From positions 1 through 37,344 of IMG/VR virus record IMGVR_UViG_3300021371_000049: 37,344 nt of DNA. The stretch is one strand, 5' to 3'. Of the stretch, positions 1 through 37,344 are shown in pieces (positions within the stretch are counted from its first letter, which is position 1; each line of letters opens with the position of its first letter). The DNA comes from a virus. Lineage: Duplodnaviria; Caudoviricetes. The position numbers were made by a program, and so were the translations under genes. The notes under the pieces were generated by a model that was not told where the DNA came from, ran no database searches, and saw only the letters and a program-made list of their open reading frames with translations.

Positions 1-88
1 CTCTTTCAGTTGGACTTGCTGCTTTTGACCTTGACTTTGACCTTGACTTTGACTTTGACTTTGACTCTGAGCCTTGGCGAGTGTCCAT
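1..88. repeat. Left copy of terminal direct repeat or circular overlap, with 7 TTGACY hexamers (25-66)
   Basis: Identical to 37251-37344 except that the right copy has one extra TTGACT unit. Confidence 0.95.
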
Positions 89-123
89 AGTAGGGGGGGC
101 GAACCATTGTCCATAGTAGGGGG
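82..123 (+). repeat. 16-bp direct repeat TGTCCATAGTAGGGGG, two copies (82-97, 108-123)
   Basis: Read directly; period 26 nt; G-runs of 7 and 5. Confidence 0.9.
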
Positions 124-133
124 CGCAGGAAAG

Positions 134-148
134 TCTCACTCAGTGAGA
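134..148. promoter_or_regulatory. Palindromic operator-like site 1, TCTCACT-C-AGTGAGA
   Basis: Perfect 7-1-7 palindrome, repeated at 253, 980 and 36973; just upstream of a -35 box. Confidence 0.75.
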
Positions 149-159
149 GTACCTGAGAC

Positions 160-188
160 TTGACAGGCAGCCCAAAGTATGAGATAAT
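160..188 (+). promoter_or_regulatory. Host sigma70-type early promoter
   Basis: TTGACA (160-165), 17-nt spacer, extended -10 TGn-GATAAT (183-188). Confidence 0.8.
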
Positions 189-197
189 ATGTTTAAG

Positions 198-226
198 AAA
201 TGGGGAGAGTCCCTATTTATTTTTTT
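198..226 (+). terminator. Terminator- or attenuator-like hairpin in the early leader
   Basis: AAATGGGGA-GAG-TCCCTATTT stem followed by A and T7. Confidence 0.4.
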
Positions 227-235
227 CTTATTATA

Positions 236-248
236 TATCAATAACTTA
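236..248 (+). promoter_or_regulatory. IHF consensus site
   Basis: TATCAATAACTTA matches WATCAANNNNTTR exactly, with an upstream T-tract. Confidence 0.55.
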
Positions 249-252
249 CTAC

Positions 253-267
253 TCTCACTCAGTGAGA
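253..267. promoter_or_regulatory. Palindromic operator-like site 2
   Basis: TCTCACTCAGTGAGA immediately before the RBS (AGAGGA) of the first gene. Confidence 0.75.
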
Positions 268-285
268 CTTACAGAGGATTTCAAA

Positions 286-978
286 ATGAAATTACTAGAT
301 CGTAGTGGTGCTAACACTAAGTTAGCCAAGACCAATGATGGTTCTGAGTATCTTGTTGCAGGGTTATCACTCATGCCTGATGACATACTCTGTGCTTACC
401 GTAAACGTGCAGATTGTGGGGAGACTTGTCTTGTCTTTACTGGGATGGCTAGGGTATTCCCTAAGATCAACCAAGCAAGGCAGCGTAAAACTGACTGGTA
501 TCATTCAGATCAGGAAGGGTTCCTTGAGCAACTCCGCAAAGAACTGCGGTTACACCAAAAGAATTGTGAGAAGAAAGGTATCAAGCCTGCTGTAAGGCTT
601 AACGTGCTCAGCGATATTGCGTGGGAGAAGCATGGCATACCTCAAGAGTTCCCTGACATATTCTTCTATGACTACACGAAGAATGCGTTTCGTCTGGGGA
701 AAACTCCTGACAACTACAATCTCATCTTCTCATACAGTGGTGCTCCTGAGTACCAACAGTTTGTGGCTAGAGCATGGGAGACTGACTCTCCGATTGCTGT
801 GGTCTTTAAGAATCGAGTGCCTGACACCTTCATGGGTCGTGAGGTAGTTGATGGAGACAAGTCCGACCTTGACAACGTGGTAGCAGGTCGTGTTATAATT
901 GGTCTTGTCGAGAAGGTGTCGGGTAATGAGTCTCCAGTGTTCATGGTTGATCCCGACCTAATCGCAGTAGCAGCTTAA
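286..978 (+). CDS. GP88-family phage protein of unknown function
   Basis: Start moved to ATG 286 after AGAGGA; Cys cluster C-x7-C-x3-C; motifs VRLNVLSD and FYDYTK typical of GP88-like proteins. Confidence 0.7.
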   Translation: MKLLDRSGANTKLAKTNDGSEYLVAGLSLMPDDILCAYRKRADCGETCLVFTGMARVFPKINQARQRKTDWYHSDQEGFLEQLRKELRLHQKNCEKKGIKPAVRLNVLSDIAWEKHGIPQEFPDIFFYDYTKNAFRLGKTPDNYNLIFSYSGAPEYQQFVARAWETDSPIAVVFKNRVPDTFMGREVVDGDKSDLDNVVAGRVIIGLVEKVSGNESPVFMVDPDLIAVAA

Positions 979-979
979 C

Positions 980-994
980 TCTCACTGAGTGAGA
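980..994. promoter_or_regulatory. Palindromic operator-like site 3
   Basis: TCTCACTGAGTGAGA; 978-998 is the exact reverse complement of 130-150. Confidence 0.75.
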
Positions 995-1022
995 CTTTTA
1001 ACTTAACTTGAGGAATGTAATT

Positions 1023-1409
1023 ATGTTGTTATCTTTAATTGGTAAGTCACCTAAGGTGTCTAAAGTATTTGTTCGTACACTTGCAGCAACCCTACCTCTC
1101 TTGGGGTACAAGGTTAAACCTGATACCAAGAAGGTTCGTGTCAAGAATCTTGATGGTACTTGGAAGGTGGGTGCAAATGGTAAGGGTGTGTATCGCAGAG
1201 TCGGTAAGCTAGACAATCGGTTCTTTGCTGTACCTCGTTGGGGTCATGGGGCTGCTCTGATCTTGACAGCTCGTAAGGTTGTTAAGCGTGATCGTGAGGA
1301 CTTTGAGGGTGAGACATACTTGTCAAAGCATCGTGGTTATCTTACAATAGCTGTCGAGCACAGCAAGGGTCGCTTGTTGTGGGATGTACAGAACCGAGAC
1401 ATCCAGTAA
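1023..1409 (+). CDS. Basic early hypothetical protein
   Basis: ATG 1023 after GAGGA; in frame with ORF 1008-1409; K/R-rich. Confidence 0.75.
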   Translation: MLLSLIGKSPKVSKVFVRTLAATLPLLGYKVKPDTKKVRVKNLDGTWKVGANGKGVYRRVGKLDNRFFAVPRWGHGAALILTARKVVKRDREDFEGETYLSKHRGYLTIAVEHSKGRLLWDVQNRDIQ

Positions 1410-1416
1410 TCAATAC

Positions 1417-1445
1417 GAGGGTAGGTTATCCTGCCCTCACTTTTT
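1417..1445 (+). terminator. Rho-independent terminator candidate (early)
   Basis: GAGGGTAGG-TTAT-CCTGCCCTC stem followed by ACTTTTT. Confidence 0.65.
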
Positions 1446-1478
1446 CTAAACTAGGAGAATACATTAGGAGTATAGACT

Positions 1479-1628
1479 ATGAGATATTGTTATATAGTTT
1501 GGGTTGGCGATATAGACGAGCACTACGACAATTATCAAGAGGCTTTTTATGCTCTTGAAGATTGGGTAGAAAAAGGTCATGATGACGTAATCTTAGAAAT
1601 AATTCCAGAAAACAGGAGTGAGCTATGA
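1479..1628 (+). CDS. Small acidic early protein (49 aa; not in ORF track)
   Basis: AGGAG RBS; MRYCYIVWVGDIDEHYDNYQEAFYALEDWVEKGHDDVILE...; ATGA overlap with next gene. Confidence 0.75.
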   Translation: MRYCYIVWVGDIDEHYDNYQEAFYALEDWVEKGHDDVILEIIPENRSEL

Positions 1629-1828
1629 GTATATTAGATCAAGATACAAAAACTATCAGTGTTGGCGACATCTTCAATGATATGTGGATTGAAGAGATAT
1701 GGATAGGTTGTCACAGTGGTAGATGTATGGCGTACTACCACACTGTCTCGAAGTCTGGTACTAAATTTGTCTTTACCCACGATGAGGTTATGGCTTTACT
1801 TAAAGTTAAAGTGGAGGAAGTAGCATGA
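1625..1828 (+). CDS. Small early hypothetical protein
   Basis: AGGAG RBS; ATGA-coupled at both ends. Confidence 0.75.
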   Translation: MSILDQDTKTISVGDIFNDMWIEEIWIGCHSGRCMAYYHTVSKSGTKFVFTHDEVMALLKVKVEEVA

Positions 1829-2058
1829 TAGTAGGTCATCACGATACAGTTGCAATAACTGAGAAAGACTTTGAGGAGTATCACCTACACTGGCACGCTA
1901 GTGATGGTACTTTCGGTGACGAGTTCATCTGTCGCATCTACGGTCATGTAGACAAGGCTGTCAAGGCTGCTCAGTTAATAGCTAACAAGCAGTGTGAATA
2001 TGTATCATATCCAGTGGTTATGAAATCATGGTCAGAATGGGAGAATGAGAATGACTAA
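1825..2058 (+). CDS. Small early hypothetical protein
   Basis: GGAGG RBS; ATGA overlap. Confidence 0.75.
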   Translation: MIVGHHDTVAITEKDFEEYHLHWHASDGTFGDEFICRIYGHVDKAVKAAQLIANKQCEYVSYPVVMKSWSEWENEND

Positions 2059-2251
2059 TTATGATAAGCTAGACGCAGTTAAGAACATTCGCTACGAGTC
2101 CTTTGCAGGGGGTGAGCCTTACATCATGACTCGTGAGGAAGCTGAAGATCACTTTGAGTGTCTCATCGAGGCACTACAGGGGTACTACCCTGATGGTGCG
2201 GTGTTTGCAATGGACGAGAATAATCATGACATCTTCATCGAATGGGACTAA
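2045..2251 (+). CDS. Small acidic early hypothetical protein (start may be 2051)
   Basis: Overlaps the previous stop; GGAG upstream. Confidence 0.7.
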   Translation: MRMTNYDKLDAVKNIRYESFAGGEPYIMTREEAEDHFECLIEALQGYYPDGAVFAMDENNHDIFIEWD

Positions 2252-2399
2252 GGTAGAAAAGATAGTCATACCTGATGCTGCGATAAGGGAGTTCAATGAG
2301 AAGTATGGTAAGTATTTACCAAAACCTCAGGAGACTATCCCTTACGTAGATGAGGATGCAATGTACCTACAATATGTAATGGGGGTTACTGATGAGTGA
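2226..2399 (+). CDS. Small early hypothetical protein
   Basis: 3' part of ORF 2133-2399; ATG 2226 chosen to limit overlap. Confidence 0.55.
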   Translation: MTSSSNGTKVEKIVIPDAAIREFNEKYGKYLPKPQETIPYVDEDAMYLQYVMGVTDE

Positions 2400-2697
2400 A
2401 GCAACACATGGCGGCAAAGGTAGCAAGCGTAGACCTACTGATGCTGACAAGTACAACCAAAACTATGACCGTATCTTTTGTAAGAAAGGTACTCAACCAA
2501 AGACACAGGAGAAAACTAAAGTGGATCATTTAGATTACAACGAAGCATCAGCATGGAGACCTGCTTGTGGTGGCACTGAGCGACCGTTCGAGTGGGGTGG
2601 TAAAGAGTATTTGTATATGTGGAATCACGAGACAGGTGAACACGCATATTACAATGCTACCGATGATGTCTTTGAACCTAACGTGGAGTTTAACTAA
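2392..2697 (+). CDS. Early hypothetical protein, possibly two fused modules
   Basis: N-terminal HGGKGSKRRP module and C-terminal WRPACGGTE module; internal AGGAG and in-frame GTG at 2521. Confidence 0.7.
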   Translation: MSEATHGGKGSKRRPTDADKYNQNYDRIFCKKGTQPKTQEKTKVDHLDYNEASAWRPACGGTERPFEWGGKEYLYMWNHETGEHAYYNATDDVFEPNVEFN

Positions 2698-2873
2698 TGT
2701 ATCTAGTATCTTGGAGTGACACTAACGGCTACCATGACATGACCTTTAACGATTACCAAGAAGCAATAGAGTTCTTGGCTGATCTTGAGGATAACTGTAC
2801 TGGTAGTTCCTTTACTACTCTTAATGACGCTGACGATGAGCGTGAGGAGCACTGGTACGATGCCAACTCTTGA
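2697..2873 (+). CDS. Small highly acidic protein (58 aa; not in ORF track)
   Basis: TAATG coupling and GGAG RBS; MYLVSWSDTNGYHDMTFNDYQEAIEFLADLED...; 15 D/E versus 1 R and no K. Confidence 0.7.
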   Translation: MYLVSWSDTNGYHDMTFNDYQEAIEFLADLEDNCTGSSFTTLNDADDEREEHWYDANS

Positions 2874-3633
2874 TGACCAGATTGAACTTGAGTATCTCAT
2901 GGTTCAGTCAGGTATCAAGCGTTACCAAAAGCAGATGAGTGATCTCGCTGCTAGTGGGCATGGTGCAAAGACTCTGCATGGTAGGGCTATCGTAGCAGGG
3001 GTAGCTCAGGCAGTAGCGTTAGCCATTGATGAGTTCATACAGTCGAACCTTAAGATGAAGGTCAAGACTTTATTAAAGCAGAGTGACCCAAGACAGTTAG
3101 CCTACTTGTCTTTGATAAGTGTGGTTGATAGGATTGCAGGTCAGACTCCTTTGATGGGTGCAGCCTTGTTCGTAGGTACACAGGTGGAGACTCAGCAACG
3201 ACTTGAGAAGTGGATACAGGCTGATAAACAGACTGCTAACTACATGATCAAGCAGGCTAACAAGAAATCTGACAAGGGCTTTGACCACAAGCGTCATGGT
3301 CTGAACCATAAGATGAAGTCGGATGGTGTTGATATACCTTACTGGTCTCGTACAGATCGGATAGCTGTAGGTATGAAGCTCATCTCTCTTATCGTAGAGA
3401 ACTCAGGGATAGCTAAGATAGTTAAGAAGGGTGATGGTAGGAAAACTACTTCGTATGTTGTGGCTACTGAGTCTACACTTCAGTGGGTCAAGACGTTCAA
3501 CGAAACGAAGGAGAAGAACTTACCTCGCTATGCTCCCTGCATTATCGAGCCTAAGGATTGGGATAGCTTTTGGGGTGGTGGCTATTACAGTGACCACATA
3601 AATCAGAAACCTTTTGTCAAGGTGCATACATGA
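2860..3633 (+). CDS. T7-family RNA polymerase, N-terminal fragment (257 aa)
   Basis: GAGGAG RBS before ATG 2860; ends PCIIEPKDW...GGGYY...FVKVHT, aligning by eye to T7 RNAP PCVVPPKPW...GGGYW...LVRTHS (~270-301). Confidence 0.9.
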   Translation: MPTLDDQIELEYLMVQSGIKRYQKQMSDLAASGHGAKTLHGRAIVAGVAQAVALAIDEFIQSNLKMKVKTLLKQSDPRQLAYLSLISVVDRIAGQTPLMGAALFVGTQVETQQRLEKWIQADKQTANYMIKQANKKSDKGFDHKRHGLNHKMKSDGVDIPYWSRTDRIAVGMKLISLIVENSGIAKIVKKGDGRKTTSYVVATESTLQWVKTFNETKEKNLPRYAPCIIEPKDWDSFWGGGYYSDHINQKPFVKVHT

Positions 3634-5300
3634 ACGAAGAAACTCAGAAATATATAGATGAGTTCGAGCAGTATGATTTATCCATGGAGTATGGGTGCGT
3701 CAATGCTCTGCAAAAAACTCCTTGGAGAATAAACACTTACGTCCTAGAGACTCTTAGAGCTGTCTGGGATAGCGGTGAGGAATGGAAAGGTTTACCTGCC
3801 AAGTATGACAGGGCGTTGCCTGTGTACCCTTTTGGGGACACTAAGATACAGGACGTTGAGGACAAGGCAGCAGTCAAGAAGTTTAAGAGAGACCGTACTA
3901 AGATACATACCCTGAACAACAGGGAAATGTCTAAGCGGATACAGGTGGAGCGTACACTTCAGATAGCTGAGGAGTATGCCGAGAGGGAAAAGATGTGGTA
4001 TGTCTGGCAGTGTGACTTCAGGGGTCGTAAGTACCCTGTAGAATCCTTCCTGTCTCCACAGAATGCTGACTACAGCAAAGCTCTACTAGAGTTTGCGTCT
4101 CCTGCCACTATAGTTACTACCGAGGATGCCAAGTGGTTGGCTATTCATGGTGCTAATCTATTCGGGGTGGATAAGGTTAGCTTAGAAGATCGTGAGATGT
4201 GGGCGTACTTCAATGCAGATAAGGCTATTGATGTATGCAACAACCCTCTCGGCAACTCGTGGTGGCAAGAGGCTGACAAGCCTTGGCAAGCACTAGCATG
4301 GTGCAAAGAGTGGGCAGAGTACAACGTCGCTAGAGCTAATGGGGAGACGTATGAGACGTACTTACCTTGCGCTAGTGATGGTACGTGTAACGGCTTACAA
4401 CACCTCTCAGCGATGCTCAGGGACTCTGAAGGTGGGCGTAGTGTAAACCTAACGCCTAGCCCAGTACCTCAGGACATCTACAGGGATGTTGCGGAGAAAA
4501 CTACAGAACTTTTACAGGTCGAGGCTGACAATGGGGAGATACTTGCTCAACAATTACTCACCCTTGGGATTGACCGTAAGATTTGTAAGAGACCTGTAAT
4601 GATTGTGCCTTACAGTGGTACGCTTCATGCGTGTAAGTCATACATCAAGGAAGCCTTGGAAGAAAAGCTAGAGGATATGGATTACAATCCCTTTGGGGAC
4701 AGTGACTTGTTCCGACCGTCTCAGTACTTAGCCAAGTATGTGTGGCAGGCTATCTCTGAGGTTATCGTAGCTGCCTTTGAGGTCATGGATTACATCAAGG
4801 ACATCTCAAGGTTGTATGCCAAGGCAGGTAAGCAGTTCAGTTGGGTCACACCTACCAACCTACTGGTCAGGCAAACGTACAAGGAGAAGAAAGGGCGTAG
4901 AGTTCATACGCATATCTCTGGTAGTATGGTTACTGTCCATGTTAAGGATGGTATACCCGACACAATCAACGTAAGGAAGGCAGTATCTAGTGCCAGTCCT
5001 AACTTTGTACATTCCTTAGACGCTTCGGCTCTAACCATGACTGTACATGAGGCACTCAAGGACGGTATCAAGGACTTTGCGATGGTACATGACAGTTTTG
5101 GGACACACTCTCCCAATATGCCGTTGTTCAACCTACGCATAAGAGAATCGTTCGCAAAGCTTTACACTGAGAACGATGTGTTGTACAATCTCTACCTGAG
5201 AGCTAGTGAGGAGTTGCCTGATGCTGATGTACCTAAGCCACCTGAGAAGGGAGACTTGGACATAAATGAGGTGCTCGTAAGTCCTTACTTTTTCTCATAA
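3630..5300 (+). CDS. T7-family RNA polymerase, catalytic C-terminal fragment (556 aa)
   Basis: DFRGR, motif A SDGTCNGLQH, motif B RKICKRPVMIVPY, PNFVHSLDA, motif C VHDSFGT, C-terminal YFFS. Confidence 0.95.
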   Translation: MNEETQKYIDEFEQYDLSMEYGCVNALQKTPWRINTYVLETLRAVWDSGEEWKGLPAKYDRALPVYPFGDTKIQDVEDKAAVKKFKRDRTKIHTLNNREMSKRIQVERTLQIAEEYAEREKMWYVWQCDFRGRKYPVESFLSPQNADYSKALLEFASPATIVTTEDAKWLAIHGANLFGVDKVSLEDREMWAYFNADKAIDVCNNPLGNSWWQEADKPWQALAWCKEWAEYNVARANGETYETYLPCASDGTCNGLQHLSAMLRDSEGGRSVNLTPSPVPQDIYRDVAEKTTELLQVEADNGEILAQQLLTLGIDRKICKRPVMIVPYSGTLHACKSYIKEALEEKLEDMDYNPFGDSDLFRPSQYLAKYVWQAISEVIVAAFEVMDYIKDISRLYAKAGKQFSWVTPTNLLVRQTYKEKKGRRVHTHISGSMVTVHVKDGIPDTINVRKAVSSASPNFVHSLDASALTMTVHEALKDGIKDFAMVHDSFGTHSPNMPLFNLRIRESFAKLYTENDVLYNLYLRASEELPDADVPKPPEKGDLDINEVLVSPYFFS

Positions 5301-5301
5301 T

Positions 5302-5320
5302 TTTATTATCGACACTATAG
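5302..5320 (+). promoter_or_regulatory. Phage RNAP promoter 1 (replication genes)
   Basis: TTTATTATCGACACTATAG; SP6-like GACACTATAG end; 16-nt core repeated at 13747 and 35880. Confidence 0.85.
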
Positions 5321-5345
5321 CCCGTAAACAACAGAGGAAATATCT

Positions 5346-5990
5346 ATGGCTAACAAAATGATGACACTTAAGGGTAACGCAATGTGGGCAAAGGTCTTTG
5401 AGCCTGACACAAAGTTTGACCCTAATGGTATCTACACCATCAACCTTCAGTTACCTGAGGAAGAAGCAGCACAGATGTGTGAGCAGTTAGAACAGCTTGC
5501 TCAAGAGCGTTTCAATCAAGAGGTCAAGCGTAAGCCTGCCTTGAAGAACACTCTGTCCATGTCTACACCTGTCAACCCTGTCTATGATCGTGACACTGGT
5601 GACGCTACAGGTGATGTTGAGTTCAAGTTCAAGCTCAAGGCTAAGATCAACACCAAGGCAGGTGACGTATACGACCAGAAGGTTGCTGTATTCGATGCCA
5701 AGCGTAAGCCTATTGAAGGTGGTGTCAATATCGGTAATGGTTCTACTGTCAAGGTAGCTTTTGAACCTATCCCATACATGATGTCTGCTACTAAGACAGT
5801 CGGTGTGTCGTTACGTCTCAAGGCTGTTCAGGTTATTGATCTTGTAGAGTACTCAAACTCTTCTAGTATCTTTGACGAGGAAGACGGTTACGAAGCTACT
5901 ACTGCTGAAGTAACACCTATCCGTAAGGATGAGACACCTTTCGATGATGATGGTCTACAGGGAGCTTTAGCTGCTGATGGCGACTTCTAG
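5346..5990 (+). CDS. Single-stranded DNA-binding protein (T7 gp2.5-like)
   Basis: EPDTKF, GVSLRLKAVQVIDLVE, acidic tail ending in DF. Confidence 0.92.
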   Translation: MANKMMTLKGNAMWAKVFEPDTKFDPNGIYTINLQLPEEEAAQMCEQLEQLAQERFNQEVKRKPALKNTLSMSTPVNPVYDRDTGDATGDVEFKFKLKAKINTKAGDVYDQKVAVFDAKRKPIEGGVNIGNGSTVKVAFEPIPYMMSATKTVGVSLRLKAVQVIDLVEYSNSSSIFDEEDGYEATTAEVTPIRKDETPFDDDGLQGALAADGDF

Positions 5991-6345
5991 GAGCACACTA
6001 GAAGAAAGGGTTCAGGCAGACCTAGACGAGCGTGGGGTAAGTTACGAGTACGAACCTTGTAACCTACCCTATGTAGTCCAGAGAAACTATGTGCCTGACC
6101 TTAAAATCGAGGATATGTATATAGAGGTCAAGGGGTACTTTCGCCAAGACGCTCAACGTAAGATGCGTAACGTGAAGGAGCAGCACCCTGATCTCGATAT
6201 ACGATTCCTTTTCCAAAAACTTAACAGTACGGTTCAAGGTGCTAAGCGTCGTAAGGATGGTAGCAAAATGACTTGTGCTGAATGGGCAGATAGATATGGG
6301 TTTACATACGCTGAAGGAGTTATCCCCGATGAGTGGCTCAGATGA
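5977..6345 (+). CDS. Endonuclease I (T7 gp3-like)
   Basis: RSTLE, YVPD, IEVKG, QHPDLDIRFLF, AEWA motifs. Confidence 0.92.
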   Translation: MATSRSTLEERVQADLDERGVSYEYEPCNLPYVVQRNYVPDLKIEDMYIEVKGYFRQDAQRKMRNVKEQHPDLDIRFLFQKLNSTVQGAKRRKDGSKMTCAEWADRYGFTYAEGVIPDEWLR

Positions 6346-7909
6346 GAGCGAATTTATACAACACATACCCTGTGATTCCTGTGGTTCGTCCGATGCCAAC
6401 AGTCTTTACAGTGATGGTCATACTTATTGCTTTGCGTGTGAGACGTATGGCGAGGAAGGAGAACCTACAGAAAATGTTGTCTCGATTGCTCCTGCGAATT
6501 TTGTTTCGGGAGACTACAAAGCACTAACTAAACGTAAGCTGTCTGAAAAGACAGTACGTCTTTGGGACTATCAATCAGGAATCGTAAATGGTAAACCAAC
6601 GCAGATTGCAAATCACAAAACCAAGGACGGTAAAACAGTTAGTCAGAAACTCCGCACAGCCGACAAAGAGTTCAGCGTCCGAGGAGTCCTTAAAGATGCA
6701 GGTCTCTACGGTCAATGGCTCTGGCGTGACAAAGGTAAGTCAGTAACAGTGGTAGAGGGAGAGCTTGATGCTCTCTCTTTATCTCAAGCCTTTGACCACA
6801 AGTGGGCTGTCGTGTCTCTCAAGACAGGTGCGGCAGGTGCTAAGCGTGACATCAAGAAAGAACTGGAATGGTTAGAATGTTTTGAGTCTGTTGTCTTTAT
6901 GTTTGACAATGACGATGCAGGACAGAAGGCTGCACTAGAATGCGCCTCACTGCTCTCTCCTCGCAAAGCTAAGATTGCTAGGCTACCACTCAAGGATGCC
7001 AGTGATATGCTTCAGGCAGGCAGACAGAAGGAACTGGTTGATGCGTTCTGGTCAGCTAAGACTTTCACACCTGACGGTATCATTAACGGTGCTGACTTGT
7101 GGGAAGAAGTATCTACAGAGAAACACGTAGAGACTTTACCATACCCTTATGCTGAACTAAACGAGAAGATCGGTGGTTGTCGTCTAGGTGAGATCGTTAC
7201 TGTTACGGCAGGTTCAGGTCTAGGTAAGTCACAGCTCACTCGTGAGTTTGCTTACTCGTTCCTAAACCAAGGTGCTACCATTGGCTACGTTGCACTAGAG
7301 GAATCTAGTAAGCGTACTGGTCAAGGTCTGATGTCGTTACACCTTAACAAGCTAGTACATCTTGAGGATGTCAGTAAGGAAGAACTACGTTCAGCGTTTG
7401 ATGCAACACTAGGTACTGGTCGTGTGTTCATGTATGACCATTGGGGTTCTACTGAGTCAGATAACTTACTCAACAAGATACGTTACCTTGCTCGTGGTTG
7501 TGGTTGTAAGTACGTTATACTCGATCACATCTCTATTGTAGTTAGTGGTATGGATGGTGGTGATGAACGTAGAACAATCGACACGTTGATGACTAACCTT
7601 CGTAGCCTAGCCGAGGAGCTAAACATCGGGTTGGTAGTTGTATCACACTTGCGTAGACCATCAGGTGACAAAGGACATGAAGAAGGTGTGACTACTTCTC
7701 TGTCACAACTCAGGGGTTCAGCAGCTATTGGACAGTTGTCTGACATTGTTATAGGACTTGAACGTAACCAACAAGACCCTGAAAATTCTGACGTTACCAC
7801 GTTGCGTGTACTCAAGAACAGGTGGTCAGGTGTTACTGGTGTAGCAGGCACTCTAGTCTATGACAGAGACACTGGTCGCATGACCGAAGAAGAACCTAAT
7901 CCATTCTAG
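6329..7909 (+). CDS. DNA primase/helicase (T7 gp4-like)
   Basis: AAGGAG RBS; zinc finger CDSC...CFAC; TOPRIM EGELDA and FDND; Walker A GSGLGKS; LDHISI; LRGS. Confidence 0.96.
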   Translation: MSGSDESEFIQHIPCDSCGSSDANSLYSDGHTYCFACETYGEEGEPTENVVSIAPANFVSGDYKALTKRKLSEKTVRLWDYQSGIVNGKPTQIANHKTKDGKTVSQKLRTADKEFSVRGVLKDAGLYGQWLWRDKGKSVTVVEGELDALSLSQAFDHKWAVVSLKTGAAGAKRDIKKELEWLECFESVVFMFDNDDAGQKAALECASLLSPRKAKIARLPLKDASDMLQAGRQKELVDAFWSAKTFTPDGIINGADLWEEVSTEKHVETLPYPYAELNEKIGGCRLGEIVTVTAGSGLGKSQLTREFAYSFLNQGATIGYVALEESSKRTGQGLMSLHLNKLVHLEDVSKEELRSAFDATLGTGRVFMYDHWGSTESDNLLNKIRYLARGCGCKYVILDHISIVVSGMDGGDERRTIDTLMTNLRSLAEELNIGLVVVSHLRRPSGDKGHEEGVTTSLSQLRGSAAIGQLSDIVIGLERNQQDPENSDVTTLRVLKNRWSGVTGVAGTLVYDRDTGRMTEEEPNPF

Positions 7910-7917
7910 GAGAAAGT

Positions 7918-8088
7918 ATGAGTTCAGATAATGATGTGTTTGTTGATGAGTTAAAGGTAATGCAGGCGTATAAAGCATTAGCTAAGATAATGGGAGAGTT
8001 AGGTATAGATGAAGACGTACCTACCTTCAAAGCATTCAAAGAAACTTACATTGAAGAGATGCTAGACGCAACACCCCTAGAAGATTAA
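7918..8088 (+). CDS. Small acidic hypothetical protein (56 aa; not in ORF track)
   Basis: AGGAG RBS; fills the gap between helicase and polymerase. Confidence 0.7.
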   Translation: MSSDNDVFVDELKVMQAYKALAKIMGELGIDEDVPTFKAFKETYIEEMLDATPLED

Positions 8089-8109
8089 TCACTCCGACGA
8101 GAGGATATT

Positions 8110-9822
8110 ATGTACATATTTGATATAGAAGCAGACAACTTGTTAGACAAGGTAACTAAGGTTCACTGTATTGTTATACAAGATACAGTTACAGGTGAGG
8201 TAACAAAGTTCGACCCCTACAGGCTACTACGTGCTCTTGATAAATTAGACGAAGCCGAGGTTATTGGTGGACACAACATCATTACCTACGACTTACCAGT
8301 CTTAGAAAAGCTGTACGGTTGGAAGCCTAAGGCTAAAGTGTTCGACACCTTAGTTGCCACTAGGCTTATCTGGTCTGACTTGAAAGATCGTGACTTCATA
8401 TCACGCAAGGTTGAGCCTAAGCTGTTTGGTTCTCATTCCTTAAAGGCATGGGGTCAACGTTTGGGTTTACTTAAAGGTGACTACGGTCAACAAGAGAGCG
8501 CTTGGCATTCTTACAGTTCTGAGATGCTTGAGTATTGTGCTCAAGACGTTGCAGTAAACTGTAAGTTGTTAGAGCTTATAGAGTCTAAGGATTACCCTGA
8601 AGAACCTATGCAGCTAGAGCATGACATGGCTACCTTATTGTTTCAGCAGCAAGCTGTCGGCTTTCCCTTTGACGTAGAGAAAGCAGGCAAGCTACACGCT
8701 CTACTCTCTGGTCGTAAGGCAGAGATAGAAGACCACTTAGTTAGTAAGCTAGAGCCTACTATCGTAGAACTCAAGACTAAAACTAAAGTGATTCCTTTCA
8801 ACCCTGCTTCACGTAAGCAGATAGCAGACCGTTTACAAAAGCTAGGATGGACACCTAAAGACTTCACACCTACAGGTGAGCCAAAAGTTGATGAAAAAAT
8901 TTTAGCAGGTATTGACTTACCCGAAGCTAAACTTCTTACTGAATACTTGATGCTTAACAAACGGCTAGGACAGTTAGGTAATGGTAAACAAGCGTGGCTC
9001 AAACTGGTTAAGGATAACCGCATACATGGTCGTGTTAATCACATGGGTGCTGTCACTTCACGCTGCACACACAGCGACCCGAACGTTGCACAAGTACCGA
9101 GCACAGGTGCAGCATTTGGAAAAGAGTGTAGAGAACTGTTCCACGCTCCTAGTGGATACGTACTCCTTGGTGCTGATGCATCAGGACTTGAACTACGATG
9201 CTTGGCACACTATATGCATAGGTACGACAACGGCAGATACGGAAAAGAAATACTAGAAGGTGACATACATACTGCCAATCAACAAGCAGCAGGTCTTGAC
9301 ACACGTCCTCAGGCTAAGACGTTTATCTATGGTTTCCTGTATGGTGCAGGTAACGAGAAGATCGGACAGATCATAGGTAAGGGTGCAACCGAAGGTGGTA
9401 GAATCAAGAAGCGTTTCCTAGCTAAGACACCTGCACTTAGTAAACTAACTAAGGCAGTCAAGGCTAAGGTAGAGGCACAAGGTAGTTCAGCGTTTCTCAA
9501 AGGATTAGACGGAAGGTTGATTCCTGTCCGCAGTCCTCACGCTGCACTGAACACCTTACTACAATCAGCAGGTGCTATTATCTGCAAGCGTTGGTACAAA
9601 ACTATTAAAGACTTGCTAGTAGAGGAAGGCTTAGATAATGACGATGTATCTATCGTAGCCTTTGTACATGATGAGGTTCAGATAGTAGTCCGAGAAGGGC
9701 TTGAGGAGAAGGTCGGTGACATTACAAGACAAGCTATTAAAAGAGTACAGTCCCACTACGGATTCAACTGTCCCCTTGATTCCGAGTACCAAGTCGGACG
9801 AAGTTGGGCAGACACTCACTAG
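8110..9822 (+). CDS. DNA polymerase family A (T7 gp5-like)
   Basis: Exo I FDIEAD; motif A DASGLELR; motif B KTFIYGFLYG (Tyr at the Pol I 762-equivalent site); motif C VHDEVQ. Confidence 0.97.
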   Translation: MYIFDIEADNLLDKVTKVHCIVIQDTVTGEVTKFDPYRLLRALDKLDEAEVIGGHNIITYDLPVLEKLYGWKPKAKVFDTLVATRLIWSDLKDRDFISRKVEPKLFGSHSLKAWGQRLGLLKGDYGQQESAWHSYSSEMLEYCAQDVAVNCKLLELIESKDYPEEPMQLEHDMATLLFQQQAVGFPFDVEKAGKLHALLSGRKAEIEDHLVSKLEPTIVELKTKTKVIPFNPASRKQIADRLQKLGWTPKDFTPTGEPKVDEKILAGIDLPEAKLLTEYLMLNKRLGQLGNGKQAWLKLVKDNRIHGRVNHMGAVTSRCTHSDPNVAQVPSTGAAFGKECRELFHAPSGYVLLGADASGLELRCLAHYMHRYDNGRYGKEILEGDIHTANQQAAGLDTRPQAKTFIYGFLYGAGNEKIGQIIGKGATEGGRIKKRFLAKTPALSKLTKAVKAKVEAQGSSAFLKGLDGRLIPVRSPHAALNTLLQSAGAIICKRWYKTIKDLLVEEGLDNDDVSIVAFVHDEVQIVVREGLEEKVGDITRQAIKRVQSHYGFNCPLDSEYQVGRSWADTH

Positions 9823-10093
9823 CAGTAGGTTGGGTGACTTAGCTGAGTTCTATGCAGTCACATGGTTGTGGGATAACGGCTTTGAAGTTTTCCCCAATGC
9901 AGGCTGTACTGGCGCTGTAGATATGATAGGCATGAAGGATGGTAAGGTTTACTTGTTCGATGTAAAAACTTATCGAGGTCATAAGGCTTCCCATCCTAAT
10001 CCTAGAACGGAGTTACAGAAAGAACTAGGTGTTCAATACATCTTGTTCGATCCTGCAACTCGTAACTTAACCCTTAGGGAGCATAAAGAATGA
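9716..10093 (+). CDS. PD-(D/E)XK nuclease (resolvase-like)
   Basis: GDLAE...VD...DVKT pattern; GAGGAG RBS before GTG 9716; start uncertain. Confidence 0.7.
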   Translation: MTLQDKLLKEYSPTTDSTVPLIPSTKSDEVGQTLTSSRLGDLAEFYAVTWLWDNGFEVFPNAGCTGAVDMIGMKDGKVYLFDVKTYRGHKASHPNPRTELQKELGVQYILFDPATRNLTLREHKE

Positions 10094-10302
10094 GTCCAGA
10101 AACATTTAACTTAGTACTGGGATTATCCTTAGCAGGTATATCCTTTGCGTTTACATTCAAGTGGGTGATAGGCTCTTACTTAGAATACAAACTACTCAGT
10201 AAAGGTAAGAGCGTACCTATCCAAATGGATGCTGAAGAGTTTGAAAAGTATGTAAAGAATATGGAGGAAGGTGACGATGACGACTTTATTGGTAGACGGT
10301 GA
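10090..10302 (+). CDS. Small membrane protein
   Basis: Hydrophobic N-terminal helix; ATGA overlap. Confidence 0.7.
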   Translation: MSPETFNLVLGLSLAGISFAFTFKWVIGSYLEYKLLSKGKSVPIQMDAEEFEKYVKNMEEGDDDDFIGRR

Positions 10303-10990
10303 TATTGTTGCATACAAAGCGGCAGCAGCAGCAGAGACTCCTATTGACTGGGGTAATGGTGTGTGGACTTTACACGCTACAGAGCAAGATGTCATAGGTT
10401 CTATTAAAGAGTTTATGGGACATCTAATTGCAGGCTCTGACTGTGACAATGTAGTTAGTTGTCTGACAGGCTCTAAGAACTATAGAAAAGATATAGCTTC
10501 TTATTACAAAGAGAACCGAGTACCTAAACGTAAGCCTATGTTATTAGGTTTTGCTAAGGACTTTCTATACGACAACTACAACGGTCGCTTGGAAGAAGGT
10601 ATAGAAGCTGACGATCTCTTAGGTATCTTAGGCAGTGGTGAAGAAGATAACCTGATCTGGTCGGCAGATAAAGACTTACTTACAATACCTGCACGACACT
10701 TCATAGACGGTAGGGTTGTGACTATCAATGAGGAAGAAGCTGATTATCATTTCTTCTTACAAACTTTGGTAGGAGACAGTACAGATAATTATAAAGGCTG
10801 TCCAACAATCGGAGAAAAGACTGCTAAGAAGCTATTAGAGAAGGAGTGCTCATGGGAAGCTGTGGTTAAACAGTTTGAAAAGAAAGGGCTAAGTGAAGAA
10901 GTAGCTATCGAGAATGCTAGACTAGCTCGTATACTTAGGCATGGCGAGTATGACTTTGAGACTAAAGAGGTTACGTTATGGGCAGCATAG
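10277..10990 (+). CDS. 5'-3' exonuclease (T7 gp6-like)
   Basis: LVDGD, EADD, DKDL, GDSTDNYKGCPTIG; GGAGG RBS. Confidence 0.93.
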   Translation: MTTLLVDGDIVAYKAAAAAETPIDWGNGVWTLHATEQDVIGSIKEFMGHLIAGSDCDNVVSCLTGSKNYRKDIASYYKENRVPKRKPMLLGFAKDFLYDNYNGRLEEGIEADDLLGILGSGEEDNLIWSADKDLLTIPARHFIDGRVVTINEEEADYHFFLQTLVGDSTDNYKGCPTIGEKTAKKLLEKECSWEAVVKQFEKKGLSEEVAIENARLARILRHGEYDFETKEVTLWAA

Positions 10991-11259
10991 ATGATGCAAC
11001 GCCTGAAGAGTGGGATGCGGTTCGTGATGTAGTAGAACATCCACCGCATTACAACTTAGGGGCTATAGAGACTATTGATTATATAGAAGACGTACTTGGC
11101 GAGTACGACGCAATACACTACTGTCATGGCAATGTTATTAAATACACTGGCACTCGTTTATGGAACAAAGGTAAACCTATCGAGGATGCTCGTAAAGCTG
11201 TGTGGTACTTAAATAAAATGATTGAACTATTAGAAAAAACAAAAGGAGTAAACTGGTGA
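10978..11259 (+). CDS. DUF3310 / T7 gp1.7-like protein
   Basis: HPPHY, GNVIKY, EDARKAVWYL motifs. Confidence 0.85.
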   Translation: MGSIDDATPEEWDAVRDVVEHPPHYNLGAIETIDYIEDVLGEYDAIHYCHGNVIKYTGTRLWNKGKPIEDARKAVWYLNKMIELLEKTKGVNW

Positions 11260-11609
11260 CAGCTACTTACGATTACATTGCAGGTATGTACGAAGCCTTT
11301 GACTACTATCAAGGTAAGGCTAATGAGACAGCTATCTTCCCTGAAGACCAAGCCCTAGAGTATTTATCTCTAGGTCTCTTGTCGGAAGCAGGAGAGGTGG
11401 CAGGAAAAATTAAGAAAAAAATTAGAGACGGAGAACCATTTGATTTCCGAGAAGCTCTTGAAGCTGAGCTAGGTGACGTACTTTGGTATATTGCTTTGTT
11501 GTCTGACAGGTTAGGTCTGAACTTGAGTGACGTAGCTTTCAACAACATTATTAAATTACAAAACAGAAAAGTTAAAGGCACATTAAGAGGGTCAGGTGAT
11601 AACCGATGA
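11256..11609 (+). CDS. MazG-like nucleotide pyrophosphohydrolase
   Basis: SEAGEV...ELGDVLWY...GSGDNR. Confidence 0.88.
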   Translation: MTATYDYIAGMYEAFDYYQGKANETAIFPEDQALEYLSLGLLSEAGEVAGKIKKKIRDGEPFDFREALEAELGDVLWYIALLSDRLGLNLSDVAFNNIIKLQNRKVKGTLRGSGDNR

Positions 11610-13516
11610 TGGATTCATATCAGCAGTACATACACAAGTCACGCTACGCACGATGGCGTGAAGACGACAATCGTCGTGAGACTTGGGACGAGACAGTAAG
11701 ACGTTACACAGACTTCTGGGTAGGACGTGGACAGATTGACTACGATACCTCAGAGATGCTATACAAAGCCATATACAACCTAGAAGTAATGCCCTCTATG
11801 CGTTGCTTAATGACAGCAGGTGAAGCACTTGATCGTGATAACATGGCTGGCTTTAACTGCTCATACATTGCAGTAGATCATATCAGAGTGTTCGATGAGA
11901 TTCTTTACGTACTCATGTGTGGTACAGGTGTAGGCTTCTCAGTTGAACGTCAATCAGTAAGTAAACTACCAGAGGTAGCGGAGGAGTTCCATGAAACAGA
12001 CACTACAATCGTTGTTAAAGACAGTAAAATTGGTTGGGCAAAAGCTTTCCGAGAGTTGGTTAGCCTTTTGTATTCGGGTCAAGTACCTTCTTGGGACGTG
12101 TCGAAACTTCGTGGTAAAGGTGAAAGACTCAAAACATTTGGAGGAAGGTCGTCTGGAGCTGATCCTCTTGTTGCTCTGTTCGATTTCACTGTTGCCACTT
12201 TTAAAGGCGCTTCTGGACGCAAGCTAACGAGTATAGAATGTCATGATATTGTTTGTAAAATTGCAGAGATTGTTGTGGTGGGTGGTGTCCGTAGGTCTGC
12301 GCTTATTAGTTTGTCTAATCTTAGTGATGATCGGATGCGTCATGCTAAGTCAGGTAATTGGTGGGAGACTGATACGCAACGTGCGCTCGCTAATAACTCG
12401 GCAGTCTACGACGACAGACCAGACTTCGAGACGTTCTTAGAAGAGTGGACAGCTCTATACAAATCTAAGGCAGGTGAGCGTGGTATCTTCTCTCGTAAGG
12501 CAGCTAAGAAACAATCAGCTCGTCATGGACGTAGAGATATTGAGCATGACTTTGGTACTAACCCCTGCTCTGAGATTATCCTACGGTCAGCTCAGGTTTG
12601 TAATTTGTCGGAAATCGTTATTCGTAGTACCGATACATATGAAGATTTAAAACGTAAGGTAGAGATTGCTACTATCTTAGGAACACTACAGTCTTCTCTA
12701 ACAGACTTCCGCTATGTGCGTAACATCTGGAAGAAGAACACAGCAGAAGAGTGTTTGTTAGGTGTAAGCATGACAGGTATTATGGATCACCCTGTTATGT
12801 CAGGCAAGGTGAGTTCAGGTACATGGTTCGATCATCCTAATCAACCTATCCTACCTGAGATACTAGAGCGACTCAAAGCTGTAGCTGTAGAGACTAACAA
12901 GAAGTGGGCAGAAAACTTAGGGCTTAACCAGTCTACTGCTATCACTGCTGTTAAACCAAGTGGTACTGTATCACAGCTAGTAGATAGTGCTTCAGGTATC
13001 CATGCACGATTCTCTGACCAGTACATACGGACAGTACGCTCTGATGGTAAAGACCCCATCTCAGCCTTCCTGAAAGACGCAGGAGTGCCTTGGGAGAAGG
13101 ACGTAATGAATGAGGATAACTATGTGTTCTCGTTCCCCATAAAGGCTCCTGATGGCTCTACGAGTGTTGACTCACTTAACGTACAGGAACAGCTAGACTT
13201 GTGGGAAATCTATCAGAACCATTGGTGTGAGCACAAACCAAGTGTGACTATTTATTACTCAGATGAGGAGTTCCTAGCAGCAGGTCAATGGCTGTGGGAT
13301 CGACTGGATAGTTGTTCAGGGATTAGCTTCCTGCCTCGTACAGATCATGTGTATAAGCAAGCACCTTACACAGCTATTACAAAAGAAGAGTATGATGAAG
13401 CCTTATCTAAGATGCCTGAAACTATCAACTGGGATGACTTAGGTAAGTTCGAGAAAGAAGATACTACTACAGGAACGCAGGAGTTAGCTTGCGTAGCGGG
13501 GAATTGTGAGATATGA
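11606..13516 (+). CDS. nrdJ: Ribonucleotide reductase, probably class II (B12-dependent RTPR type)
   Basis: RRETW, GFNC, GGVRRSA, GTNPCSE, VKPSGT, C-terminal CxxxxC; no beta-subunit gene seen. Confidence 0.88.
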   Translation: MMDSYQQYIHKSRYARWREDDNRRETWDETVRRYTDFWVGRGQIDYDTSEMLYKAIYNLEVMPSMRCLMTAGEALDRDNMAGFNCSYIAVDHIRVFDEILYVLMCGTGVGFSVERQSVSKLPEVAEEFHETDTTIVVKDSKIGWAKAFRELVSLLYSGQVPSWDVSKLRGKGERLKTFGGRSSGADPLVALFDFTVATFKGASGRKLTSIECHDIVCKIAEIVVVGGVRRSALISLSNLSDDRMRHAKSGNWWETDTQRALANNSAVYDDRPDFETFLEEWTALYKSKAGERGIFSRKAAKKQSARHGRRDIEHDFGTNPCSEIILRSAQVCNLSEIVIRSTDTYEDLKRKVEIATILGTLQSSLTDFRYVRNIWKKNTAEECLLGVSMTGIMDHPVMSGKVSSGTWFDHPNQPILPEILERLKAVAVETNKKWAENLGLNQSTAITAVKPSGTVSQLVDSASGIHARFSDQYIRTVRSDGKDPISAFLKDAGVPWEKDVMNEDNYVFSFPIKAPDGSTSVDSLNVQEQLDLWEIYQNHWCEHKPSVTIYYSDEEFLAAGQWLWDRLDSCSGISFLPRTDHVYKQAPYTAITKEEYDEALSKMPETINWDDLGKFEKEDTTTGTQELACVAGNCEI

Positions 13517-13647
13517 ATTTAAGACAGTTCAGAGAACGTGTAAAGATAAGTACAGAAATCTTTAAAATGTTTGCATGGTTTTGGAGTGCTTGGGTTTTCT
13601 TAGCTATTTTCTATGCAACAGTTTATTGTGCCTTGATGTATGGTTAG
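13513..13647 (+). CDS. Small membrane protein (44 aa; not in ORF track)
   Basis: ATGA overlap with the RNR stop; aromatic TM-like segment. Confidence 0.55.
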   Translation: MNLRQFRERVKISTEIFKMFAWFWSAWVFLAIFYATVYCALMYG

Positions 13648-13765
13648 GAACAAAGCGATAGTGGTATTGGAGGTGGTAACCTGCCTCCATATCATCGCTA
13701 ACGTATGGTTACATTTACCTTTTAACTTGTTGTTTTATAACGGTAATTTATTATCGACACTATAG
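13640..13765 (+). CDS. Possible small hydrophobic peptide (41 aa)
   Basis: MVRNKAIVVLEVVTCLHIIANVWLH...; stop lies inside promoter 2; weak RBS. Confidence 0.35.
   Translation: MVRNKAIVVLEVVTCLHIIANVWLHLPFNLLFYNGNLLSTL
13747..13765 (+). promoter_or_regulatory. Phage RNAP promoter 2 (structural genes)
   Basis: TTTATTATCGACACTATAG, identical to 5302-5320. Confidence 0.85.
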
Positions 13766-13775
13766 AGGACAAACA

Positions 13776-13961
13776 ATGGATAATTTTCCCCCTATTAGTC
13801 TAGCACTACTAGAGCATTTCCAAAGGATTTTTCCCGATAAGATTCCCACACATAGAGGATTACAGGCGACAGATATAGCTTTCCTACAAGGACAGCAGTC
13901 AGTTATCAAACGCATGGAGTTTCTATATGAGGACGATAAACCTATAAATGAGGACACTTAA
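13776..13961 (+). CDS. Small T7-like pre-portal protein
   Basis: FPDKIP...GQQSVI motif; GAGGA RBS. Confidence 0.8.
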   Translation: MDNFPPISLALLEHFQRIFPDKIPTHRGLQATDIAFLQGQQSVIKRMEFLYEDDKPINEDT

Positions 13962-14174
13962 ATGTGTATGTCAAGTCCAGATATGCCAGAGATACCTAAG
14001 CCTATCATCCCACAGAAAGCACCAATGGTAGCTAAAGCTCCTGAGCTAAAAGCAGCAGAGAAGCCTAGTGAAGGTGTGGCAACAAAACGTAAAGGTATTA
14101 AGAAACTAAGACGAGCTAAGACTGGTCTACAAATCGCAGGTAGCGGTTCAGGCACAACTGTCAAACAAGGCTAA
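13962..14174 (+). CDS. Small virion protein (T7 gp6.7/7.3-like)
   Basis: MC start, Pro-rich, KRKG..KLR tail; position before the portal. Confidence 0.7.
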   Translation: MCMSSPDMPEIPKPIIPQKAPMVAKAPELKAAEKPSEGVATKRKGIKKLRRAKTGLQIAGSGSGTTVKQG

Positions 14175-14178
14175 ACTT

Positions 14179-15705
14179 ATGAATGCAGATACAGCAGCTA
14201 ATAAATACGAAAACATGGCGGCTAGTCGAGAGACGTATTTAAACAGAGCACGAAGAAGTGCCGAGCTGACAATACCTACTTTGATGCCGCCCTCAGGACA
14301 CAGCTCTGCTACTGAATATCCAACACCCTACCAGTCTGTAGGAGCTAGAGGTGTGAACAACCTAGCCTCTAAGCTACTTCTGACACTACTCCCACCTAAC
14401 AGTCCTTTCTTTAGGCTGACTATAGATGACTACGATTTAGCCGCATTAGGCGGAGATGCTAGAGGTAAAGCTGAAGAAGCGTTGTCTCGCATCGAACGTA
14501 GCGCACAGCAGGAGATAGAGTCTAAGGCTATCAGGGTTCCTACTTTTGAAGCAATCAAACAACTGATTGTTACAGGTAACGTGCTTGTACACTTCCCACC
14601 TAAGCAAGGTATGAAAATTTTCCGCTTAGATCGTTATGCTGTTAAGCGTGACACAATGGGTAATGTAATAAAGATTGTAGTTAAAGAATCTATAAGCTAC
14701 GAAGCGTTACCTAAAGAAGTACAGATGTCCATAGTAGACCTTCCAGAGTACAAGAACTCTGTAGATAAGAAGGAATGTGATATATACACTTGCATCATGC
14801 GTGATGGCAAGAAGTTTAAAGTACATCAAGAAGTACATGGTGTAATCATTCCTAAAAGTACAGGTACTTATCCTGAAGAAAAACTACCTTGGTTAGCGCT
14901 ACGCTTCAACTCTGTAGATGGCGAAGACTACGGACGTGGTTTTATAGAAGAGTACATTGGAGACCTTAAGTCTTTAGAGGCTCTTACTAAAGCTATCGTA
15001 GAAGGCTCTGCGGCTTCCGCTAAGCTACTTTTCCTAGTACGTCCTAATGGTACTACCAAGATTAGAAACATCGCTGACAGCGCCAATGGTGCAATTATAT
15101 CAGGTGATGCTAATGACGTTACAACTTTACAAGCACAGAAGTTTAATGACTTCCGAGTTGCTCAGGAAACAATGCAAAGAATAACAGAACGTTTATCGTT
15201 TGCCTTCCTGCTTAACAGCTCTGTACAACGTCAGGCAGAACGAGTCACTGCTGAAGAAGTACGCTTCATGGCTCAAGAGTTAGAGACTGCAATAGGTGGT
15301 ATCTACTCTGTATTGTCTCAAGAGTTCCAAGTACCTCTAGTACAACTGCTCCTTGCTAAGATGCAGAAAGAAGGTAAGATGCCTAAGTTCCCTAAAGACA
15401 CTTTGAAACCAAAGATTGTCACAGGTATGGAGGCTTTAGGTCGAGGACAGGACTTAAACAAACTAGCAACCTTCTTACAATACCTACAACCTTTAGGTCA
15501 ACAGGTAGTTGCACAAGAGATGAATGTAGATGATTACATCTCTCGTCTTGCAGCATCCTTAGGTATTGATACACAAGGTCTCATTAAATCGCCAGAGCAG
15601 AAACAAGCTGAAGCTCAAGCTGCACAACAGGCGCAACAACAACAAATGATGGCTCAGATGGCAGAGAAAGCGGTAGCTCCTGCTGTTCAGAGTGTAATGA
15701 AATAG
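14179..15705 (+). CDS. Portal / head-tail connector (gp8-like)
   Basis: GARGVNNLASKL, GEDYGR, ERVTAEE, GMEALGRGQDL. Confidence 0.96.
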   Translation: MNADTAANKYENMAASRETYLNRARRSAELTIPTLMPPSGHSSATEYPTPYQSVGARGVNNLASKLLLTLLPPNSPFFRLTIDDYDLAALGGDARGKAEEALSRIERSAQQEIESKAIRVPTFEAIKQLIVTGNVLVHFPPKQGMKIFRLDRYAVKRDTMGNVIKIVVKESISYEALPKEVQMSIVDLPEYKNSVDKKECDIYTCIMRDGKKFKVHQEVHGVIIPKSTGTYPEEKLPWLALRFNSVDGEDYGRGFIEEYIGDLKSLEALTKAIVEGSAASAKLLFLVRPNGTTKIRNIADSANGAIISGDANDVTTLQAQKFNDFRVAQETMQRITERLSFAFLLNSSVQRQAERVTAEEVRFMAQELETAIGGIYSVLSQEFQVPLVQLLLAKMQKEGKMPKFPKDTLKPKIVTGMEALGRGQDLNKLATFLQYLQPLGQQVVAQEMNVDDYISRLAASLGIDTQGLIKSPEQKQAEAQAAQQAQQQQMMAQMAEKAVAPAVQSVMK

Positions 15706-15714
15706 GAACTTAGT

Positions 15715-16299
15715 ATGTCAGATCAAAAACCCGCTCACCTTATAAAGCGTATAGAAGAGCGTAAAAAGAAAAAAGAAGAGGCTGCGGCTCGCAGAAAAGC
15801 TAAGGGTGACAAGAACCCTAACCCAAGAGCAAGAAACTTTGCAAAAAAACCTAAAAAAGCTGAGCCTACGTCTAGTCCAAACCCTCGGTCAATCGTTAAT
15901 AGACGAAACAAGCCTAAGGCTACTGCGAAAACTACCACCACTGCTACTGCTGCTACAAAAGCTACGGCTCCTGCAAAAGCTACTAATGCTGCAAAACCTA
16001 AGCAAGCAGCAGCTTACGCTCCTCGCTCAGCTAGTACTCGTGAACGTTTTAACGATAAGTTTAAGAAACATAAAGCTAAAGGTGATGCTACTTTTGAGTT
16101 TGAAGGTAAGATGTACAATACCAAAACTAAAGATGAAGTAGAAGCTAAGAAGGCTGCTGATAAGAAAGCTGCTACACCTAAGAAGAAAACTTTACGTAGT
16201 AAGTTAAAAAGTGTTCTTGGCAAGTTAAAGATTAAACCTGCTTCAGGGAAACGTAAGTACGACCCCCGTAAGAAGCGTTTCGTAACAGTTAAGAAGTAA
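15715..16299 (+). CDS. Lys/Ala-rich basic protein
   Basis: AGGA RBS; H1-like composition; globular-looking F..KF....G..TFEFEGKMYNT segment. Confidence 0.75.
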   Translation: MSDQKPAHLIKRIEERKKKKEEAAARRKAKGDKNPNPRARNFAKKPKKAEPTSSPNPRSIVNRRNKPKATAKTTTTATAATKATAPAKATNAAKPKQAAAYAPRSASTRERFNDKFKKHKAKGDATFEFEGKMYNTKTKDEVEAKKAADKKAATPKKKTLRSKLKSVLGKLKIKPASGKRKYDPRKKRFVTVKK

Positions 16300-16323
16300 T
16301 TTTTTTTTAATAGAGAGACTATT

Positions 16324-17097
16324 ATGGCAGAAGAAATTAATACACACGTAGAACCTCAGGGAGAAAGCGCAGAGCACGTAGAGGCTATGCTTGAGGCAGC
16401 CGAAGGGCTTGAACAAGTACCGTCAGATCGTCCTGACTGGCTCCCTGAGAAGTTTGCAGATGTAGAACAAATGGCACAAGCCTACGAAAACTTGGAGAAA
16501 CGTTTAGGTTCTGAGGAACCAGAGTCCCAAGCAGAAGAAGAGTTTGAGTCTTACGAAGAAGCCGAGCAAACAGTATCCGAGGTATCTGACCTTCTGGATG
16601 ATGCAGGTTTAGACTTCGAGGTTCTACAACAAGAATATATGCAACAAGGAGAGTTATCTCCTGAAGCATATGAAGCCTTAGAAGAAGCAGGCTTTCCTGA
16701 AGAGTTAGTCGAAACTTGGATAGCAGGACAGGAAGCGCTGACTCAAGGCATAGAAGCGTCCGTTTACGATTTAGTAGGCGGTCAAGAATCTTACGGTGAT
16801 ATGCTTAATTGGGCAGCAGATAACTTGAGCGATGCTCAGGTTGAAGCCTATGACAGGGCTGTAGGTTCTGGAGACATTGAGTTGGTGAACTTGGCAGTTC
16901 AAGGCTTACAGTCTCAGTATCAGGCTAGTGAAGGAATAGCACCACAGCTCTTAGGTGGTGATAACAATACTTCAGTAGGCGGTAGGTTTGGTTCGTGGTC
17001 TGAAGTCACCACTGCCATGTCTGACCCAAGATACGATACTGATATGGCTTATCGCCAACAAGTCGCTAATAAATTAGCCAATAGCGACATTAAATAG
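16324..17097 (+). CDS. Capsid scaffolding protein (gp9-like)
   Basis: RPDWLPEKF, VGGQESY...WA, AMSDPRY; acidic. Confidence 0.93.
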   Translation: MAEEINTHVEPQGESAEHVEAMLEAAEGLEQVPSDRPDWLPEKFADVEQMAQAYENLEKRLGSEEPESQAEEEFESYEEAEQTVSEVSDLLDDAGLDFEVLQQEYMQQGELSPEAYEALEEAGFPEELVETWIAGQEALTQGIEASVYDLVGGQESYGDMLNWAADNLSDAQVEAYDRAVGSGDIELVNLAVQGLQSQYQASEGIAPQLLGGDNNTSVGGRFGSWSEVTTAMSDPRYDTDMAYRQQVANKLANSDIK

Positions 17098-17104
17098 TCT
17101 CTTA

Positions 17105-17127
17105 GCCCCCTTCGGGGGGCGTTTTAT
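17105..17127 (+). terminator. GC hairpin with UUCG loop before the capsid gene
   Basis: GCCCCC-TTCG-GGGGGC followed by GTTTTAT. Confidence 0.6.
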
Positions 17128-17213
17128 CTCAAGAACAAGAACACAAAGCTAATTACCTTTGACCCTCTGCGGAGGATAATCTCAGAGAAAGGAAGAGTGT
17201 TAGGTGACTGAGA
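17127..17213 (+). other. Structured capsid mRNA leader (long interrupted hairpin)
   Basis: Nested pairings TCTCA/TGAGA, AACAC/GTGTT, CCTTT/AAAGG, CCTC-TGCG-GAGG. Confidence 0.5.
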
Positions 17214-17254
17214 ACTTTCATTCATTTAAACATTTAACTAAAAGGTAACAAATT

Positions 17255-18250
17255 ATGACAACTTACGCAAGTACAGCCTCACGCTTAGGTGCGGTAAACG
17301 GTGCAGCAGGCTCAGACACTCCTACACATCGTGACTTATTTCTTAAAGTCTTTTCGGGTGAAGTATTAACAGCCTTCAACACTACAAACATCGCTATGCC
17401 TTTGCATAACGTCCGCACTATTGCAAGCGGTAAGTCGGCTCAATTCCCTCTTACTGGTGTTTCTACTGCGGGTACTTTAGCAGCAGGCGCAGAAATCACA
17501 CCAACAGCTATCAATCATAACGAAAAAGTTATTAACGTTAATGACTTGTTAGTTAGTTCAGCGTTTATTGCTAACGTTGAGGAAGCGATGAATCACTACG
17601 ATGTTCGCTCTATCTACTCTAAGCAGATTGGTGAAGCTCTAGCTAAAGAAGCTGACATTGCTATCTTTGAGTCTATTGCTAACGCTTCTCTTGGTAAAGA
17701 CAACGCAGGTGTTACACTACCTCGTGCAGATACCTCTACCACTATCGGTACTGGTAATGACGTTCTTTCTGGCGAAGCCATTGGTTCTATCTCTGGTCAA
17801 GAAGGTGCAGACCTTATCTTCTCTGCCTTACAGAAACTAGACGAAAACAACGTTAGCGGCGAGCGTTATGTAGTCCTACCACCTGCATTGTACTACGCAA
17901 TGTTCAAAGGTACTTCTAACAGCATGGCAGGTTTCATGTCATCTGACTTCGGTTCTGGCGGTAACGCTAACACTGGTACTGTACCAATGATCGGTGGTGC
18001 TAAAGTCTATATGTCTAACAACCTACCTACTGAAGCCTCAACAAACTATCAGCATGGTGCAGGTGCTGAAGACGTACAAGCGTTAGTATTTACTAAAGAA
18101 GCTGCTGCTACAGTTAAGTTGCTTGATCTTGGCGTTGAGTCTGAGTACTTAATCCAAAACCAAGGTACTTTAATGGTAGCTAAGTACGCAATGGGACATG
18201 ATGCCTTACGTGGCGAATGTGCTGTTCGTGTTGTACAATCAAACTCATAA
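17255..18250 (+). CDS. Major capsid protein (gp10-like)
   Basis: LFLKVFSGEVLTAF, GKSAQFP, HYDVRS, KYAMGH. Confidence 0.97.
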   Translation: MTTYASTASRLGAVNGAAGSDTPTHRDLFLKVFSGEVLTAFNTTNIAMPLHNVRTIASGKSAQFPLTGVSTAGTLAAGAEITPTAINHNEKVINVNDLLVSSAFIANVEEAMNHYDVRSIYSKQIGEALAKEADIAIFESIANASLGKDNAGVTLPRADTSTTIGTGNDVLSGEAIGSISGQEGADLIFSALQKLDENNVSGERYVVLPPALYYAMFKGTSNSMAGFMSSDFGSGGNANTGTVPMIGGAKVYMSNNLPTEASTNYQHGAGAEDVQALVFTKEAAATVKLLDLGVESEYLIQNQGTLMVAKYAMGHDALRGECAVRVVQSNS

Positions 18251-18262
18251 GTTTGACACTTT

Positions 18263-18299
18263 GAGAGCACCCCTTCGGGGGTGTTTCTCTTTATTTTTT
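18263..18299 (+). terminator. T-phi-like terminator after the capsid gene
   Basis: GAGAGCACCCC-TTCG-GGGGTGTTTCTC followed by a T-rich tract. Confidence 0.85.
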
Positions 18300-18312
18300 C
18301 ATTGAGGTTTCT

Positions 18313-18936
18313 ATGACTAGCCCAACAACCAAACTAGAAGCTGTTAATGTGATGCTCTCTACACTAGGGGAAGCTCCAGTAAATAGCTTAAACTCTGGTC
18401 TTATTGATGCTGAAATGGCTGAACAGATTTTAGATAATGTAAACAGAGAAGTACAAGCCCAAGGTTGGAATTTTAATACTGAAACTGATTATACAATAGC
18501 AGTCAACACCGCAGGTGAGATTGAATTACCTAGTAACTTTGTTAGGGTTGATCTAGCTAAATCAGAAACAAAATTCAGAAGCTCTAAGAATGAGTACGTC
18601 CAACGAGGCAACAGAATTTACGATACCATAAAACATACTTATGCTATCGACAAAGCTCTAAAGCTAGACGCAGTAGTCTTGCTAGACTTTGAACTAATAC
18701 CCGAAGTAGCTCGAAGATACATAGCTATCAGAGCATCTCGAATCTTCCAAGAACGTGTATTAGGCAGTACTAATATGTCTGCACAGAACAGAGCAGATGA
18801 GCAACAGGCTCAACTAGCCTTGATAGATATGGAAGGTGATAGTGGTGACTATAACATATTTGATGATTATGGCACTTACAGTGTAATAGACAGAACAAGC
18901 ACTTCAAAGGTGATTACTAATGGCACTAGCTTCTAA
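18313..18936 (+). CDS. Tail tubular protein A (gp11-like)
   Basis: LEAVNVMLSTLGEAPV, GWNFNTE, RYIAIRASRIFQ. Confidence 0.93.
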   Translation: MTSPTTKLEAVNVMLSTLGEAPVNSLNSGLIDAEMAEQILDNVNREVQAQGWNFNTETDYTIAVNTAGEIELPSNFVRVDLAKSETKFRSSKNEYVQRGNRIYDTIKHTYAIDKALKLDAVVLLDFELIPEVARRYIAIRASRIFQERVLGSTNMSAQNRADEQQAQLALIDMEGDSGDYNIFDDYGTYSVIDRTSTSKVITNGTSF

Positions 18937-21900
18937 GAGCGTCCCTAACTTAATTAATGGGGTTACGCAACAACCACCAGAGTTACGGTTAAACAACCAA
19001 TTAGAAGTCCAAGAGAATGGTTATCCAGATGTGGTTGAAGGGTTGCGTAAAAGACCCCCAAGTTTATTTTTAAACTACTTACTAAAGTGTTCTAGCAGTT
19101 GGACAGCAGGTGTAAGCACCAGTGATTTAACTACATCAAACACTGAAAGACTTACGTCTTCAGAGTTAGCCAATGCTTTAGTACATTCTTACAAAAGAGA
19201 TAGTGATGAAACATACACTGTCTTAGTAGTCCCTCAGGAATCTGGAGGAGTAGTTCAAGACCCCTTGCTTTTAGTTTATGATGAGGAAGGTAACTTAAGA
19301 TACCAAGCAGGTAAGTCAAGTTGGTTAGCTGACGGTTCTTCTATAACGTATCAAGACGGTGATGTAACGCTGTATGGTAACTCTGATTCTACAACTTACT
19401 TAAAAAATGCAACACCTGACAATAGTATAAAAGCTACCTCTGTAGCTGACGCTACTTTCTTAGTGAATACAAATACTATTGTAAAATTAAACCCTGATAG
19501 AATCCCTAGCAAAACGGGTAACTCTTGTTTAGTACATTTTAAAACAGTAAACTACAACAAAGACTACAGATTAACTTTTGAGTCTTTAGAAAATAGCCAA
19601 AGACTTGTAGCACAAGCTTCTACAGACGACCCTAGCAGTAATACACATTATAACGAACTCAAAGTATCTACAGCAGCCACAGCTTTGCGAGATGATGTAA
19701 TATCTGAAAGCTCTCAAGCAGGAGCTACTGTTTATTTTAGCGGTAGAAGCGACAAACAAACTACAGAAGAAAAAAAAGATAACACTTGGTCTGATAGTGC
19801 ATTAATACCCTACCTTAGATTTTCAAAAACACAGGGCGTTATAGACGATGGTAGTCCTGCTACAGGAACTTTCGCTCCTTCAGGACAACTAACGGTTATT
19901 GTAGGCGATAACTCAATGGTTTATTCCCCAACTGAGCAATCAGCTTGGGATACTTTCAACAGATTACCTAAAAACGGTTGGGTATATTCTGACGGTACTG
20001 ACTCTACTCCATCTGGAATAGTGTTCCCAAGGTCTATCGCAAGTCTTAGGTATTCTGATAGTTGGTACGATCACGACAGTGATGAGTATTACGACACAAG
20101 ATGGGTAACCGTTCCTCCTATCTCTACGGTTGACCAAAACCCTGCTAGTGCTAGTTTAGTAGTCACACCGACTATTAGTAGAGGCGAAGGTTATTTTGTA
20201 GTTACAAGTCCTTCTGATGGAACTTTTGGTGATTTTAACGTTTTTGTTTCAGATGATAATGGAGGTAACGATTTAGTTGCTATAAAAGGCACTGCTAAAT
20301 CTTTTGCAGACCTTCCTAACCAATGTGTAGAAGACTATAAATTGACTGTTACAGGAGATGGTAGTAAAGGAGAAGATGACTACCATGTTATCTTTAAAGG
20401 TGCAGGAGGCTCAGGTATATGGAGAGAAAGTGTAGAAGGTGGTTTACAAAACGACTTTGATAACACCACCATGCCTCATCAACTTAGACAAGACCCTAAA
20501 ATACTAGGAAGTCTTCGGTTTTCTTTTGAACCTTTGTCTTTTACTTCTCGTTTAGTAGGGGACGAACTCACCAATCCTGCTCCTAGTTTCGTAGAGAATA
20601 CTATTAGTGATATTTTCTTTTATAGAAACCGCTTAGCTTTTTTATCTGAGGATAATGTAATCTTTAGTGAAAACGGAGACTACTTTAATTTTTATAGAAC
20701 TACCGTTAGGACACTTTTAGATAGCGACCCTATTGATATAGCTATAGCAAGTACTGACGTGTCTACACTTAAAGCTGCCACAGCAGTGCAAGATTACTTG
20801 TTATTGTTCTCAGAGCAGAACCAGTTTACTTTATCCTCTGCTCAGTTACTCACACCTACAGACGTTAAGGCTGACTTATCTACTCAATACGAGTGTGATT
20901 TAACAGCACCCCCTGTAACAGCAGGTAACAGTGTGTTTTTTGCTACAGCAAACCAGTATTACTCAGGTATTCGAGAGTATGTAACAAACCCTAATACTGA
21001 AATAAACGAAGCACCTTTAGTTACTAACCATGTTCCTGAATACATACAAGGAACTATAACTAAAATAGCAGCATCTACCAATAAGAATATGCTTTTATGT
21101 TTGAACAGTGTAGATAAAAAAGTTGTTTATGTGTACAAATGGTATGACAGCGATAGCCAAAGACTCCAAAGTGCTTGGTCAAAATGGATATTTGATAAGG
21201 ACGTGTTAAACATCTCCTTCAATAACTCTAGGATGTACATAACATTTGGTGATGGTTGTTTTGAAGAACTAGATTTAGCTTCTAATGAGCAGTCTATTAC
21301 TTTTGCACAAACAGCTACTTTTCTAGGTACTTCAGACCTTTCCTTAGGTGCAGGTACGTATGCACAATCAGACATAATGAGCTATTCATACAATAACGAA
21401 TTGTTACTCGCAGGTTTTGTTTTAAGGTTTGAAGACCTTTTCAACACGCCTGTAATAGAGTTTACTGCTCTACCAACTCTTCTTAATGCAGGGTTTAACG
21501 GATTAACATTTAACGGTGAAACGTATCTTACTTCGGCTGCTACAGTAATTGAAAACTCAGACGGAAGTAAGAAGTTTACTTGGGTTCCTACAGGTTCTCA
21601 AGTTGATGCCGTACAAGCCATTGTAGATGCAGATGCTTCTACTAGATTTGAGTTGCCAGTTCTTCTTGAATCCGAAGTTAGTTACACAGGCACAGCTTAT
21701 GATGTTTACTTAGATCACCGTAGAAAGTTAAACAGTACTAACTCTGCTACATTCAGCCTTAGCGATATACCCTCATCTGACTTAACAGCATCTACTAAAT
21801 TTGTAGATCACTTAGGTGTGGTAATCGCTACAGGGACAAGCAGTGCTGAGCTAGATAAAGTAGTTAATTATATAAATGGTAAGACTCATACTGAGAATGG

Positions 21901-22303
21901 GTCTCTTCTTTATAACTACCTTTATGCGGGAGAGCCTTACACGTTCAAAGCTACATTATCAGAGCCAGTGTTTGACTACGGTAAGAAAGACGCTTCTAAG
22001 TTAGCTAGAATGCAAATACGTAGTTTTAACGTATCCTTTAGCGATACAGCATTCTTTAACTTCAAAGTAAAAGCTAAAGATAGAGACGAAGTAGTTTCGA
22101 CTTACACAGCTAAACACTTTGGTGATTCTGAAAATACTTTAGGCTTCCTGCCCAACATTCAGTATGGTGATAAGAAGTTTAGTGTTTTATCGAACGCTAC
22201 TAATGTAAAACTAACCCTTGAAAATGATTCACACTTACCCTCAACATTCCAAAGTGGTGAGTATGAAGTCATGTTTCATTACAGAAACCCAGTAAGGTTA
22301 TAA
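18920..22303 (+). CDS. Tail tubular protein B / nozzle (gp12-like), enlarged
   Basis: PNLINGVTQQP, GLRKRP, TMPHQL, PSFV, NRLAFLS, DSDPID, QSAWSKW. Confidence 0.92.
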   Translation: MALASKSVPNLINGVTQQPPELRLNNQLEVQENGYPDVVEGLRKRPPSLFLNYLLKCSSSWTAGVSTSDLTTSNTERLTSSELANALVHSYKRDSDETYTVLVVPQESGGVVQDPLLLVYDEEGNLRYQAGKSSWLADGSSITYQDGDVTLYGNSDSTTYLKNATPDNSIKATSVADATFLVNTNTIVKLNPDRIPSKTGNSCLVHFKTVNYNKDYRLTFESLENSQRLVAQASTDDPSSNTHYNELKVSTAATALRDDVISESSQAGATVYFSGRSDKQTTEEKKDNTWSDSALIPYLRFSKTQGVIDDGSPATGTFAPSGQLTVIVGDNSMVYSPTEQSAWDTFNRLPKNGWVYSDGTDSTPSGIVFPRSIASLRYSDSWYDHDSDEYYDTRWVTVPPISTVDQNPASASLVVTPTISRGEGYFVVTSPSDGTFGDFNVFVSDDNGGNDLVAIKGTAKSFADLPNQCVEDYKLTVTGDGSKGEDDYHVIFKGAGGSGIWRESVEGGLQNDFDNTTMPHQLRQDPKILGSLRFSFEPLSFTSRLVGDELTNPAPSFVENTISDIFFYRNRLAFLSEDNVIFSENGDYFNFYRTTVRTLLDSDPIDIAIASTDVSTLKAATAVQDYLLLFSEQNQFTLSSAQLLTPTDVKADLSTQYECDLTAPPVTAGNSVFFATANQYYSGIREYVTNPNTEINEAPLVTNHVPEYIQGTITKIAASTNKNMLLCLNSVDKKVVYVYKWYDSDSQRLQSAWSKWIFDKDVLNISFNNSRMYITFGDGCFEELDLASNEQSITFAQTATFLGTSDLSLGAGTYAQSDIMSYSYNNELLLAGFVLRFEDLFNTPVIEFTALPTLLNAGFNGLTFNGETYLTSAATVIENSDGSKKFTWVPTGSQVDAVQAIVDADASTRFELPVLLESEVSYTGTAYDVYLDHRRKLNSTNSATFSLSDIPSSDLTASTKFVDHLGVVIATGTSSAELDKVVNYINGKTHTENGSLLYNYLYAGEPYTFKATLSEPVFDYGKKDASKLARMQIRSFNVSFSDTAFFNFKVKAKDRDEVVSTYTAKHFGDSENTLGFLPNIQYGDKKFSVLSNATNVKLTLENDSHLPSTFQSGEYEVMFHYRNPVRL

Positions 22304-22304
22304 T

Positions 22305-22778
22305 ATGACACACCACTACAGACCCAGTGTGCTTGGGGATTGCGATCTAATCGCTCCCTATATGCGTACACAGGACGTTAAAGAGATAGACTATAGTCAT
22401 GGTTTATCTCCTTTAGATTCCCTTCAGCAGTGCTTTATAAGCTCTCAGGAGTGTAACACAATCGTACACGCTGACGGGACTGTAGTGGGTATGTTCGGTG
22501 TTTGTGATTATGGTACTGTTGCAAGTCCTTGGTTATTAGGTACTGATAAGTTACTAGAAACTAAAAGAGTGATGTTACCTGTCTCAGCTAAGTGGGTAGA
22601 AGAGATAAATGTCAAGTACCCTCTTCTACTTAACTACGCTCATGTAGAAAACACAGTCTCAATTAAGTGGCTAAAATCTCTAGGTTTTAAATTTATAAAA
22701 CTAGAACAAGAACATGGTGTAGGTAAACAACCTTTTTATCAATTTGTGAGGATAGGAAAATGTGTCATATCGCAATAG
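22305..22778 (+). CDS. gp13-like (GNAT-like) protein
   Basis: PWLLGT, LLNY..N..SIKWLKSLGF; synteny. Confidence 0.8.
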   Translation: MTHHYRPSVLGDCDLIAPYMRTQDVKEIDYSHGLSPLDSLQQCFISSQECNTIVHADGTVVGMFGVCDYGTVASPWLLGTDKLLETKRVMLPVSAKWVEEINVKYPLLLNYAHVENTVSIKWLKSLGFKFIKLEQEHGVGKQPFYQFVRIGKCVISQ

Positions 22779-23308
22779 CCATAGGCTTAGGAGCGTTACA
22801 AGCACAGCAACAAGCTCGGCAAGCAAAAGCAATGGCAGTAGCTCAAGGTAAGATGTTTGAGGCAAACGCCAAGAACTCTATGGAAGCTTTTGTTAATGAA
22901 ACTCAACAGCTTAATCTAAGGGAGCGTCAAGAAAAAGAAAAAGCAATGGCAGCTAAAATGCAAAGCGATCTTCAAGCTATGCAGTTAGAATCAAGAGGTA
23001 AGGTTGCAAGCGCAAACTCTGGAGTATTCCTAAACAACAATGCAGCAATGCAAAACTTAGCTAGACAAGGCTTAGTTTCAGGAACAAGTATCCAGTCTAA
23101 CTTAGGGCAAGTTGAAGATCAATTACAAATGGCTCGTTATGGGGCAGCGACTACTTACCAAAGTCGTATTAATTCTGTAGCAGCTCCTACGTTTAATAAA
23201 AGCAACGTAATGCTTGGCGCAGGTTTATCAGGAGCACAGACAGGTATGGCATACTACTCAGCTTTTGGTGGTGGTGGTGCACCTGCAAGCAGCACTGCTG
23301 TAACTTAA
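22760..23308 (+). CDS. Internal virion protein (gp14-like)
   Basis: MC start; Ala/Gln-rich helical; synteny. Confidence 0.75.
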   Translation: MCHIAIAIGLGALQAQQQARQAKAMAVAQGKMFEANAKNSMEAFVNETQQLNLRERQEKEKAMAAKMQSDLQAMQLESRGKVASANSGVFLNNNAAMQNLARQGLVSGTSIQSNLGQVEDQLQMARYGAATTYQSRINSVAAPTFNKSNVMLGAGLSGAQTGMAYYSAFGGGGAPASSTAVT

Positions 23309-23322
23309 TAGGAACTAAATAA

Positions 23323-25104
23323 ATGCCTAAATCATTATTTGAAGTCATGGGCGATACAAATGACTTAATTAGACCAGATGCCCCTACAGCCGTTGCCGCC
23401 CCAGTAGATACGTTTGTTAGGGCTAAGAGTGCTGAGCAGCATTTACAACAAGACTCTAAGTTTCAAACAGCTAAGGCTATAGAAAGTTTAATAGGCACTG
23501 CTATAGATGTAGGCGAACAGCTTACAGATGCTAGGGTTAAATCTGAAACTTATGACGCACAGCTACAGTATCAAGAAGCTGACGCTAAGTGGGAAAACTG
23601 GAAGGTAAACAATCAAGATGATTACCAAGCTATGTCTCCCCCAGATAGAGAGAAAAAGTTTAACGAGTTCTTTGCTCCTGTAGTCTCTGAAGATTTTCAC
23701 CCAAGAGTACAGAAACAGCTTTCAAGCACAATCTCAGAAACTCTTTACAAAGAATCTTTAAGTAACATCCCCGCAGACTTTGAAAGAGCTGTAGATAACA
23801 AAGCCAATAGCATATTTGATATAGTGCGTACAAGGGAAGAAGCAGGCGAAGGCGCTGATGTTTTAAGCCCTTTCTTAAACGAACAGCTTAAAGAGTTAGG
23901 AAACCTTTACGGAGTTCCTCAAAAAGAGCTTAATGCTTTAGTAAGAGAAAAAGCTATAGCAGACTTAGGTGTAGGAAGTGCGTCAATGTACAACTACGCT
24001 CAAGAGTATAAGATGTTCGGTACAAGCGAAAGTATACGAGCAGGCGATGATAAGAAATTAGCTACGGCTAAGTCTCAATATCAAGTAGCTGTAGCAAAAG
24101 CAAGAGAGCTTCAACAGGTACAAGACACAGTAAAGAAAATAACAGCAGGTGAAGACATTGGTGTTGTTTCAGAAGATGTCTCTAAGAAAGCAGGAGAAGC
24201 TCTTGAAGCAGAAGCTAGAAGTCGTGAAGGTGCTTACCTAAACGCTTATACATCGGCATCTGCGGGCGATCCCAAAAAGGCTGCGGGTTTTAAACAACAA
24301 TATAAAACAGAAATAGCTAGAACAGCAAGACAGCATGGAGCTTTAGGTCAAAAGAATGCAGATCACGAGCAGTCTTTAGCCGTAGGTTTAAGTCAGCTTA
24401 CATCGGGAGCATCTTTAACTAACGCTCCTTCTATACTACGTGGGCTAACTGTTTATGAAACTTATAAAGAAGATCAATCTTTCTTACTAGATGAAATGGT
24501 AACGTCAGAGCAACAGGCTGACTACGAAGTTGCACTTGCACATTTTAAACGTGATGGTATACAAGCTGCTATAGACTTTATGAAAAGACCTAAGATTGAT
24601 AAGAGTCAAGTAGATGACAAGGTTGAACTATCAGACCTTGAAGACACCTTTGACCCTTTCTTAGGTGGTTTTATACGTAGACCTACGAGTGCTGCTAACT
24701 TTGCAGGTCAGTACGTTGACTATGCTATAGGCTTACAACAGCGAGGCTATTCTAAGTCGGCTGCTCTACAGAAAGCTAGTGAAAACTTTAAAACTAGGTA
24801 TATGGAATTTGAAGGTGGTTTAATTGACTTGAACCCCATACAACAAGAAGTATACCACCAAGCTAATAAAGGAATAAACGTAACTCCTACAAACATTCCT
24901 GCTATCTTTGAAAAGTATATAGACTTTGTAAAAGAAGAGATACCTTACTTAGATAACGAGAATTTAAGCTTTAGAGCCTCAGGTATAAACCAGTACATTT
25001 TAGTTACTGACGAAGGTGTGCGGGTTGCTCTTGATGATGGTGAAGAGTTTATTGATGCTATTGTAACTACAGAAGAGTTAGTAAATAACTTTACAAAAAA
25101 CTAA
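23323..25104 (+). CDS. Internal virion protein (gp15-like)
   Basis: APVDTFV near N-terminus; size and synteny. Confidence 0.7.
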   Translation: MPKSLFEVMGDTNDLIRPDAPTAVAAPVDTFVRAKSAEQHLQQDSKFQTAKAIESLIGTAIDVGEQLTDARVKSETYDAQLQYQEADAKWENWKVNNQDDYQAMSPPDREKKFNEFFAPVVSEDFHPRVQKQLSSTISETLYKESLSNIPADFERAVDNKANSIFDIVRTREEAGEGADVLSPFLNEQLKELGNLYGVPQKELNALVREKAIADLGVGSASMYNYAQEYKMFGTSESIRAGDDKKLATAKSQYQVAVAKARELQQVQDTVKKITAGEDIGVVSEDVSKKAGEALEAEARSREGAYLNAYTSASAGDPKKAAGFKQQYKTEIARTARQHGALGQKNADHEQSLAVGLSQLTSGASLTNAPSILRGLTVYETYKEDQSFLLDEMVTSEQQADYEVALAHFKRDGIQAAIDFMKRPKIDKSQVDDKVELSDLEDTFDPFLGGFIRRPTSAANFAGQYVDYAIGLQQRGYSKSAALQKASENFKTRYMEFEGGLIDLNPIQQEVYHQANKGINVTPTNIPAIFEKYIDFVKEEIPYLDNENLSFRASGINQYILVTDEGVRVALDDGEEFIDAIVTTEELVNNFTKN

Positions 25105-25113
25105 GGATAATTT

Positions 25114-28100
25114 ATGGCTACTGAACAAAACCCCAACGATGGTTTATTCATTGCTTCCCCTGAGGGAACCTTGACTACCCGTACTGAGGAAACCAGTTGG
25201 GTAGAAAAGTTCAAGGCGGCTAAAAAAATAACTTGGCTTCCTGACATCTATGCTGAGTCTGATTATGCACAAGACTTTGAAAAAAGCATAGACTTCCAGA
25301 TAGATGAGGAAGAACAAAAGAAAATTAAGTTAGAGCATACCGAAGTTTGGGCTAAAGACCTTTTAGATTCTAACAGCCAAGAAGAGTTTGACTTTAAAAA
25401 GGGTCGGGCTAAAAGAGCACAAGAGTCTTACAAGCAGTTAGGTGGTCTAGGTTATGGCTCTGTATCAGCTTTAATAGCAGCAGGCGTTACTGATCCTGCG
25501 TTATTACCTTTATGGTTTGTGCCTTATCACCGTCTTGCAGCAGGAGCTAAACAACTCCAAGGTGCTTCAAGATACCTACACTACGCCAAGACAGGTGCGA
25601 TTGTAGGTGGTACTGAAGGTCTTGCTGTGTCTGGCGCTGAGTATATGCTCCGTCCTGATGCACAGGCTAAGGATGTCCTATACGGTGTTACATTAGGTGC
25701 AGGCATTGGTGGTGCATTAGGCGCTGCTGTTGGTCGTCTTCGTAGAGATATAGATACAGAACACTTTGAAGCTGACAGTGTTGACTTAACACCTAAAGGT
25801 AAAGAAAAGTTTGAAGGTCATACACCTGAAGAAAAACAAGCTAGGGTTATTGATTCCTTAACAGATGAAGGTGATTTAGACCCTATGCGTGTTCCTAAGT
25901 TTTGGGATAAGGCTGCTGACGCATCTATACCTCAACGCCAGTTAGATGATATTCTAGCACAAGGTCTTAGAGGTGGGGCTACTCAGATTCGTAAACTAAG
26001 AGCTGAGATAAAGCGTAGAGAAACAGCACGTAAAACTTTTATGGTTGGTGATACACAGATAACTCAACAAAACTTTGGTAAACGTTTGTTTGGCGTAACT
26101 GATGGTAAAAAAGTAGCTTACTTCAAAAGAACTAAAGATGGTACATTTCGATCTAACCAGAAAGGCGAGTTATTAGAAAGAATAGGTGCTGAAAAGTTTT
26201 CAAGAGGTAACGCATCTCGTAAGCTTTTAGGGTTTAAACACAAAACCCGAACTGAAGAGATTCAAAAAGATGCAGATAACTTAACGTTTACTGAACAAAA
26301 GCTTGCAGAAAACGATAAGATTGCAGCAGGTGAATTAAAACCTGAGGATATTCCAAGACTTAAAGATACTGTCTTTAACAAGCTACGTCTACGCAATATC
26401 TTGTCGTCTATCTCTCGAACAGCTCAGTCAGATACAGCCTCAGTAAGAGCTTTAGGAATTAGACTTGGTTTGCCTTCAGGAGCTTTACTTGACGCTACTG
26501 GTAAAATGGTTAAAGCACCATTCAATGCGCTTACCCGTTCTCACCAGTTTCAAACAAAGTATAACACAATGATAAATAAGGTGGTTGCGAATGCTGAGAG
26601 AGTCTCTAACTTACGGTCAAAAGAAATACGTGAGCATCTAGGACTAGCACTAAACAACCCTAATCATGGACTTCCTGAAGAACTACAGCCGTTTGTAGGA
26701 CAGCTCATAGATATAATTGAAGATATGTTCGACAAGGCTGTTAAAGCAGGAGTGTTTGAAAAAGGCTTTAAGATAGAAAACTTCTTCCCTAGAATCTTTC
26801 GATCAGATTATATTGATCAATTAATTGAAAAAATGGGTGGCAGAGGTGCTAAAGGCTTAGATGACAAAATGAAAAAAGCCTTTAAAGAATTAATTATAGA
26901 GGCTTTACCAGAAAACGCAAAACCACGCACTCCTGAAGAAACTGCAAAGATTTTTGCGATAGCTAGTTCTTATTGGAGAACTCTAAGCAGTATTGAGGGT
27001 CGTAATAAACTTAGTCGCACTTCTAAGTATGCAGGAAAAGCGTTTAATTCAGATGAAGATACTTTAAAAAAGACTCTTAAGGAGGCTTTAAAAGACGAAG
27101 ATGTTAAAGTAACTGAAGAAGAGTTAGATCGTATCCTGTACGCAATGAGTCCTGAGAAAAAAGCTAAGGCTAAAAACGTACACGCTAGATCACGTCTTTT
27201 AATTGACGATACTAAAGTAATAAAACTTACTGATAAAAATGGCGAAGAGTTTGATTTTAAACTTACAGACTTAGTAGAAAAAGACGTGTATACAGCCATG
27301 AGCATATACACACACCGTATGGGTGGTAGTATTGCCTTAGCGGAACAAGGTATAGACAGTGTTAATGGTGTATCTTTTAGCTCTTTAATATCTGATATAA
27401 GTGGCGAAGCAACTGAGCAAGAGATTAAGTCCCTTGAGTTTATGTACCAGACCTTAAGAGGTTCTGCAAACATGAACGAAACAATGGATTTAAACACTCA
27501 AGTATTGCTTAGACGAATCCGAGACCTTGGTTTTATCCGTATGATGGGTATGTCAGGTCTTGCTGCAATGGCGGAAACAGCTAACGTAATGTTTGAAAAC
27601 GGTTTCCGACATTTCTTAACAAACGTCCCTGCTATACCTTCTATGATTGGAAGGCTTAAAGAAAGTAAAGAGCTTCGCAACGCTTTAGTTCGTGAGGTTG
27701 AAATAGGTAATGGTCTAGGTGCTGATGTTTTTACAGGTAGAGCTATTGCTAGGTATGATGACACTAGCGACGACATTTCAAGACTTAGCCAAACTCATGG
27801 TAAAATTGATGAAGGTTTGGCATATGGTCGTAGAATGGTGTCTTTACTCAGTGGTCTTACACCTGTAACTGTATTCTTACAAAGGATTCATCAGTATAAC
27901 ACTGTTACTAAATTTTACAAGGAGTTGGTTAAAAAAGGCAACTTAGGTGTTTACCACCCTGCCAAGTTAAAGCAACTTAACCTTGACGAAGATATGCTTA
28001 AGCGTATACAAACTCAACTGAAAAAGAATACTAAACTAAAAAACAAAAGACTTGAAACTATAAACGCTAAAGATTGGGATGATCAAGAAGCTGCTGATGC

Positions 28101-28644
28101 TTTTGAGTATGCGTTATTCTTAGACACTACTCAAACAGTTCAGCTAACAAACGCTTCTTCTATTAACCCGTTCTTTAATACTGTAGTAGGTAAGACAGCC
28201 TTTCAGTTTTGGTCTTTCCCTATAGCAGCTACAGAGCAACAGTATGCTCGTCAAACAGCTCGAATGGCTGAAGGTGATCTTAGACCTCTTGCTATGATTT
28301 CAGGAGCCTTAGGTGTGGCTGCCCTTAGTTATATTGCTAGAGCAGCTATAAACTCTACTGGTAAAGACGACCCTGAAGAGTACTTTGCAAAGAAAATGGA
28401 AACTGGGAATTTAACCAGAGGCGCTGCATCAGGTATAGGTTTCTTAGGGGCAGGAAGCTTTTTGTTTAACTACGGTGGTTTAGACCCTGCATCTTTAGTA
28501 CAAAACCCTACAGTACAGTTAGGTTCTGGTCTATATAACAACGCAGTAGATGGCGATGTTATGGGTATGATAGGAGCTTTTAACCCTAACAATCCGCTTC
28601 TCGGAGCACCCTTTAACATTCTTGATAAATCTTTAGGAAACTAA
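25114..28644 (+). CDS. Internal virion protein (gp16-like)
   Basis: 1176 aa; FFPRIF, GKTAFQFWSF; synteny. Confidence 0.78.
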   Translation: MATEQNPNDGLFIASPEGTLTTRTEETSWVEKFKAAKKITWLPDIYAESDYAQDFEKSIDFQIDEEEQKKIKLEHTEVWAKDLLDSNSQEEFDFKKGRAKRAQESYKQLGGLGYGSVSALIAAGVTDPALLPLWFVPYHRLAAGAKQLQGASRYLHYAKTGAIVGGTEGLAVSGAEYMLRPDAQAKDVLYGVTLGAGIGGALGAAVGRLRRDIDTEHFEADSVDLTPKGKEKFEGHTPEEKQARVIDSLTDEGDLDPMRVPKFWDKAADASIPQRQLDDILAQGLRGGATQIRKLRAEIKRRETARKTFMVGDTQITQQNFGKRLFGVTDGKKVAYFKRTKDGTFRSNQKGELLERIGAEKFSRGNASRKLLGFKHKTRTEEIQKDADNLTFTEQKLAENDKIAAGELKPEDIPRLKDTVFNKLRLRNILSSISRTAQSDTASVRALGIRLGLPSGALLDATGKMVKAPFNALTRSHQFQTKYNTMINKVVANAERVSNLRSKEIREHLGLALNNPNHGLPEELQPFVGQLIDIIEDMFDKAVKAGVFEKGFKIENFFPRIFRSDYIDQLIEKMGGRGAKGLDDKMKKAFKELIIEALPENAKPRTPEETAKIFAIASSYWRTLSSIEGRNKLSRTSKYAGKAFNSDEDTLKKTLKEALKDEDVKVTEEELDRILYAMSPEKKAKAKNVHARSRLLIDDTKVIKLTDKNGEEFDFKLTDLVEKDVYTAMSIYTHRMGGSIALAEQGIDSVNGVSFSSLISDISGEATEQEIKSLEFMYQTLRGSANMNETMDLNTQVLLRRIRDLGFIRMMGMSGLAAMAETANVMFENGFRHFLTNVPAIPSMIGRLKESKELRNALVREVEIGNGLGADVFTGRAIARYDDTSDDISRLSQTHGKIDEGLAYGRRMVSLLSGLTPVTVFLQRIHQYNTVTKFYKELVKKGNLGVYHPAKLKQLNLDEDMLKRIQTQLKKNTKLKNKRLETINAKDWDDQEAADAFEYALFLDTTQTVQLTNASSINPFFNTVVGKTAFQFWSFPIAATEQQYARQTARMAEGDLRPLAMISGALGVAALSYIARAAINSTGKDDPEEYFAKKMETGNLTRGAASGIGFLGAGSFLFNYGGLDPASLVQNPTVQLGSGLYNNAVDGDVMGMIGAFNPNNPLLGAPFNILDKSLGN

Positions 28645-28645
28645 A

Positions 28646-29104
28646 ATGGCATATTCAATAAAAACTTATGCAGGCACAGGTGCTGCAGGGGCTTTTACAA
28701 CCCCTGAGTACCTAGAGTCTTCGCATATTGAGGTGTATGTAGATGATGTTTTAAAAACAGTCACTACTCATTACACTCTTTCAGGGACAGTAGTCAGCTT
28801 TACAGCAGGTAACTTTCCTACCGCTTCGGAAACTATTAAGATAATCCGTAAGTCTAGCCAAGACGCTAGGCTTGTGGATTACTCAGATGGTGCTGTAGAA
28901 GTAGCAGCCACGTTTGATGAAGATAGTAAACAAAGTCTCTTCCTAGCTCAAGAAGCCCTCGATGGTGTTGAAGCTACAGGAGCAGCAGTCTTTCAACCTT
29001 TAGAAGTAGCTCCTACATCCCCCACAAAAGGTATGGTGTATTACGATGCTGCTACTGATAAACTTAAAGTATACACTGGCTCTGCCTTTGTAGATTTACA
29101 TTAA
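28646..29104 (+). CDS. Short tail-fibre adaptor (T7 gp17 N-terminal-like domain)
   Basis: YL...IEVYVD, IIRKS, LVDYSDG, QSLFLAQE; only 152 aa. Confidence 0.8.
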   Translation: MAYSIKTYAGTGAAGAFTTPEYLESSHIEVYVDDVLKTVTTHYTLSGTVVSFTAGNFPTASETIKIIRKSSQDARLVDYSDGAVEVAATFDEDSKQSLFLAQEALDGVEATGAAVFQPLEVAPTSPTKGMVYYDAATDKLKVYTGSAFVDLH

Positions 29105-29118
29105 CATAGGAAACCATA

Positions 29119-29397
29119 ATGAAACAATTAGAAAATGACAACACTGCTTACATTCCAAAGATGGGCGATGGTTCAAAAGGTGTAGTTCAGTGTAAACATG
29201 GCGGTAGCACAAACCATGCGTACCTTTGGGGTAGCCTTACAGGAGACTCTAGTGAGTATGTCTTAATCGACAGTTTTACAACAGATGCTCTTAAAGAGTT
29301 AGTTCTTCCTAAATACCTCTTAATTAGTAACAGTCCTACATCATCTTCAGGAGCAGTAAACGCAGCGACTAAAGTTTACGTAAACGAAACTCGATAA
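29119..29397 (+). CDS. Tail-region hypothetical protein
   Basis: AGGA RBS; beta-rich-looking 92 aa. Confidence 0.75.
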   Translation: MKQLENDNTAYIPKMGDGSKGVVQCKHGGSTNHAYLWGSLTGDSSEYVLIDSFTTDALKELVLPKYLLISNSPTSSSGAVNAATKVYVNETR

Positions 29398-29412
29398 GTT
29401 AAGGAATCCCTT

Positions 29413-30951
29413 ATGACGTATGACATTAATTCAAAGCTTTATCAAAGATACATACGTAACATAGATAAACAAAAAGTTATGTGCATTTGGGATTCTGGTT
29501 TAGGAGCATCAGAAGAAGCTTTGGTTGACGCTTATATAGCAGCGCACCCCCTGAACTCTGCCCATAAATATGGTGTAGATTTTCAGGCTTCTGATGTTTT
29601 TGACGAAGCTACTTGTTGGGAAGACTGGATTAAAGACGTTAGTGATTACATAACAACGCATCAAATTGAAGCTATATGTGTATCTCCTAACTGTCCTCAG
29701 TTATCATCCTTAGATTTTAATTATGTTTCGTATGGTTCTGTAGCGCTTTCTCACTTGTTTGGGCAACTACCTATAATTGCAAACTTTATGGAAAGTAAAA
29801 AATATACAAGCTTTTCACAAATTTTAGGTGATGAGGGGCAAAATTTATATAAATGGTTAGCCTACACAAACGCTTACCTATTTGAAATCGGCACAGCAGG
29901 AATGTATAGAGATGGGATAAGCACTGCTTTTGATCCAGATTCAAGACTTTATGACGGCATAAGTGAACCTGATTTTGAATACAGTACTAGAAGTATTGGC
30001 TCTATGCCTTACCTAACAGATAAAACAACTTTTAAAACAAACAGCTATCTAATAGAAGCTTTACCTCGTTGGAGAATAGGTTGGAAAAAGATACACTCTA
30101 GCCAACCAACTATAACCGCTACAGATATAACAAACATGGTTAATGCAGGTAAGGCAGGCGAAAAGTCTTTAAAAGATCACTCTAAGGTATCTCCCATTAC
30201 TGCCACATTACGTAACAGAAATACTAGCATGAACCCTTCTCAGGGTGTGCAACTAGCTGCTATTGTTGAAGGCGGCTTAGGTTATGAGCAGTTTAAGTTT
30301 GGTATTGATGTAGATAATTCATCTGATTTACTTGATGGTAGAATAGATGCTTTAGATGCCCAAAGTGGTAAGTATGCTTATTTTAAAAAACAAACACCTG
30401 TAGCAAACAACACAAGTTCTAAGTTTACTCACAGTTTTGAACGTATAGCTGATGGAGATACTCCCCCGACAAACAGCACAACTTTGAGATACTTTGATGA
30501 CTTTGCCTCAGGCACAGGTAATCAGGGAGTTGCTTTTACTGCCCACAATGGTACTACTTTCCCTATAGACGCTTTCTTTCATTACAATCAAATGGGTAAC
30601 TTTAACACAGGAAACTCAGGTGCGTTCTATGATAGCAGCGATACGTCCACCCAAGCTTTTAATATATTAGATGGTGGAGCAATCTTTGAGTCTACAAGCC
30701 ATGGTCACAAGATAAGCCCTTGGGCTATAAAGAATGGAGCTTCTGTAGCTTTTGGGTCTTATATAGAACCTAATGAAGTAAGCGTTAATCAATATGTCAG
30801 GGTTATTTATGAAGTTTTACAAGGAAACAGCTACGCAATAGCTCACCTACATTATTGTGACGCTATTTTTAATATAGAAGAACTCTGGGGTGATGGATTA
30901 GCCTCACCGTTTAAAAAACAATCATATTCAAGAAAAGGTTCAACTACATGA
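29413..30951 (+). CDS. Tail-region protein resembling TIGR03790 / caspase-gingipain-fold proteins
   Basis: AAGGA RBS; C-terminal GASVAFGSYIEP...LQG.SYA.A...WGDGLASPF pattern (recognised from memory). Confidence 0.5.
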   Translation: MTYDINSKLYQRYIRNIDKQKVMCIWDSGLGASEEALVDAYIAAHPLNSAHKYGVDFQASDVFDEATCWEDWIKDVSDYITTHQIEAICVSPNCPQLSSLDFNYVSYGSVALSHLFGQLPIIANFMESKKYTSFSQILGDEGQNLYKWLAYTNAYLFEIGTAGMYRDGISTAFDPDSRLYDGISEPDFEYSTRSIGSMPYLTDKTTFKTNSYLIEALPRWRIGWKKIHSSQPTITATDITNMVNAGKAGEKSLKDHSKVSPITATLRNRNTSMNPSQGVQLAAIVEGGLGYEQFKFGIDVDNSSDLLDGRIDALDAQSGKYAYFKKQTPVANNTSSKFTHSFERIADGDTPPTNSTTLRYFDDFASGTGNQGVAFTAHNGTTFPIDAFFHYNQMGNFNTGNSGAFYDSSDTSTQAFNILDGGAIFESTSHGHKISPWAIKNGASVAFGSYIEPNEVSVNQYVRVIYEVLQGNSYAIAHLHYCDAIFNIEELWGDGLASPFKKQSYSRKGSTT

Positions 30952-31643
30952 AATACTTTACTTTAGGTAAACCTCAAGATTACGCAGGAGATGTTTACGC
31001 AGGTGCGGGTAACGAAACACTCCTAATGGGTGTTTTCTATAAAAACTTAGATAACATTGCACCTATAACTGACACACCTGTAGAGTCTGTAGCTGCTTAC
31101 GCTGCTGAAGATAGTTCCGATGACTTGGCTGACTCGGCATCAAACACAGCTTTTGTGACAGACGATAGTGATCAAATTACAGGACAAGCCGTACCTCAGT
31201 TGTTTGGTTTAGTACGTGACTCTGGTTCTCTTTTAGGAGGTACTTATACTGAAGCTTACTCAGCTTTTGAAGGAGCTACTTCAGCAGGCACATCTAAAAC
31301 TGGTTTCTTTGTAGGAATTACAGGAGACCATCGAGGCAAACCTTATCCTTTTGGTGATGTTCACGTCTGGACAACAACTGGCGGTTGGTCAAACCGACAA
31401 ACACTAGCAGCAAGTGATTTTTCAGGAGCAGCTTTTCCTACAGGCATTAACACAGCTAACGGTTTTGATATGACTTATTACAGTGTAGCTGATGCTGTTA
31501 ATGAAGTTACAGAACTGACAAACTTTGAAGAAGACACTAGCAGTGGCTCAACCGATGCTGCAAAAAACTTAATACACATCCTTATCGAAGATTACGAAGT
31601 TGCAGAAGGTAAATTGACTCGCTCAATGACTAACCCTGTATAA
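30948..31643 (+). CDS. Acidic tail-region hypothetical protein
   Basis: ATGA overlap; D/T/S/G-rich. Confidence 0.75.
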   Translation: MKYFTLGKPQDYAGDVYAGAGNETLLMGVFYKNLDNIAPITDTPVESVAAYAAEDSSDDLADSASNTAFVTDDSDQITGQAVPQLFGLVRDSGSLLGGTYTEAYSAFEGATSAGTSKTGFFVGITGDHRGKPYPFGDVHVWTTTGGWSNRQTLAASDFSGAAFPTGINTANGFDMTYYSVADAVNEVTELTNFEEDTSSGSTDAAKNLIHILIEDYEVAEGKLTRSMTNPV

Positions 31644-31662
31644 TCTATAAGAGAGTTTTAAA

Positions 31663-31884
31663 ATGGAAGAAGTAAAACAACAGGTAGTTAAACTAGAGTG
31701 GCGGGTAGATAAACACGACGAAGAGTTACGTATTTTAAGAGATGGTGAAACAGAACTTAAGATACAGCTCAACAACATTAGTAAATCGTTGCTGCAAATT
31801 AAATGGTTTATATTAGGAGGCGGTATTGTCTTACTAGCAGATACTTTAGGTCTCAGTGAGGTCATTCGTCTAATAGGTGTTTAA
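31663..31884 (+). CDS. XhlA/holin-like membrane protein
   Basis: N-terminal coiled coil and one C-terminal TM helix. Confidence 0.6.
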   Translation: MEEVKQQVVKLEWRVDKHDEELRILRDGETELKIQLNNISKSLLQIKWFILGGGIVLLADTLGLSEVIRLIGV

Positions 31885-31885
31885 T

Positions 31886-32275
31886 ATGGGTATTACAGAC
31901 CTTATCGCAGGTATATTCAAACCTGCTGCCAATCTGGTAGATGAACTACATACAAGCGAAGAAGAAAGACTTAAGGCTAAAGGGCATCTTCTGGATGTCC
32001 AAGCTGCCGCAATGCAGCGCATATTTGATTATGAAAAAGAAGCTTTAGCGGGACAACAAGCTATTGTAACGGCAGAAGCCAAGAGTGAGCACTTTTTAGT
32101 AGCTGCTTGGCGACCTATAACCATGCTTACGTTCCTCGTGTTAGCCGTAGGTGATAGTCTAGGATTACTAGCTACACCCTTACGTGACGAGGCTTGGACT
32201 TTACTACAATTAGGTTTAGGTGGGTACGTTGTAGGTAGAAGTGGTGAGAAAATAGCTAAGGTGGTTAAAGGATAG
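31886..32275 (+). CDS. Holin (GTA 3TM-holin-like)
   Basis: AEAKS...WRP...LGLGGYVVGRSGEK. Confidence 0.8.
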   Translation: MGITDLIAGIFKPAANLVDELHTSEEERLKAKGHLLDVQAAAMQRIFDYEKEALAGQQAIVTAEAKSEHFLVAAWRPITMLTFLVLAVGDSLGLLATPLRDEAWTLLQLGLGGYVVGRSGEKIAKVVKG

Positions 32276-32277
32276 AT

Positions 32278-32625
32278 ATGATTTTTAAATACTTTGATAT
32301 TTCAGAATTTGACTGTCAAGAGACAGGCAAGAACCACATGAGTGAAGGATTCATTAGTAAGCTTGACGAACTGCGTGAAGCTTGTGGATTCCCCTTTACA
32401 ATTAACTCAGGCTATAGAGACCCTTCTCATAGCGCTGAAAGAAAGAAAGCCTCTACAGGCACACACTCGTTAGGCATTGCTGCCGACATACGCATACACA
32501 ACGGAGCAGATAGATACACCATCGTCCAAAAAGCCCTAGAGTTAGGCTTTACAGGCATTGGCGTAGCCAAAACATTTGTCCACGTTGACTTAAGAGAATC
32601 CACACCAGTTATTTGGAGTTATTAA
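32278..32625 (+). CDS. Endolysin, peptidase M15A
   Basis: SGYR, H-x6-D (HSLGIAAD), FVHVD zinc ligands. Confidence 0.88.
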   Translation: MIFKYFDISEFDCQETGKNHMSEGFISKLDELREACGFPFTINSGYRDPSHSAERKKASTGTHSLGIAADIRIHNGADRYTIVQKALELGFTGIGVAKTFVHVDLRESTPVIWSY

Positions 32626-32626
32626 A

Positions 32627-32860
32627 ATGTACGGTTTACTTATTAAAAAGGCTGCAAAGGCAGTCGCCAAAGCTTATAAGAAAAAGAAAAAGAAAACAAA
32701 GAAAAAGATTGCAGGAACTCCTAAGAAAAAGTACACGAAAACTAAAGAAGTAGCTAAAGCTGCTGCTGCCACTGCTGCGGCAGGTAGCGCTGTAGTAGCC
32801 GCTAACAAGGTTGGTCTTGAAAGACGTAAGAAGGCGTTAGCTGAAAGAAGAGGTGATTAA
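32627..32860 (+). CDS. Small cationic Lys/Ala-rich protein
   Basis: GGAG RBS; fills the gap between endolysin and terS. Confidence 0.65.
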   Translation: MYGLLIKKAAKAVAKAYKKKKKKTKKKIAGTPKKKYTKTKEVAKAAAATAAAGSAVVAANKVGLERRKKALAERRGD

Positions 32861-33063
32861 TGAAAGAGAGTTTAGATCAATTACACGAAACCGTAGCTGC
32901 CGAGTTATTAGCCAGAGTTCGTTCAGGTGAAGCCACGTCAGCAGAGCTTTCCGTAGCTGTCAAGTTTCTCAAAGATAACAATGCTGTCTTAGATGTTATT
33001 ACAACTGAGTCTCCATTAGCTAACTTATTAGAGGACTTGCCTTTTGAAGAGGCACACCACTAA
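32860..33063 (+). CDS. terS: Terminase small subunit (gp18-like)
   Basis: LH...LL.R.RSGEA.SAEL.VAVKFLKDN...LPF. Confidence 0.85.
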   Translation: MKESLDQLHETVAAELLARVRSGEATSAELSVAVKFLKDNNAVLDVITTESPLANLLEDLPFEEAHH

Positions 33064-33434
33064 TGTCTACAGCGACTAAAAGAGACCCTAAGAAATGGGC
33101 AGCAGCTAAAGCCAAAGCTAGAGCTAGAATGGGTGGCAAACACTCAGCTAGAGCCATGCAGCTTGCTGTAAAGTACTACAAAGATGCAGGTGGTACATAC
33201 TCAGGCTCTAAGAAATCTACAAACAAACTGGCTAACTGGACAAAGCAAGACTGGGGATACACTGGTAAAAAGGGTAGCTCAAGATACTTACCCAAAGCTG
33301 CTCGTGAGTCTCTAACTTCTGCGGAAAAAGCAGCCACTAACCGCAAGAAAGTCCAAGATACTAAAGCAGGTAGACAGTTTAGTTCCCAACCTAAACAAAT
33401 AGCAGCCAAAACAGCTAAGTATAGGAAAGTGTAA
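33063..33434 (+). CDS. Basic protein (DUF5872-like)
   Basis: SARAMQLA..YY..GG.Y, W.KQDW, RYLP motifs. Confidence 0.65.
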   Translation: MSTATKRDPKKWAAAKAKARARMGGKHSARAMQLAVKYYKDAGGTYSGSKKSTNKLANWTKQDWGYTGKKGSSRYLPKAARESLTSAEKAATNRKKVQDTKAGRQFSSQPKQIAAKTAKYRKV

Positions 33435-33721
33435 TGAAAGCAAAATACAAAAACAAAAAAGGTGGTCTTAACCAAGCAGGTAGGGATTACTACAAAAGAA
33501 CAGAAGGAGCTAACCTCAGAGCACCCGTTAAGTCTGGTACTAACCCTCGAAGAGTTTCTTTTGCTGCTCGTTTTGCAGGCATGAAGGGAGCTATGAAGAA
33601 GCCTGATGGTAGTCCTACTCGCAAAGCGTTAGCCCTAAGAGCTTGGGGTTTTGGCTCTGTAGAAGCTGCTCGTAACTTTGCAGCACGACATAAGAAATCT
33701 AAAACTAATAGGACTGCGTAA
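33434..33721 (+). CDS. Basic protein (DUF6321-like)
   Basis: GGLN..GR, RR.SF.AR..GM, AL..W motifs. Confidence 0.65.
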   Translation: MKAKYKNKKGGLNQAGRDYYKRTEGANLRAPVKSGTNPRRVSFAARFAGMKGAMKKPDGSPTRKALALRAWGFGSVEAARNFAARHKKSKTNRTA

Positions 33722-33951
33722 TGAGCTACACACGTAACTACCGACAAGAATACGACAGATACCAAGGAACTCCTGAGCAACGCAAGAAGAACGATATGCG
33801 TAAACAGGCTAGACGTAAAATGGTAAAGAAGCATGGCAAAGCGGCACTTGTAGGTCGAGACATTGATCACGTAGATCGCAACCCTTTAAATAACTCTTAT
33901 AATAACTTACGCATCTCAGATCGTAGACGTAACAGGAGTCGTAATGGATAA
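33721..33951 (+). CDS. HNH endonuclease
   Basis: DIDH...N..NNLR....NRS. Confidence 0.8.
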   Translation: MSYTRNYRQEYDRYQGTPEQRKKNDMRKQARRKMVKKHGKAALVGRDIDHVDRNPLNNSYNNLRISDRRRNRSRNG

Positions 33952-35614
33952 ATTACCAGATCAGCTAAAAGACTTTAAGAACTTCGCTTATCTGGTCTGG
34001 AAGCACCTCAACCTTCCTGCACCTACTCCAGTACAATATGATATTGCAGACTATTTACAAAACAGCCCTCGTCGGGCAATCATAGAGGCTTTTCGGGGTG
34101 TCGGCAAGAGCTATCTCACAGCAGCTTTTGTCGTGCATCAGCTTCTCTTAGACCCCCAGAAGAAGTTCATGGTAGTCTCAGCGTCCAAGCAACGAGCTGA
34201 TGACTTCTCAACCTTTGCTCAAAGATTGATCATAGAGCTTCCCTTCTGTAAACACCTAATAGCTACAGAAGGTCAACGTTGGTCTAAGATAGCTTTCGAC
34301 GTAAAACCTGCACTGGCTAGTGGTAGTCCCTCAGTCAAATCCGTTGGGATCACTGGTCAGTTGACAGGTAGTCGAGCCGACATTATTATCGCAGATGACA
34401 TCGAAGTACCCAACAACTCGATGACCCAGATGATGCGAGAGAAACTTGGGGAGGCTGTGAAAGAGTTCGATGCTGTACTCAAGCCTGATGGAAAGATAAT
34501 CTATCTAGGCACTCCCCAGTGTGAAATGAGTCTGTACAACACGCTAACTGAGCGTGGCTACGAAATGAGAGTATGGACAGCACGTTACCCTACCCTAGAA
34601 CGCTCTGAGAGAGCCTATGGGGAACGTTTAGCCCCTACCCTAAGGAAAGCCCTACAGGAAGACCCAAAGGGCTTAGAAGGGCAACCAGTGGACATAGACA
34701 GGTTTGACGACGATGATCTACTAGAGCGTGAGCTATCATACGGTAGATCAGGCTTTGCACTCCAGTTTATGCTCGATACCAGTATGTCAGACATAGACAG
34801 ATACCCTCTCAAGCTATCCGACCTAATGATTATGTCAGTAGATAAGGATAAGATGCCTGAGAAGCTCGTGTATGGCGTTATGAAGGAGGTTAGGGATATA
34901 CCTAACGTTGGGCTTAGGGGAGATAAGTTCTTCGCTCCTGAGGCTTCTGTGGGGGACTACGTGGACTTTACAGGTTCAGTACTCGTGGTAGATCCATCTG
35001 GTAGAGGTAAGGATGAGACTGCCTACGCTGTAGTCAAGATGCTCAATGGTTTTCTGTATGTTCCTGAGTGTTGTGGACTACAGGGTGGTTATGACGAAAG
35101 AACCCTTAAGAAACTCGTTGAAATAGCTAAGAATCATAAGGTCAACGCTGTGCTCATTGAGAGTAACTTTGGTGACGGTATGTTTACTGAGCTACTTAAA
35201 CCTTACCTGAAGAATGGTTATCCTGTAAGCATTGAAGAGGTACGACACAGCAAACAGAAGGAAAGACGTATAATTGACACACTAGAGCCAGTTATGAACC
35301 AACATAGGTTAGTAATTGATCCTAAAGTAATCCAGAAGGACTACGATAGTGTACAGAGTCTACCTGCTGAGAAAGCCCAGAAGTATATGCTCACATACCA
35401 ACTTACCAGACTAACCGCATACAAAGGCTCACTAGCCCATGATGATAGACTGGATGCTCTGGCAATGGGGGTGGCTTACTGGACAGAACAGATGGCTTCT
35501 GATGTTAATGAGGAGATGAAGGAAAGACAGGCACAACTGCTTGCCGATCATCTTGAAAACTTTGCAAGTGGCTACAATGTAGTCAAAGGAAGGAGACAGA
35601 ACTCTTGGATATAA
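33944..35614 (+). CDS. terL: Terminase large subunit (gp19-like)
   Basis: Walker A AFRGVGKS, GSRADIIIADD, LGTPQ, DPSGRG.DE, HDDRLDA. Confidence 0.97.
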   Translation: MDKLPDQLKDFKNFAYLVWKHLNLPAPTPVQYDIADYLQNSPRRAIIEAFRGVGKSYLTAAFVVHQLLLDPQKKFMVVSASKQRADDFSTFAQRLIIELPFCKHLIATEGQRWSKIAFDVKPALASGSPSVKSVGITGQLTGSRADIIIADDIEVPNNSMTQMMREKLGEAVKEFDAVLKPDGKIIYLGTPQCEMSLYNTLTERGYEMRVWTARYPTLERSERAYGERLAPTLRKALQEDPKGLEGQPVDIDRFDDDDLLERELSYGRSGFALQFMLDTSMSDIDRYPLKLSDLMIMSVDKDKMPEKLVYGVMKEVRDIPNVGLRGDKFFAPEASVGDYVDFTGSVLVVDPSGRGKDETAYAVVKMLNGFLYVPECCGLQGGYDERTLKKLVEIAKNHKVNAVLIESNFGDGMFTELLKPYLKNGYPVSIEEVRHSKQKERRIIDTLEPVMNQHRLVIDPKVIQKDYDSVQSLPAEKAQKYMLTYQLTRLTAYKGSLAHDDRLDALAMGVAYWTEQMASDVNEEMKERQAQLLADHLENFASGYNVVKGRRQNSWI

Positions 35615-35865
35615 ATGATTACCCAATGGTACGTGTAACTTGGAGAGATGCTCAAGACTCTGATGGTACTTGGACAGACATGAAAGACATTATCAATCAT
35701 GAATGTGCAATATGTCAGGAAGTTGGTTATCTTGTAGTCGATAACAGTGAGAAGGTTATCGTAATGAGGTCTAGGATTGTGTCTGCCGAAGAGGACACTG
35801 GGGGTGCTTATATAGCCATTCCTAAGTCGTGGGTTGTTCAGATTGACTATTTGACAACTGCTTGA
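35605..35865 (+). CDS. Phage hypothetical protein
   Basis: AGGAG RBS before TTG; VTWRDA...VGYL...IP pattern. Confidence 0.75.
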   Translation: MDINDYPMVRVTWRDAQDSDGTWTDMKDIINHECAICQEVGYLVVDNSEKVIVMRSRIVSAEEDTGGAYIAIPKSWVVQIDYLTTA

Positions 35866-35880
35866 TTTCTTTGGTATAAT
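35851..35880 (+). promoter_or_regulatory. Consensus sigma70 promoter overlapping phage promoter 3
   Basis: TTGACA (35851-35856), 18 nt, TGn-TATAAT (35875-35880). Confidence 0.6.
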
Positions 35881-35898
35881 TTATTATCGACACTAAGG
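35880..35898 (+). promoter_or_regulatory. Phage RNAP promoter 3 (phiOR-like position)
   Basis: TTTATTATCGACACTAAGG, same 16-nt core. Confidence 0.8.
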
Positions 35899-36048
35899 GG
35901 AGCATGGAGGCTCAAAAATGAAGAAAAAATGTGAATGGTCTTTTTGATGAAAGGGACTGCCGTAAGTACCCCATAGGGTACTGGAGGTAAGCTCTAAGAA
36001 AAAGGAGCTGCTTGCAGCTACCTTAGAGCCTTGGGGTTGACCTTAGGA

Positions 36049-36145
36049 TCTTAAGGAGAGTGGAAGGAGGAACGACTGACATCCTTAAGGATCCTAAGGG
36101 TCTTAAAGGAGAGCGGAAGGAGCTTGCGACTGACATCCTTTAAGG
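36049..36145 (+). repeat. Imperfect ~43-bp direct repeat in a CCTTAG/CTTAAGG-rich region
   Basis: 36049-36090 versus 36101-36145 share AGGAGAG-GGAAGGAG and CGACTGACATCCTT. Confidence 0.85.
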
Positions 36146-36250
36146 CACTTAGGTGTCTCTGAGAGGCATCTATTTTTGACACCTTAGGACACTTGAGAGA
36201 AGCTCGAGCTAAGCGAGTAGGCTCCCTAGCCACGAGCAGTCTAGGCGGAC

Positions 36251-36279
36251 ACAACAAAGCCTACCATCTCTGGCAGGCT
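36251..36279 (-). terminator. Terminator for the leftward gene
   Basis: Minus strand AGCCUGCCA-GAGA-UGGUAGGCU then UUGUUGU; the G-U pair works only on the minus strand. Confidence 0.7.
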
Positions 36280-36306
36280 CTGAGGCTCCTTAGGGTTGGC
36301 TGTGGG

Positions 36307-36888
36307 TTACGCTGCTTTTTCTAACAGGCTGCCAAGGTATCGTGTGACTGCCGACACCTGAGAGGCATCGAGTTTCATAAGCAAGTCAATCGCTTGTTGG
36401 TGTGCAGGGCTGATCTGCTCCTCTTCAATCTCCTTAAGCTCTGCCATTACTTCGGCTGTCGCTGCTGCCGATTTCTCTGCGCCAAGGGCTGCGGCGACGT
36501 CGTCATTGGCTGCGCTTGCTGTCTCCTTCTCTGCTTTTATCAGCGCACGCATTTGAGTGATGCCGTCTTTTATCGCTTGATCTCTGTCTGCTTGGTCAAT
36601 CTTAAGCTGACAAAATTGACGGAATGTTGACAGGATATTGGGCGGAGTTGATACCTTATAGCCTTGGCGGTAAATACCATTAAGGCTCGGATACTTCCAA
36701 CCCTCTTGAGCGTTGATGGCATCAGTTAATTTTTTATTTAAAATGTTGAACTGATCCAAATTGCCCGCACTCAAAATATGCTTATATGACGCTATCATCA
36801 ATTGGCTGATTTCTTCCGTCACTTTTGTCTCGATTAATGCAGCGTCAATAGTGTTTTGTAATTGCTTTTTAAATGATAATGCTTTCAT
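36307..36888 (-). CDS. Only leftward gene; helical hypothetical protein (193 aa)
   Basis: AGGA RBS, upstream promoter and downstream terminator. Confidence 0.85.
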   Translation of the reverse strand: MKALSFKKQLQNTIDAALIETKVTEEISQLMIASYKHILSAGNLDQFNILNKKLTDAINAQEGWKYPSLNGIYRQGYKVSTPPNILSTFRQFCQLKIDQADRDQAIKDGITQMRALIKAEKETASAANDDVAAALGAEKSAAATAEVMAELKEIEEEQISPAHQQAIDLLMKLDASQVSAVTRYLGSLLEKAA

Positions 36889-36941
36889 GAGAATGATTCC
36901 TATTTAGGTTAAATTTAAGTATACCGTTTCGGTATGCCTTT

Positions 36942-36971
36942 ATTATAACGCCAAACAATAAAGAATTGCAA
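36942..36971 (-). promoter_or_regulatory. Leftward sigma70 promoter
   Basis: TTGCAA (36971-36966), 18 nt, TATAAT (36947-36942). Confidence 0.7.
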
Positions 36972-36995
36972 CTCTCACTCAGTGAGACCTATAAT
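36966..36995 (+). promoter_or_regulatory. Rightward sigma70 promoter with operator-like site 4 (36973-36987) in its spacer
   Basis: TTGCAA, 18 nt containing TCTCACTCAGTGAGA, TATAAT. Confidence 0.7.
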
Positions 36996-37206
36996 ATATT
37001 ATGGTAATAATACCACAAAATAAACCTTGACAAGAGCGAACACCCTTCCTATCAACAATCATTCTATCTTAAAGTCACCTATCGTCTGTCTTTGTATAAG
37101 AAGCGTACACTCAATGCGCTACGTCGCATATAACGTCAGCTCTGCTGACAGTGAGCGAAGCGAATAACAAAGAGTGACTCTGCTTGCAGAGGCATTATCA
37201 AGCAAG

Positions 37207-37221
37207 TCTAACTGAATGAGA
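37207..37221. promoter_or_regulatory. Degenerate palindrome copy 5
   Basis: TCTAACTGAATGAGA, 13/15 match to site 3. Confidence 0.45.
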
Positions 37222-37250
37222 CCCAACAACTTTGGTGTTGAGACAGAGGT

Positions 37251-37344
37251 CTCTTTCAGTTGGACTTGCTGCTTTTGACCTTGACTTTGACCTTGACTTT
37301 GACTTTGACTTTGACTTTGACTCTGAGCCTTGGCGAGTGTCCAT
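37251..37344. repeat. Right copy of terminal repeat, with 8 TTGACY hexamers (37275-37322)
   Basis: Matches 1-88 plus one extra TTGACT. Confidence 0.95.

What the first reader, a model, noticed from the sequence alone, without database searches (positions are those of the whole stretch)
2860..5300. Naturally split (two-subunit) T7-like RNA polymerase
Seen: the RNAP is two ORFs joined by an ATGA overlap (3630-3633), with an SD-like AAGGTG at 3619-3624. The same coupling is used at many other gene junctions here. All catalytic motifs are intact, no sequence appears missing at the junction, and cognate promoters exist, so this does not look like decay. By-eye alignment puts the break after H300/S301 of T7 RNAP, separating the promoter-binding N-terminal domain from the polymerase domain. 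Established: Autographiviridae RNAPs are normally single chains, and N4 RNAPII is a heterodimer split further downstream, after the DxxGR motif. From memory (verify), engineered bisection of T7 RNAP found a tolerated seam near 301-302. Inference: an independent heterodimeric RNAP whose N-terminal subunit could be regulated or released. Caveat: one missing A (CAT ACA ATG) would fuse the frames, so a sequencing error or -1 frameshift is possible.
Basis: partly seen in the sequence, partly recalled or inferred. Interest (0 to 1): 0.88.

Follow-up and report, generated by a model that had tools for sequence, protein, structure and literature searches.

The report
Natural two-gene T7-type RNA polymerase
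This uncultured marine phage and all of its sampled close relatives encode the normally one-piece T7-type RNA polymerase as two separate, conserved genes, cut where engineers found the T7 enzyme tolerates a cut; the two proteins likely assemble into one working enzyme, and a similar split at a nearby site was already noted in phages of SAR11 bacteria.

Summary
The split is real. The RNAP is two ORFs: 2860-3633 (257 aa, T7 residues ~30-300) and 3630-5300 (556 aa, ~301-883), with nothing missing. No fused form was found inside its clade: 72 of 72 informative viral loci and 78 of 80 metagenome loci are split; the sister clade is fused (23 of 23). The junction occurs in all three frame relations, and five relatives carry whole genes between the halves. 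This excludes sequencing error and makes a frameshift very unlikely. Both genes are under purifying selection, and the second has its own ribosome-binding signal. The seam equals the engineered T7 seam 301-302 (Segall-Shapiro 2014 supplement). A predicted complex scores 0.85 against 0.00 for controls, but likeness to solved T7 RNAP can explain that. Best reading: a stable heterodimer working like T7 RNAP, not a released subunit. The kind is not new: fragmented RNAPs were reported in pelagiphage group III (Chen 2019), cut about 9 residues earlier and probably independently, and N4 RNAPII is a heterodimer. This scan found the same kind on other DNA before. Activity is untested.

The parts
2844..2849 (+). 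Shine-Dalgarno-like GAGGAG of the N-terminal-subunit gene
   Evidence: sequence; duplex energy -8.5 kcal/mol
2860..3633 (+). Gene for the N-terminal subunit, 257 aa, 28.9 kDa, pI 9.5: promoter-binding domain, subdomain H, beta-hairpin, C-linker; T7 RNAP ~30-300
   Evidence: Pfam RPOL_N, PHROG 414 positions 4-266, T7 RNAP by sequence and by fold; mass and pI
3514..3630 (+). C-terminal arm of the N subunit (residues 219-257), with the hinge prolines P222 and P226 (T7 P266, P270) and the last beta-strand; predicted main clamp on the catalytic subunit
   Evidence: P222, P226 invariant in 34 of 34; numbering; low confidence when folded alone, core of the predicted interface
3619..3624 (+). SD-like AAGGTG inside the end of the first gene, serving the second gene
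   Evidence: weak here (-3.9), clade mean -5.9 against -2.2 at internal ATGs and -1.2 at the same place in fused sisters
3630..3633 (+). ATGA stop/start overlap: the seam, at T7 H300/S301-K302
3630..5300 (+). Gene for the catalytic subunit, 556 aa, 63.7 kDa, pI 5.3: thumb, palm, fingers, specificity loop; T7 RNAP ~301-883
   Evidence: Pfam RNA_pol, PHROG 414 positions 268-816, T7 RNAP; catalytic D250 (4377-4379) and D488 (5091-5093)
4860..4943 (+). Specificity-loop region (C residues 411-438), predicted to lie on the N subunit
   Evidence: T7 748-758 = residues 426-435; contacts in the predicted complex
5302..5320 (+). Predicted phage promoter directly after the RNAP, before the ssDNA-binding protein gene
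   Evidence: repeat family D10; a look-alike motif follows the RNAP stop in relatives and T7's own promoter stands at the same place
13747..13765 (+). Second exact copy of the predicted promoter, before the structural genes
35880..35898 (+). Third copy of the predicted promoter (2 mismatches), after the terminase, near the right end

Best explanation
The phage encodes its T7-type RNA polymerase as two separate genes, and the two proteins (29 and 64 kDa) likely assemble into a stable heterodimer that would transcribe from the phage's own predicted promoters as one-chain T7 RNAP does. Shown: two ORFs that together cover the whole enzyme, the same seam across the whole clade, purifying selection on both, a ribosome-binding signal before the second, and relatives in which other genes lie between the halves. 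Inferred: host RNA polymerase transcribes both genes early; the ribosome stops at TGA 3633 and restarts at ATG 3630; the N subunit's last ~40 residues wrap onto the catalytic subunit and its final beta-strand packs beside the strand before the DxxGR motif. The moving hinge (T7 P266) lies inside the N subunit, so the promoter-binding domain could still rotate and refold while the pair stays clamped. The fission probably happened once at the base of this clade, at a surface turn where a cut costs little, independently of the pelagiphage split.
For: Split in 72 of 72 informative loci of 80, 78 of 80 in a scan seeded from the N protein only (one is the window's own record, one ends at the seam without the second gene, one is cut short), and 32 of 44 new loci of a further subclade (11 uninformative, 1 fused and outside the clade). 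The best 120 homologues of the C protein are all 429-558 aa although up to 973 aa was allowed. 56 distinct junction sequences with gaps of -4 or -1, +1, +2, +3 (in-frame stop) and +19; +8 also seen. Whole ORFs between the halves in L297 (C5 DNA methylase), L304 (2 ORFs), L305 (5 ORFs), L310 and L332 (1 ORF); L297, L304 and L310 sit inside the clade; no Rfam intron match in 4 of these loci tested. dN/dS medians 0.14 (N) and 0.12 (C) over 232 non-independent pairs; window against L002 0.07 and 0.05. SD energy mean -5.9 at 56 junctions against -2.2 at 627 internal ATGs and -1.2 in 14 fused sisters; AGG is 45 of 75 Arg codons in the last five codons against 520 of 2289 elsewhere. Clade is one branch at 100/100 in separate N and C trees. 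Predicted complex 0.85, best of 3 controls 0.00; the mark was reached by 116 of 157 solved complexes and 2 of 215 mismatched pairs; runs agree in at least 95% of contacts, partner pLDDT at least 66. T7 RNAP cut at 301 or 302 is active in E. coli (PMC4299498 supplement).
Against: No protein, RNA or activity data. The complex score may come from likeness to solved T7 RNAP. The window's own SD is weak. Independent origin is not settled: the test of one shared origin with the pelagiphage split gave p 0.092, 0.287 and 0.009 (after I added fused sisters and dropped 18 rows, long-branch ones among them). The promoters are predictions from repeats and position.
Confidence: 0.8

Rival explanations
1. 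Two proteins are made, but the N subunit is a loosely bound, regulated factor: released after initiation, made in excess to repress promoters, or exchanged between polymerases.
For: The first gene has a stronger SD than the second in this window (-8.5 against -3.9). Genes can be uncoupled by insertions. No T7 gp3.5-type lysozyme, T7's RNAP inhibitor, among 48 proteins annotated. A sister subclade has a reversed promoter copy on the first gene's start.
Against: In T7 the N-terminal domain refolds into the RNA channel of the elongation complex (PMC3961267 passages), so it is needed after initiation. The hinge and clamp arm are in the N protein. The specificity loop is in the C protein. Split pelagiphage RNAPs keep a lysozyme, so the split does not track lysozyme loss. 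The reversed promoter is absent from this window.
Confidence: 0.13
2. A programmed -1 frameshift or other recoding makes one ~92 kDa chain as the working enzyme.
For: Most junctions have the second ORF in the -1 frame, with 8-26 open codons before its ATG.
Against: Other members have +1, +2, in-frame stop, +8 or +19 gaps and inserted genes. A slippery X XXY YYZ heptamer occurs in 1 of 43 distinct -1 junctions, not in the window's. An SD is selected at the second start.
Confidence: 0.04
3. Sequencing or assembly error, or a decayed gene.
For: The window alone is one base from a fused frame; no raw reads could be inspected.
Against: Same junction in contigs of 4 of 4 runs from 4 studies and in relatives down to ~50% identity; purifying selection on both genes; intact catalytic residues.
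Confidence: 0.01
4. The insertions or the junction are spliced out (self-splicing intron) to give a fused message.
For: Some relatives have 0.2-1 kb between the halves.
Against: The window has no intervening sequence; inserts are ordinary coupled ORFs of different kinds; no Rfam intron family at gathering score in 5 loci scanned; each half has its own stop or start.
Confidence: 0.02

Closest known systems
T7 RNA polymerase and the one-chain RNAPs of Autographiviridae (PF14700 + PF00940; PHROG 414)
   Same: Same domains in the same order, catalytic residues, hinge prolines, genome position before the ssDNA-binding protein gene, promoter-like repeat after the gene.
   Different: Two genes; lacks about the first 30 T7 residues; no gp3.5-type lysozyme found in this genome. 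Best cultured match to the C protein is only 41% identical.
Fragmented RNAP of pelagiphage/fonsiphage HTVC019Pvirus group III (HTVC025P, HTVC041P, Gjalp, Eyrgjafa, S30-C28; also Chosvirus KM23-C739); Chen et al., bioRxiv 10.1101/672428
   Same: Natural two-gene T7-like RNAP cut between the N-terminal and catalytic parts; HTVC025P also has two genes between the halves.
   Different: Seam at about T7 292/293, so the strand T7 294-299 belongs to the catalytic chain, and the N chain mostly has an extra tail. Separate branch in three trees, with fused RNAPs as the window clade's sister in the two C trees. Integrase and lysozyme beside the gene. The paper notes the fragmentation in three sentences and a legend; no mechanism or activity in the passages I saw.
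Phage N4 RNA polymerase II (RNAP1 + RNAP2; PDB 6DT7) and LUZ7 RNAPII
   Same: Natural heterodimer derived from the T7-type family (PMC7145618 passages).
   Different: Seam about 160 residues further down, after DxxGR (6dt7_A ends at profile position 162, 6dt7_B starts at 168; weak E 0.03 and 0.008). Needs an ssDNA-binding cofactor. Schitoviridae context with a giant virion RNAP; the largest ORF here is 1176 aa.
Engineered split T7 RNAP, seam 301-302 (Segall-Shapiro et al. 2014, PMC4299498)
   Same: Same cut position; one of five seams where co-expressed halves stay active.
   Different: Laboratory construct with no natural counterpart named in the passages I saw; the seams used for tools were 67, 179 and 601.

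Membership tests
T7-type RNAP of Autographiviridae | RPOL_N and RNA_pol domains | tested here: met
   one domain in each ORF, both above Pfam cut-off
T7-type RNAP of Autographiviridae | Catalytic residues of motifs A, B, C and DxxGR | tested here: met
   T7 G640 reads S throughout the clade
T7-type RNAP of Autographiviridae | Single polypeptide | tested here: not met
   two ORFs in the window and in all informative clade members
T7-type RNAP of Autographiviridae | T7-like gene order (RNAP, SSB, endonuclease, primase/helicase, DNA polymerase, exonuclease, portal, capsid, tail, terminase) | tested here: met
   PHROG annotation of 48 ORFs
T7-type RNAP of Autographiviridae | Transcription from cognate phage promoters without cofactors | not testable with these tools
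   three promoter-like repeats at T7-like positions; activity needs an assay
N4 RNAPII (Schitoviridae) | Two genes for one T7-type enzyme | tested here: met
N4 RNAPII (Schitoviridae) | Seam after the DxxGR motif | tested here: not met
   DFRGR is at residues 129-133 of the second ORF; N4 seam maps to 162/168 of it (PHROG 2051 starts at 168)
N4 RNAPII (Schitoviridae) | Genome with giant virion RNAP | tested here: not met
   37 kb, largest ORF 1176 aa, an internal virion protein; record rated 87% complete
N4 RNAPII (Schitoviridae) | Dependence on an ssDNA-binding cofactor | not testable with these tools
   needs biochemistry
Pelagiphage group III fragmented RNAP | Two genes, N-terminal part and catalytic part | tested here: met
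Pelagiphage group III fragmented RNAP | Seam before the strand T7 294-299 | tested here: not met
   here the strand ends the N protein
Pelagiphage group III fragmented RNAP | Common descent of the split (one clade) | tested here: inconclusive
   separate in 3 of 3 best trees; one clade rejected in 1 of 3 AU tests (p 0.092, 0.287, 0.009)
Programmed -1 ribosomal frameshift | Slippery heptamer and fixed frame relation | tested here: not met
   1 of 43 junctions with X XXY YYZ; all three frame relations and inserted genes occur

The most novel reading that the evidence does not exclude
The N subunit is a separately dosed regulatory subunit. Made from its own stronger ribosome-binding site, it could titrate, repress or be exchanged between polymerases, giving these phages a control over late transcription that T7 gets from its lysozyme. 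Repeated fission near T7 290-301 in unrelated lineages would then be selected for regulation, not only tolerated.
Probability: 0.13. Interest if true: 0.8.

Novelty: new variant of a known kind. Interest (0 to 1): 0.5.

Why it matters
It shows that the model 'single-subunit' polymerase has been stably split in a large, widespread clade of marine phages at the seam that a blind engineering screen also found, probably a second time in the same family. It gives a naturally evolved two-part T7-type RNAP with a predicted promoter, ready to test as a two-input expression switch without added dimerisation tags, and lets one ask whether the initiation-to-elongation refolding works across two chains. 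It also warns annotators: these genes look like frameshift errors and full-length RNAP filters will miss the clade. The kind itself (split T7-type RNAP) is already known from N4 and noted in pelagiphages, which limits the surprise.

Tried and rejected
No RNA holder listed for the stretch, so expression could not be looked at; only contigs, no raw reads. Search for longer proteins matching the N protein found none at E 1e-10, weak evidence. Host: the scan of bacterial genomes gave 1 locus at 30% identity, fused; one clade protein is labelled Porticoccaceae bacterium in nr, a metagenome bin label that I do not take as a host. Sigma-70 and terminator scan of 1-5400: not above chance for promoters (7 against 9.5), none at the junction. 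Script errors caught: L312 was called fused but is split; some start choices of -10 or TTG are better read as the ATG 6 or 3 bases on; the gaps printed for L297 and L310 used upstream starts. L042, L078 and L142 have extra breaks inside the C gene, single cases that I did not follow and left out of the trees. Trees used 51, 47 and 48 representatives (85% clustering; 18 rows dropped), LG+G4 without the mixture model. Literature: 10 searches found no paper describing this clade's split or any biochemistry of a split Autographiviridae RNAP; subscription journals and bioRxiv supplements were not searchable, and the N4 RNAPII structure paper was not held.

Full report
1. The observation. The window is a whole virus record of 37,344 bases (classed linear, 87% complete; a 70-base repeat stands at both ends) with a T7-like gene order and no integrase or gp3.5-type lysozyme among 48 ORFs annotated. 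The RNA polymerase is in two ORFs, 2860-3633 (257 aa) and 3630-5300 (556 aa), joined by ATGA. The first matches Pfam RPOL_N and T7 RNAP 35-299, the second Pfam RNA_pol and T7 RNAP from 303. On a profile numbered by T7, H256 of the first is T7 H300 and residues 4-7 of the second are T7 300-303; all catalytic residues checked are present. Nothing is missing at the seam.

2. Not an error. Only contigs could be laid: in 4 of 4 runs from 4 studies a contig bridges the junction with no base added or lost (X1 may be the window's source). Of 80 viral loci found with the C protein, 72 hold both parts and all 72 are split at the same place; 8 lack the N part. One of the six search patterns was the C start itself, so I repeated the search from the N protein alone: of 80 metagenome loci 78 are split, 0 fused, 1 stops at the seam without the second gene, 1 is cut short (one is the window's own record, and some contigs recur between collections). 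A scan from a more distant member gave 44 new loci: 32 split, 11 uninformative, 1 fused at 42% identity and outside the clade. The best 120 protein homologues of the C protein (53-95% identity) are all 558 aa or shorter, though 973 was allowed. The sister clade is fused in 23 of 23 informative loci of 24.

3. Two proteins, not a recoded one. Among 56 distinct junction sequences the gap from stop to start is -4 or -1 (41), +1 (6), +2 (1), +3 with an in-frame stop (7) or +19 (1); +8 also occurs. Five loci with the same seam carry whole ORFs between the halves: a C5 DNA methylase in L297, 2 ORFs in L304, 5 in L305, 1 in L310 and L332. L297, L304 and L310 were placed in the tree and lie inside the clade. 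No intron family was found in the 4 of these loci scanned. A slippery heptamer is present in 1 of 43 distinct -1 junctions. The second gene has its own ribosome-binding signal: mean duplex energy with a recalled anti-SD motif -5.9 kcal/mol against -2.2 at 627 internal ATGs and -1.2 at the same place in 14 fused sisters; the Arg codon near the N stop is biased to AGG (45 of 75 against 520 of 2289). The window's own signal is weak (-3.9). Both genes are under purifying selection: median dN/dS 0.14 and 0.12 over 232 non-independent pairs, 0.07 and 0.05 for the window against L002. A promoter-like 19-mer stands directly after the RNAP, before the structural genes and near the right end, and relatives have their own version after the RNAP stop; a loose 14-mer test was not above chance.

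4. How it likely works. Folded alone, the N protein matches T7 RNAP best and its residues 212-257 have low confidence. In the predicted complex these residues form the core of the interface, on C residues 21-32 and 121-132, and the specificity-loop region 411-438 lies on the N protein. Score 0.85, best of 3 controls 0.00; the mark was reached by 116 of 157 solved complexes and 2 of 215 mismatched pairs; runs agree in at least 95% of contacts, partner pLDDT at least 66. Halves of a split gene can pass by likeness to solved T7 RNAP, so this supports but does not show binding. The chains have opposite predicted charge (pI 9.5 and 5.3). In T7 the N-terminal domain rotates about the 267-268 bond near P266, subdomain H becomes part of the RNA channel in elongation, and residues 300-883 are treated as the fixed C-terminal domain (PMC3961267, passages). 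Here P222 and P226 (T7 P266, P270) are invariant in 34 of 34 N proteins, so the cut is about 35 residues past the hinge. I infer that the N subunit stays clamped by its arm while its promoter-binding domain moves, and that it is not released.

5. What is known. Chen et al. (bioRxiv 10.1101/672428, passages) wrote that the RNA polymerase genes of all HTVC019Pvirus group III genomes except HTVC011P are fragmented into two parts and that the break is not recent. I confirmed two-CDS RNAPs in Gjalp, HTVC025P (two genes between the halves), HTVC041P, S30-C28 and KM23-C739. Their seam is at about T7 292/293, before the strand 294-299 that ends the N protein in the window's clade. In trees of the C part the window's clade is one branch (100/100) whose sister is fused (100/99 and 100/98); in the N tree it is also one branch, but deeper order is unresolved. 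A single origin with the pelagiphage split was rejected in 1 of 3 AU tests (p 0.092, 0.287, 0.009; the last on a set I changed after seeing the first). With the different seam, I put independent fission at about 75%. N4-type RNAPII is a proven heterodimer that needs an ssDNA-binding cofactor (PMC7145618, passages); its seam maps about 160 residues downstream (weak matches). A 2025 survey of marine Autographiviridae (PMC12361551, passages) has no occurrence of 'split' or 'fragment'. Other papers searched by passage without a mention of this split: 10.1101/410191, PMC8163748, PMC11617373, PMC8472413, PMC9915841. Ten literature searches found no description of this clade's split or any biochemistry on a split Autographiviridae RNAP; subscription journals and bioRxiv supplements could not be seen. 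Earlier notes of this scan describe the same kind on other DNA; I found the pelagiphage paper before reading them, and tested their reversed-promoter idea (true for a sister subclade, not for this window).

6. Verdict. Observation confirmed. A natural two-gene T7-type RNAP, fixed in a large uncultured marine clade (holders in 12 studies of marine, seawater or estuary samples; host unknown), most likely a stable heterodimer. It works like T7 RNAP; it is not an N4 RNAPII, and probably not a descendant of the pelagiphage split. New variant of a known kind; interest 0.5. The regulatory-subunit reading is not excluded (0.13) and would deserve 0.8.

Noticed in passing
L086:2632-2763 (HTVC011P, KC465900): The one 'fused' RNAP of pelagiphage group III is one base shorter at the seam than split HTVC041P, keeps the second gene's start (MHYNL...) in another frame and lacks that strand in its annotated protein: either a recent re-fusion or an error in the deposited sequence.
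   Followed up: partly
L072, L111, L126, L127, L131, L144, start of the N gene: A reversed copy of the phage's own predicted promoter (2-3 mismatches of 18) overlaps the first gene's start in this sister subclade; not in the window. Could be negative feedback on the RNAP.
   Followed up: partly
L297:270-1208; L304:2193-2497; L305:1525-2504; L310:1892-2074; L083:2717-3117: The seam acts as an insertion site for small coupled genes, a C5 DNA methylase among them.
   Followed up: partly
L027:590-640 (same junction in L202): A 19-base gap between the two genes that looks like an imperfect duplication of the junction.
   Followed up: partly
L304:1144-1229, L305:477-562, L310:806-891: A tRNA gene lies just before the N gene in this subclade, as in temperate pelagiphages; integrase not checked.
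   Followed up: no
window 246-271, 973-998, 36966-36991: Three copies of a 26-base repeat with a palindromic core, flanking the first early gene (Pfam GP88) and near the right end: possible operator.
   Followed up: no
window 1-70 and 37251-37320: Terminal repeat made largely of tandem 6-base units, with a different number of units at the two ends.
   Followed up: no
window 36307-36888, minus strand: The only long ORF (193 aa) on the minus strand outside other genes; no PHROG match, weak Pfam PE-PPE match below cut-off.
   Followed up: partly
window 11606-13516 and 18920-22303: Ribonucleotide reductase (636 aa) and an unusually long tail tube B protein (1127 aa against a 793-position profile).
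   Followed up: no
L042, L078, L142: Extra breaks inside the catalytic gene in single contigs; L042 holds ambiguous bases, so likely assembly errors.
   Followed up: no
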